A stretch of 64,000 bases of DNA, from assembly GCF_026571515.1 (NCBI RefSeq), contig NW_026864050.1, positions 1-64,000 on the forward strand, read 5' to 3'. The notes beneath the pieces were generated by a model. The model saw only the letters and a list, made by a program, of their open reading frames with translations, made no database searches and was not told the DNA's origin. The first letter of the stretch is position 1. The number at the start of each line of letters is the position of its first letter. This DNA comes from Ruditapes philippinarum (lineage: Eukaryota). The position numbers and the translations under genes were made by a program. Shown piece after piece: positions 1-64,000 of this stretch.

Positions 1-3000
1 AATGGGACATCAGCAACGTAGATCTAGAATGAAAGATTTCCAGTAAGTCAAATAATTAAATTTCTATGATAATTATTATGCTATCTCATTAAAATCTTAT
101 CCTAACTGACGCTCCACTGCCTTTCGCTCAGGTAGGTTCGAAGAGTAACGAAGCGAAAACGGTAACCAGATTTTTAATAAGATTGATTTGTATGTGATTG
201 AAGTTGCATTTCCTCAGTCAGAAAAGACAACGTTGTAATGATCTAGTTTTGATTATTTATAAATGAATCCCTCTGTCTAACATTTGATCATTTCACAGTA
301 CATGATAATGTTTCCTTTCAGTTTGAATATTCTCATTTAATCTTGATTGTAAAGAAATCTAAGAACTTAATTTAACCACCTTTAAGTCTGCTTAATGGAT
401 TAATTATAGTAACCAGTACTGATATCATGTGAGGAAGCCTGGTTGTGAATCACAACCAGGCTTCCTCACATGATATCAGTACTGTGATCCCATTTGGGCT
501 TATACCCATGATCCCTGGATTAAATGGAAGATACTGTAACCACTTAACAACTTGTCTCTTCATTGTGTTTTATACACCTGGCTATAAACCAGGTTTTCTT
601 TGGTACTCATTCTGGTTTATATTTGAAAATTTATCATTTAGATTAAATCCAGGTTATTAAGTAGCATTTGAATGTTTATCACAGTTTATCAATTGATTGA
701 TAGCATAAATATGGGTACTTCTTTTGTACGGGAACTACCCACATGCCAGTAGCATTACCGTAAAAGTTTATCATTGTCTATCACACCAGTTAATCACTTG
801 ATTTGAATGTTTATCACTGATTGTCATTACAGTTTATCATCAACCGGTGAGGAAGAAGATGACGATGATGACATTGATATTGTGCAAAGTCCAAAGCGTA
901 GATTATCATCATCAGTCCGGTCCAACCGTCCACCATCTCCGTCCATACACAGGTCAAGACCAACTTCAGGTGAGCTGTTTTGTTAAGCTGTGGTTGATAA
1001 CTAAATGAAAAAATTCATTTTGTTTTGTTGTACTATAAATTTAAAATTAAGTGAAGTCTCTGTTTTCAGCCTTTGGCGTTGCACCTAAATCCTTTAAAAT
1101 CAAAATGTTTGTTTTCAGTTTAATGGCTCTTAAAATCATTTTGCCTGCAGTACAACTATAGACATATTTGTTTCCATTGTGGTATTTTCAAATACTTTTA
1201 AAGTCAAATGGGTCATTTCAAAATTTACTTGTGAAAAAATGATATTTAAGTAGAAAAGGATTGCCCATGCAATTGCATGTGTTATATTGGTACATACATC
1301 TGGAAAGATTTATTTACCTGAACTAGCTGCATACTCACACATTGGAAATTACTATGTACCCCAGCCGGATTCTTATCCAATTACGTAGGGGCATAAGGTT
1401 GTTGACTTCAAGCCACTTGTCTTCTTTCATGTGAGGAAGCCATCCAGCTAACTTACAGAATGTCAGTGGTTTTATTCAGGTGTCAGTTTATGCCTGAAAT
1501 TATGCATAAAAGGGACCATGATGTCTTCCTCCATTGCTTAAACTAGAAAGTTGCCATAATATTTTGATCTATATAAAGGTGCTACTTTTAACCCAACCAA
1601 ATAAAAAAAATACTTACATGCCTGGCTGATTGCCTGTAATTTTATGTCAGGAATCTTACCCACTTAGCATCTTTGTGTTTTCTACACTAGAAATGCTTAG
1701 TGTGTATTCAAAGGATGCTTTATTTGAGTCCCCTTTATTTTGAGGCTTACAGAAGTATTTATGTTTAAGTTTGTTTAAATCTGTATTAAGCTCAAGTATG
1801 GTAACATTTAGAGATTTGATATTCAATGTAACTTCATTTTAGGAAACTTTTTTGAATGAGGTGAGAATGGATGTATATTGGGGAGGGTTTTTCCAAGCTA
1901 ATCCCCCAGTGCCAACAAACTTTTACTGTTATAACTTCTCAATGCACTACCACTTACAGTAGATTAGTCAATGTGTTTTGTTAATTTTTGAAGTTTTGAC
2001 TCTAAAAGTTTGTTTATATTCCTGGATTAGCTGGGGGAAAAAACCCAAGTCATTCATAGTTCCAGAGTAGGTCTATTGATATAACACTGACAGCTGTATA
2101 AATTCAATATATCAGACTTAGCATGCACTGTTTTAGGTCTACTGTATTTCACTGCTTTAAGATAATAACTTATTTATCATTAAAAAAAATCAAGCAAATC
2201 TTGCAGAATATGTTCCATAGGAAAATAATGTAATCAATCAACATTAAAAACTTTAAATGTTAGAATAGATTTCAACATGCAATGCCACTTATTCTGTAAT
2301 GTTACTCTACTAATTTTCTTATGTTACTGCTAAAATGTGTTATTTAATAGGTCTATACTTAATATAATGATAATTTTAAACAGTCCAACTGGAAAACTAA
2401 TAATTTATGATTGAAGATGAAAAAAAATTCTTGACAATTATGTGATATCAGTAGCCATTAATTAGCCAGTGACTCAGCATCAGTGCTGTAGCCACACTCA
2501 CACTGCAGCAAACCCAGACAGAAGCCTTGGTTAAAATTTGAGAAGTTAATAAATATATAATAGGTAGAGAATAGTTCTTGGGGGAAAAAAAGCCTCCAAT
2601 ATAAGTTGAAGCAGATTGGACTTAATCGACTATGAAGGATATGCTAGATTAAATGGTTTAGCTTTGATACATATTCGTAAACAAAATTTCACTTGCCTGT
2701 AATAAGATTTTAAAGTTATGGGATTCTCCTGGAAACAGAATAATTGTCATACTGTGAACATGGGCTAACAGATAAATTAAATAAAATGACTGTATTTTAA
2801 ATCTTGTAAAGAACTTTTTTTTTCCAAAATGTAAAATATATTAAAATGGTATAAAGATAATTAGATTCAGAATGACATAATAGCTTGTCCAAGATTGCTC
2901 AAAAACGCAACAGAGACATTCTAGGTAAGAAAAAATTATGGGGGAGCATGGCTACGACATTGGCATATTGTATTTTGATGTCACTTGATAGCTTTATACA

Positions 3001-4409
3001 GGTGCTTAAAACTTAACAGTAGTTACATATATATACACACATGTAGAGTATTTTTAACAAACAGACAGATCAGTTGTATCAATTACAAATATATTGAAAC
3101 TTGCCTTTAGCTTTAAAAACTCTACAGAAAATTAGTTTGAAATTTAATTGTATGTATCATATAACTTTTTTGTGTTGAAAAAGTTTTTTTTTTCTGGTTC
3201 ACATAACTGTATACTGTTTAAAAAATATATGATATATTTTGTTGAACTTGTTATACTGAAATATTTGGGGAAAAATTAATCCTACAGGTTTGTTGTTTAT
3301 TTTGAATTTAAAGCTGCATGCCTCAAGATGAATGAACATGCATCAAGAAAATCAAACTTGAGAAAAATGTTCTAAGATTTTTAGGAAAGTAAAATAGAAT
3401 CAAGATTCAAGTAATGATTTACATTTTATGTGCTATTCATGACTGGTTTTGCAGTATTAATCATTATATTTCTACTGAATTACTAATACATTAAGGGTTT
3501 ATTTTGGCATATTTTGACCTCTTTTCCAAAAATTTATGTGGATTTTAAGTGTTATTTGCAAATGCATAAGTTACATTCTTTGTTCACTTCACAATATTTT
3601 ACTTTTTATAAAATTTTCAAAATTATCATGAAAATTAAGATGAATCTTGAGGCATGCTGCTTTATATGTACATACTAGATATTTACACTATTTCTATATT
3701 TGTAGGTAAATCAAGGGCATCTATCAGTTCAGCTTCAGGCAAGGTAAGGATTATATGTTATCTTTTTACAAGAATTGACTGCATAAAGTGTTTAAACTTG
3801 AAAATCCTGAAGATTTTATTTACTTTTCTTTTGGAAAAATTCTTGAATTACCAGTAGGCAATAGTACCGGTACTTCTTATTATATATGATAAATGTTCTT
3901 TTTAAAAAAAACATCTTCTCCATGTAGATCTGAAAAAAGATTAGGGAAGAATCATTTTGCTTAGCACATGTCAATGTTGCTTGTAGAAACAGTTGCCAGG
4001 CAACAACTTCAGCTATTTATTGGATGGTATTATATATTATGAAAGAGTTCCATAAAGTATATGTCCTCTATTTTTTTTCTTTTTTATTATCATTATTATT
4101 TATTTTTATTTTTTTTTTCATTATTATATTTTTTGAATTACGCATTATTGATTGCCGTATTCCAAATTTTTTTTCTTTTGATATTTTCATGAACCTCCAT
4201 CCTATTTCATGTTGAGAAAACAAAAACATGGCTTTTCTCAAACTTATTTGTAACAAATGTTTGCATTTTACTATTTATTTGTTGTATAGTGATTATATAG
4301 ACTTACATGTTCATATTTCTTTCAATTTCAGGGTTCATCAGCATATAGCTCATCATATAAGGGAAGAGGAACATATTCTACACATTTAGATGATGATGAT
4401 GACTTTTAA
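1..4409 (+). CDS. 3' part of a spliced gene, unidentified low-complexity Ser/Arg/Asp-rich C-terminus (5' end outside window)
   Basis: Four phase-compatible GT-AG exons: <1-42, 833-969, 3706-3743, 4332-4409 (TAA). Joined reading: ...MGHQQRRSRMKDFHLSSTGEEEDDDDDIDIVQSPKRRLSSSVRSNRPPSPSIHRSRPTSGKSRASISSASGKGSSAYSSSYKGRGTYSTHLDDDDDF*. No recognisable domain. Confidence 0.7.
414..484. repeat. Perfect 71-bp palindrome (35-bp arms, 1-nt loop) in an intron
   Basis: 414-448 CAGTACTGATATCATGTGAGGAAGCCTGGTTGTGA is the exact reverse complement of 450-484. Confidence 0.95.
1360..1610 (+). mobile_element. Degenerate tRNA-derived SINE (family A)
   Basis: Body CATGTGAGGAAGCCATCCAGCT...GCCTGAAATTATGCA...GTCTTCCTCCA...AAACCCAACCAAATAAAAAAAA with an A-rich tail. 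Related fragments occur at ~13900-13990 (-), ~14830-14940 (-), ~20330-20420 (-) and ~32190-32283 (+). Confidence 0.6.
3309..3664. mobile_element. Non-autonomous TIR element (Kolobok-like, TTAA-type flanks)
   Basis: Inverted termini TAAAGCTGCATGCCTCAAGAT / ATCTTGAGGCATGCTGCTTTA. A related copy is at 11448-11765 and a partial one starts ~7185. Superfamily is inferred from the ends only. Confidence 0.6.
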
Positions 4410-5049
4410 TTATAATCAAGCAGTTCACATAGATTATTAGAGATACACTTGATTTATATAAAATATTTCTTAGTAGATTGTTATTGATAGATAAACTAAT
4501 ATCTTTAATTCTGGGTCCCATGGGGAAGAAAACATGTGGAAAGAAAATATGAATATTGTGTATGGATTAAGATATGTTAGTGATCATTGGTTTTAAGATA
4601 AGCTGAAATCTGCCATGAATATTTTCAACTGTCAGAAGGACACCGAAGATCACAAAAGGCATGTTCAAGACTCATCTTATAGACATGTGTTGTGTTTAAA
4701 TATTTCTCAAATATACATGACTTGCTATATGCAATATAGACCATTTTTTCAATCACATTGTAAGCTTGTAAAACATATTTTTATCAAATTTTATCATAGG
4801 TTATACACCTGCCAATCTTTATGAATATATTTAAAATATTATACATCTCCCAAAAGGTTTTTGGAATTCAAAATATTTCACCACTTACTTACTATGTCTC
4901 GTGGTGGTTATACATAGAAGCAACAAATTATGTTTCCACTCACCGATTTATATATAAGTTATAAGACATGTTAAATAACACCATTGGTTTTGAATGATGG
5001 AATACCATAATTCTATAAATAGAAGCAAATTAATGAATTACTGGTTTTC

Positions 5050-5315
5050 CATTTTAAGCTCGTCTATTTCAAAGAAAAAGTGGAGCCATTTTGATCGCTG
5101 CAACACTTGTGTTGTTGTCATGCAAAAACTTAATGTTCTCTGTTATTCAAACAGTTTAAAAATTATCAAAATAAACCTTGACTATTTGCTTATCATGACA
5201 AGGTGCAGTTGACAAGGGGAATATTTCTGAAAGCAATATTTTTGGAGTTATGCCCCTTTTTATCTCAGAATTTATAACAGACAAGCGTTAACACCACGCA
5301 TGGTGCTTTTGTTTT
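5050..5315 (+). mobile_element. Short, internally deleted Helentron-type (HINE-like) element
   Basis: Starts TTTTAAGCTCGTCTATTTC...GAGC (5' subterminal inverted repeat), contains the GAGTTATGCCCCTT monomer motif also seen at 7.7-9.1 kb, and ends in a short hairpin plus TTGTT. Confidence 0.45.
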
Positions 5316-6010
5316 GTAATGCATTTTGTTTGTGCTAGACCTCTAACAAAAAAGTTTTGTTGAAATATTTTTTAAAATTTTCATTTTATGTCTTTAGAAG
5401 CTGACATTATCATCAATATAGAGTATTGCAGGTTGGTAAATGTATTGCTCACTTAATTTCACAGTTTTTAAGTTTCACAACCGGTGTTGAATTTTTAGGC
5501 TTTGTGGTTGTAATATGATACTTTTGTCAGAACAGTGCTCTATTGGCTGTTGTGATATGAAACTAACAGTCACTACTTCATTATGATATGATATTTATAT
5601 CACTTTTATTTCACTTTTATTGACTGACCTGCAGTATCTAGATTTAAGATAATTGTGATAATTTAGAATATTTTATAGTTAAAAAACCAATCATGATTGC
5701 TATGTACTGGAAAGAAAAATATTTCTAGTATAAGAAACATGTATGTGATAATGATATAATTGTGCAATGACATAGAGAATTGTTTAAGAAAGTTCAAGCA
5801 GTCATTTTTTGTAAGGGTAAAATTCTAGTGTGCTCTTTATAACCAGGTTAATAGATCAAGGTTAGTTTTAGAGTTTATAAAGTTATGGTTATATAACTGA
5901 TTAAAACAAATTTTGATGATAGAATGAATTTTTTTAGGTAAATATTTCTAGGTATATTGTATTTGGAATTCTGTTAGTGTATACATGTATATATTTACAG
6001 ATATATTTAA

Positions 6011-6335
6011 CTGGGCTTCGTTTCATAGAAAGTCCTAAGTCTGAAATCAGTCTTAAGACCAAAACTTTGAGTTTCAAAGAAAATGTTCTAACTTTTGTCT
6101 CCTATGTGAAGACTCTTTTAATTTCTAAATAGCAATGCTGATTGCACATTGTGAATATAAGGGTCTCTCGTTGTATTTTCATAACTTTTCTCAGTAGAAT
6201 GAATTTATTTATGGTCTACAGTATTTGACTGAAGATAAAAATGTTTATTGAAACGGTCTTAAAGTTTGTCTTAAAGTTGGTTTAATGTCCTAAGACTTAA
6301 GATACACTTGGGACTTTCTATGAAACGCAGCCCAG
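6011..6335. mobile_element. MITE with ~30-bp TIRs (PIF/Harbinger-like)
   Basis: CTGGGCTTCGTTTCATAGAAAGTCCTAAGT at 6011 is mirrored by ACTTGGGACTTTCTATGAAACGCAGCCCAG ending at 6335. CWG-type flanks and GGGC ends. Confidence 0.7.
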
Positions 6336-7703
6336 GAGTATTCGGACTCAATGTCTCAAAAAGGACAATTTGTGGTCATACAATAACAGCACGAATGATA
6401 TTTGTAATTATTGAGGAGAATATGGGATATTGTTATCTAACTAAAGGGAGAGAAATTAAGGGGAAAAAAATACACAAAGTATCAGGAATGTAATAAACTT
6501 ATTTGTTTATTTTTATTCAAGATGTTCTCTATGTTCCTGAAAAGTGTACATATTTAATATTCTTGAGTATGAGAATTTACCAGAATGTAAATGTTTTTAT
6601 AAACATATTGAGGCAGTTCAGGGATATACCAGAATTAATAACGAGAACTTGACAAAAATGCTCTTTTTTTTGTACACAACTGTATATAAAATAACAGGAC
6701 CAATGCTTCATGCTTAGAAGAGTTAGGGAAATGATCACAATGTTTTGTTGCTAAGACGTATGTTATAACATGTATTGTATATAGTTACACTCACAATGTC
6801 TGTGATATTTTAGAGATATGAGAATCAAAGAATTCTTCAATGACCTTGAACCATCCTCTGTGTACATATTGTTCTTGTTTTGATGTTTTGGGAAAGACAT
6901 GTGCAGGGACAATCCTAAGCACAATCCTAACCAGTAAACAGCCAGCGGAAAAACAATTGTTACGAAAGGATTGGTCTTTTGGGATGTGAATATAGACTAT
7001 AATTATTTACCCAAACTGTACCTGAATTTAAAAGACATTAACTCTCTAATATAAATGGTCGCTATATAGAGGTCATGATTTACAGAATGCTAATAGCAAA
7101 AATGTTTTGACTATGTAACCAGTATACTAAGGAAGACCATCTTAACATTCGTACAGCCTGATAAGATTCTGTAGTTTTAGCTGTTAAAAGTAGTATGCCT
7201 CCAGATTTATGCTAATTTTTTAAAAGCTATTATCAAGTAAAATATTGTCAAGTGAAATAAAGAAAGTAAGTAAAATAAAAAAGTAACTTACACATTGCAA
7301 ATGGCACTTAAAATCTAAAAAAATATATCAAAAATAGGTCAGAATAGGTAAAAATAACCCCTACTGTGTTAGTCACGCAGTAGAAATATAAATACTGCAA
7401 AATAAGTCATTAATTGCATGTAACATATAAACTATTTTATAATTGTTAACATTTTTACTTTTCTAAAAATCTTAATAAATTTTTCTCAAGATTACTTTTC
7501 TTGAAATAGTTGGTCCATCTTGATTCATTAAAACCTTTTATACTACTGGATGGAAAGTTCCATATATTTAATAACTAACACCTATCTGTTGTTACAGAAA
7601 TTCAGAAGTGATAGTAACTTAAGAATTTTAAAAAAACAATCAAAACTCTGTCACAGGTTTTGAGGAATTCTTTGATTTTTAAACTCTCTTATTTTGTTGA
7701 AAT

Positions 7704-9138
7704 TTATTATGCCCCCGCCATGTAATGGCCGGGGCATATAGTGTTACCCTGTTCCGTCATTCCGTCCTTCCGTCCTTCCGTCCTTCCGTCCTTCCATCCT
7801 TCCGTCCTTCCGTCCTTCCGTCATTCTGTCATTCCGTCATCATCAGTTTCCGTTCATTATCTTAAGAACGGTTGGGCACATTCAACTCAAATTTGACATA
7901 TGGATATGTCATGAGAAAATACAGGTCAAGTTCGAATTTGGTCATGGTTCGATGATTTTTGGCAGAGTTGTGCCCCTTTTACTTTGAAAATAATATGAAA
8001 TTTCAGTTTCTGTTCATTATCTCAAGAACGGTTGGACACATTCAACTCAAACTTGACATATGGATATGTTATGAGAAAATACAGGTCAAGTTCGAATTTG
8101 GTCATGGTTCGATGATTTTTGGCAGAGTTATGCCCCTTTTACTTTGAAAATAATATGAAATTTTCAGTTTCCGTTCATTATCTCCCCAACGGTACAACAC
8201 AATCAACTCAAACTTGACATATTGATGCGTCAAAGGAATGCGCAGGTCAAGTTCAAATTTGGTCGTGGTTCGATGATTTTTGGCAGAGTTATGCCCCTTT
8301 TACTTTGAAAATAATATGAAATTTTCAGTTTCCGTTCATTATCTCCCTCAAGGTACAACACATTCAACTCAAACGTGACATATGGATGCGTCAATGGAAT
8401 GCGCAGCTCAAGTTCAAATTTAGTCATGGTTCAATGATTTTTGGCAGAGTTATGCCCCTTTCACTTTGAAAGTAATATGAAATTTTCAGTTTCCGTTTAT
8501 TATCTCCCCAATGGTACAACACATTCAACTCAAATTTGACATATGGATATGTTTTTGGAATGCGCAGGCCAAGTTCGAGTTTGGTCATGGTTCAATGATT
8601 TTTGGCAGAGTAATGCCCCTTTCACTTTGAAAATAGTATGAAATTTACAGTTTCTGTTCATTATCTACCTAACAGTGTTACATTTTAAATTTTAATTTGA
8701 CATATGGATATGTCAAAGGAATGGGCAGGTCAAGTTGGAATTTGGTCAGGGTTTGATGTTTTTTTGGCAGAGTTATGTCCCTTTCACTTTGAAAATAATA
8801 TAGATACATCTTAAGAATAAGCAGTTTAAGTTTGAATTTGGTCATGGTTCAATGATTTTAGACAAACTTATCTTTCCTGAATGTTGGAAAAATTTTGAAC
8901 TTTCAGTTTCAGCACTCATTCTTTTAGCCATTATTTTGGCTACAAATATGCAATATGCTTTTTCTAAAGGTTAAGACTGAATAATTTCAGTGCCTTGAAC
9001 GTTTTATGGAAATGGTTTGTGTTAACATTGAAAAGTTTTAAGGGCTTTGAACTTAAAATGAAAAAAAAAAATTAATGCACCATCTGAAATTTTGGCTGCA
9101 TGCGGGGGCATCCGTGGCATGATGACACATTTCTAGTT
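7704..9138 (+). mobile_element. Helentron-associated (HINE/DINE-like) element with ~161-bp internal satellite array
   Basis: 5' TTATTATGCCCCC...GGGGCATA subterminal inverted repeat, (TTCCGTCC)n microsatellite ~7750-7840, six to seven ~161-bp monomers (CAGTTTCCGTTCATTATCT at ~7843, 8005, 8165, 8326, 8487, 8648), 3' GGGGGCAT plus short hairpin and CTAGTT. This matches the known bivalve HINE layout. Confidence 0.8.
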
Positions 9139-9348
9139 GTAAATGTGCTGTTTGAACATTCATGCTGCAAAATTTATTATGATTACTAAATTTTTAATGT
9201 TAAAAGCCATTAACATACACTGCATGTAAGGAGATTTCATGCATTTGAATTTAAAATAACTTTTAACAAAATCCCCTCATAATATTTATAATATTCTTTC
9301 TTTAAGTAAGAAGTTTGAGGGGAAACATGGGAAAAATGTACTTACAAT

Positions 9349-9430
9349 AATTGTATTTTCTCGTATATGCAATTGTATTTTCTCGTATTTGCAATTGTAT
9401 TTTCTCGTATTTGCAATTGTATTTTCTCAT
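9349..9430. repeat. 22-bp tandem repeat, ~3.7 copies
   Basis: AATTGTATTTTCTCGTATWTGC repeated. Confidence 0.9.
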
Positions 9431-10742
9431 TAGTAATGCCATAACACTATTATTCTTACAACGTTTATGTTATTTTGTGCCTTTTTGAGAAGTGTTATAA
9501 CTCAATGTAATTATGTTTAGACTATTGTCATTTTTTATATGGTTGCTCAAAATCCAAACTCTGGCACATAATTTGTACTTTGTATATAATGTATGATAGG
9601 TATTGAACTAAGTAGATCTGCTGTATTTATTTATTGTTTTTTGTTATTTTTGTTAGTAACTCTGCTCATCATGATAACATTGGCCAAATTGTCATTTCAA
9701 AAAGTTTCTGTCAAAGTGCTTATAGGAATATATTATTTAGGAGTTGTTTTTCCACAGTTTAATGGAGAATGAAAATAGTTTAATAATGCATGTAAATCTA
9801 CCTGATATATTCTGGTATGTCAGGAAAGAAATTCGAAAAGGAAAGACTGTTTATAAGGTAAACATTGTAGGTTTTGAAAAGAGAGGGATGGCATATATAT
9901 TTGCCCGCGTCAGTTTGCAGCATTGTCTTGCTGTCATGCTGTACATCTATAAACTGACAAAACAGTGAAATGTGGGAACATCCCTGTGGTTTGGACACAT
10001 TTCTAGTGTTATCTGTTACATAAGTTTTTACACTTAAATGCACTTAATAATCCGCTTTTTGTGGTCTTTATCACAGTGAGGTGTACAGTATATACAAACT
10101 GAAGGCATTTTAAGAAAATATAATACTCCTAAAGCTATAAATAAGCTCCTTAAAGCATTTATTTAAGCTATGTGCTATATAGTATCAAGCCATATAACAT
10201 GGTTAATTGAACCTTCAATACAACAGAATGTTAAGAGACGACTCAAATCGGCTGTTTCATTATAGAGGCATTCTGTTTCATCCTTTTTTTCATGATAACC
10301 TAATTCTTTGCAATTCCACTGTTTAAAAGTTATGGTAGATTTATTTATTCCAGACTTTGTATAGATGTGTTAAAAGATATTTTGGGACAGAAATTATCCT
10401 TTTAGATAATTATAATGTGAAGAGAAATTATAACAATTGTTTTCCTTCTCACAATATTTGCTACCTTTCTTTTGAAATATTCAGGAAAAATCATGTATTA
10501 GTACTACAGTATGGCATTTGTATGTCCGTCCATAATTTTAAGAAAATCTTTTACTATTTGTATAATGGGTAGGCATTTTATGTTTTAGCTTGTAATAGGT
10601 ATTAGAAACTGAACAGACTTTTCTTCTCAAATGTTATATTTTTTTCATAGTTAAATAAATATAAAAGACAGCTATAACAGTGTTTCTTTGTGCATTTGAC
10701 ATCCATTTATTTAAACAAGCAATCTAATGGAAGTGACTCATT

Positions 10743-10932
10743 GGATATGTTCACAGAATGATATATTCACAGAATGATATGTTCATGGATTGATATGTTC
10801 ACAGAATGATATGTTCACAGAATGATATGTTCACGGAATGATATGTTCACGGAATGATATGTTCACAGAATGATATGTTCACGGAATGATATGTTCACAG
10901 AATGATATTTTCACAGAATGATATGTTCACGG
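10743..10932. repeat. 16-bp minisatellite, ~12 copies
   Basis: Unit GAATGATATGTTCAC(A/G). Confidence 0.95.
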
Positions 10933-10979
10933 TACAGATTTCAATATCATAATGTTCACCATATCTCATTGTCTCAGTA

Positions 10980-11250
10980 CAGAGCATAGGCCTAGTGATT
11001 AAAGTGTGTATCTTACTTGAGGAATTGTAGGTTCAAAGGCTACTGCATTAAAATCATTACAAGAAAATCATTGCAAGTATGACATCATCATGGGAACCCA
11101 GCTAACTAAATTCATGAATGAAGTGAATATTTAAGGAGTATGTCTGGATTACTGAGGCTAATCCGACATTTTAGTACTGGTTAGTTCTAGGAAGTGACTA
11201 GTGTTTCAAATAACTTATAAGCTGTCATCAAAATAGAGCTAAAAATAAAA
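10980..11250 (+). mobile_element. Degraded tRNA-derived SINE (family B)
   Basis: Box A-like GGCCTAGTGATTAA, box B-like GGTTCAAAG, and body motif AGTACTGGTTAGTTCTAGGAAG shared with the SINEs at 27.9 and 42.4 kb. Confidence 0.45.
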
Positions 11251-11447
11251 ATTATTAATAATTTTATACTAAATCTTCACTGAGCTACGAAGGGAGTGTA
11301 TAGTACCGCAAAAAAAACTTGTTTGATGAACCACTATACATCCTTCGTGTCATTTCAGTTTGACCATATATTATAATGTTGACTGCCCTGGCTAGTTTCA
11401 ACAAATAAAAAGTCCATTAAAAATTTCAGAAGTATAAGGGTTAGATC

Positions 11448-11765
11448 AAAGCAGCATGCCTCCATATTAATGCCAATTTTCATGAAAATTTTGAAAATGT
11501 ATTGATAAATATTGTGAAGTGAACAAAGAAAGTAATTTACACATTGCAAATAGCACTTACAATCCATGTAAATTACCAAAAAGGTCAAAATATGCACACA
11601 CAAAAAGCTCTTACTGGTCGACTGAGAAATATGGTGATAAAGTCTGCTATTTAATTAGTCATTTACCGCACGTAAATTATTACTTAAATCTTTTTACTTT
11701 TCTTAAAATCTTAGTAGTTTGATTTCCATGAAATATTTTGGCTCATTTGCAGGCATGCTGCTTTG
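11448..11765. mobile_element. Non-autonomous TIR element, same family as 3309-3664
   Basis: AAAGCAGCATGCCT ... AGGCATGCTGCTTT inverted ends. The interior aligns with 7185-7480. Confidence 0.6.
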
Positions 11766-11864
11766 AAAAACCTCGGCTCACAAAAACTTTTATATTATAT
11801 TATTATACAATAACAACTGGAGACTAACAGTCACCTCTATAAAATTTAAGTTTTAATGGTCACC

Positions 11865-12160
11865 AACCAATGAAGGTGTTGGTAGTTTTCACTCCAGATC
11901 ACGGCAGTAAACTACATTGAATTTACCAGAGCACAGTTCAGCCACCACATCGTTCCTGGACAGGCTGTCAAGCAGTTTACCAGAACAAGTTGCCTTCACT
12001 TTCCCAAGGAACTGATAACTTCTGTACAGCAGTGATACAGTGCAAATGAAAGGATTTCATGATCAATTAAAATATAAGTGGCCTGCAACATGCGGGAATC
12101 AAACCTGGGTATCAGATTCACAGTCCAACGCTCTTCCTATTGTCCTTATTGGACGTCTGT
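11865..12160 (-). mobile_element. Old tRNA-derived SINE (resembles molluscan Meta-core SINEs)
   Basis: Reverse-oriented tRNA head (GGGAATCAAACCTGG...CAGTCCAACGCTC on + strand) plus core motifs CCACATCGTTCCTGGACAGGCT, GAACTGATAACT and TTTCATGATCAAT. Family assignment is from memory. Confidence 0.5.
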
Positions 12161-13394
12161 GACCAAACAACTTTGGAAAACTGTTAAATATTTGATATGA
12201 TATCCAATCAGAATGTCTAGAAAGTTATGGCATGTTAATCAAAAAGGAAACACCCAGGCATAAACTTTTTGTGTTCTTTTGTCATAAATCTCTATTCAAA
12301 AACTTGACTAAGGTTACAAACATGAAGTATGCCCTGAAAGGAAGTAAAATAATTACAAAACAAAACAATGATTGATAAAATATTTTTTTTTTATTTTCAA
12401 GACAAATATGATTCAATCACAGTAACAATACAATACAAAATATGTGAATCACAGCGTCAGTGTACAGAAAGTAAAATTAAATGCAACTTTCATATTCTAT
12501 TTTAATTTAATATAGTCATCTGACATGGAATAAAAACATTATAATGTTGAAAAAAAAAGCTATGTTTTTCTTTATACATGTATATATAATAATTTCTGTC
12601 CATTAGGCTATATCTCTAAATTGACACTGACTGAAAAATGTTTTCGCTAACTTTGGTAAAAGCCAACATATAGAAAAATTTATTAAAAAAACTCTCTTTT
12701 ATTAGCAGACAATTAGAGCTTTAAAAAAAGTATAGTAATGGAAAGAATATTAAAATGAAATGGTTATGATCAATTTCATAATGTCACACTATTATTCACC
12801 TATTTCAAAACAATTTTATTCCTGTCGAGCATTAAATCTCAATGCTGCAGTCGAACTGAGCAATTCAAGTGTTTTTTTTGTTTTTTGTTTTTTTAATTTG
12901 TGATTTATACAAAAAATGAAAATTTATTTCCCTGGCTATCTTAAGGCTATAAAGGTGGAACTATTGCATCATTTTTTTTTGACAACTTGAAAAATACAAC
13001 ATTTCAAGAATTAAAGAAAATTGATATTTGAGCATTTGTAATGATCATTTAAGGGTTATGTTATGTACAAAGAAGAACCTTATCTGAGCTTACTAAAAAC
13101 AAAACTCTGAACCTTTCACATATCATATATACCAGAATTCGTTTTTGACTACATAATAAAAGATTTTCTAGTTTCTTAAATATTTCAATGTGACTAGAAA
13201 TAATGTTTTAAAATAATTACTTGAATCCCTCAATCAATGCTTATTGGATACTCACTATTGTTTTGATTGTGTTAAAAACTGCTCAAAAAACAAAGGACTT
13301 GCATTACATTTTATTGTTTAACAATCTTAAATAATATCATTAATAGCATTCTTAAATTAAAGATGGTGAAAAAAACACAACGCCACCGAGTATA

Positions 13395-16300
13395 TCAGTT
13401 ATTTGAACTAACAGTTGATTTAATGTCATCCCCGTCTTCTTGGTCACCCTCCCCCTCGCCAAGGAGTCCGAACGATTTAAAAACTTTATGTTGCCGTGTT
13501 GTTCTCAGCTTTTTTAAGTCTCCGGTATATTGTTGCTCGCGTATCAACTGACGTCTCTGATCCTCAAGCTCAAGTTTATGCTCCTGCAAAGCTCGAGTTT
13601 TTCTTATAAGCTCTAAAAGCTCTTTTCTTAATTGTCTATTTTCAAGCTTTATTTTATTTGTATGGTCGGTAAGGCACATTATTGCTTCCTGAAAATAGAA
13701 TTGATTGAAAATATGTATAAATTTAAACATTTATAGCATTATTTTTCACTGCATAACACATACTTGTATATAGGACTTTATACATATAAAAAAATTTTGT
13801 TTTTAAAAAAGGTTGTTTTTTTACCACTTGTCCCATTTTTGTGGGGTTTAACTAAAAAAACGGTAAGTTTTTTTAATTTTTTTTTTCCTTTGATTTTTCA
13901 ACACGTAAAGGTCTTTTGTTATTTTCCAGTTTTAGTTTTTTGAGGAAGCCCTCAAGTGCTCCTCCCTGCTTTTTCAGACACAAATGCAAAAACCTTTTTC
14001 TTTGTAGCCAGAGTTATGAAACACAAAAAAAAATTAAAAAAGGGAAAAGTTTTAAAAGTTATTAAGTTAAAAAATTTTTTAAAAACCATTTTTCGTTAAA
14101 AATAAAACTTTATATTTTTACATGATTTTTTTAAATATATTCATTTATATTGGGGGCTTTTAAAAACCACACAAAATTTGTTGACTGTGATTGATGTACA
14201 TCTTCAGACAATTATTTTTACATAATATCAAAAAATACTTTTACATAATATCAAAGAAAAGCAAGATATCCTTGGTTACCTGACGTTTGAAAACAATTTA
14301 CAAAAACAAAAATATAAAAAAAAGATGCATAAAGTAATTAAGATTTTCCAAATGCAATGTCTAAAATGATTACAAAACAGGAAGTCTGCTGCTGACCCAT
14401 CACTTTTAGAATAACAATTTATGAGTAATGAATCTCCTATGACATATACATGTACATACACGCATGTTACACATACGCACATGTTACATACTGTTTATGC
14501 AATATTTCATCAACAGTTTGAATAAATGCCGTTAACTGTCAACATACATGTGATAAAAAATATCTGTTAACAAATGTAGAACTTATATACATGTTACCAT
14601 CCTTTCTAAAAGAAAATTTAAAAAAAAAATGAAAATGGGGAAAACAAAAAGGCCTGTGAAAACTTTCATCAGAATTAATTTTCTAAGCAAATTAATGTCA
14701 TTAAGATCAAATCACTAAAACTTGGCAGTAAATTATATAAGTGCAGTCAAGTCCCACTGCTCAGACAATTAAATTGATATCTTAGAGTAATCTCCCCTAT
14801 TCAAATTTGAAGCATTTTATAAGTTTGTTCGTTTGATTGGGTTTTATGTCACATCAATACAGTATAGGTCATATAGTGATGTTCCAGCTTTACTGATGGA
14901 CGAAAACCTCAGGTGCTCTTCTGTGCATTATTTTAGACAGGAAGGTAAAGCAATAAGATAAATATGAAATAAACAAAATATGTATCTGCATGTAATATGT
15001 AGATGAATCAAGTGTGTATGTTACACCAGAGTGTTTATGGTACTAGTGAAATATTACAGGAACAGGCATGCCATCGTATATGAGTGCTAATTTTTAGTCT
15101 TTTTGTTAACTTTTAGGTAATAAGGTGTAATCTCTCAAGATATTTTTGTCCTGACTTGTCAACATGATTCATCCTAAAGTAATTTCAAAGAAGCATATGC
15201 CTAATATACATATACTATCAATTCGTGACTTCCCGTCCATATGTGACCTAAATAAATGTCTGGTATTAACACTCCTGCAAGGACATACACCATCCGAAAA
15301 GTTTTAGCCGACACTCCATTTGGCAATTTTATTCAATCTAAATGCATAATTGAACAGGTGTAAATGTGCTTACCCTACAGTCCATTTAATAACTTAACTA
15401 CTTTATAATATTGAATATTGATGTTATAAATTTATCAAACACACAATCAATAAAAAAAAATATTCATATGTTGTAAAAATTTACTGAAGATTTTGAAACA
15501 TATATTGATCAGATCGAACTGAAAATAACCAAGCTAACATTTAGTGGTGTGAACACCTTTATTTTGATGACGTCACAGGATGAACCAGATTTCACAAATG
15601 GATGGGTAAGCGTCAAGCTGAGCAAGACAGTCATGGTTGACATATTCAGTTGCTCTGTTATTTGTTCTTTTAATAAGTAATTTAAAGTTTTTGAACTTCT
15701 AGATATTGAATTTATTAAACAAATGCACAAATCGCATTGTATGTATGTGTGATATTTGTTGCAATGTACAATATTTCAAAATAAGAGTTACGAATCAATG
15801 AGAGAAAAGCATAATTTATGATTTTCTTTTTACTCTGGTATAAAAATCTGATAACTTAAAGTAGGTTAAACAATAATTTTTTATTCCTAAATTCTTATTA
15901 AAATTTTCATATTATTACATTATTATTTACAAGATATACTGGTAAATATAATAGGTACTTTTAGAATTGACAAAAGAAAATTTAACATGTAAGGGAGACA
16001 ATTATGCTGAAAACAATAGTGGCACCAAGAGTTAGCTACCTTGTTGGCTTTCCTCTGTAAAGTGGATATTTTACTCTCGGAATCATGCTGATATTCTCTC
16101 TTGTCTCGTAAAAATTGGGCTTTAAGTTGCTGTATTGTCTCTGAATGTTTGGAACGTAATTTCATCACCTCTTTCTCGAGATCTTTTATCCTGTTCAACT
16201 GCTCTGTTTGTAAATTCTGTAGTAATAAGTAAAGTAAATATATAATTATATTATGCTTGTTTTCCAATCCATATATATATATATTGTGATGTAAATAATA

Positions 16301-19300
16301 TATGCTTATAAATTTGCTAAAATAAAAAATTTGTTTAAAGTAACTTTATATAGGGGGGAAAAAGTTGAAAAATATCTAATTCTGCGTAAATCAATTAGAA
16401 ATGAATTGTAAATTTATTTCCTCTGTATAATACAGATGTAAGTATGCAAAATGGCGTTATAGACAGAGCATGGTTTGAGCAGCAGGCTTTTAAATTTTGT
16501 TTTGGATAAAAAGCATGCAAAAAGTCAATATCTAAGTCTGTGCATGGTAATTGAGCCATCGCATGACAAACAAATAATGGCTTTGCAGTCCAGATGGATG
16601 TACAGACCACCTGCACATTGCGGCGGCTGTCAGGATCGCATGCTGTTCGAGATTACACACTATAACAAATAAGAGAAACTGATATGCGAACAGCATGGAT
16701 CCTGATCAGACTGCGCGGATATGCAGGCTGGTCTGGATCCATGCTGGTCGCAAACACACTATGTTGGTTTTGTCATGACACGGCTCATTATGTTAAACTC
16801 ATTGTGCACTTTCAGCTTATTTATTTTGATGTGTTATTTAAATCATTTTTTGAATTTTAGGGGCATGTAGACCATTAATCATCAATTATTTTAACTTGTG
16901 ACTCTGATCTGAAACTAAATATAATAGCATATATAAGTAAAGGGAGGCAACTGGTATGATAAAAATACTTAAAAGACTATGTGATTCATTTGTTGAGACA
17001 TATGATATTCCCTTGTGTGATGTGCAACGAATTTCTTATACCACATGACACTTTGTATAGCAAAAACCTTTAACTTTGTTTATGATTATGGGCATCTAAC
17101 ATTAAATGATGAATTAGAGTTGTGGGAAGGGAAGTGGGACAGAGAGAAAGAATATAGTCTGTTCAAAAGATTATTCATTTCAGTTTTCAATAATTACCAT
17201 AACACATTTTTTAAGTCATAAATTTATCTGTACCCTATGGTGATTTCCAAGTATTTCTCATTATATAGAATATAACAGAGTCTGCTTAGTAACATTCAAC
17301 TTTTAACTTTGTTCATTGTTGGAAGATCTCCTACCTCCCCCTACCCTTGTCAAGATTTTTTATATATTAATCATCATATTTAAACGATCTTACTATACGC
17401 TATAATGAACCGAAGTAAGTTAGTTTTGAGTTGTTTTGTCAATAATTGCTTCATAATAATATTTTTAAGCTGAAAAAAAAATATTACAAGAATTGTCCGA
17501 GTTTAAACGTCCCCGTCTCAGGGAAAGTTTTATTATAAGCATAATTGTCTATTAAAAAGATTGCAAGTAATAAGAGTCAGACTTCACTCAAAAAATTAAT
17601 GTACTCAATAGCTAGCATCTACAAATGCCCACATGGATTTATACGATACTGTAAACATGAAAACCGGAATCGAAAAACTTCTATCATGTTACCCCTTATG
17701 ACCGCAATGGTGACTTTGACCTTGAGGTACGCGCGTGCAGATGTTGTGCATGACTAATAATCTAATTAAATATTACTATTCATGTGTTCAGTATTTTCAA
17801 AATCACCTTGAAGTCTAGTAGAAGTGTATAGAATCGGCACACAAAATATACCCCTAACACAAGGACAGCTATTATCAATCTTTGAACCTTAAGTGTGACA
17901 TTTGGTAAGTAGGTGCCCATTTTTTGCGCTGACATGATTCATCTTATTATTTGTGATATTGTGCAAAGTATTTTAAAATTCCAGGTTATGGATCTGACAA
18001 AAATATACCCTATTCTGAGTATGGTAAATGTTTGACCTCTATGTGAACCTTGACTTGGAGTAGGGTGACACATGTTGTTATGCAGACAATCACCTTTATC
18101 ATTGTGACTATTTGTGCAAGTATTTCAACATCCTTGATAATATGAAGAAGTTATAAAGAGGGCACAAATAAACCATCATACACTAGATCTGTTTAACCTT
18201 TGACATCTAATGTGACTTGACTTGTGAGGTAGGGTGTGCTAGGTGTGGTACTCCATGACATAGTTTGTCTTATTATTGTTGACTAATTTGTGCCTAGTTT
18301 ATTTGCAAATATCTCTGAAGAAGTACATTTAAATCATACCTAACATATAGCGTTATCTTTTGACCCTTCTAAGTTGACTTGAAACTTGGGAGGCTAGGGA
18401 TCAGTGTTGCCATTACACATTGTCTTATTATAATGACTTTTGGTGGCTAAGCTATTTAACAAAATCTTTGAATTATAAAAAAGTTATGACTGGACGAAAA
18501 TATAGCCCTGTAAATAGACTATGTTAATCTTGACTCCAAAGTTGACTACCTTTAGTAGGATGACCGTTTGTTTGCACATGAAACATGTTCATTATAAGGA
18601 ACAATTGTGGCAATTATTTACTAAAAGTCCTTCAAGATAAGAAAGTTATGGACGACACATTGAGTATACATCAAATAGACATGTTGACCTTTGAAGAGCG
18701 CAAGTGGACCCTTGCACCTGGAGGTAGGGTATGGTTGTAGGCATGACACATCGACTATTATAAAAACATTTTGTGTCCAAGTTATTCAGATTTCCTTTGA
18801 TAAATGATAAAAGTTATGAACCGGACAGCTAAATATACCTCTGTAATAGACTATGTTAATCTTTGACCTCCAAGTGTGACTGAACCTTTTGGAGGGTAAG
18901 TTGACCGTTGTTGCGCATTTGACACATGTCTCATTAATTGGTGATACAATTTGCAAGTATTTTACAAAATTCCCTTCAAACATAAGAAAGATATGGCGAA
19001 CGAATATACATAAATAGACAATGTTGAACTTGAATGAGAAGTGTGACCTTGACCTTGGAGATTAGGGGTCTGGTTTTATGCACATGAACGTCGTCTTATT
19101 ATATAAGAAACATTTGTGCCAAGTTTTCAATTCTTTTAATAATGACAAAGTTAATGGACAGGAACATAAGTGTGATGGACGGACGAAGAGTACGTGCAGA
19201 GCTATACTATTATCCCTTTTTTCTTCGAACAGTGCGGGGAACCAAAGTGCTTAAGTAGCTTCAGCATAAACAATTATATTTCTGTCTTACTTCCATAACA

Positions 19301-22300
19301 TTTACACAGTCACTGTCTTAAGATCAATTCTTTAGATGAATCATTTTAAAATGCTTTAACTTAACCCTTTAAACAATAGACGTCTTTAATAGATTTGCCC
19401 ATCTTTCAATCTGGATAAAACCATTTATCATTTTTTAGGGAAAATGTCAAAATATATATTTTTTAGGGAAAATGTCAATATATGTACTGAAATATATGTA
19501 CTGACTGAATAGCAAATAATTCAGACCATGATCAGATGGCACTAATGTGGGGTGCCAGCAGATCTTGGTCTGTACTGATCTCATGGGTGAAGAAGTTGCT
19601 ACCAACAGGATATTCAGCCCAGTAAAGGTTTCAAAAAACATTGACAGAAACTTCTACCAATATGGTTCATACTGCAGTTTCACACACAATCAATTTTCAA
19701 AATTTGTACCTATTTAAATAATATTAACCTAAAGATACTCATTTACTGCTTACAAATTTATTTGTTTTCCCTTTAACCTTTAGAATACTGAACATACCTT
19801 TGCCACAAGTATAGAACAAGGTAATTCTGCAAATCCATACAGTCTCTGATCAGGCTTTATACATTTCAAATTTATAACCCTTTTAATATCCTCAAAATTT
19901 ATTAATGGAAGGTGAAAAAAAGAAAGCTGAATAAATCTATTTCAGCTAGATGGTCTTAGACAATGCAATTTCTTATTCACTACTAAAGGAACCTAAGATT
20001 TATTTGTGTTCGTCTGACAAGGTTTGTCACTAGGATATTACAATAACTTCATATATTTGACAAAAGATACTTGAATGACAAGTGTCTCAGGTTAAGTATT
20101 TTGCCTGAAAGACTAGATGTCTGTCATTACACGAAGGGTGACTGTCATACATATAATAAAAACCCTGGCTCACAATTGGTTGGGAAAGTCTTCAATTTTT
20201 TAATACATATCTACTACTCTACATTGCTGTACACTCTTCTTCTCATTAAATAATGGAATAAACTAAGTGACCAAATTAATCTTCGACAAAACTGTCACAT
20301 AAACCATATGCTCAGTCAAGGACAAAAACTTTTTTTTGTTTTTTGGTTTAAAATCGTACTAATACTGTAAAGGTTGTATAGTGACCTTAGGTGCTCTTCT
20401 GTGCATTATTTCAGGCATGAACGGAAAATTCAAAATGTAACAGTTAAAAAGCAATGAAGTGTAATCAACATTTAAGTTAGTTCAAGAATAAAAGATAACA
20501 AAAATATAAATACCTTTTTCTTTATCATTGTACTCTTCATCCATGATTTCTCTCTGTAGTTGAATATTTCTAATCTCTTGTTTATTATGGTCACTAAGGG
20601 TAATGATGGTAGTCTGACGTTTTGTCGTCTTCTTTTCCATGTAACTCATGTACTCATGCTGCAATTAAATCATTAAAGGTGCACAATAAATTTACAGTCA
20701 AGGAAATTCTTCCAGCACCAAATAATGAAAGACAAAATAATACTGTCTTTTGCTTTGTTAGGTCTTAAGTCCAGAAGGACACCAAACATAAACAGGAAAG
20801 GCGGCCATACTGTAAAGGTCGTCATATGAGTTGCCTTTGCAACTTTGTTGTTTTCACTGTTTATGTTGTAACATCAACCAATTTGGCAGGATTTTTTTTC
20901 TTCTTGGGGGGGGGGGGGGCTTTACTTGTGAAGGAGGACCTCTAAAGTTAAAGTTGCCCCTCTATTTTTTACAATTTTTTATTGGTTGACAATACTTTAT
21001 TTCATCTAAGCTTTCGTCATTCATTTTAATTTTTCATGTATTCTATGTAATAAAAAGTTTTAAAATACAAGTTTACTTACACTTTCCACCCTCACTTTTT
21101 GAGCTTCTTGTTGCAGCCACTCATTCTCCTTTCGTCTATTGATTTGTTAAGTAACATATGTACAATGTAAATAAAATGTTTAAAAAGCAGAGCTCTTAAG
21201 TATGAATAAGAATAGCCATATTAATTTGGCATGAATGGTTTGACCCATTTTACAGACTGTTTTTTTCCTTAGTAACTGTCAAAAAACATCGCCCATCAAT
21301 AATTATCTTGATGTCTCTTTGACAAGTCTAATTAGATGGATTAGATAGACTAGAATAAGGAAAACCTTATAATGACATCAGCAATGAGTATACCGAAATA
21401 ACTAGGCCAACATATACTTCCATGAAGTCTTGCAAGGCTTTAAACAATTTGATGGTATAAACAATATACTTATTTTCTAAACTCAGAGCAAGACAAACAC
21501 TATAAGAAATCATTTATTAACAGCAAATGCAAACCTTACAAGAGCTGACAGCATGCTTGACTATTCTCAGCGCTTGATAGTAAGAAAAAAAGGCATACCC
21601 TGTAGAAGGTAACTCAGTGTTGTGAGACCAGTGTCCATCATGTTAGGTAATCCCAGAGAACAAGTGTGTGAAGTTTCAACCTATTCTCTTTAGTAGTTTT
21701 GACAATATTAACTTGCACACAAAAACTTAACTTTAAAGTTGCCATCACCAGGTACTCTCAATATAATACCTCCCCCTTTTCTTGGAAAAGTTGAATAAAT
21801 CATATCTATAAAATCTGTCACTGATCTTAATATCAAAGGGATCAAGTGATGTTTACAGTGACCTAAGTTTATCTCCCTTATTTTTTTCAGTAGAATTTTA
21901 AATGTTATAATTTTGATGATTTAAATATAGTATATACTGAAAGGATACAGATCTTCGACATTGCTCTTTGCATTCTCAAGCTCTTTGGTCACCTTTTCCA
22001 ACCTAAAAATGATAAAAGAAAATTTAAAATAAACATTCCTATATAAGTATCATCATTGACAACAATGTTATAAATCAGTTATTACATAACTTAAGCTGAA
22101 AAAGAAGTTAATTGGAAATATTTCGTACTTTAAATGAATTAGCTTTACTTACTTACATCAATATCACTTATTGTTTGTTTCAATACAACATTTGTTACTA
22201 TTTTGTGCTGAGAATTGCTCCAACCACTTTAAAAACATCAAACTTTACGAAAGATAAAAAAATCTACCTGGCATACAGTCGGACAGGCTGGAAATTTTTG

Positions 22301-24044
22301 TAAGAACAAAAGATTCAGATTATTTAAATTTGAGCCAAAACATTTATAACCTTTAATATTAAGATATATGTTATTTACATATTTTATTCATCATATAACA
22401 CTTTTCATCAATATATATTACTGCATGTACATTTAAGACTACCTTATAGCGACCCCCTGATTTCAACGACTCCCTGTCTTATCCGACCTTGTTTCAGTCT
22501 TCTCAATATATTTTCCAATATAAATGGTTTGAATTATACAACTCCCTGTTATATGTGACAAGCAACCTTAATTGCCTGATCCTAATGCATTGCTTTGTCT
22601 GATTTTAACGACTTTCACAAGTTTAAATTGTCCATTAATCAGATAAATAATACCTGTTTCAACACCCAGAGGGCCAAAACAATTAAGTCCAATTACTATC
22701 CAGTAGTCAGTACATTTCAAACTAACTCTACACAACTCTGCCTCAATGACACGGTTTACATGTCAACAGGTATCAGGTGACATAGCGTCTACTCACTACT
22801 GCCAAATGCATGTTGCAATTGATGTGTGTTAACAAATTGAGGTGTAATGTGCAAAATGACCTGAGCAAACTGAATTAAGATTTGCGTTAGATTTCTTAAA
22901 AATGTTTATGAAGTGCCAACGAAAGAGTTTTTTAATAGGCATCATGTTTTTTTTTAATTTACCTTTCTATGGCTGCATGAATACTACGGAAAAATGTTGA
23001 TACCAGACCTTTCATTTAAAGAGAAAAAACTTTGGATATGGATATGTTTTTTAAGTATGATATTTATTTTAAGGATCTAAGAATGTATCAAATTAAAGTT
23101 TATTTTATACCATAATAATTCAATATAAATCTAATACAAAAAATGAAATGAAATTTTATATAATATACACGCCATTATATTTTTTTTTACAGGGATTTAT
23201 ATTTTATTTTCATTTGAAGTACCTATGTTTATTTGCAATTGATTAGATATTATTCCTTCACACAGTTACGTATGTTAAGTCACAATGGTATAAGATAGTA
23301 CTTAAATTTTAATTTTAAGAGAATCCCTGTCATATGTGACCTTTTTCTAAGGTTCCCTTCATATATAGAAGCAATAATACTCATTGTCAGTCCTGTCAAA
23401 TCTCCTAAATGCCTTCGTGAAAATGACTATCTATCTATCTATCTATCTTCCATTAATGTCAAACCCCTCGCGGGGACGTAGACATGACTCTAGACTTCAG
23501 AGACAGCGATGAGATACAAGGGAATCCAGGAACCAGTCCCAAGCACTTATTGAATAGACCCCTTGGTTCTTTACATGCCCCGTGAAAAGCACTGATACAT
23601 GCAAGTATTACCTGGATTTCTTACCAGTACATCTCTTTAGGTAGGTGGGAAACATTAAAAGTGAAAAATTTGCATTGATTGAATTCTAACAAGTGTTTAC
23701 TGAATGTGACCCTTTACATATTGTCTGATATGGCATATGAAAAATATTTGATTTTTCAAAAACATTTTGATCATTAAAAATAAATGAACAAACACTGACA
23801 TTTTCAAACAAAATGAATTTTAACAACAATTAAAAACACAGAATCATTGATTTGAGAATTGACATGATTGACTGTATCAATGTTCATCAACATTTTCTTA
23901 CTCTTGTTGTAGAAGTGTTTCTTTTTGAGATGGTTCAGCACCTGCATCTCCATCAGCACCACCTTCTTCGCCTCCCTTTCCACCCTTCTTTCCCTTTTTA
24001 CCCTTCTTTCCTTTCTTTCCCTTACCCTTTTTCTTTGGTGGCAT
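13395..24044 (-). CDS. CCDC166: Coiled-coil protein, CCDC166/CCDC121 (DUF4515) family
   Basis: Exons (minus): 24044-23902, 22002-21949, 21135-21081, 20658-20514, [exon not found], 16216-16040, 13688-13395. Protein: MPPKKKGKGKKG...EPSQKETLLQQELEKVTKEL...ENEWLQQEAQKVRVESHEYMSYM...IITLSDHNKQE...LQTEQLNRIKDLEKEVMKLR...FLRDKREY...EAIMCLTDHTNKIKLENRQLRKELL. This is collinear with CCDC166 motifs (LQLEQLARIRALERE, HTQAIKADN..LRQELL). Splice phases match except across 20514->16216. Confidence 0.8.
16552..16787. mobile_element. 237-bp foldback MITE copy (left arm corrupted)
   Basis: The right arm matches the copies at 32284, 55969 and 59541; the left arm is recognisable but indel-rich. Confidence 0.8.
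17640..19245 (-). mobile_element. Reverse-oriented HINE-like element with ~160-170-bp satellite monomers (highly noisy)
   Basis: About nine monomers with TGTGACCTTGACCTTGGAGGTAGGG-like motifs. GGACGGACG microsatellite and a TATCCCTTTT...GCGGGGA subterminal inverted repeat lie at the right end. Confidence 0.65.
21537..21790 (-). mobile_element. Short degenerate HINE-like element
   Basis: ACAAGAGCTGACAG (reverse of the HINE 3' end), one partial monomer, and a CCCCCTTTTCTTGGAAAAG terminus. Confidence 0.4.
23427..23640 (-). mobile_element. 5'-truncated SINE with (TAGA)n tail
   Basis: (CTAT)5 tail followed by a GC-richer body with GGTTCTTTACATGCCCC...AGCACTGATACA, resembling Nin/Deu-type SINE cores. 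Confidence 0.4.
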
Positions 24045-24347
24045 CTTATGTTCTCGCACCTGTTAATGGCGTCCTTGTTGTCAAGAGAAACAAATGAGCC
24101 GCAGTAAAGAATTTATCATTTATTGTCAAAATAAATTGATATGGTTCAATATATATATTATCAATATTGTATATGAGATATTTTCTCTAAATCAAATTAT
24201 TTGATTGTTATTTAGAATGAAAATGTATTGAGGAAGCATACGAAACTAAAGCCAAAAATCTTAAATCAATGAACGCTTGAAAGTTGTTCAATATTTAAAT
24301 TACGCCTCAACTACCCTGATCATATTTATTTCCCGCAATATTCCAAC
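24045..24347. promoter_or_regulatory. Putative bidirectional promoter between CCDC166-like and LSM11
   Basis: Divergent start codons are separated by only 303 bp. Confidence 0.6.
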
Positions 24348-27300
24348 ATGGCAGCCCCCATAGAACAAGAACCGAAAACACCGACTTCTGGTAAAATTCC
24401 GGACTTCCTCGACCCGTTGTCGCCAAAATTTGATCCTAGACGTGCGTTATACGACAGTCAAACACCAATACCTGTACCAGACGCAAAACAATTCAATAAT
24501 TTGGCTGAATTTGAAAATTATCTAGAAGGAAAAGATGCTAAAACTTATCAGAAGAAAAAAGCTAAGCCCAAAGAGGAATTACCAGGTATTGTTGCTGTCA
24601 GAGCAGCTGCCCAGGCCAAAGAAGCAATAAGAAAGGCTGCAATTATGGCAAAGAATGCTGGTCCAAGTGAACGATCTCAAACCCAAGAAAGAAGAAACAG
24701 AAGCACCACTGTTTTTACTAGGATGGAAAGTATGTTACTTTTTAAGTATGTATAAATAATATGAAATTAGGCAAAGCCTATGAACGGGGAAGTCGTTAAA
24801 AAAGTCCTTTCATTCTTTCCGTTTTAAAGGTGTGACTGTCATTCGGTATTACATGCACCGCTTCCGTTTTCACTCGGAACACTCGACGATTATTATCAAT
24901 CTGAAAAGTTGAGATTTGTTCCGTTATCGGAATATCCCGCCTATTATCATTGAGTTACATTGTAAATGGCGGCGCCCGACTAGAACTGACACTGAACGCC
25001 CGACTAGAACTGACACTGAAAATTTCATTGATAGGTATAGAATTCTATATATTTTTAATTGTTTTTTTATTTGATTTTCTTTTAAATATACACGTGTAGT
25101 CTATAGCCGGGCAAGCCAAAGCCCCGTATCAGTGAAAATGTGCATTTTAAGTACAGATAAATTACAAGAAAGCAAAGCCAAAGACGAACAGGGTAGTCAG
25201 ATAAAAATGTAAACCTGATAATCAAGGAATTGACATAGAAAATTTTGAGGTTTTAACATATTTCTGTTATATTGGTGTCACTAGGTGAGATATATGTGCA
25301 ACCTGACCGGGACTCAAACCAGAGACCTCGGGAATATTATTCCGCAGCTCTACAGGCTTAGCTATCTGGCAGCTAACACATCTTCCCCAAATAGTGAACA
25401 GCCCAGAACCGAGACATACTCCCTGCTATATTGAAATTTGTCTTAGAATTCAAGTCTGACATATGCAGTCACAGCTCACATTGGGCGTCAAACATCAGTG
25501 TAAAAAAATGTGTAGCCTGACCAGGACTAGAACCAGGACCCTTGGAATTTAATACTGTGGCTCTACCGATTGAGCGATTCTGCAGTGAATGCACATATTT
25601 ATCCGGTAAATAATAAACAGATCTAAATCATGTCATACTCTCCAGCTATATTGAAATCAGTCTTCAAATTTCTAGGTGTTACAGTCACAGCCCATGTTCG
25701 GCGCCAAATGTCACAGGGTGAGAAAAATATGAAGCCTGACTGGGACTTGAACCAGGAACTTTTGGGTTTCAAATATATTCTTGCTATTGTTTTAGGTCTA
25801 TCCATAGTTCAACGGAAAGGGCAGAGAAGATGCAATTGGTACAATATACTCATAATTATACAGGACCCTCATGTTTGTCAGATCAAAAAGTTATCAAATC
25901 GAAAATGTCCAAGCAATAACAAGATGTAACATGTATTTCAGGGGAGGCAAATTCAATAGTCCATATTGCTCAGGTTCAATGTCCCGCAGCCTGCACAGAG
26001 ACAAATGGAAAATTTCAAGAATTACTATATAAATATCATATGGACAAATTAAGAATGCTTAAGATAAGAATGGAATGTTCAGTTTTACTGTTAGTCAAAA
26101 TCAGATTTTTGTATTTTATAACCGCTTTTAGTAGTAAAATATGCATCACTTTTCATTTGCTTCTGCAATAAATTACTTATTGCGAATTTTGATACATATT
26201 GTGACAGATTTGGCAAAGCACATCCCTAAATTTTTGTTCAGGTTTTAATATATGAAAGTTGGTAAAGCGTGTGGAATTGGATGATCTGAAAATTAAAGGC
26301 TAAGCAATATATTACAATGCTCATATAGAGTGGCAATTTAGAGTTTAACCACATCCTGTTAAGTGCCACAGAACTTAAACCTGTTGCTAGTTAAACAAGA
26401 TAACTGGCACACACTATCCTCCGTCTTCTGAAGATGCAGTTATAAATTTACCCTTTTTCATTCAGTTTTCAATTTAGATTACTTGTACTTGTAAAATACA
26501 TATAAATTTCTATTAAATATTACGTTGTGTCAAATAAATAGTACAGAAAACTGCATATATATGAAAGTTGACAATGTATTTAAACTTTGATTTTCATATT
26601 TAAAAAATGTTATATCATGATTCAGATTACAAGAAGGGACCGCTCAGTGTGCTGAGGAAGTGTGTTGAAGAACGTCTGCGTGTGATTGTAGTGATTCGAG
26701 CCGCTGTTGCTGTAAGAAGCCGATGTAGAGGATATGTGATTGGATTTGATAAACATTTTAATATGGTAACTTATGCTTGTTTTTTATGCTAATTACTGGC
26801 CGCAATAAAGGTAGCAGTATGCTTTCAACAGCTTAGCCTAGTGGTCCATTATGGAAGTTATTAATCATACTCTTCTGCCTTGGGTTTCACTTAATTTTTG
26901 TAGAATAACAGTAAGATTAAACTTATTTAGAAGTTTTTGTTAAGAATTTAATCTATTTAGCTTTGCCTAGTGATTATATTCCAATGGGTCCAAAATGGCC
27001 ATTCCTAAGGGTCATTTGTTATATAAAAATATAGTAACAGAAAAAATTGTCTCTGAAACCAAAAGACAAGAGCTTAGATATCTAATTTTTGCATAACTTG
27101 ACGATCCTCTACAAACAAGCGTTAAGTTTATGCACCTAGAGTTATATTTATTATAAAAAAATAAAGAAACTAGCTTGTCTGCATCACTTTCGTTACATAG
27201 ATATGTATGGGATGAAGTTTTTAAAATCAGATGACCTTCATAAATATTTTGAAAGTGCCTAGACCTTAGATTTTTGTTAAGAAGCTTTGTTTTATTGGTA

Positions 27301-29542
27301 GCTACAAAAAAAATATAAATCAAAGTTCTGGGGTCGTAAACAGACCCATCACGGTAGTCACTGTTACATAAAATAAAGTTGTAGGTTGAAAGAAATTGAT
27401 TTTCTATTTGCCGAAACTGTTTTGACCAAGAGCTAAGGTATGTGGTAGTAGTAAGTCAGGCTGCTTATTGAGCATTACAATAGTTATATACATTGTAAAT
27501 CATTTTACAAGGCTGAAAGATACATGTATTCCTTCATTTGGAGTTTTTATCTATTTTTCCAATTACTTTCAGTCTGGTACATGTGATTTTGACCTGCTTT
27601 ATTGTCAGTGATAGGTTTTTATGTAATTATGAAAAACAAACACACTTCCGATAATTTTATTACACGTGGAATTGAAAAGACAGTGTGAATTTTTATCAAA
27701 GAATTTTCAAACACTTTTGTATACTTGTTTGATAAAAAACAGATGATGTTCACAAATGTTTGAAAAAAAGATACCAGACTGTAAACAAACTTTACAAAAT
27801 TGATTTCATAAAGTGTTAGAATATTTGGTATGATAGAATTCAATTAAAATAAATCACTAAGGGGTCAGTTGGTGTCTAATGAATTAATTTCTAATATTTT
27901 CTAATTTATGTTTTGTATACAAATCATTCAGTGGTGGCATGGCCAGATGGTTTAAAGCATCAGACTAGTTATCTAAGGATCGCTATCCGAATGGGTTCGA
28001 ACAATGTCATGGGCCTGTCATTGTTTCCTTGAGCAAGAAACTCTACACTTGTTGCTCAGTGTTGGTTGGTTCCAGGAATGGATTCAAAAGTGTGACTAAA
28101 AGCTTCCAGCTCAACTAAAATAAATTCTGTATAAACCAAATACAAATCATTATAATTTCAGGCATTGATGGATGTAGATGAAAAATTTATCCGACCAGTT
28201 CCTCAGAAAATGGTAAATACACTTTATATCAAATAACAAATTCGACTTCTATTTGTACATGTATAATGATAGAAAAGTGTGTTCTTATCAATATTTTATG
28301 AGCTCAGCAATTTTTTAACATTGCGTAATAAAATTGCTCAAGACCTGATGAAAATTTTTCCATGTAATGTTTTAATATATACATTTCAAGAAGTAAATTA
28401 TTTTACAAGGAAGTTAAACATCTATGTATGAATTTTATAATTTATATTAAATGTGGTTATCTATGAATGATCATACATTCTCTTATAATTTACATATGTT
28501 AAATGTTTATTTTTAAATATTGCCTCTTATAAATGTCCATATATAAAAACTCCTTGTCATTAAATGTCACATATTTAATTAAGTATATTTTCTGTTTATA
28601 ACAAAAATTTTTTTGTTAAAAAAGATGGAAAATAAATTGATGTATAAGAATCATATGTATTGTCATGATGGTTTAGATTGGTGTTAAATTTTGCCAAGAT
28701 TAATCTAAATTCTTGTTATATGTATATAGAACATGAAATCTAAGAAGGCTACCAGCTCCCAAGAGAGTTTGCTTGCAGAAGAAACAGACAAGTTATCAGT
28801 CAACTCAGATGTCTCTAGAGGTTGTCATGGAGATAGAAACTCAGAAATTAGACAGGCTGATCTTAGAGAAGGTGAAAAAAAGATTGATTTACGAGAAAAA
28901 TTGAAATTGTCTAAAGCCAGTGGCGGAAAATATTCTAGTACTAAAACGTCAGTGTCAACAGAGACTTCTAGTGGTAGATCAAGTTACAAAGAAACTTTTA
29001 ATAGAAGTTTTGATTCTAAAGACATTCTAGAGAGGTCAAGGTCAAAAGAGGGAAGAAAAGATGTAAAAGAAACTTCAGACAAGAGGTCAAGGTCAAAAGA
29101 GTTAAAAAGTTCAGGGTCAGGTTTTAATAAAGAAGGAATGTGTTCAAGAACTAAAGGAGTGCAAGAAAATTTAAGTTCAGATGATTCTTCTGATCAAAGG
29201 TCATCTAATAAAACATTAGAAAGGTCAGAGGTCAAAAGGTCAAGAGATTTTAAGGATCATTATAGAAACTATATGTCAGATAGTAATGTTTTTGTAAAGA
29301 GACAGCAGGAGAAACTAAAAGACAATGGTTCAAAATCAGATGGGGAGAGTAAACCAGTTTCCAGTGACAGACGAAAGAAAACTGGTGGGGATTTAAAAAA
29401 ACATTTTCAGCCATTTTGGCCGTTATATAAAAAATGGACAGAAAATCGTTGCTATAGCGAGTATGAAATTGTTACAAGGCATGTGAACCAATTATTTATA
29501 AGGGGAGATAATGTTGTCAGTGTATCTATAGCTGATTATTAA
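24348..29542 (+). CDS. LSM11: U7 snRNP-specific Sm-like protein LSm11 (461 aa)
   Basis: Exons 24348-24729, 26626-26765, 28162-28212, 28730-29542, all phases compatible. N-terminal LDPLSPKFDPRRALY...FNNLAEFENYL; Sm1 GPLSVLRKCV...CRGYVIGFDKHFNMALMDVDE; Sm2 RHVNQLFIRGDNVVSV; long spacer between Sm1 and Sm2. This is the diagnostic LSm11 layout. Confidence 0.92.
24973..25020. repeat. 24-bp perfect tandem duplication
   Basis: CGCCCGACTAGAACTGACACTGAA twice. Confidence 0.9.
25270..25790 (-). repeat. Degenerate ~218-bp tandem repeat with a tRNA-like head in each unit (~2.5 units)
   Basis: CCTGACC(A/G)GGACT.GAACCAG (reverse box B) at ~25302, 25515 and 25735. CATACTC...GCTATATTGAAAT at ~25415 and 25634. 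Confidence 0.55.
27930..28140 (+). mobile_element. tRNA-derived SINE in LSM11 intron 2
   Basis: Box A TGGCCAGATGG, box B GGTTCGAAC, core GTTTCCTTGAGCAAGAAACT, TGGTTGGTTCCAGGAA, and an A-rich tail ending ~20 bp before the exon 3 acceptor. Confidence 0.65.
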
Positions 29543-29767
29543 GCTGATTATTTATTGAAAATAATAATTTAACACAGTTTTCTAAATTTCTGGTCTAACC
29601 TGGTATTGTAAATGTAATTATTTGGGGAATTAATGGAATCATTTTTGGATTGTTTATAAAAAGAACTTGAATATCTCAGGAACATTTTCTATTATTTAGT
29701 CATTGTTAAATCATAAACATATGCTTTTGTTTACATAATGCTTTTGTTCATATATATACAGCTACCA

Positions 29768-30592
29768 TTTTTAGCTTAACTATACAAAGTATATGGAGAG
29801 CTGTCCTACTCCTCCGGCCTCCGCATCCAGATTTCAGATTAAAGTTTTAAGTAAAATATTTTACACTTTTTCATTTCTTAATTCAAATATATGTTCCTTA
29901 ATCATCAACCACATCTTATGTGACAAAGTTCATAACTCTAGCTCCAATATTTTCAGATTTATCTCCCCTTGAACTTAGAATTTTCCTTAAAAAATATTAT
30001 TTTTTACCTAACTTCTTTATTACTTAAAAAGTCAGCTTCATACTTCAAATATATGTTCCTTATCATCATCCACATCTTATGTGACAAGGTTCATAACTCT
30101 AGTTCTAATGTTGCAAGGATTAACCTTCCCGTTAACTTAGATGATTTTACTTGAAAAATGTTATTTTTAACTATAACTTCTTTAGTTTTGAAGATATCTA
30201 CCTCAAACTTCAAATACATATTCCTTATCATCAACCAGATCTTATGTGACAAGGTTCATAACTCTTGAAGCAATATTTTTCAGATTTATCTCCCTTTGAA
30301 TATACAAATTTCTTAAAGAAATATTATAACTTCTTTACTTTTTATGGTATCTACTTCAAACTTCAAATACATATTTCATCTCATTACACATATGTTGTGT
30401 GACAAGGGCCATAACTCTAGTGTGACTATTTCCAAAAATTTTCCCCCTTGAACTTGGAATTTAACGACAATAGCTTTTTGTTATTAGAAGAAATATATTT
30501 ATATCATAATTGATTTTTCTTTAATAGTTTTGTCTTACTGCGTCCTGTATTTAATCAGTCGAGCTTCGCTGTCTCCTGTGACAGCTCTTGTT
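29768..30592 (+). mobile_element. HINE-like element with ~163-bp monomers (~4 copies)
   Basis: 5' TTTTAGCT...GAGCT; TCTTATGTGACAAGGTTCATAACTCT repeated at ~29914, 30075, 30240, 30393; 3' GTCGAGC plus CTGTC...GACAG hairpin and CTCTTGTT. Confidence 0.7.
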
Positions 30593-30639
30593 TGTTATGC
30601 TTTATGTTGGTTTGCTGATTTTATGCCAGTTTCATCTCA

Positions 30640-30980
30640 TTTTTATACACCCAAAAATATTTCAGCATACATGTATATTGTTATGCACCTTGTTGTCCGT
30701 TTGTCTGTCTGTTAGCAGTTTCATGATCAGTCTGAATCTTTTGAAATGGTGGAAGGAAATTGAAACTTCTAGGCAGAAATGTTAACCATAATGAGGTGAT
30801 GTGCAGAGCTCAGGTTTGACCTTTCTTAGGTCAAGGTCACACTTATGAATTTCAAAATTTTGTGTCATCTTTGTATCTTGTGAACAGATAGAAGGAAAAT
30901 TAAACTTTTTGGCGGAAACATTACTTATAATGAGGCAATGTGCATAACACAGCGCTTTCAAGATCAAAATTATCTTAATT
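30640..30980 (+). mobile_element. Truncated HINE-like element
   Basis: TTTTATACACCC start, GTCTGTCTG microsatellite and about two degenerate monomers containing AGGTCAAGGTCAC. Confidence 0.45.
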
Positions 30981-31817
30981 TTTGAATTATTCTGAATTTA
31001 TGTCATGATTATTGAATTGAAATAATTCTTTCAGATTTTTGTAGCTTCAGATTTTTGTAGCTTCAGATTTTTGTAGCTTTATTGTGGGCCATTAAACAAT
31101 TTTACCAAAACAAGCTATCATTGATTCTGATAATCAATTTGGGTACCACTTTTTGATCTTTTTCTCTAGTGCAGCAGATAAAGTTATCATTTCAGGATGA
31201 CCGTGATTCTGCGATTTAAGAGTTTTCGTGACTCTTTAGGGATACATGTATCCTCCATTATTATTTTTATATTCGCAAGAGCTGGTATCTTTTGCTGTGT
31301 GTTGCCACCTAAATTGTAATAATATTGCTTTATTTTTCTGGTCCTTCAGGGTCATTGATTCCAATACTTTCAGTGTTGAGGATAAGCATGAGACTAAAAA
31401 AAAGGATTGGAGCACCACAGGAAATGATAAAATGCTAAAATCTTGCCTTTTTACCAAACAGAATGAACTTTAAAAGGTCTTATTCATCTTTTCACACGGA
31501 TTTTTGTATGTAAATGCATGAAAAATGTAATAATCAGCGAAAAAAACGATATTTGTCTATTTTGTGATCATATTGTGAGGTACTGCTCCAATCCTGTAAT
31601 GAGTTAAATCCTGAGGATAATACGCAGTTTAAGTCTGTTTAGGTGTCATGAGAGATGTCTAAGTTTCCTTTATCTCTTGTGAACACAGTCTGAATATAAA
31701 CCATAACTGCAAGTTGAAACTATTTGTTTATGTTTCCTTCTGTTTATTGCTGTAAGGGACTTGTTCTTTACAGAATTGCAATATTTAGATGTGTCTTCTT
31801 ACCCTATAGAAAATAAT

Positions 31818-32041
31818 TGAGCTCCAAACAAAATGCGTTTGCGACAAGCATGGATCCAGACCAGCCTGCACATCCGTGCAGTCTGAACAGGATCCATGCT
31901 GTTCGCTTACAAACCCTATAACAAGTAGAGAAACTGATAGCGAACAGCATGGATCCTGATCAGACTCTGCGAATGCGCAGGCTGGTCTTGATCCATGCTA
32001 GTCGCAAACGCATTACGTTGGTTTTGTCATGGCGTGGCTCA
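31818..32041. mobile_element. Foldback MITE copy (224 bp, deletion in left arm)
   Basis: TGAGC...GCTCA ends and long inverted arms, same family as 32284-32520. Confidence 0.85.
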
Positions 32042-32283
32042 ATTATGTTTCCTTTGCTAGATGCTTCTAGGGTGAGGTGACTTTGACATTATAAGTAGAT
32101 ATAGGTAATTTAGAATATTTTATTATAAAGAGGCCATGATATATCTTCAGTAGATCTTTTTCATTATCATAAAAACAAAAGTTTAGTGGTTCTAGTACTC
32201 TCAGGTGCCCTCTAATGCCTGAAATTATACATGAAGGAGCACCTGACGTCTTCCACCACCTGAATAGCTGGAAAATCAATATA

Positions 32284-32520
32284 TGAGTCGCGCCATGATA
32301 AAACCAACATAATGGGTTTGCGACCAGCATGGATCCAGACCAGCCTGCTCATCCGCGCAGTCTGATCAGGATCCATGCTGTTCGCTAACATACTCTATAA
32401 CAAGTAGAGAAACTGATAGCGAACAGCATGGATCCTGATCAGACTGCGCGGAAGCGCAGGCTGGTCTGGATCCATGCTGATCGCAAACCCATTATGTTGG
32501 TTTTGTCATGGTGCGGCTCA
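32284..32520. mobile_element. 237-bp foldback MITE, inserted at the 3' part of a SINE fragment
   Basis: ~100-bp inverted arms (TGAG.CGCGCCATGA.AAAACCAACATAATGGGTTTGCGACCAGCATGGATCCAGACCAGCCTGC...GTTCGCT), ~37-bp spacer, AT/TA flanks. Confidence 0.9.
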
Positions 32521-32914
32521 TATTAATGTTATTGTTACTCACTGAATCCTCCATATAAAAGCTGAAAAAGATACTCTTAAACTTTATGAATACATCACTA
32601 TACTCAGAGTTCTTCATTAGTAAAGATATATGGCAGCCTATATATTTTGCTGCCTTTTTAGATAAATTAATGGATTCTCAATTCAAATGGTTTTCTTTTT
32701 TAATCTCTCTTATTTTAACAATGGACAGTTACAAATTTAAAGCAGGGCAACTTCAATTAAAATTTGTGTGAGAGATGGTTAAATGATGTAGAGCACAAAC
32801 CTCTCCTTGTGTTCCTACTATTTTTAAACACATATACATGTATGTATATATACGTTTTTTTATGGGAGATTATTATTACAATGCAATCTTTGAAGTACAT
32901 GTTGAATTATGTCT

Positions 32915-34702
32915 TTATTATGCCCCCATTTCGAAGAAAAGGGGGTATATTGCTTTGCACTTGTCGGTCCGTCGGTCCGTCGGTCTGTCGGTCCGTCGGT
33001 CCGTAGACCAAATGGTTTCCGAAGTGATAACTAAAGAAACCCTTAGGCCTAGGAACTTCAAACTTGGTATGGTGATTGGTCATGATCAGTAGATGACCCC
33101 TATTGATTTTGGGGTCAAGGGGTCAAAGGTCAAGGTCACATTGACCTTGTAAGCAAAAACGGTTTCCGATCAATAACTAAAGAACCTTAAGGCCTATGAA
33201 CTTCAAACTTGGTATGGTGATTCGTCATGATCAGAAGATGACCCCTATTGATTTTGGGGTCAAGGGGTCAAAGGTCAAGGTCACATTGACCTTGTAAGCA
33301 AAAACGGTTTCCGATCAATAACTAAAGAACTTTAAGGCCTAGGAACTTCAAAGTTGGTATGGTGATTGGTCATGATCAGTAGATGACCCCTATTGATTTT
33401 GGGGTCAAGGGGTCAAAGGTCAAGGTCACATTGACCTTTGTAAGCAAAAACGGTTTCCGATCAATAACTAAAGAACTTTAAGGCCTAGGAACTTCAAACT
33501 TGGTATGGTGATTGGTCATGATCAGTAGATAACCCCTATAGATTTTGGGGTCAAGGGTCAAAGGTCAAGGTCACATTGACTCTCTGGGTAAAAACGGTTT
33601 CTGATCAATAACAAAAGAACCCTTAGGCCTAGGAACTTCAAACTTGGTATGGTGATTGGTTATGACCAGCAGATGACCCTATTGATTTTGGGGTTAAGGG
33701 GTCAAAGGTCAAGGTCACATTGACCTTGTAGGTAAAAAACGGGTTTCCGATCAATAACGAAAGAACCTTAAGCCTAGGACTTCAAACTTGATATGGTGAT
33801 TGGTCATGATCAGTAGATGACCCCTATTGATTTTGGGTCAAGGGGTCAAAGGTCAAGGTCACATTGACCTCTTAGGTAAAAAGGATTTTCCGATCAATAA
33901 CTAAAGAACCCTTAGGCCTAGGAACTTCAAACTTGGTATGGTGATTGGTCATGACCAGCAGATGACCTATTGATTTTGGGGTCAAGGGGTCAAAGGTCAA
34001 GGTCACATTGACCTTGTAGGTAAAAACGGTTTCCGATCAATTAACTAAAAACGCTTAGGCCTAGGAACTTCAAACTTTGTATGGTGATTGGTCGTGACCA
34101 GCAGATGACCCCTATTGAGTTTTGGGTCAAGGGTTCAAAGGTCAAGGTCACATTGACCTTGTAAGTAAAAACGGTTTCTGATCAATAACTAAAGAACGCT
34201 TTGGCCTAGGAATTTCAAACTTGGCATGGTGATTGGTCATGAGCAGCAGATGACCCCTATTGATTTTGGGGTCAAATGTCAAGGTCACATTGACCTTGTA
34301 TGTTAAAACGGTTTCCGATCAATAACTAAAGAACCCTTAGGCCTAGGAACTTCAAACTTGGTATGGTGATTGGTCATGACCAGCAGATGACCTATTGATT
34401 TGGGGTCAAGGGGTCAAAGGTCACATTGACCTTGTAGGTAAAAACGGTTTCTGATCAATTAACTAAAAACGCTTAGGCCCTAGGAACTTCAAAACTTTTG
34501 TATGATGATTGGTCGTGACCAGTAGATGACCCCTATTGAGTTTTTGGGTCAAGGGTCAAAGGTTAAGGTCATGACCAGTAGATACTTGATAACCCTTATT
34601 AATTGTTTGATCACTGGGTCAGAAGTCATGCATAATAACCTTATCACATGACTAATTGGCTGCTGATAGGGGGCATACATGTTTTACAAACATATCTTGT
34701 TT
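32915..34702 (+). mobile_element. Young HINE-like element with ~11 x ~145-bp satellite monomers
   Basis: TTATTATGCCCCC...GGGGGTATA 5' inverted repeat, (GTCGGTCC)n microsatellite, monomers starting GGTTTCCGATCAATAACTAAAGAAC, 3' GGGGGCATA plus ATGTTT..AAACAT hairpin and CTTGTT. Confidence 0.85.
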
Positions 34703-35018
34703 AAAAAGATTAAGTTTGTAAATGAAATGATCATGAAAAATGGTATTGTTCTGGTGTACTGTTATTTAAAAGTGTATGTCTACTGAGAAAGTATACTTAT
34801 TATGTAATATATTATTGACTTATTGAGTCCAATCTTGTTATAGTTGTTGTTGATAAATGAAAAAGGTTAAATAAAAAATATAAATACTAGGTCTTGTACT
34901 TTTTGTATCAGTTTATTCAGTGAAGCATCACAATTGTCATTATTACATGCTCATAAAGTTTCCGGAAAATGACATCATTAAATCATAGTATGAAAGTTAC
35001 AGGGAAAAAAGTCATGTT

Positions 35019-36677
35019 TTAAATCATTGTATGTTGTAGTATATTTCTGTTAATTACAATAGGCATGCAGTAGAAATTACACAAAGCAGCTTTGACTGGT
35101 CGAGAGTACTGTTCAATCGTTTTTGTAGCCGGGTCAAACATCATGGTAGAATATTGGTTACCATAGCAACCATCGATTAAGATACGCCCGCCATGTACAA
35201 CCACTCCAAAATGATCGAACGCAATGCCGGTTGGCGAAACTTCCAGTGCGTCGTCTTTAAATGTAACGACCTCGCCGTGGCCGTAGAAGATATAGATGGT
35301 GTTGTCAACAACAGCTGTTCTGCTCACTGTTGTCTCAAATTCTGGCATGTCACACACGACTTTGCAAGAATTTGTATCCGTGTCGAAGCACTGTACTTTT
35401 CCACAACTACTTTTCTTTTCCGATTTTCCTCCAAATATGTACACATTTTTCCCCAAGGTTGCAACGGCCGCAAAAGACACGGGTATTGCAAGTGAGCCAA
35501 CAACAGTCGTTACGTTTGTTCTTGTGTTGTACATTTCGATCTCGGAAATTGGTGCTGGGACTTTCTTACTACCGCCAACAATGTAGATGTGACCGTCAAT
35601 GGCTGTCATGCAATGCCCCCAACGTCCTTCACTCATATCGGCACATATTTCCCACTCATTATCAGTCGCCGAATAGCGTAGCATACGTTTCTGTCCTAAA
35701 TACCCTCCAGAGAGATAAACATCGTTGTCACTTGAGCAGACGGCAAAGCGCGCGCCGGGCTCTTCCGGTATTGAAGCAAGGCTATACTCCTTTTCCTTGT
35801 TGAAACTGAAACACTTTATCTCAGTACTTTCTGGGTTTGGTTGTCTACTTCTTGTTCCAACGACACAAATTAGCTCCTCAGTACGATATTGGAACTGCCT
35901 CGGATTCACTGTTATTTCCAAATGTCCTGTGTTCCTAAAGTTTGTGATTTTGTTTAATATTTTCAGACCTGATTCAGAATTAGATAACAGTACATGCCTT
36001 TTCAGTTTTTCTAGGTACTCTTCGCTAAGGAGAGGATATCGTACAAAATTGAAGAGTTTTTCTAAGTGTATACTTCTTTGTTTAGGATCTTCAGCAATCC
36101 ATCCCAGTACAGCATCACACACGACTTCTTCCGAGGATGCATTAAGATCATCAACATTTATAATTGCGATCAATTCGTCAACGCTCAGATTCATGAAGGT
36201 TTTGCACTTCGTAACGCTTTCAAAGTGTTCTAAAATATATACCAAACTTTGTTTAACAAGAGACGCACACCCAAGGTCCGATGCTAGTTTATATATGCCC
36301 ACGCAAGTTTCAGAGGTAAGTCTCAGCACTAGGAAATCTTCACAGATATCTTGTAAACATGGAATTTGGAGCTGAACAGCGGCAGAGAGTACCTTTTCAG
36401 TATTTATTTCCACATCTTCTGTTTTACCCGTGTATATGTACAGTAACACCGTTTCAAATGTTTGACTTTCAATATTCAAAACATCTACTGTTTCCTCTTG
36501 CTTATGTAAGAATAATTCTTTGAAATAGTTGGACAGGGAGCCCAGTATCACGCGATGACACCTGTACGTTTTGTTTCCCGCCTTCACCGTCACGTCCGTG
36601 TTTTGCTGCTTTAACCACATTCCCTCTACACCCTTCGCCAGGTTATCCAAATATTTCTGACGATACTTGCGTTCCAT
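35019..36677 (-). CDS. Kelch-like BTB-BACK-Kelch protein (552 aa), probable Cullin3 substrate adaptor
   Basis: Uninterrupted ORF: BTB (TDVTVKAG..YRCHRVIL...SNYFKELF), BACK (ILEHFESV...FMNLSVDEL...SEEVVCDAVLGW...VRYPLL) and Kelch repeats (VYLSGG, RWGH..IYIVGG, VYIFGG). A probable 5' UTR intron has its acceptor at 36710-36711 and donor near 37777. Confidence 0.92.
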   Translation of the reverse strand: MERKYRQKYLDNLAKGVEGMWLKQQNTDVTVKAGNKTYRCHRVILGSLSNYFKELFLHKQEETVDVLNIESQTFETVLLYIYTGKTEDVEINTEKVLSAAVQLQIPCLQDICEDFLVLRLTSETCVGIYKLASDLGCASLVKQSLVYILEHFESVTKCKTFMNLSVDELIAIINVDDLNASSEEVVCDAVLGWIAEDPKQRSIHLEKLFNFVRYPLLSEEYLEKLKRHVLLSNSESGLKILNKITNFRNTGHLEITVNPRQFQYRTEELICVVGTRSRQPNPESTEIKCFSFNKEKEYSLASIPEEPGARFAVCSSDNDVYLSGGYLGQKRMLRYSATDNEWEICADMSEGRWGHCMTAIDGHIYIVGGSKKVPAPISEIEMYNTRTNVTTVVGSLAIPVSFAAVATLGKNVYIFGGKSEKKSSCGKVQCFDTDTNSCKVVCDMPEFETTVSRTAVVDNTIYIFYGHGEVVTFKDDALEVSPTGIAFDHFGVVVHGGRILIDGCYGNQYSTMMFDPATKTIEQYSRPVKAALCNFYCMPIVINRNILQHTMI

Positions 36678-37923
36678 AGTGTCTCGGTTTGCGCTGTCAA
36701 CTTCCTCTTCTATAAAATATAAAATGTAATTTTTTAATATTGAAAATACAAAATTAGGTCTGAAAATGGCAGTGGTTACAGTACTTCAAAATAAATGGAT
36801 ATTTGTAATAATGCAATTGTAAACGAAGTTATTAGCTCTGTCTTTATAAATTGAAGATTTTATCATAATGTATTGTAAACTTCTTTTGCCGCAGGTATCT
36901 CAAACTGAAATTTTTCTTTTAGATAAGTCATCTTACATGACCAGTAATTAAAAATCCACCCCATTTAATAATTAACACTAAAGTTTTCACTTTAAAGTAA
37001 TATTTTCCATTCTATAAACAAAACGCTGTACATAAAGTTACTTCTATAATATGACTGTTTTAATCCATTAGTAAATATAAACAGTATTAGTTTTTAAAAA
37101 TATTATCTTAAAATCCTTACGCACTTAGCAAAGTAAAGTTGAAAAAACATTAATTTGCTGTAAAGCCGATTTCCAGTACGCGCCGCGATTAGAACAAAAA
37201 TAAGTACATGCTTTTGCTCTTGACTTTATTGGTCTTTTTAATACAGGTCAACGTTTTGTTTGTTTTTAATCTTATTTAGTGTGGATTTTAAGCTATTTAT
37301 AATTTTACTAAACATATACTGCATTGACAAAGGTTATTTAAAGTGTATAAACGTGTACATTTGTTTTGTAAATGTCTGTCATACTGTATATAATAGATAC
37401 AGTAATTGTCTTAGTACGATAACATTTGATCATCATGTATTTTTTTTAATTATTGTATACTATAACTTATTGTTGAGTTACTTCGAATTATTTGCGTCCC
37501 ATCACCATGGGTTCGAATACTGCGCGAAGATTATCGGAATCTAACGGAAATATTACATTTAATTATTTTTAGCTCTGTTTTCAATATACAAGTCCCTGTT
37601 TCTTTTCGATTACTAATAATACAATGGTATTTGTCTTTATTTACCGGCAAATATTTCCTTAATTACAGTTTATAAACTGAAGATACTGTAGTTAAACAAA
37701 TATATATATAAAAAAATCAAATAATTTCTAATATTTCATCTCATTCATTTTGCTGCTATATAAGGAAAAATACTAACCTGTTTTGTCCGTATATTGCGAA
37801 TTCTTATGTGTATTATTTAAAGGCGAAAGACTGTAAATACCATACACTTTACTACAATCGTTGATACCACTCGGACATGATCGAATAATGACGGAAAGTG
37901 CCGAAGATGGTTTGCGACGTCAC

Positions 37924-38010
37924 TATGGTGGCTGATTTATGCCATGTCGTATTTTCGCTTCTTTGCCTCAAAATGCGAAAATGCGAAAACACAGAGGAAC
38001 GACATCTCTT
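37924..38010 (+). mobile_element. Truncated left end of the MITE at 38413
   Basis: TATGGTGGCTGATTTATGCCATGTCGTATTTTCGCTTC...CAAAATGCGAAA, nearly identical to 38413 onward. Confidence 0.75.
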
Positions 38011-38412
38011 CGCGTTATCGATTTTTCGGATAAGGACCTCGAGCTATGAAACTAAACATGTAAACAGATAGTAATTTGATGCATATACCAAGTAAAAGTA
38101 CACCTAAAATAAGTGAATTCATGGATACAAAAGCAAACGATACATTATTTATATGTTTATTATTATGTCTGTAGGAATAGAAAGTACAAAATGCCAACCT
38201 GTTGACATTAAGTCGGATTTGTTTAAAATTCTACATCAGTGGGCATATTTAAATCAGACATATTTTCAATCATCCGAAACAGACTTTATCTTCGTTTTCC
38301 ATTATCGAATATTACACTCTCTGTTTCTGAAACCACGTGGTAGAACTATTTTCAATCCGTATTAACTCCGAGTTTATTACATATAATAGCCGAGGACGTT
38401 CCGATTAATTTT

Positions 38413-38780
38413 TATGGTGGCTGATTTACGCCATGTCGTGTTTTCGCTTCTTCGCCTCAAAATGCGAAAAGGCAAAAATACGAAAATGTAAAAATACACC
38501 AATGCGAAAAATCGAAAACACAACAATGTGAAAAAGTCAAAATACAACAATGCGAAAAAGTGAAATCACAACAATGCGAAAAAGCGAAAATACGACCGAT
38601 GAAATGCAAATAGACGACAGGTTTTACTTGTCGTGTTGTCGCCCTTCTTCTGTCGCATATTCGCTTTTTCGCCTCGAAAATCCGAAAAAGCGAAAACACG
38701 AAGAAACTTCGCCCATTCGTAATTTCGCATTTTGGAGGCAGAGAAGCGAAAACACGACTTGGTGTAAATCAGCCACCATA
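38413..38780. mobile_element. MITE with ~55-bp TIRs and internal ~21-bp tandem subrepeats
   Basis: TATGGTGGCTGATTTACGCCATGTCGTGTTTTCGCTTCT / AGAAGCGAAAACACGACTTGGTGTAAATCAGCCACCATA. Internal AATGCGAAAAA...ACAAC units. Confidence 0.85.
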
Positions 38781-39014
38781 CTGTTAAGATGGACCAAAAA
38801 AGTATATTCAAACCAAAACAACACTGTTCTGAAATACGGAACGACTTTCTTAACCTGTCTCACACTAGTCAATACCATTTGACGACTTGAGCATACTTAA
38901 TTGGGGTTACAATATTGCTTTAATGGAACTATGTCTCACATTTCAAATATTCAGAGTAAAATTAGTTGGAACAATATCGTTTAGATTAACAAATATTTTT
39001 CACTTTGTTTTATT

Positions 39015-45838
<6,824 letters not shown>

Positions 45839-47484
45839 CTTATATCATTCAATATATGTTACTCCTAGTTGCAATCCAGTGCCTGAGTTTGTTTAAAAGG
45901 TGATAGGGTTAATGCCCGTTTCTTCATTTTTTCTTTTATATATACCGATTACAAACAAAAAAAATCAGCACTTGCACTCAATCACTCGCATGTTTTTGGA
46001 TGTTACACATTTTTGTCAAGCCTTCTTTATTACTCAACGAGGGAGTCCTAAAAGTTTTGAATATTAAGACACAGCTTATCAGACAGTTTTTCTATATACG
46101 TAAACGTAAACACATTTCAAGATAGCCAATGAACTATTACGGCCAATATTTGTGAAAGTCATATCAATTATAAATAATCAAACAAATTTGTCAAAAATTA
46201 TCTTTTGAATGAAATCAAAATGCTTTCAGAAAGTTTGATATGATTTGACACGAATAACGTCACGTTATTTGTTTATTTATTTCTGAACTAAATGGTTCTC
46301 TTTTGATTGAAGAATTAGTAAGCTTTTACGTTTTGGTAAATATTTGATTTATTTTATTTGACTTGCGAATTAGGTACAATATCGAAGCATTTTCCATATG
46401 CCGTTTGACGAGTTTTGAGGAAACATTTGTCGAATCGAGGTTCTAGCATTGGTCAGATTCAAAATTTCTATAAGTAGATCTAACAATTAACTAACCAACA
46501 ATATTTCGGAATGTAATTATAGATGAAGCCATCGGCTTTTGGCCACATCGCTGTGTTAGAAAACAATATCTTAAATGAGAAAAGACAAAAGGTCTGCAAG
46601 TGTTCATTCGTCAACGTCATTCACATTTGAATAACATTGATATTGTTTAGAAAGATTTAGAGTATATTTGACGATGGGTATTATTTTTACATTAATTTTT
46701 CAACGAGGTTGCAATTTAAAAGTATGGAAAAGGCGGGGAAAACTATAGTAAAATATCTTTAATAAAACAATATAACCTTAATCTAAATGTTGAGACTATA
46801 AGTTAAATTCTCTTATCATACATGTAGCAAAATATTCCTGAAATGTTAAGGGACAGTAAACGAATATTTTCTTCTTCATCCTTGAAAACATCTGTTTGTA
46901 CACCCTTAGACCCTATTGGGAAGTTTTTCTTTCACGCCAAAACAAACACGACTTCACAACATTCGTGATGCAGAATGGAGTAATTCGGACATACTTCGGG
47001 CATTCTATCGCCCTTTTCCTTCCGCTCGCACCCAGTTTTATCGTAATCAACATAAACAAGGTTGTAACCTTGTGATTAAGTGGTTAGGACCGTATTCTTT
47101 TTTTGCAAACTGTCATCACATGATATCAAAATAAGATATTGCGTTCGCTTTAAACCAATGATGTAACATTAAGTCATCTGAGTCCAATGTGACGGTAACC
47201 TCTACCCTTACTTTACCTGACACATTTACAAGATATTTCCTAAATATATCAATAGTCAATGTGTGCTTAGCTCGATATACTTTAGTGCGACGCAGTTTTG
47301 ATTTCCACTAGGAAAAATTTAAACAATATTTTTATGCTTTATTCTTTTATAAGTATATTATAGTCAATGAATATATTATAATTCTTTAATATAATGTAAT
47401 AATATATAAATATCAAAATGATTCCTATTCATTCCTTATGTTTTTAAAGAAAAGAAAACAACACAACTTCACAACTATACAAAC

Positions 47485-48374
47485 TAAAAACTCTGAAAAC
47501 CGGACCCTGTCCGGACTTGACCAAAAGTCCGGTTTTCAGAGGATTCCGGTTTTCAGAGGTTTAATACATTTATTGATAATTATGATGTGTTTGAACAATG
47601 ACGAACAATGACTTTGTTCAATCATTTTGTATTTACTTTTCAACCCTTTTGTCTAAGTCATATTTTAATCTCTTTTTGCAATAAATGTCTTACATGTCTT
47701 AAGTATTTTTATTATGCAAATACATGAATATAATTCTGAAAAAGAAAAAATAAACAACACATTGTCTGAAATAAATCTTTTTAATTGGCTTTTAAAATAC
47801 GTAATCGATGGAATTTAGTATTACTATTTTTGCATATAATTAATATCCAAACAAACATAACTTCAAGGTCAAAATTTTCAGCAAAACAGGAAGCATTTAA
47901 CAAAAGTTTCCCAATTCTTTTTAGTTTAAGACATTTTATATTAAAAAAAAATTAAAACATTTTGAAAAATTATTCCTATGCAGTGAAAGACACAATTATG
48001 ATGAAAGAGCTTTAATTTAATTGCCATTAAGAAATTAACACACATTGACAAGTGTTTTCACACCTGCATAGATAAAAAGGTGATCGTTAATTGGTAATTG
48101 AACATGTCAACAGTTGAGATTATATATGTTTTACGATACATTAAAATACACAGAACGTTAACACTTAAATTGCTGTCCGGTTTTCAGAGGATTTTTTTTT
48201 TATGCATGTTCAGCATTAGAAAACATAGAAAATCGTCCGGTTTGCGGAATTCAGAGGTTCCAGTATTCAGAGGATTTTTTCAATGAACATATAAGGAGAA
48301 AATACGGGACTTTTAAAATGGCCCGGTTTTCAGAAGATTCCGGTTTTCAGAGGGTCCGGTTTTCAGAGTTTTTA
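47485..48374. mobile_element. Non-autonomous DNA transposon with 24-bp perfect TIRs and CCGGTTTTCAGAG subterminal repeats (Tc1/pogo-like)
   Basis: TAAAAACTCTGAAAACCGGACCCT (47485-47508) / AGGGTCCGGTTTTCAGAGTTTTTA (48351-48374). Confidence 0.8.
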
Positions 48375-50660
48375 CTTAATAATCAATATTAAACATTGCA
48401 CTTTAATCTTGTTCATGGTTTTTAAAAACCGGAAATACAATTGTTTATATTGCCAAAGGAAATTGTCAAATCATTTTGTTTTGTATGATACGCAAGTTAC
48501 TTAAGTTATACTTTAAGTGCATACAATGAATTTTCAGCATCTCTACTTACTATCCTGATTTTTTTACCTTCAAAACATGAAATTTAAATAGTTTAGTATT
48601 ATACGCATATTCTTAATGCCTGTTTACAATTGAGTGATGACATTCATTTATGAACATGTATTTATAGCTACAGTCGATACTTTACTTCAATGATTCCTTT
48701 CACGAGAAGAGTACAGACATAGGCAAGCAACTGTAATGCGATTTTATTGTCAAAGAAAAGATTGCAATCAGGGTGTAACAATAGAGTTCGGCTTACATCA
48801 GCTTATTCTTAACCCTAAATGATTGCTTTTCAATGTCAAACTAAGTTGTGCCTAATATAAGAAATAACAGAAAATGCACCTAACAACATTGTGTTGTTTA
48901 CCAGTACCAAGAAATAAAATAAGTTTCAGGTATGAACGATTTTTATAATATAAATCGACTATAATATAATATAATAATAGTTTTATACGTGAGTAAATTT
49001 TATACGACAATGTTTACTGAATAAATATCACATTTAGTGTATTCTTGAATTTCGTTCAAATCGTACTTTCTGTTGAAATACATTTATTATCAACTTAAAT
49101 ATTAAAAAAAATGCACTAAACTTCCGATCTTCAAAGTTGTTTGTAAGACAATTTTATCAAAATAACTTGTACTTTTATGTACATACATATATACCTTTTT
49201 AAACCATACAAAAGACTATAGTAGACAGTGAAGTAATTAACGATATTTCTTTCTAACCCATCAAAGATGATTATAAAGGCGTTGTAAAAATAACCTATTA
49301 AGTTAATTAAATTTCTGAATTTTGTTTTATGTCACTGCCAATCCGATTTGAAATTACAGCGTTGCTAGCTTAGTTGGGTCAAATCACGTGATTTAAATTA
49401 GCATGCTGTCTTTTTCACGTCACACGAAACTCTTTCATATGACACTTCATGTCTTACTTAAAGAGATGTAAGTACTTTGGTTTAAAAACCAGGGTATAGA
49501 TATTGAATGTGATAGTAACCTAACTTGATATATTCCCGTTTCATCCAAACCCGTATCATGGACCAGATCACATCAAAACCGAACTGAGCAGCACAGACAA
49601 TAATGTTGATCTTGAGAATTTGGAGAGTATAAATGATATCGCAAATAATACTTGGCCTTCATAACATTTGTTTAAAACATGGCTTGAAAAATATCACAAT
49701 TTGTAACCGAATTATATATATCATTTAAGTATAACTATTGAATTAAATCACCATTAATGTAAGATTGATCAATCAGACCATCATGACTTGTGCAGTCATT
49801 CGGTAAATCTTCCGGCTTCTGCCCCCCATAATGCACTTTATTTTATCGTAAAGTTTTCAACATTAAAATTACTTATTGGCCGATCTTTTATTCGTTGATT
49901 TGGAAAAATCTCTCACAAACAGAAAAAAAAACCAAATTTAAAGATGAAAGAACAACAGAATAGTTACGAAACTCAAAAAGCGCATGGCCTACAAAACACA
50001 TGTTAACATATAAATCATGCAATAAATCCGAAGTAAGCCAACTGTAATTATTCTTGGGTAACAAAAAACAAAAGCAATCCTCTTATTTTCTCACCAATTC
50101 TTAATGAAAAGCCACTCTCGTGGCGAAAAGCATCATTTTAATTAACTCATTTCACGTAATGTCGAGAAAAGACGCTCTCAATACACGGAACGCGCAAGGG
50201 TAAAAATAATTAATTAAAGGTGGAGACCAAAAAGATTATTTTACGCATCGTAATAAAAGATCTTTCTTCAGGCATGGGGCTCTATATTCAACACTGGTTT
50301 CCAAGTTGGACACTTAATGAGGAAAGGAATAATTGTAAGTTTTGTTTTATTACAATATAAGAATATGTTATTAGACCTTGTTTTTTTGTCTCATAAAATA
50401 GGTATTTGCATATGAAAATGCATCAATAAAATGCTTACAATTATTTTTTAGTTTATAATACATAAAACATTTTTAATCGCTTTTAGATATTAAGCAATTT
50501 GTATATAAGCTTAAAATGCAGATATTTATTTGTTTATGTAATTAACAAATTGATTAAATATCTAATTCTAAAATAAAAGAAAACAAGTAAAATTTGCAGG
50601 ATGTTTAAAGCATGCTTTGTTACATTTCAGTGTCTCTTATTTCATTTTGAATAAAGAAGA

Positions 50661-53126
50661 ATGAACGTGTCTTCTGAAACTACGGTAAGTTTTTCAAAAG
50701 TTCCTTGTACAAATTAATGCAATGATTGAAATAATTAGATTTAAATTATCATTTACAATGCATGTTGAAAATTTTAACTGTCATTCAGAAGATTCAGAAA
50801 GAATTAAGAAATTTGCGTTTAAACTAAACTATTCCAGAGAATGTTTATCGCATTCCTTTGTCGCATTTTATTTAACTTTTCTGGCAAAATAATAATTTTG
50901 ATGCAAACCAATTACAGGTTTTTGATGTAACATCACCATTAGATGTCACGACCGAAGCGCCGGACACGACCTGGTCTGCAAATACTACGATGACTGGAAG
51001 TGTGGCTACGGCGGTCATGTCAACTGCAACGGATCTAACAACTAATATTGCGGAGACTACAACCCATTTATTTGATACGTATGGTATTTTCATACATCCG
51101 CACTGGAAAAATTTCCCTATAGTTTCAGACGAATGGCATTACCTGATTGGAATAATTATAACTTGTGTTGGAATAACAGGGATCATTGGAAACTCCCTCG
51201 TTATTTGGATGTTTTCAAGGTATGCTGCGTATCTTCATACTCTATTATTTGGAAATTATTTAAATTTATTCAAGTACCTATAAAGCTTATGTTGTACAGG
51301 TTTTTTTTATCTTGATATTTCGTGTGCATCAGAATATGTTTCCTGTAACAATTTTAATTTTTTTACATGATTTCGTATTTCCTTTTCTTTTTATTTTCGT
51401 CGGATTTTCTTATTGTTATTGGTTGTGTTATTTTAGGGAAAAGTCGTTGCGAACATCTTCGAATATGTTCATTGTAAACCTTGCCATCAGTGACCTAACG
51501 TTCTCAGTTGTAAATGGTTTTCCTCTATTCAGCATCTCATCTTTTAACAAAAGATGGATATTTGGGACAGCTGGTATGGCATAACACTTTTTATATATAT
51601 AATAATTATTATATGCAGCACATTATTTCAATATTTCAATGGTGAACTATTATTTAATCGGTACATTTTCATTAAAGCAGCACCTAAGGAAATAACAATC
51701 TAAAATGATTTTTAAATAACACGTACAATTTTATTCATTCTTTATGGGTTTTGCTATATTCTTTTTGTTGTAAAGAAAGAAGCTTACCAGATGTGCACAC
51801 ATCTTTGATTATTTGATTTCAGCATGCGAATTCTATGGTTTGATTGGTGGAATCTTTGGGCTGATGTCAATAAACACCATGGTGGCTATAGCAATTGACC
51901 GTTACTACGCCATAGCTCGTCCTCTACACGTAGCTAAATTCATGACACGGAAACGAGCGTTTCTTATGATCGTTACTGTTTGGATATGGTCATTTGCTAG
52001 CGCAACTCCACCTATCTTTGGTTGGGGCCGGTATATTCCGGAAGGATTTGGTACATCTTGCACGTACGACTATCTCACACGCACAAACAATAACATAACC
52101 TTCATATTTTTCATGTACATTTTCGGATTTGCGGTGCCACTTGGTGTTATTATCCTCTGTTATGCAATGATCATACGGGCTGTCAAGGTACACGAGAATG
52201 AAATGAAGAAAACAGCTAAGAAATTAAATGCTGAAATGCGTTCAAATCAAGACAAGAAAAATATGGAGATTAGGGTAGCAAAAATAGCAATGTCGATTCT
52301 TGTATTGTATCTTTTGTCATGGCTGCCATATGCTACAGTCGCCTTGATTGGAATGTTTGGCGATGCATCATTCGTCACACCATTTTGGGCAGAAATACCG
52401 GTACTGTTTGCAAAAGCATCCGCGATGCATAATCCTCTAGTTTACGCACTCAGTCATCCTAAATTTAGAGCAGCTTTGCAAACGCATGCGCCCTGGCTGA
52501 CTTGTTGCTGCAAACCTGAAGCAAAGCCCGCAATGTCTACAGGTACTTCTTTTAAGGACAGGAATGCCAGTAAAAGGAGTGTAACCAGTGTCACAGGTGC
52601 CAGCGTTAGTAGCGAGATGAGCAATGTCAGTGACTCCATGTACGCTGACATGGAATTTCGTCTTCGTAAACTCGAAGAAGAACAGGCAGCGAAGAGAGAT
52701 CCAAAGACGGTTTCGAAAAAGAAGGCGAACAAAAATCAGGCTGTTGAACAAGCAGATGACATTCCAGCGGGAAAAATAATTCAGGATCTTGCACATGCAT
52801 TAGTTGAGGCAACATCACGGGAAAAAACGAGTCATCCAGTACAACCTGTGTATCTCCCTAGTAGTATTTTAAAAGGCAAGTCGTCTGATTCCAAAGAACC
52901 GTCTGATGGCATTTTCGTTCTTGACAGTAATACAATACCTGAACTTGCAAAATACTTGACAACATTTTCAAACTTAAACAACGAAAACATTGAAGGTGTG
53001 GTTAATCAAGGTCTAGAGTTGTCACCCGAAGTTCCACCATATGAGTCTGTTGGAGCTAGGCCAAAAACTTCGAATGTTGAGGATAATGATGGTAGCGGCG
53101 TAGGCTATGATGAAGCACAACTTTGA
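50661..53126 (+). CDS. Gq-coupled rhabdomeric opsin (r-opsin; molluscan rhodopsin/melanopsin clade), 588 aa
   Basis: Exons 50661-50684, 50918-51219, 51437-51573, 51823-53126. Motifs: IHPHW, LRTSSNMFIVNLAISD, CEFYG (Tyr at site 113), DRY, YIPEG..TSC (Glu181 counterion), retinal Lys in FAKASAMHNPLVY, and the HPKF r-opsin motif. A non-coding exon probably ends at 50334. Confidence 0.95.
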
Positions 53127-54165
53127 TATATCCCTAGATCTAAAACAAATATTTATTTCCTAAGTGCTCTTGACGCAATTTCATTTATGGGGTACATTGT
53201 TTACATGATTATATTGAGTATTTGGTCTAGATTATTTGAATAAACTGATATAATAATTCTGATCTAAGATTGAAATCAGGGATAGAGTAATGGCGATCGT
53301 TACGATCGCTTGAATACTTGAGAAGTATATGAAATAATAGGTATCAAGATTAAGAGATGTTGCTTTCTTGGCATCAATATTTGCAATGACGATTCATGGA
53401 AACAAGCATTCAAAATCAATCTGAACGCTGTATGCGCTATTTCCACGTTTAAAAGAAACCATATACACCACTAATGCCTATTCGGTATAAGTAGTGGAAA
53501 GTATTTTACAATGTAGAGTCTTTCATTTATAGCATTGAACGGGTGTGTGCAATACATAGAAAACGGTTTATTTCAACCACAAATTTCCCAGTTAAATATT
53601 GCTTTGTAGTCAACTTTATTGCATTCACATTTGACGAAATACTTCAACAGAATATCTTTTTAATGCAATAACGACATTTTTAGATAAAATAGCAAGTGAC
53701 AAGCACAAACCAGAGACAGTCCAAGCTCTCTTGTGTAAGATTTTTTTTAGTTCAATGGAATCATGTTTAAATCATTTTGTGGATGTCAATATCTTTTTTA
53801 TTATTTCAATGGAAACATGTTTAAATCATTTTGTGAATGTCAATATATTTTATGGCTGGTCTATTGAGAATATTGAGAATTCCAGAATGTGTGTGAACGT
53901 TTGACCATTCCTTTAAATTTATAATATCGTAACAATCGGAGCATTTCAACATGCCAATTTTTGAAAACGCTTTTGAAATGCGTGGTAATTTGTCTGGTTA
54001 CTGCTTTGATAATAATATAGAGGTACGTAAATGTTAGACTGCTCATAGACATTGGTAATAAATACAGAAACGTCCCAATTTAACTATTCATGGTCAAAAC
54101 GGCTTGGACACACAGGTAAGCAAAGCTCTAGTTAACATCGCCGATGTCGAATATGATTTTACGTT

Positions 54166-54548
54166 AACATTGATACAAATGCCGATAAAAGCGTGATTGA
54201 TACAAATGCCAGTAAAGCGTGATTGATACAAATGCCGGTAAATCGTGATTGATACAAATGCCGGTAAAATCGTGATCGATAGAAATGCCAGTAAAGTGTG
54301 ATTGATACAAATATCGGTAAAATTGTGATTGATAAAAATGCCGGTAAAACGTGATTGATACAAATGCCGTTAAAATCGTGATTGACAGAAATGCCAGTAA
54401 AGCGTGATTGATACAAATGCCGGTAAAACCGTGATTGATGCAAATGGCGGTAAAATTGTGATTGATACAAACGCAGGTAAAAGCGTGATTTATACAAATG
54501 TCGGTAAAATCGTGATTCATTCAAATGGCGGTTAAAGCGTGATTGACT
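54166..54548. repeat. 26-27-bp minisatellite, ~14 copies, downstream of the opsin stop
   Basis: Unit ATTGATACAAATGCCGGTAAAA(T/G)CGTG. Confidence 0.95.
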
Positions 54549-55968
54549 CATACGATGTTTTGTTGTCATAACAATGAATTTCATATTGCAAATTCTTGTA
54601 CATTATATGATTTATGTGAATAAATGCAAATTTTCGTATAAACAATTATATGAAAATAATTAGAAATAGATCTATATCTATGTCAAATAATTAAAATATA
54701 TGTATATATCATTAATTGACTTGAAATATAAAGTTACAACAACATTGCTGTTCAGTTGACGAAACAGTACTTAACTTTATGTATTTCATAACATTTGTTT
54801 GTTCAGACGGGTCATTGTTGCATCATTATTGTTAATCAATTTCTTTATTTGTTGTCAATTTAAGGAAAAATAAATAGTACATATAACAGTGAACTGTTGA
54901 GTTATAGTTATGTCCCTTGGTTGCGTATGGGCACTTTTTCATATAATTAAACGAACACATTAAGTTTGCTTGAAAAAAACTTCATGTGTTGTTCTTGAAA
55001 TATAAATAAAGTCGTAGAATACCTTTGCCCATGATGTAGCACATAAAAATGTTACCTACAGTGACCCTCGTTATTTAACGTGGTTAGTTGCTCAGGCAAT
55101 TTGTATAGCACCTTACTTATTTTGCATTAGCATTTTATTGTTATTATCAGGATTGCTTTTTTTGCTCACGCGAATGTAATTTACATTTCTTATTAACTTA
55201 AACATTTTTGTTGTTTATAACATTCAACATTTTGTTGCTTTTACATATGGCGGAATAATTCTGTTTATGATTAACGTGTTACGTAACTGGCGATAGTTAA
55301 AGGCGTATGCTATACAATTAAATGTAATCATGAAGAATGAAAACTTTATTATAAAATTTATTAAACTCTGCATGATCTTACAATATGATTGTGATCACAG
55401 AGCTTGTTAACGAGTTGAATTGACTGCCCACGAATTTGAAAGTTTGCTTATTTCAGGGATCAAACTTTCACATTTGTCAATTAATATCAGCGAATCCTTG
55501 TTTTTTTCTTCTTTCCATGTTTTCAAAAATAAATAAAGAGTAGTTTGTTTACTGTTCTTTTTTTCCTAATCTATGCTAATTTAGAAGTTAAAAGTTTTTT
55601 TATGAAAATTTACATTGCGACTAAGGATAAAATGGAAACAAAAAATAGTTTAAATAAGTTAGTGTTGCCAGACTAATGTATAAATTATTTGTCCTTAAAA
55701 TTACACAAAAAAATATAAATCGAGGATATATAACTCTAAATCGACCTCAATTTGCTTTTTGCATAAAATGTTCTGTTATTTCATTCTACGATCTTGAAAA
55801 GCTTAAAGATATTAGTGTGATTCTCATGTACACGACTGTACAGCTGAAAATGGGCTGCGAATAATTTTAATCATATATGCCATCAAGTATTAATACTATT
55901 CTTTTTTTCGAACACACACCACAAAACTTGTAAACGTACATGTATGCTGAATAGTAAGAACAGATAAT

Positions 55969-56205
55969 TGAGCCGCGCCATGACAAAACCAACATAATGG
56001 GTTTGCGACCAGCATAGATATAGACCAACCTGCGCATCCGCGCAGTCTGATCAGGATACATATTGTTCGCTATCAGTTTCTCTACTTGTAATAGAGTTGG
56101 TAAGCGAACAGCATGGATCCTGATCAGACTGCGCGGATGCGCAGGCTTGTCTGGATTCATGCTGGTCGCAAACCCATTATGTTGGTTTTGTCGTGACGCG
56201 GCTCA
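55969..56205. mobile_element. 237-bp foldback MITE copy
   Basis: Same arms as 32284-32520, with the spacer in the opposite orientation. Confidence 0.9.
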
Positions 56206-57074
56206 TATAATGAAATAGGTTTGGAATAATGTTACTTCCGGTTATTTCCTTGACTTTAAAATGGCGTCCCTCCAACAATCATGCAGTTATTCATTTTTAT
56301 CAAAATCAAAATTACTATTCGTTTACATGATATTTAAGTTCCTTTGATATATTTTGATATCTACTAACAAACCATTTTTCAACCCTATTAACAGCTTTAA
56401 GATAACAATTACATGTATTACAATATCTATTTCCTCAATTTTAAAAACCAATTTAAGGTAAAATGAGCTTTTAATTGTATGAACTTTCTCTCGTTTAATT
56501 TCAAATGTATATATGTTTGAAACAGGGAAAATTTATATTAATAATTTATTTCCTTCTAATTTTGCATAAATAGTCGCCAGTTATATAACATAAATAATGA
56601 CATACTCGTATTGTGAATTATAAAAAAGATCGGTTTAACGGTTATCGGTATTCTTTTGAAAATATTACTTGTATTGTGGGAAAAAAACCAACACAAATAT
56701 TTTAAACGCCAGTGAATTATTTTTACCATTCCGAACGATGAAAATGATAATGAAGCAATATAATATATGGGCATGTGATTAATATGTCTACATACTGAAT
56801 ATATGATGATCAAAAATAAAGTAAATTACCTGGATTGCATGTAAACATATGTACGTGTTATTAAACATATTTTCTATTGATGAGTTTATCTACAATAAAG
56901 ATCTACCCGGCTATTCGTGTATCAAACCTGTATAATCACGATTTTTGCCTGAGGTTACACTTTACGAATTACGAGCAACCTGTTTATCAAACGAATGATC
57001 TGAAAATTATTATCCCACTTTTAACGTTTTCACATTTGAGTGAAAATACACGAGATGACTAATTTTCACTGTTA

Positions 57075-57533
57075 AGGTAGAACGCGACACTTTGCGAACT
57101 TTCGAGTAGCGTCTTGAAAATGTCTTGAAAATGGGCATGCACAAAATTGACCATATTTCTGATTGGATTTCGTTGATTTTATTTCAATAGTTTCAGCCAA
57201 TTTTTGTACACAGGACGTCAAAGTTGACCATCAAAGCCCGTTTTTAACATGACGTCGTTGCGTATCCTTGGCAACTGTTACGGGCATTTCAACGCCATTG
57301 GCGGACAAAATATCTTAAATCCTACAGCATTCGACTGAAATTACTTTTTCCTTTAAGCTGATATAAAATTTATTGTTTTACGCCGAATATTGTTTGAGTA
57401 ATGGAAAGAAAGTTGTCAATTTTGTGTAAAATTTTAAAGCGGCTTATTAAAAATTTCCTGAAATATGGTCAATTTTGTGCATGCCAATTTTCAAGACGCT
57501 ACTCGAAAGTTCGCAAAGTGTCGCGTTTTACCT
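57075..57533. mobile_element. MITE with ~75-bp TIRs (TTAA-type, Kolobok-like)
   Basis: AGGTAGAACGCGACACTTTGCGAACTTTCGAGTAGCGTCTTGAAAA...GCATGCACAAAATTGACCATATTTC is mirrored at ~57460-57533. TTAA and TCAA flanks. Confidence 0.85.
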
Positions 57534-57679
57534 CAAGCCCAATTTATGAGTCCACGCGTTATTATACTGACTTTTATGTATGAATTTATTCGAATAAACA
57601 ATGTGAACCGTTATTATTTGGGCATGCATATAACAACTATATTATTGTTAATCTACCGGTTATTGAACAAAAGGTAATG

Positions 57680-57972
57680 GTCTTGTTTATTATAGTGTCA
57701 CCGCTACTGAAAGGGCCAGCCATTTCTGACTTATGTGACACCTTTTGCTTGAATACCATGTACCTCCCAACTGCTACTACTATGCCATGCAGGCACCAGG
57801 CGGATAGAAATCGCTTACCATTTTAACTACCTCGTGGCTCACGAAGTGGCCATTTCGGAACGAGTTCCACGAGAAACATTCATCCTTCAATTAACGCTCC
57901 CCGTGAGACTCGAACCTTCGACCTCCCGATTCGAAGGCGGACGCCTTAACCACTAGACAAACGGTACCGGTT
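57680..57972 (-). mobile_element. Well-preserved tRNA-derived SINE (family C)
   Basis: Minus-strand head ACCGGTACCGTTTGTCTAGTGGTTAAGGCGTCCGCCTTCGAATCGGGAGGTCGAAGGTTCGAGTCTCACGGGGAGC with boxes A and B, then a ~210-bp GC-richer body ending ATAATAAACAA. Confidence 0.7.
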
Positions 57973-58247
57973 ACGGTGAACAATTACGAGTAAATAGTAA
58001 CTCAGTTGATATAAAAAAACTGAAAGAGAGCATTTCTGAAGATATTTGTGCCATGATTGTACTTTTCATCTTGTTTATTGCTCATTAATCTGTTCTAACA
58101 TGACATGAATATCTTTTTTCTCTGTATATCTAAATTTTACACTGCTACGTTTCAAAACAATTTCTTATTAACGTTAAACTCTTAACCTGCTTAAAATGGC
58201 TTAAGTTGATTACATAAAATGATTTTTGACTTGTACATATACTTGAC

Positions 58248-58850
58248 TTGAGGGGCGATCCAAAAAGTATGTTAATTTTTGTTTTGAAGTCACTTGCCTC
58301 TCAAACTAAAGCTGTTAAATCAAGTAAGTTTTCTCAAAATTGCTGCCTGCCAAATATGTTACTATGCAAAAGAAGCTTGTAAGTACATCCGGAGCAGCTT
58401 AATGATTTCATATATGTTGGTAAATAGTTTGACATACACTTGTGTGTTTTGTATGATGCCATTAAACATTTACAACGCACTTTCAGCAAGCCAAATGCGT
58501 TACTGACTTCGACTTTTTATCGTTACGAATGGTCTGCCGGAACAGAAGAAAAGAAAAAGAAAACGGCGAAGTTTAAAAACATTATACAACACAAACTTAT
58601 GAAATTTTGCAACACATTGTAAACATGGCTAATGATGAAATTTAAGTCATCAAGTTGTTCAAATGTTTGGTGAAGCAAAACGTTTTGGGTGGCAAACAAT
58701 AGTTACGCCAAAGTTAGTGACATTGGTAAAAAGACCGTCGCCAAATGAATATCCGTGATATCGTAGAAGCTACAAGAATCAAATATGGAACTGTTTAGAA
58801 CATGTGTACATCAACTAAAGCTTTGTGCGCATGCTCATGGGGATTTGTTT
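58248..58850 (+). mobile_element. Decayed mariner transposon remnant
   Basis: GAGGGGCGATCCAAAAAGT resembles mariner TIR starts. Broken peptides MKFCNTL*, KDRRQMNIRDIVEATRIKYGTV* and KLCAH echo mariner transposase N-terminal motifs (IKFC, DRR.T.REIAE..GISYGTV, K.SARWVP). Confidence 0.5.
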
Positions 58851-59409
58851 GAGGAGTGTAAACATACATGACGTATTAAAAGAAATTATTAATGGTTGAA
58901 ATGAAATTAATTTTTCATGAAAAATTCATTTATTGAGGTAAACCATTTTAAAATATGATAGAATATGCAGATATTATTAATATGTCATAGATTTGATATT
59001 TGCACTATTATTTTTATATTTTTTTCCGAGAATATGTAACAGATGATTATTTGTACTGTATTGTGAATCTTCAATGAAAACCGGTTTCTATTTTATATAC
59101 AAAGTCCACGTATCTTCTCACTCCTCGTATTTCTGCATATTTAAGAAATACATGTACACACAATAAATGTAAAATACAAAAGAAAAGCGTGATGAAAATT
59201 ACACAGAAATTTAATTGGTGTGAAGAAGAATTCCATTTCAACAAACAAAAATTTCAAACACAGCCTTTTTTGATAAATAACTTTACCACCAATTATGAAA
59301 TGTATCAACAACAAAGATAAGTTTTCTCTTCCTTTGACATTTTTCAGTTTATCAAACTGTTTACCACTGTTTGTTAGTTCTGATCCATCTGGCATACATG
59401 TTTGTTGAA

Positions 59410-61784
59410 TTAGTCATATTCCGATCCAATAGTAATACTTATTTCTCCAGGATGGATGAAAGTAGAGTGGTACCATACGTTAGTGTCTACCACAACTGAA
59501 ATGAAACACAAATGTACTTTTTTGAAATTTCTATGACATATGAGCCGCGTCATGACAAAACCAACATAATGGGTTTGCGACCAGCATGGATCCAGACCAG
59601 CCTGCGCATCCGCGCAGTCTGATCAGGATCCATGCTGTTCGCTATTAGTTTCTTTACTTGTTATAGGGTCGGTAAGCGAACAGCATGGATCCTGATCAGA
59701 CTGCGCGGAGGCGCAGGCTGGTCTGGATCCATGCTGGTCGCAAACCCATTATGTTGGTTTTGTTGTGACACGGCTCATATTATATACTTTCAAATCAATT
59801 CTAGAAAACAACTTGACTTTTTAAGTAGTTTACAATGCAGTCTCTGTTAGCTAGACCAAACAAAACTCTTAATATGCATAATACTGGAAAATGGAAATGG
59901 AACACAACTTTAGTCTACATACGAGTATTTTATGATTTTATATATACGTGGGAGATCCTGAGTTCGATCCTGTGCTATATTAAATCTAAGACAAGCATCG
60001 TAATATTCTGCTTTCACACTCATCATTAAGAGAAATACTTGAGGTTTGGTAATACTTGTGCAAAATTGTTTTTTAATTACTATACATCTTACATATGTCT
60101 CCTTTATGGACAGTCACATTGAAACTCTTGCACTCGGCTTCACATTCAGGGGTGGGTACCAGTGACCACGTCTTCTTGCCGGATATCTGTGCTTGCCAGG
60201 AAGGTCGCATTACGTAGTCTAACTGAAAAGTATACATAAACACATAAATTATATTTTAAATATACTTGTCTCTGAAAAAAATGAACATATTGAAAACAAC
60301 AAGGTAAAACGAATGTGATCTTCTTTAAGTGATTTAAAAGAAGCATAGTTAAAAGATGGTGAGCAAAAATGAGTGCATAAATTTTGTAAAATAAGAAAGA
60401 GTTAGGCACCACGAAAACAACAAAAACTCAATTGATAGGTGAACATTATATTTATTTTCTGTTTATAATGGTCAATACCAAAGTTACAAACTCTTTATGA
60501 TATCAATACATACAAACAACACCGGCTAAACCATGATTAAATATTGAAACCCAAGAAAATAAATATTAAAAATCCACGTATGAAGACAAAAATACAAACA
60601 TGAACAGGTGCTCCATTTCCAGAACCTCCCATGAAGATCCAATCAAGGGTGCTGGATTCTGAGTTGTTTGGTAGAAAATAGGGTCGTTCGTAATGTTTCC
60701 TTAACTTATCCCTGACTTCCTTGTGGCAATTGCTCCTAAAAGTAGAAATATCGATTTTTTCTAAAGTAAACACAGTAATATTAATAAATATTCATTTGCT
60801 TTGTCCGGATTGATTTCTATTCGTACACGAATACTATATTGCACAATCAACTATATAAGGCTTTGTTGTTAATAAATATCACGTATAGACGTTATGATTA
60901 TGTTATTGTTTCCGGCTTTTAATTGTTGTGAAAATCCTTGATGATATTAACTAACATTACATTTGGTCTGTGAATTTCAAGCAGTTATATCAAAATACCC
61001 TTAATAACTTGAAACACTAAGTAAATAATCTATCTCACAAATCAAATCATGATTATGTGAAATTATTTTACCATCCAATATACCATGGGTCCTCCCCTTC
61101 TTCAAAGTTTGCTCGCTTATCTGACATATTGAAAACATCGCTTAATGTGTCAAAGTCGGTTTTGTATGGGAAAAAGAGACAATCTTCCTCCACAGTTTTC
61201 AGAGAGTCCCTTGTACCTTGATACAGATCTTTAAAGTACTGGTAAGAGAAGGTTGACATAGCTGACCAAGTGCTGGTTGCATCTTTGATTAACACAGGAA
61301 CATAACTATAAGCGTATTTACGGTTAAAGTCCTCAGCTGAGATGGCGTGCTCTACAGGGATGCTGTCTAAATTCTTACACATGCCACACTGTACCAATGG
61401 CCTTGCCATTTCCGATGCATATAAACTGTGATCTATTATACATTTGTCTGCCAGCATATCGGTAATTGTTTCCTTAATTGTCAATGTAATCACTGCACTT
61501 AATATTCCAAATGTGTAAATTAAAGCGTACATGCTATATTTGGAATATAAGAAAGAAAATCTCCTTGAAATCCATTTATTTTCCTTAACCGGTTCTTTAG
61601 GAGTTGTCGCCTTGTCATTTTCCTTTGCTTTCCCTGTTCCAGAGTCCACTTTTTTAAATCCGTTTTCCGATTTTGTACCAAAAATATTTCGAATCTCCTT
61701 TTGCGAAACTCCTTTCTTGTTTGCATCTTTAAAAACCTTAACAAATTTCTTAGTTAAACTACTTTTCTTTTCATTCTTATTCAT
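59410..61784 (-). CDS. Membrane-anchored JmjC/cupin-like 2-oxoglutarate-Fe(II) oxygenase-family protein (354 aa)
   Basis: Exons (minus): 61784-61072, 60735-60600, 60222-60093, 59495-59410; phases compatible. Hydrophobic segment YSMYALIYTFGILSAVITLTI; ISAEDFNRKY...PVLIKDAT..WSA; WIFMGGSGNGAPVH-L-D; WQAQISGKKTW; GDIFVVDTNVWYHST. HxD...H triad and GxKxW are typical of JmjC-only proteins. Confidence 0.82.
59541..59777. mobile_element. 237-bp foldback MITE in the last intron of the JmjC-like gene
   Basis: Near-perfect ~100-bp inverted arms, ATA|TGAG...CTCA|TAT flanks. Confidence 0.92.
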
Positions 61785-64000
61785 TTTAGACAAAAAAAAT
61801 GATGCTGGAGTGCAATCGTTTTCTTAATATTTATATATGAAATGTCGATGTAAATTTTTACGATAGTTATTTAGTATTTAACCATGCATACAAAAACATT
61901 TCACCATCCGACAGCAAATAGGATTTGAAGATTTAACATAAAGATTTGGATGTTTTTATCTAGCGACCCGGAACTTTAAGGTAAATACATTTATAATAAG
62001 TTTAAAATTGTCGAAACATTGCAAATTACAGCTTTACTGATTGTTATGAATACAGTAGATAAATAACCAGTGGAAAAAGTATTTGTCTCATTCTTTTGTA
62101 ACCTCAGAAAATCATCTGATTGATTTCCCCTGTTTCTTTTCTTAACATCAAATTTGGGCTTAAACTTTTATAACAAGAAAAGTGTACATTTTTAAAAACA
62201 CTCTTACTGTATATGAAGTTAAGTATTTAATTCTTATATATTCTTAAGAATTTTAATAAAACAAAAATTTTCATTTTAAATAGGATCAGTTGTTTTTTTT
62301 TTTATTTATCTTTGATTATTTTTTGAAAAAATCAGCCAATGTTACGACAATTTAAGTTTAAATCACTTATGCTGCATACTTATTTTGTTGTCAAATTTGT
62401 AATTAAATTTTACTCTTCTTAAAGTATAATTAGCCTTATTTCGATATGAAATGAAAATATGAATTGTTACAAGTGATCTAGATTAACATTCGTCTAAGGT
62501 ATAACGCTGTGCTTTTAGTTTACTCAAACGTGCAATAGTTCACGTGTACATTATACTCTAGGGGAAATTAAAGGTAATGAACCTTGACTATATATATTCA
62601 TATTGATAACATCAAACACCCGGAGGTTGCTGTATTTTTAGTATATGTACCTGGCGAAGCTAATTGTTCACTCAAACTGGCTGAATAGAATAGAGTTGCA
62701 AATATTTTGATCGTTAAGATCAACGGTATATAAAAACAATTAAATGTGTTCCAGGTGTACAATACAGACATAAATCGATTATTCAATATCTACATTTTCA
62801 AAATTACTCGTAATAGCAATTGCAATCCTAATGATTTGATTTGCAGAACTTCCTTTTTCTTTTCATCCGAAATTTTAAGACGATAAGTTAAAAGCGTAAA
62901 ATGTAGCTCTTTTATCTAAAAAAAAACGTGTGTTTCATATTAGTGATCACCGATTATGTCAGATTATCTTTTTCTCAATCAATTAGTGCATGTGTCCATT
63001 GCTGTTGTTGTGACATCCAGTGACTTATATATGTACGATTTAGGTGTTGAAAGCTTCACTTCTTGTCACTAAAGACAGGCAAGTACAAATGTTGCTGCAA
63101 TGCAGCAATTGAGAAGCTCCGCGCAAAAAAAAATGCGCTCATAATAGATACCTTTCCAAATTTTTCATACGCACAGGTCATGTTATATTCAGATTAAGTA
63201 CTATTGTAAATTTTTTCCGAATGTTTTGTAAACCTTTTTTTTGCATAATTATACTTATCTTATGCACTGCCCATAATTAAAAAGAGGGGCCAGATATACA
63301 ATTTGAAAAAATGATTTCACTAATGCTTACCTGGTAAGGATTGAGAATAAAACAAGACTTACCAGACTTGTAAATGTTATTTGACATAAGACGATAAACA
63401 TATCAAAGTCTGTTTTTTATTATTATAATTGTAACAAATATACAAATTAAATAGTAACAAAAGGGACTTATATTATAATATAGTAATATTACATGCATTT
63501 TTTCATGTCAAATTAAAAAAAATGGTTTCTTTAAATACTGATAGAACTCTTACTTGAATTTTAGGCAGGTATGAGGAAATTCACTAACATCATGTTCGTG
63601 CGAGTCAAATACATAAAAGCTACTTGACATTGGTAATATATAAAAAACAATTGTTAATTGATTTATTGAGAGATCAATACACTTTTTTGCTTCTTTATAT
63701 TGACACATTCAATCACTAATAGTATACTTGATATGCTGTGTCAAAATATTACAAATTATAATTTCATGTACTACTAAAAAGGGAAATAACAAATTTATAA
63801 CCTAAGTGTCAAAATCAGAACATTTATTGCTATTTATGTACAGCAGAACTGCTTTCCGGTTCATATTCATTAATATGACATGCTGCGAATCACCGAAGGG
63901 GGAACAAATATAATAATCGAAAGGAGTAATTGAAACAGAATTTATTTTTAGCTGTAAATCGAAGGGAGTATTTGATAAAATCCGGGCCCATGGACAAAAT

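Follow-up and report, generated by a model that had tools for sequence, protein, structure and literature searches.

The window, i.e. the 64,000-nt stretch of Ruditapes philippinarum DNA analysed here, carries a complete non-coding element of around 1.8 kb (~32912–34702, with the 5′ end placed approximately), which houses a tandem array as its core and lies between an LSM11-like gene and a single-ORF BTB-BACK-Kelch gene (Table 1). The LSM11 stop codon (29542) is found around 3.4 kb from the start of the element and the Kelch stop codon around 320 bp from its end. A preliminary description of the locus had placed the element ~300 bp from the Kelch and ~3.4 kb from the LSM11 stop codon; these distances hold for its edges, and the nearest oestrogen-response element (ERE) is 587 bp from the Kelch stop. 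The last LSM11 exon encodes a long Ser/Arg/Lys-rich stretch before its Sm2-like end. It also holds eight AGGTCA words, of which seven are read in frame as Arg-Ser, and since these codons create the word, AGGTCA alone proves little. The best match of the opsin gene located further downstream is PDB 2z73/2ziy, squid rhodopsin, which, like the oyster-type ends of the element, points to a mollusc, likely a bivalve, as the host.

Table 1. Positions of genes, repeat elements and motifs in the window
Feature	Position	Strand	Remarks
HINE-like element	7703-8880		TTATGCCCCC start, TTCC/GTCC microsatellite, six repeats of 161 bp, a single AGGTCA in most
Degraded HINE-like element	17500-19250	-	~162-168-bp period, many small indels; head similar to the one at 33 kb
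LSM11-like gene, last coding exon	28730..29542	+	3′ end faces element; matches weak but consistent, E 1e-3 to 2e-4
Repeat element, 165-bp array without half-sites	29880-30620	-	LSM11 3′ flank, head-to-head with 30660-31000
Short repeat element with DR0 core and related HINE head	30660-31000	+	LSM11 3′ flank
MITE-like element, ~230 bp, two neighbouring copies	~31825-32050, 32287-32520		Long terminal inverted repeats
HINE left module	32912..32962	+	T-rich start, 5′ subTIR and partial inverted repeat forming a hairpin, fold z -3.0
5′ subTIR TTATGCCCCC	32918-32927	+	Within HINE left module
Partial inverted repeat GGGGGTATA	32941-32949	+	Few bases inside 5′ subTIR; hairpin z -3.0
(GTCG GTCC)n microsatellite, GTCY/GTCK type	32963..33004	+	Cf. 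Table S2 of PMC7492417
Central tandem array	33027..34571	+	Period 145, 10.8 copies, 89% matches
Second conserved segment	33091..33110	+	Just upstream of block; contains inverted half-site TGACCC; served as search word
Direct-repeat block, monomer 1	33112..33138	+	Four RGGTCA half-sites, spacings 2, 1, 0 nt; ends in TCAAGGTCA
TCAAGGTCA of monomer 1	33130-33138	+	Closes direct-repeat block
First perfect IR3/ERE palindrome of nine	33133..33147	+	3′ half unconserved across homologous lineages
Exact AGGTCAnnnTGACCT, start positions	33133, 33278, 33423, 33712, 33856, 34000, 34145, 34282, 34418	+	Exact-word match
HINE right module	34669..34702	+	3′ subTIR, palindrome, T-rich end
3′ subTIR GGGGGCATA	34669-34677	+	Within HINE right module
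Palindrome ATGTTT-TAC-AAACAT	34679-34693	+	Directly after 3′ subTIR
Single-ORF BTB-BACK-Kelch gene	35019..36785	-	3′ end faces element; stop 35019-35021
Rhabdomeric-type opsin gene and trypsin-family protease exons	50876-53126 and 39015-40092

The element shows the features described for non-autonomous Helentrons (HINEs) (PMC4067079, PMC7492417), i.e. subTIRs at both ends, a 5′ partial inverted repeat, a GTCY-type microsatellite, central tandem repeats and a 3′ palindrome, and the class given in the preliminary description therefore stands. The sequences TATGCCCCC (32919–32927) and GGGGGCATA (34669–34677) are exact reverse complements over 9 bp, which is slightly shorter than the 11–15 bp given for HINEs in the same two sources. 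Both ends of the element are T-rich; HINEs would be expected to insert into a TT or T-rich site without target-site duplication. No ORF of at least 100 aa lies inside the element, with one stop-to-stop frame overlapping its left edge, and an Rfam search of the element gave no match, and a structured RNA was rejected on this ground. As such, the element is an ordinary addition to the HINE class, which three further HINE-like heads in the window suggest to be abundant.

Half-sites are also enriched in other repeats of the window, i.e. at 17.6–19.2 kb (seven vs 1.6 expected), at 30.7–31.0 kb (three vs 0.2) and in the 161-bp array at 7.8–8.8 kb (four vs 0.9), and absent from the 165-bp repeat at 29.9–30.4 kb. 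The first two regions had been regarded as diverged monomers of the 33-kb family. Their enrichment in half-sites was reproduced, but neither contains an IR3, the family profile finds nothing but the DR0 word in them (E 0.043 and 0.27, respectively), and the period at 17.6–19.2 kb is ~162–168 bp. Membership of the 33-kb family was thus rejected; they are separate HINE-like families.

Half-sites of the tandem array

The array is made up of ten full monomers of 137–146 bp, 84–99 % identical in pairwise comparison, and one partial monomer of 112 bp. The direct-repeat block recurs in each monomer, with deletions of units in monomers 9 and 10, and the 36-nt DR2-DR1-DR0-IR3 block is exact in five of the ten full monomers. 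Altogether 57 half-sites were counted (2.7 expected), and TCAAGGTCA occurs nine times, DR1 ten times, DR2 six times and DR0 eight times, in agreement with the direct repeats and the extended half-site first noticed in the monomer. The earlier count of nine perfect IR3 copies and a near-perfect one was likewise recovered. The exact IR3/ERE AGGTCAcatTGACCT is found nine times in the array vs 0.01 expected in shuffles, a comparison that overstates the surprise since the copies stem from tandem amplification of one monomer. The spacer of the nine exact AGGTCAnnnTGACCT is CAT in all cases, the near-perfect copy at 33568 has a 3′ half reading TGACTC, and the matches to GGTCAnnnTGACC in the window are confined to the nine array copies.

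Within the array, five of the 36 block columns vary, compared with 41 of the 109 other columns (p=0.005), and the ERE is nearly invariant (two substitutions in 150 cells). Many of the differences between monomers are homopolymers that are longer or shorter by one base, and some of these may be errors of long-read assembly.

The preliminary description suggested that the array could be a platform of the estrogen receptor (ER) that is used by the host, i.e. an enhancer, a sink or a heterochromatin anchor, with effects on Kelch, LSM11 or genome-wide. Nine perfect, nearly invariant EREs are in favour of this reading. However, the high identity among full monomers makes the nine EREs copies of one amplified motif, their invariance in one array reflects recent amplification, and the element sits beyond the 3′ ends of its two neighbouring genes, remote from where they start.

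Conservation across homologous monomers

Homologues were collected from metagenome contigs using as search word a 20-mer directly upstream of the half-site block and outside it. This word matched 27 loci, 23 of which gave 73 colinear monomers, mostly from tandem arrays of 144–146 bp; loci L112, L113, L121 and L124 were excluded, having no full-length monomer. De-duplication at 97 % reduced 84 monomers to 74, including 64 from outside the window, and the set for rate estimation comprised 49 monomers after removal of the window rows and of all rows holding the search word. The homologous monomers are 55–75 % identical to the window monomer, and GTCY microsatellites and HINE heads are present in several of the loci. 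Two assemblies account for 16 of the 27 loci, which limits any dating of the conservation. Position-specific monomer variants, i.e. a distinct first or last unit, were seen in the arrays L111, L119, L127, L117, L123, L114 and L129, like those described for DTC84 (PMC3879986).

A gapped pattern avoiding the block gave 42 loci on genome contigs, nearly all of them chance bacterial matches; the block was present only in L084, and L090 fitted the profile upstream without possessing the block. A pattern from the 3′ side gave 24 loci with one family member (L153). A core-word scan (56 loci) was ascertained on the core and hence left out of the rate estimates; many of its matches arose by chance in bacteria or belong to repeats of a single contig, and none of 62 loci had an exact IR3 immediately following the core. 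The DR0 core is also contained in 147–162-bp tandem repeats on contigs inside MAGs, which are likely host-derived. Several short contigs of GTDB MAGs (a subset of L008–L056, L084 and L153) are composed of animal-type tandem repeats of 146–162 bp, likely representing host contamination.

Comparing the majority sequences of 11 lineages, identity is 1.00 for TCAAGGTCA, which is present in all 11, 0.92 for the four half-sites, 0.55 for the rest of the monomer and 0.48 for the 3′ half of the ERE. The upstream segment also reaches 0.92, a value that is partly ascertained because the same segment was the search word. In the test proposed by the preliminary description, the AGGTCA block is thus better conserved than the remaining monomer; the notion that it is the novelty of a young family has to be abandoned, since the block is old and was inherited across homologous lineages. 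In the lineage majorities, the four half-site positions are held in register, with spacers of 2, 1 and 0 nt and a monomer length of 144–146 bp.

On the tree of the 49 monomers, changes per site amount to 3.56 in TCAAGGTCA, 4.21 in the half-sites, 5.60 in the upstream segment, 8.02 in the rest, 8.33 in the ERE spacer and 9.67 in the ERE 3′ half, these figures being subject to the provisos that the trees are fast approximations, that the site tests treat columns as independent and that the search word adjoins the block. For TCAAGGTCA vs the rest, p=1.2e-4, and none of 90 control windows was as slow. Base-matched resampling gave 32 changes vs 73.8 expected for TCAAGGTCA, the corresponding counts in the 3′ half of the ERE being 58 and 50, and half-sites were slower for each of the bases A, C, G and T, which rules out an artefact of base composition. 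The ratio of internal to terminal changes is 0.10 in TCAAGGTCA vs 0.59 in the rest (Fisher p=6e-4). Constraint is hence strongest on internal branches, pointing to selection on propagating elements, but it is not limited to them, since within arrays, too, greater similarity than in the rest is seen for the half-sites in 11 of 12 cases and for the ERE 3′ half in three of 12.

Apparent conservation of this kind could also come about with no protein reading the block, if slippage, together with conversion among monomers or among families, kept renewing a degenerate microrepeat of 6–8 nt. Monomers 9 and 10 of the window array, like several homologues, have lost whole units of 6–8 nt, which would fit, and an aligner can put any GGTCA unit on any half-site. 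Slippage, however, should blur the spacers and vary the unit number, whereas the register, the fixed and distinct spacers and the monomer length are all maintained, and a simple compositional effect is excluded by the base-matched rates. We consider such an origin rather unlikely.

The ERE shows a different pattern. Across lineages, its 3′ half is free of constraint (p=0.89; of 93 control windows, 77 were as slow or slower), and RGGTCAnnnTGACCY is kept in only five of the 11 lineages, the window included. Among the 64 de-duplicated homologues, TCAAGGTCA is found in 40, RGGTCAnnnTGACCY in 18 and a perfect ERE in 10. In the oyster HINE arrays supplement (PMC7492417), four ERE words with a CAG or CAT spacer had no match within the first 400 letters per cell. 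What would be expected of a functional ERE is therefore found in part, i.e. the consensus IR3 is there in nine copies, but its 3′ half evolves at background rate, and the emphasis initially placed on the ERE is not supported.

Nevertheless, the ERE is not a mere accident, since TGACCY exactly 3 nt past the last half-site has a chance of 0.00036 in shuffles. The commonest ERE spacer among the homologues is CAG (35 of 64), giving a perfect 15-bp palindrome around one base, and in L153 (757–810), on a contig inside a bacterial MAG that is likely host DNA, a family monomer forms a perfect palindrome with ~14-bp arms centred on the ERE spacer. From the CAG palindrome spacer and this longer fold-back we infer that the IR3 likely goes back to an early event in the family, in which the last half-site was duplicated by fold-back, and has been drifting since.

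These results also bear on the proposed ER platform. The low shuffle probability of the TGACCY spacing and the recurrence of RGGTCAnnnTGACCY in the homologous monomers as well as in the independently anchored L153 would be in line with it, and CAG is the spacer enriched at human ERα sites (PMC2853111). Furthermore, the ligand-independent ERE binding by molluscan ER put forward in the preliminary description is borne out by a snail ER-like protein, which binds the consensus ERE without ligand, while the snail ERR apparently does not (PMC3778743). Yet palindrome formation accounts for both the IR3 and its C-A-G spacer, and the 3′ half is free to vary between lineages. A host-used ER platform thus appears distinctly unlikely, although ER could bind the array even if the family does not keep the ERE, as the binding by the snail protein indicates.

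Another explanation is that the motifs are kept as single-strand hairpins which guide rolling-circle copying or repeat expansion. For the monomer of the window, folding predicts two stems, i.e. TGACCCC/GGGGTCA and the IR3 (z -2.0 and -2.3), and a conserved palindrome marks the core repeats of DTC84 (PMC3879986). In the 64 homologues, however, Watson–Crick pairing is as expected under independence at all seven first-stem pairs and close to that expectation at the six ERE arm pairs, compensatory change is almost absent (0–2 compensated cells per arm pair), and no conserved partner exists for those two direct half-sites that are best conserved. The lack of covariation therefore speaks against hairpin constraint, which had been named beforehand as a possible full account of the motif conservation, and makes the reading as hairpin guides highly improbable. 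Since stem pairing equals chance, the kept feature is primary sequence, as for a protein site; together with the conservation rates, this identifies the direct-repeat sequence, and neither the ERE nor a hairpin, as the conserved feature.

A candidate docking site for orphan nuclear receptors

The extended half-site of the monomeric orphan receptors NR5A and ERR is TCAAGGTCA, and DR1 and DR2 suit dimers of RXR, COUP-TF and NR1D. In the family studied here, TCAAGGTCA is both present and constrained. We therefore tentatively favour, as a possibility somewhat short of probable, that a host orphan nuclear receptor of the NR5A/FTZ-F1 or ERR type binds the block and thereby aids the copying of the element. 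The old direct RGGTCA cluster ending in TCAAGGTCA, carried by each 145-bp repeat, would be the candidate docking site. A receptor docking on each nucleosome-sized unit could render the element accessible to the Rep/helicase of its partner in the germline or early embryo, and elements keeping the cluster would propagate better, with selection acting on active master elements rather than on inserted copies. The ERE would then be a drifting fold-back duplicate of the last half-site, and any enhancer activity in the host would arise incidentally and depend on the locus.

Candidate receptors exist in the oyster, which possesses an NR5A with FTZ-F1 box, NR5B and ERR but no NR6 (PMC4070562, PMC5041327), and oyster receptor transcripts are supplied maternally (PMC5041327). 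GCNF/NR6A was ruled out as the general reader, since C. gigas lacks NR6 (PMC4070562) and yet carries the DR0 core in Cg_HINE_6. As the upstream, mostly non-receptor segment is about equally conserved, the conserved unit may also be a site of ~47 bp for another protein.

A further explanation is that the direct repeats are iterons for the Helentron Rep/helicase or for a non-receptor host replication factor, with a merely coincidental likeness to receptor sites. Constraint on primary sequence that is strongest on internal branches would agree with this, and so would the extension of the conserved unit into the upstream non-receptor segment. Moreover, three viral contigs of 5.9–6.0 kb (L057–L062) have the 19-mer core in both inverted ends, ~150–260 nt from each end, and each end holds 10 RGGTCA half-sites, including two TCAAGGTCA. 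We take the size and layout of these contigs to be like those of insect densoviruses. Densoviruses replicate by a related nicking mechanism. Among the matches listed from the densovirus literature, nothing concerned the 19-mer core motif. However, the viral match was obtained by searching for the motif itself and could just as well stem from the use of a host receptor; rolling-hairpin and rolling-circle replicons may have come to use such a receptor convergently. In addition, transposition signals have been placed in the subTIRs and the 3′ stem-loop (PMC4067079), and the oyster elements Cg_HINE_3 and _6 have common flanks but unrelated repeats (PMC7492417). We thus assign a low probability to iterons as the explanation.

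Taking docking of an orphan receptor one step further, HINE repeats of ~145 bp might constitute a widespread selfish landing pad. Rolling-circle copying would be licensed by the host orphan receptors that the cluster of invariant TCAAGGTCA and direct repeats recruits, and the ends of densoviruses may work likewise with the same word. As a side effect, multivalent platforms, which in some subfamilies include perfect EREs, would be scattered over the genomes of molluscs. In its full extent this remains speculative and improbable. If true, such repeats could account for a large proportion of the perfect sites available to the constitutively active ER and ERR of molluscs. The genomic location of EREs in molluscs has been described as unknown (PMC3778743), and ChIP experiments or motif scans for ER and ERR in such genomes will meet these repeats, which should then be mapped rather than masked. 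If binding fails, what is left is an ordinary HINE and the caution that palindrome formation in repeats yields perfect EREs.

Comparison with known repeats

The element and the Crassostrea gigas elements Cg_HINE_6 and Cg_HINE_8, i.e. Helitron-N18_CGi and Helitron-N9_CGi of Repbase, have the module order subTIR-IR-microsatellite-tandem array-subTIR-palindrome in common (PMC7492417). According to Table S2 of that study, the subTIR and the 3′ palindrome are nearly those of Cg_HINE_8 (palindrome TGTTT(CAC)AAACA), the layout of the left module is as in Cg_HINE_8, 3 and 6, and the IR resembles that of Cg_HINE_3 and 6. The Cg_HINE_6 monomer measures 146–147 bp, has a AGGTCAAGGTCAC core and was judged homologous by eye from supplement rows. 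In the first 400 letters per cell of the arrays supplement, AGGTCAAGGTCA matched 442+327 = 769 DR0 cores and the upstream search segment had no match. The first 15 matches listed for each AGGTCAAGGTCA word all belong to the 146–147-bp cluster CL6, and among the matches listed none fell in sheets CL1–CL5. Since these and other abundant HINE repeats, such as the one at 29.9–30.4 kb of the window, are without the core, the block is not needed by all HINEs. In contrast to the window element, the core in the Cg_HINE_6 rows listed is not followed by an IR3 and the upstream segment is missing, and the 11 monomers of the window array exceed the oyster average of ~4 (PMC7492417).

The bivalve repeats pearl, DTC84 and BIV160-Cg170 are of the same modular type, with nucleosome-sized core repeats, and their segments of reduced variability have been ascribed to protein interactions of unspecified kind (PMC3879986, PMC5139131); the conserved boxes of bivalve satellite and HINE repeats have been regarded as probably protein-bound, without experimental proof (PMC3879986). 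The sections consulted of PMC3879986 and PMC5139131 give no receptor identity for these boxes, and the words ‘receptor’ and ‘GGTCA’ had no matches in the texts of PMC5139131 and PMC11136912. For the box described here, the invariant NR5A/ERR-type word inside a cluster of four half-sites provides a named candidate. In the open-access literature searched, we found neither receptor half-sites linked to bivalve HINE or satellite boxes nor a conserved HINE box identified as receptor-type. The spreading of transcription factor sites by transposons is well precedented.

Alu elements, for instance, reportedly carry HNF4α sites. Response elements of nuclear receptors, i.e. DR2 and ERE sites, have been multiplied by Alus, and some of them are bound in vivo (PMC1785376, PMC2853111), with the Alu DR2s mostly derived from CpG decay after insertion (PMC1785376). 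Alus are, however, retroposons with single sites, whereas the sites of the window HINE occur in tandem, were already present in the ancestor of the family and have been conserved across lineages whose identity elsewhere is 55 %. Closer in kind are the heat-shock elements borne by Helitrons of Caenorhabditis (PMC6927752), in which a rolling-circle transposon, like the window element, carries dense clusters of motifs for a single transcription factor. HSF-1 binds to these elements, and a selfish origin followed by rewiring of the host has been suggested by the authors (PMC6927752). For the Caenorhabditis elements both binding and gene activation have been demonstrated (PMC6927752), while the motifs of the window element are of the class of nuclear-receptor half-sites and are known from their conservation.
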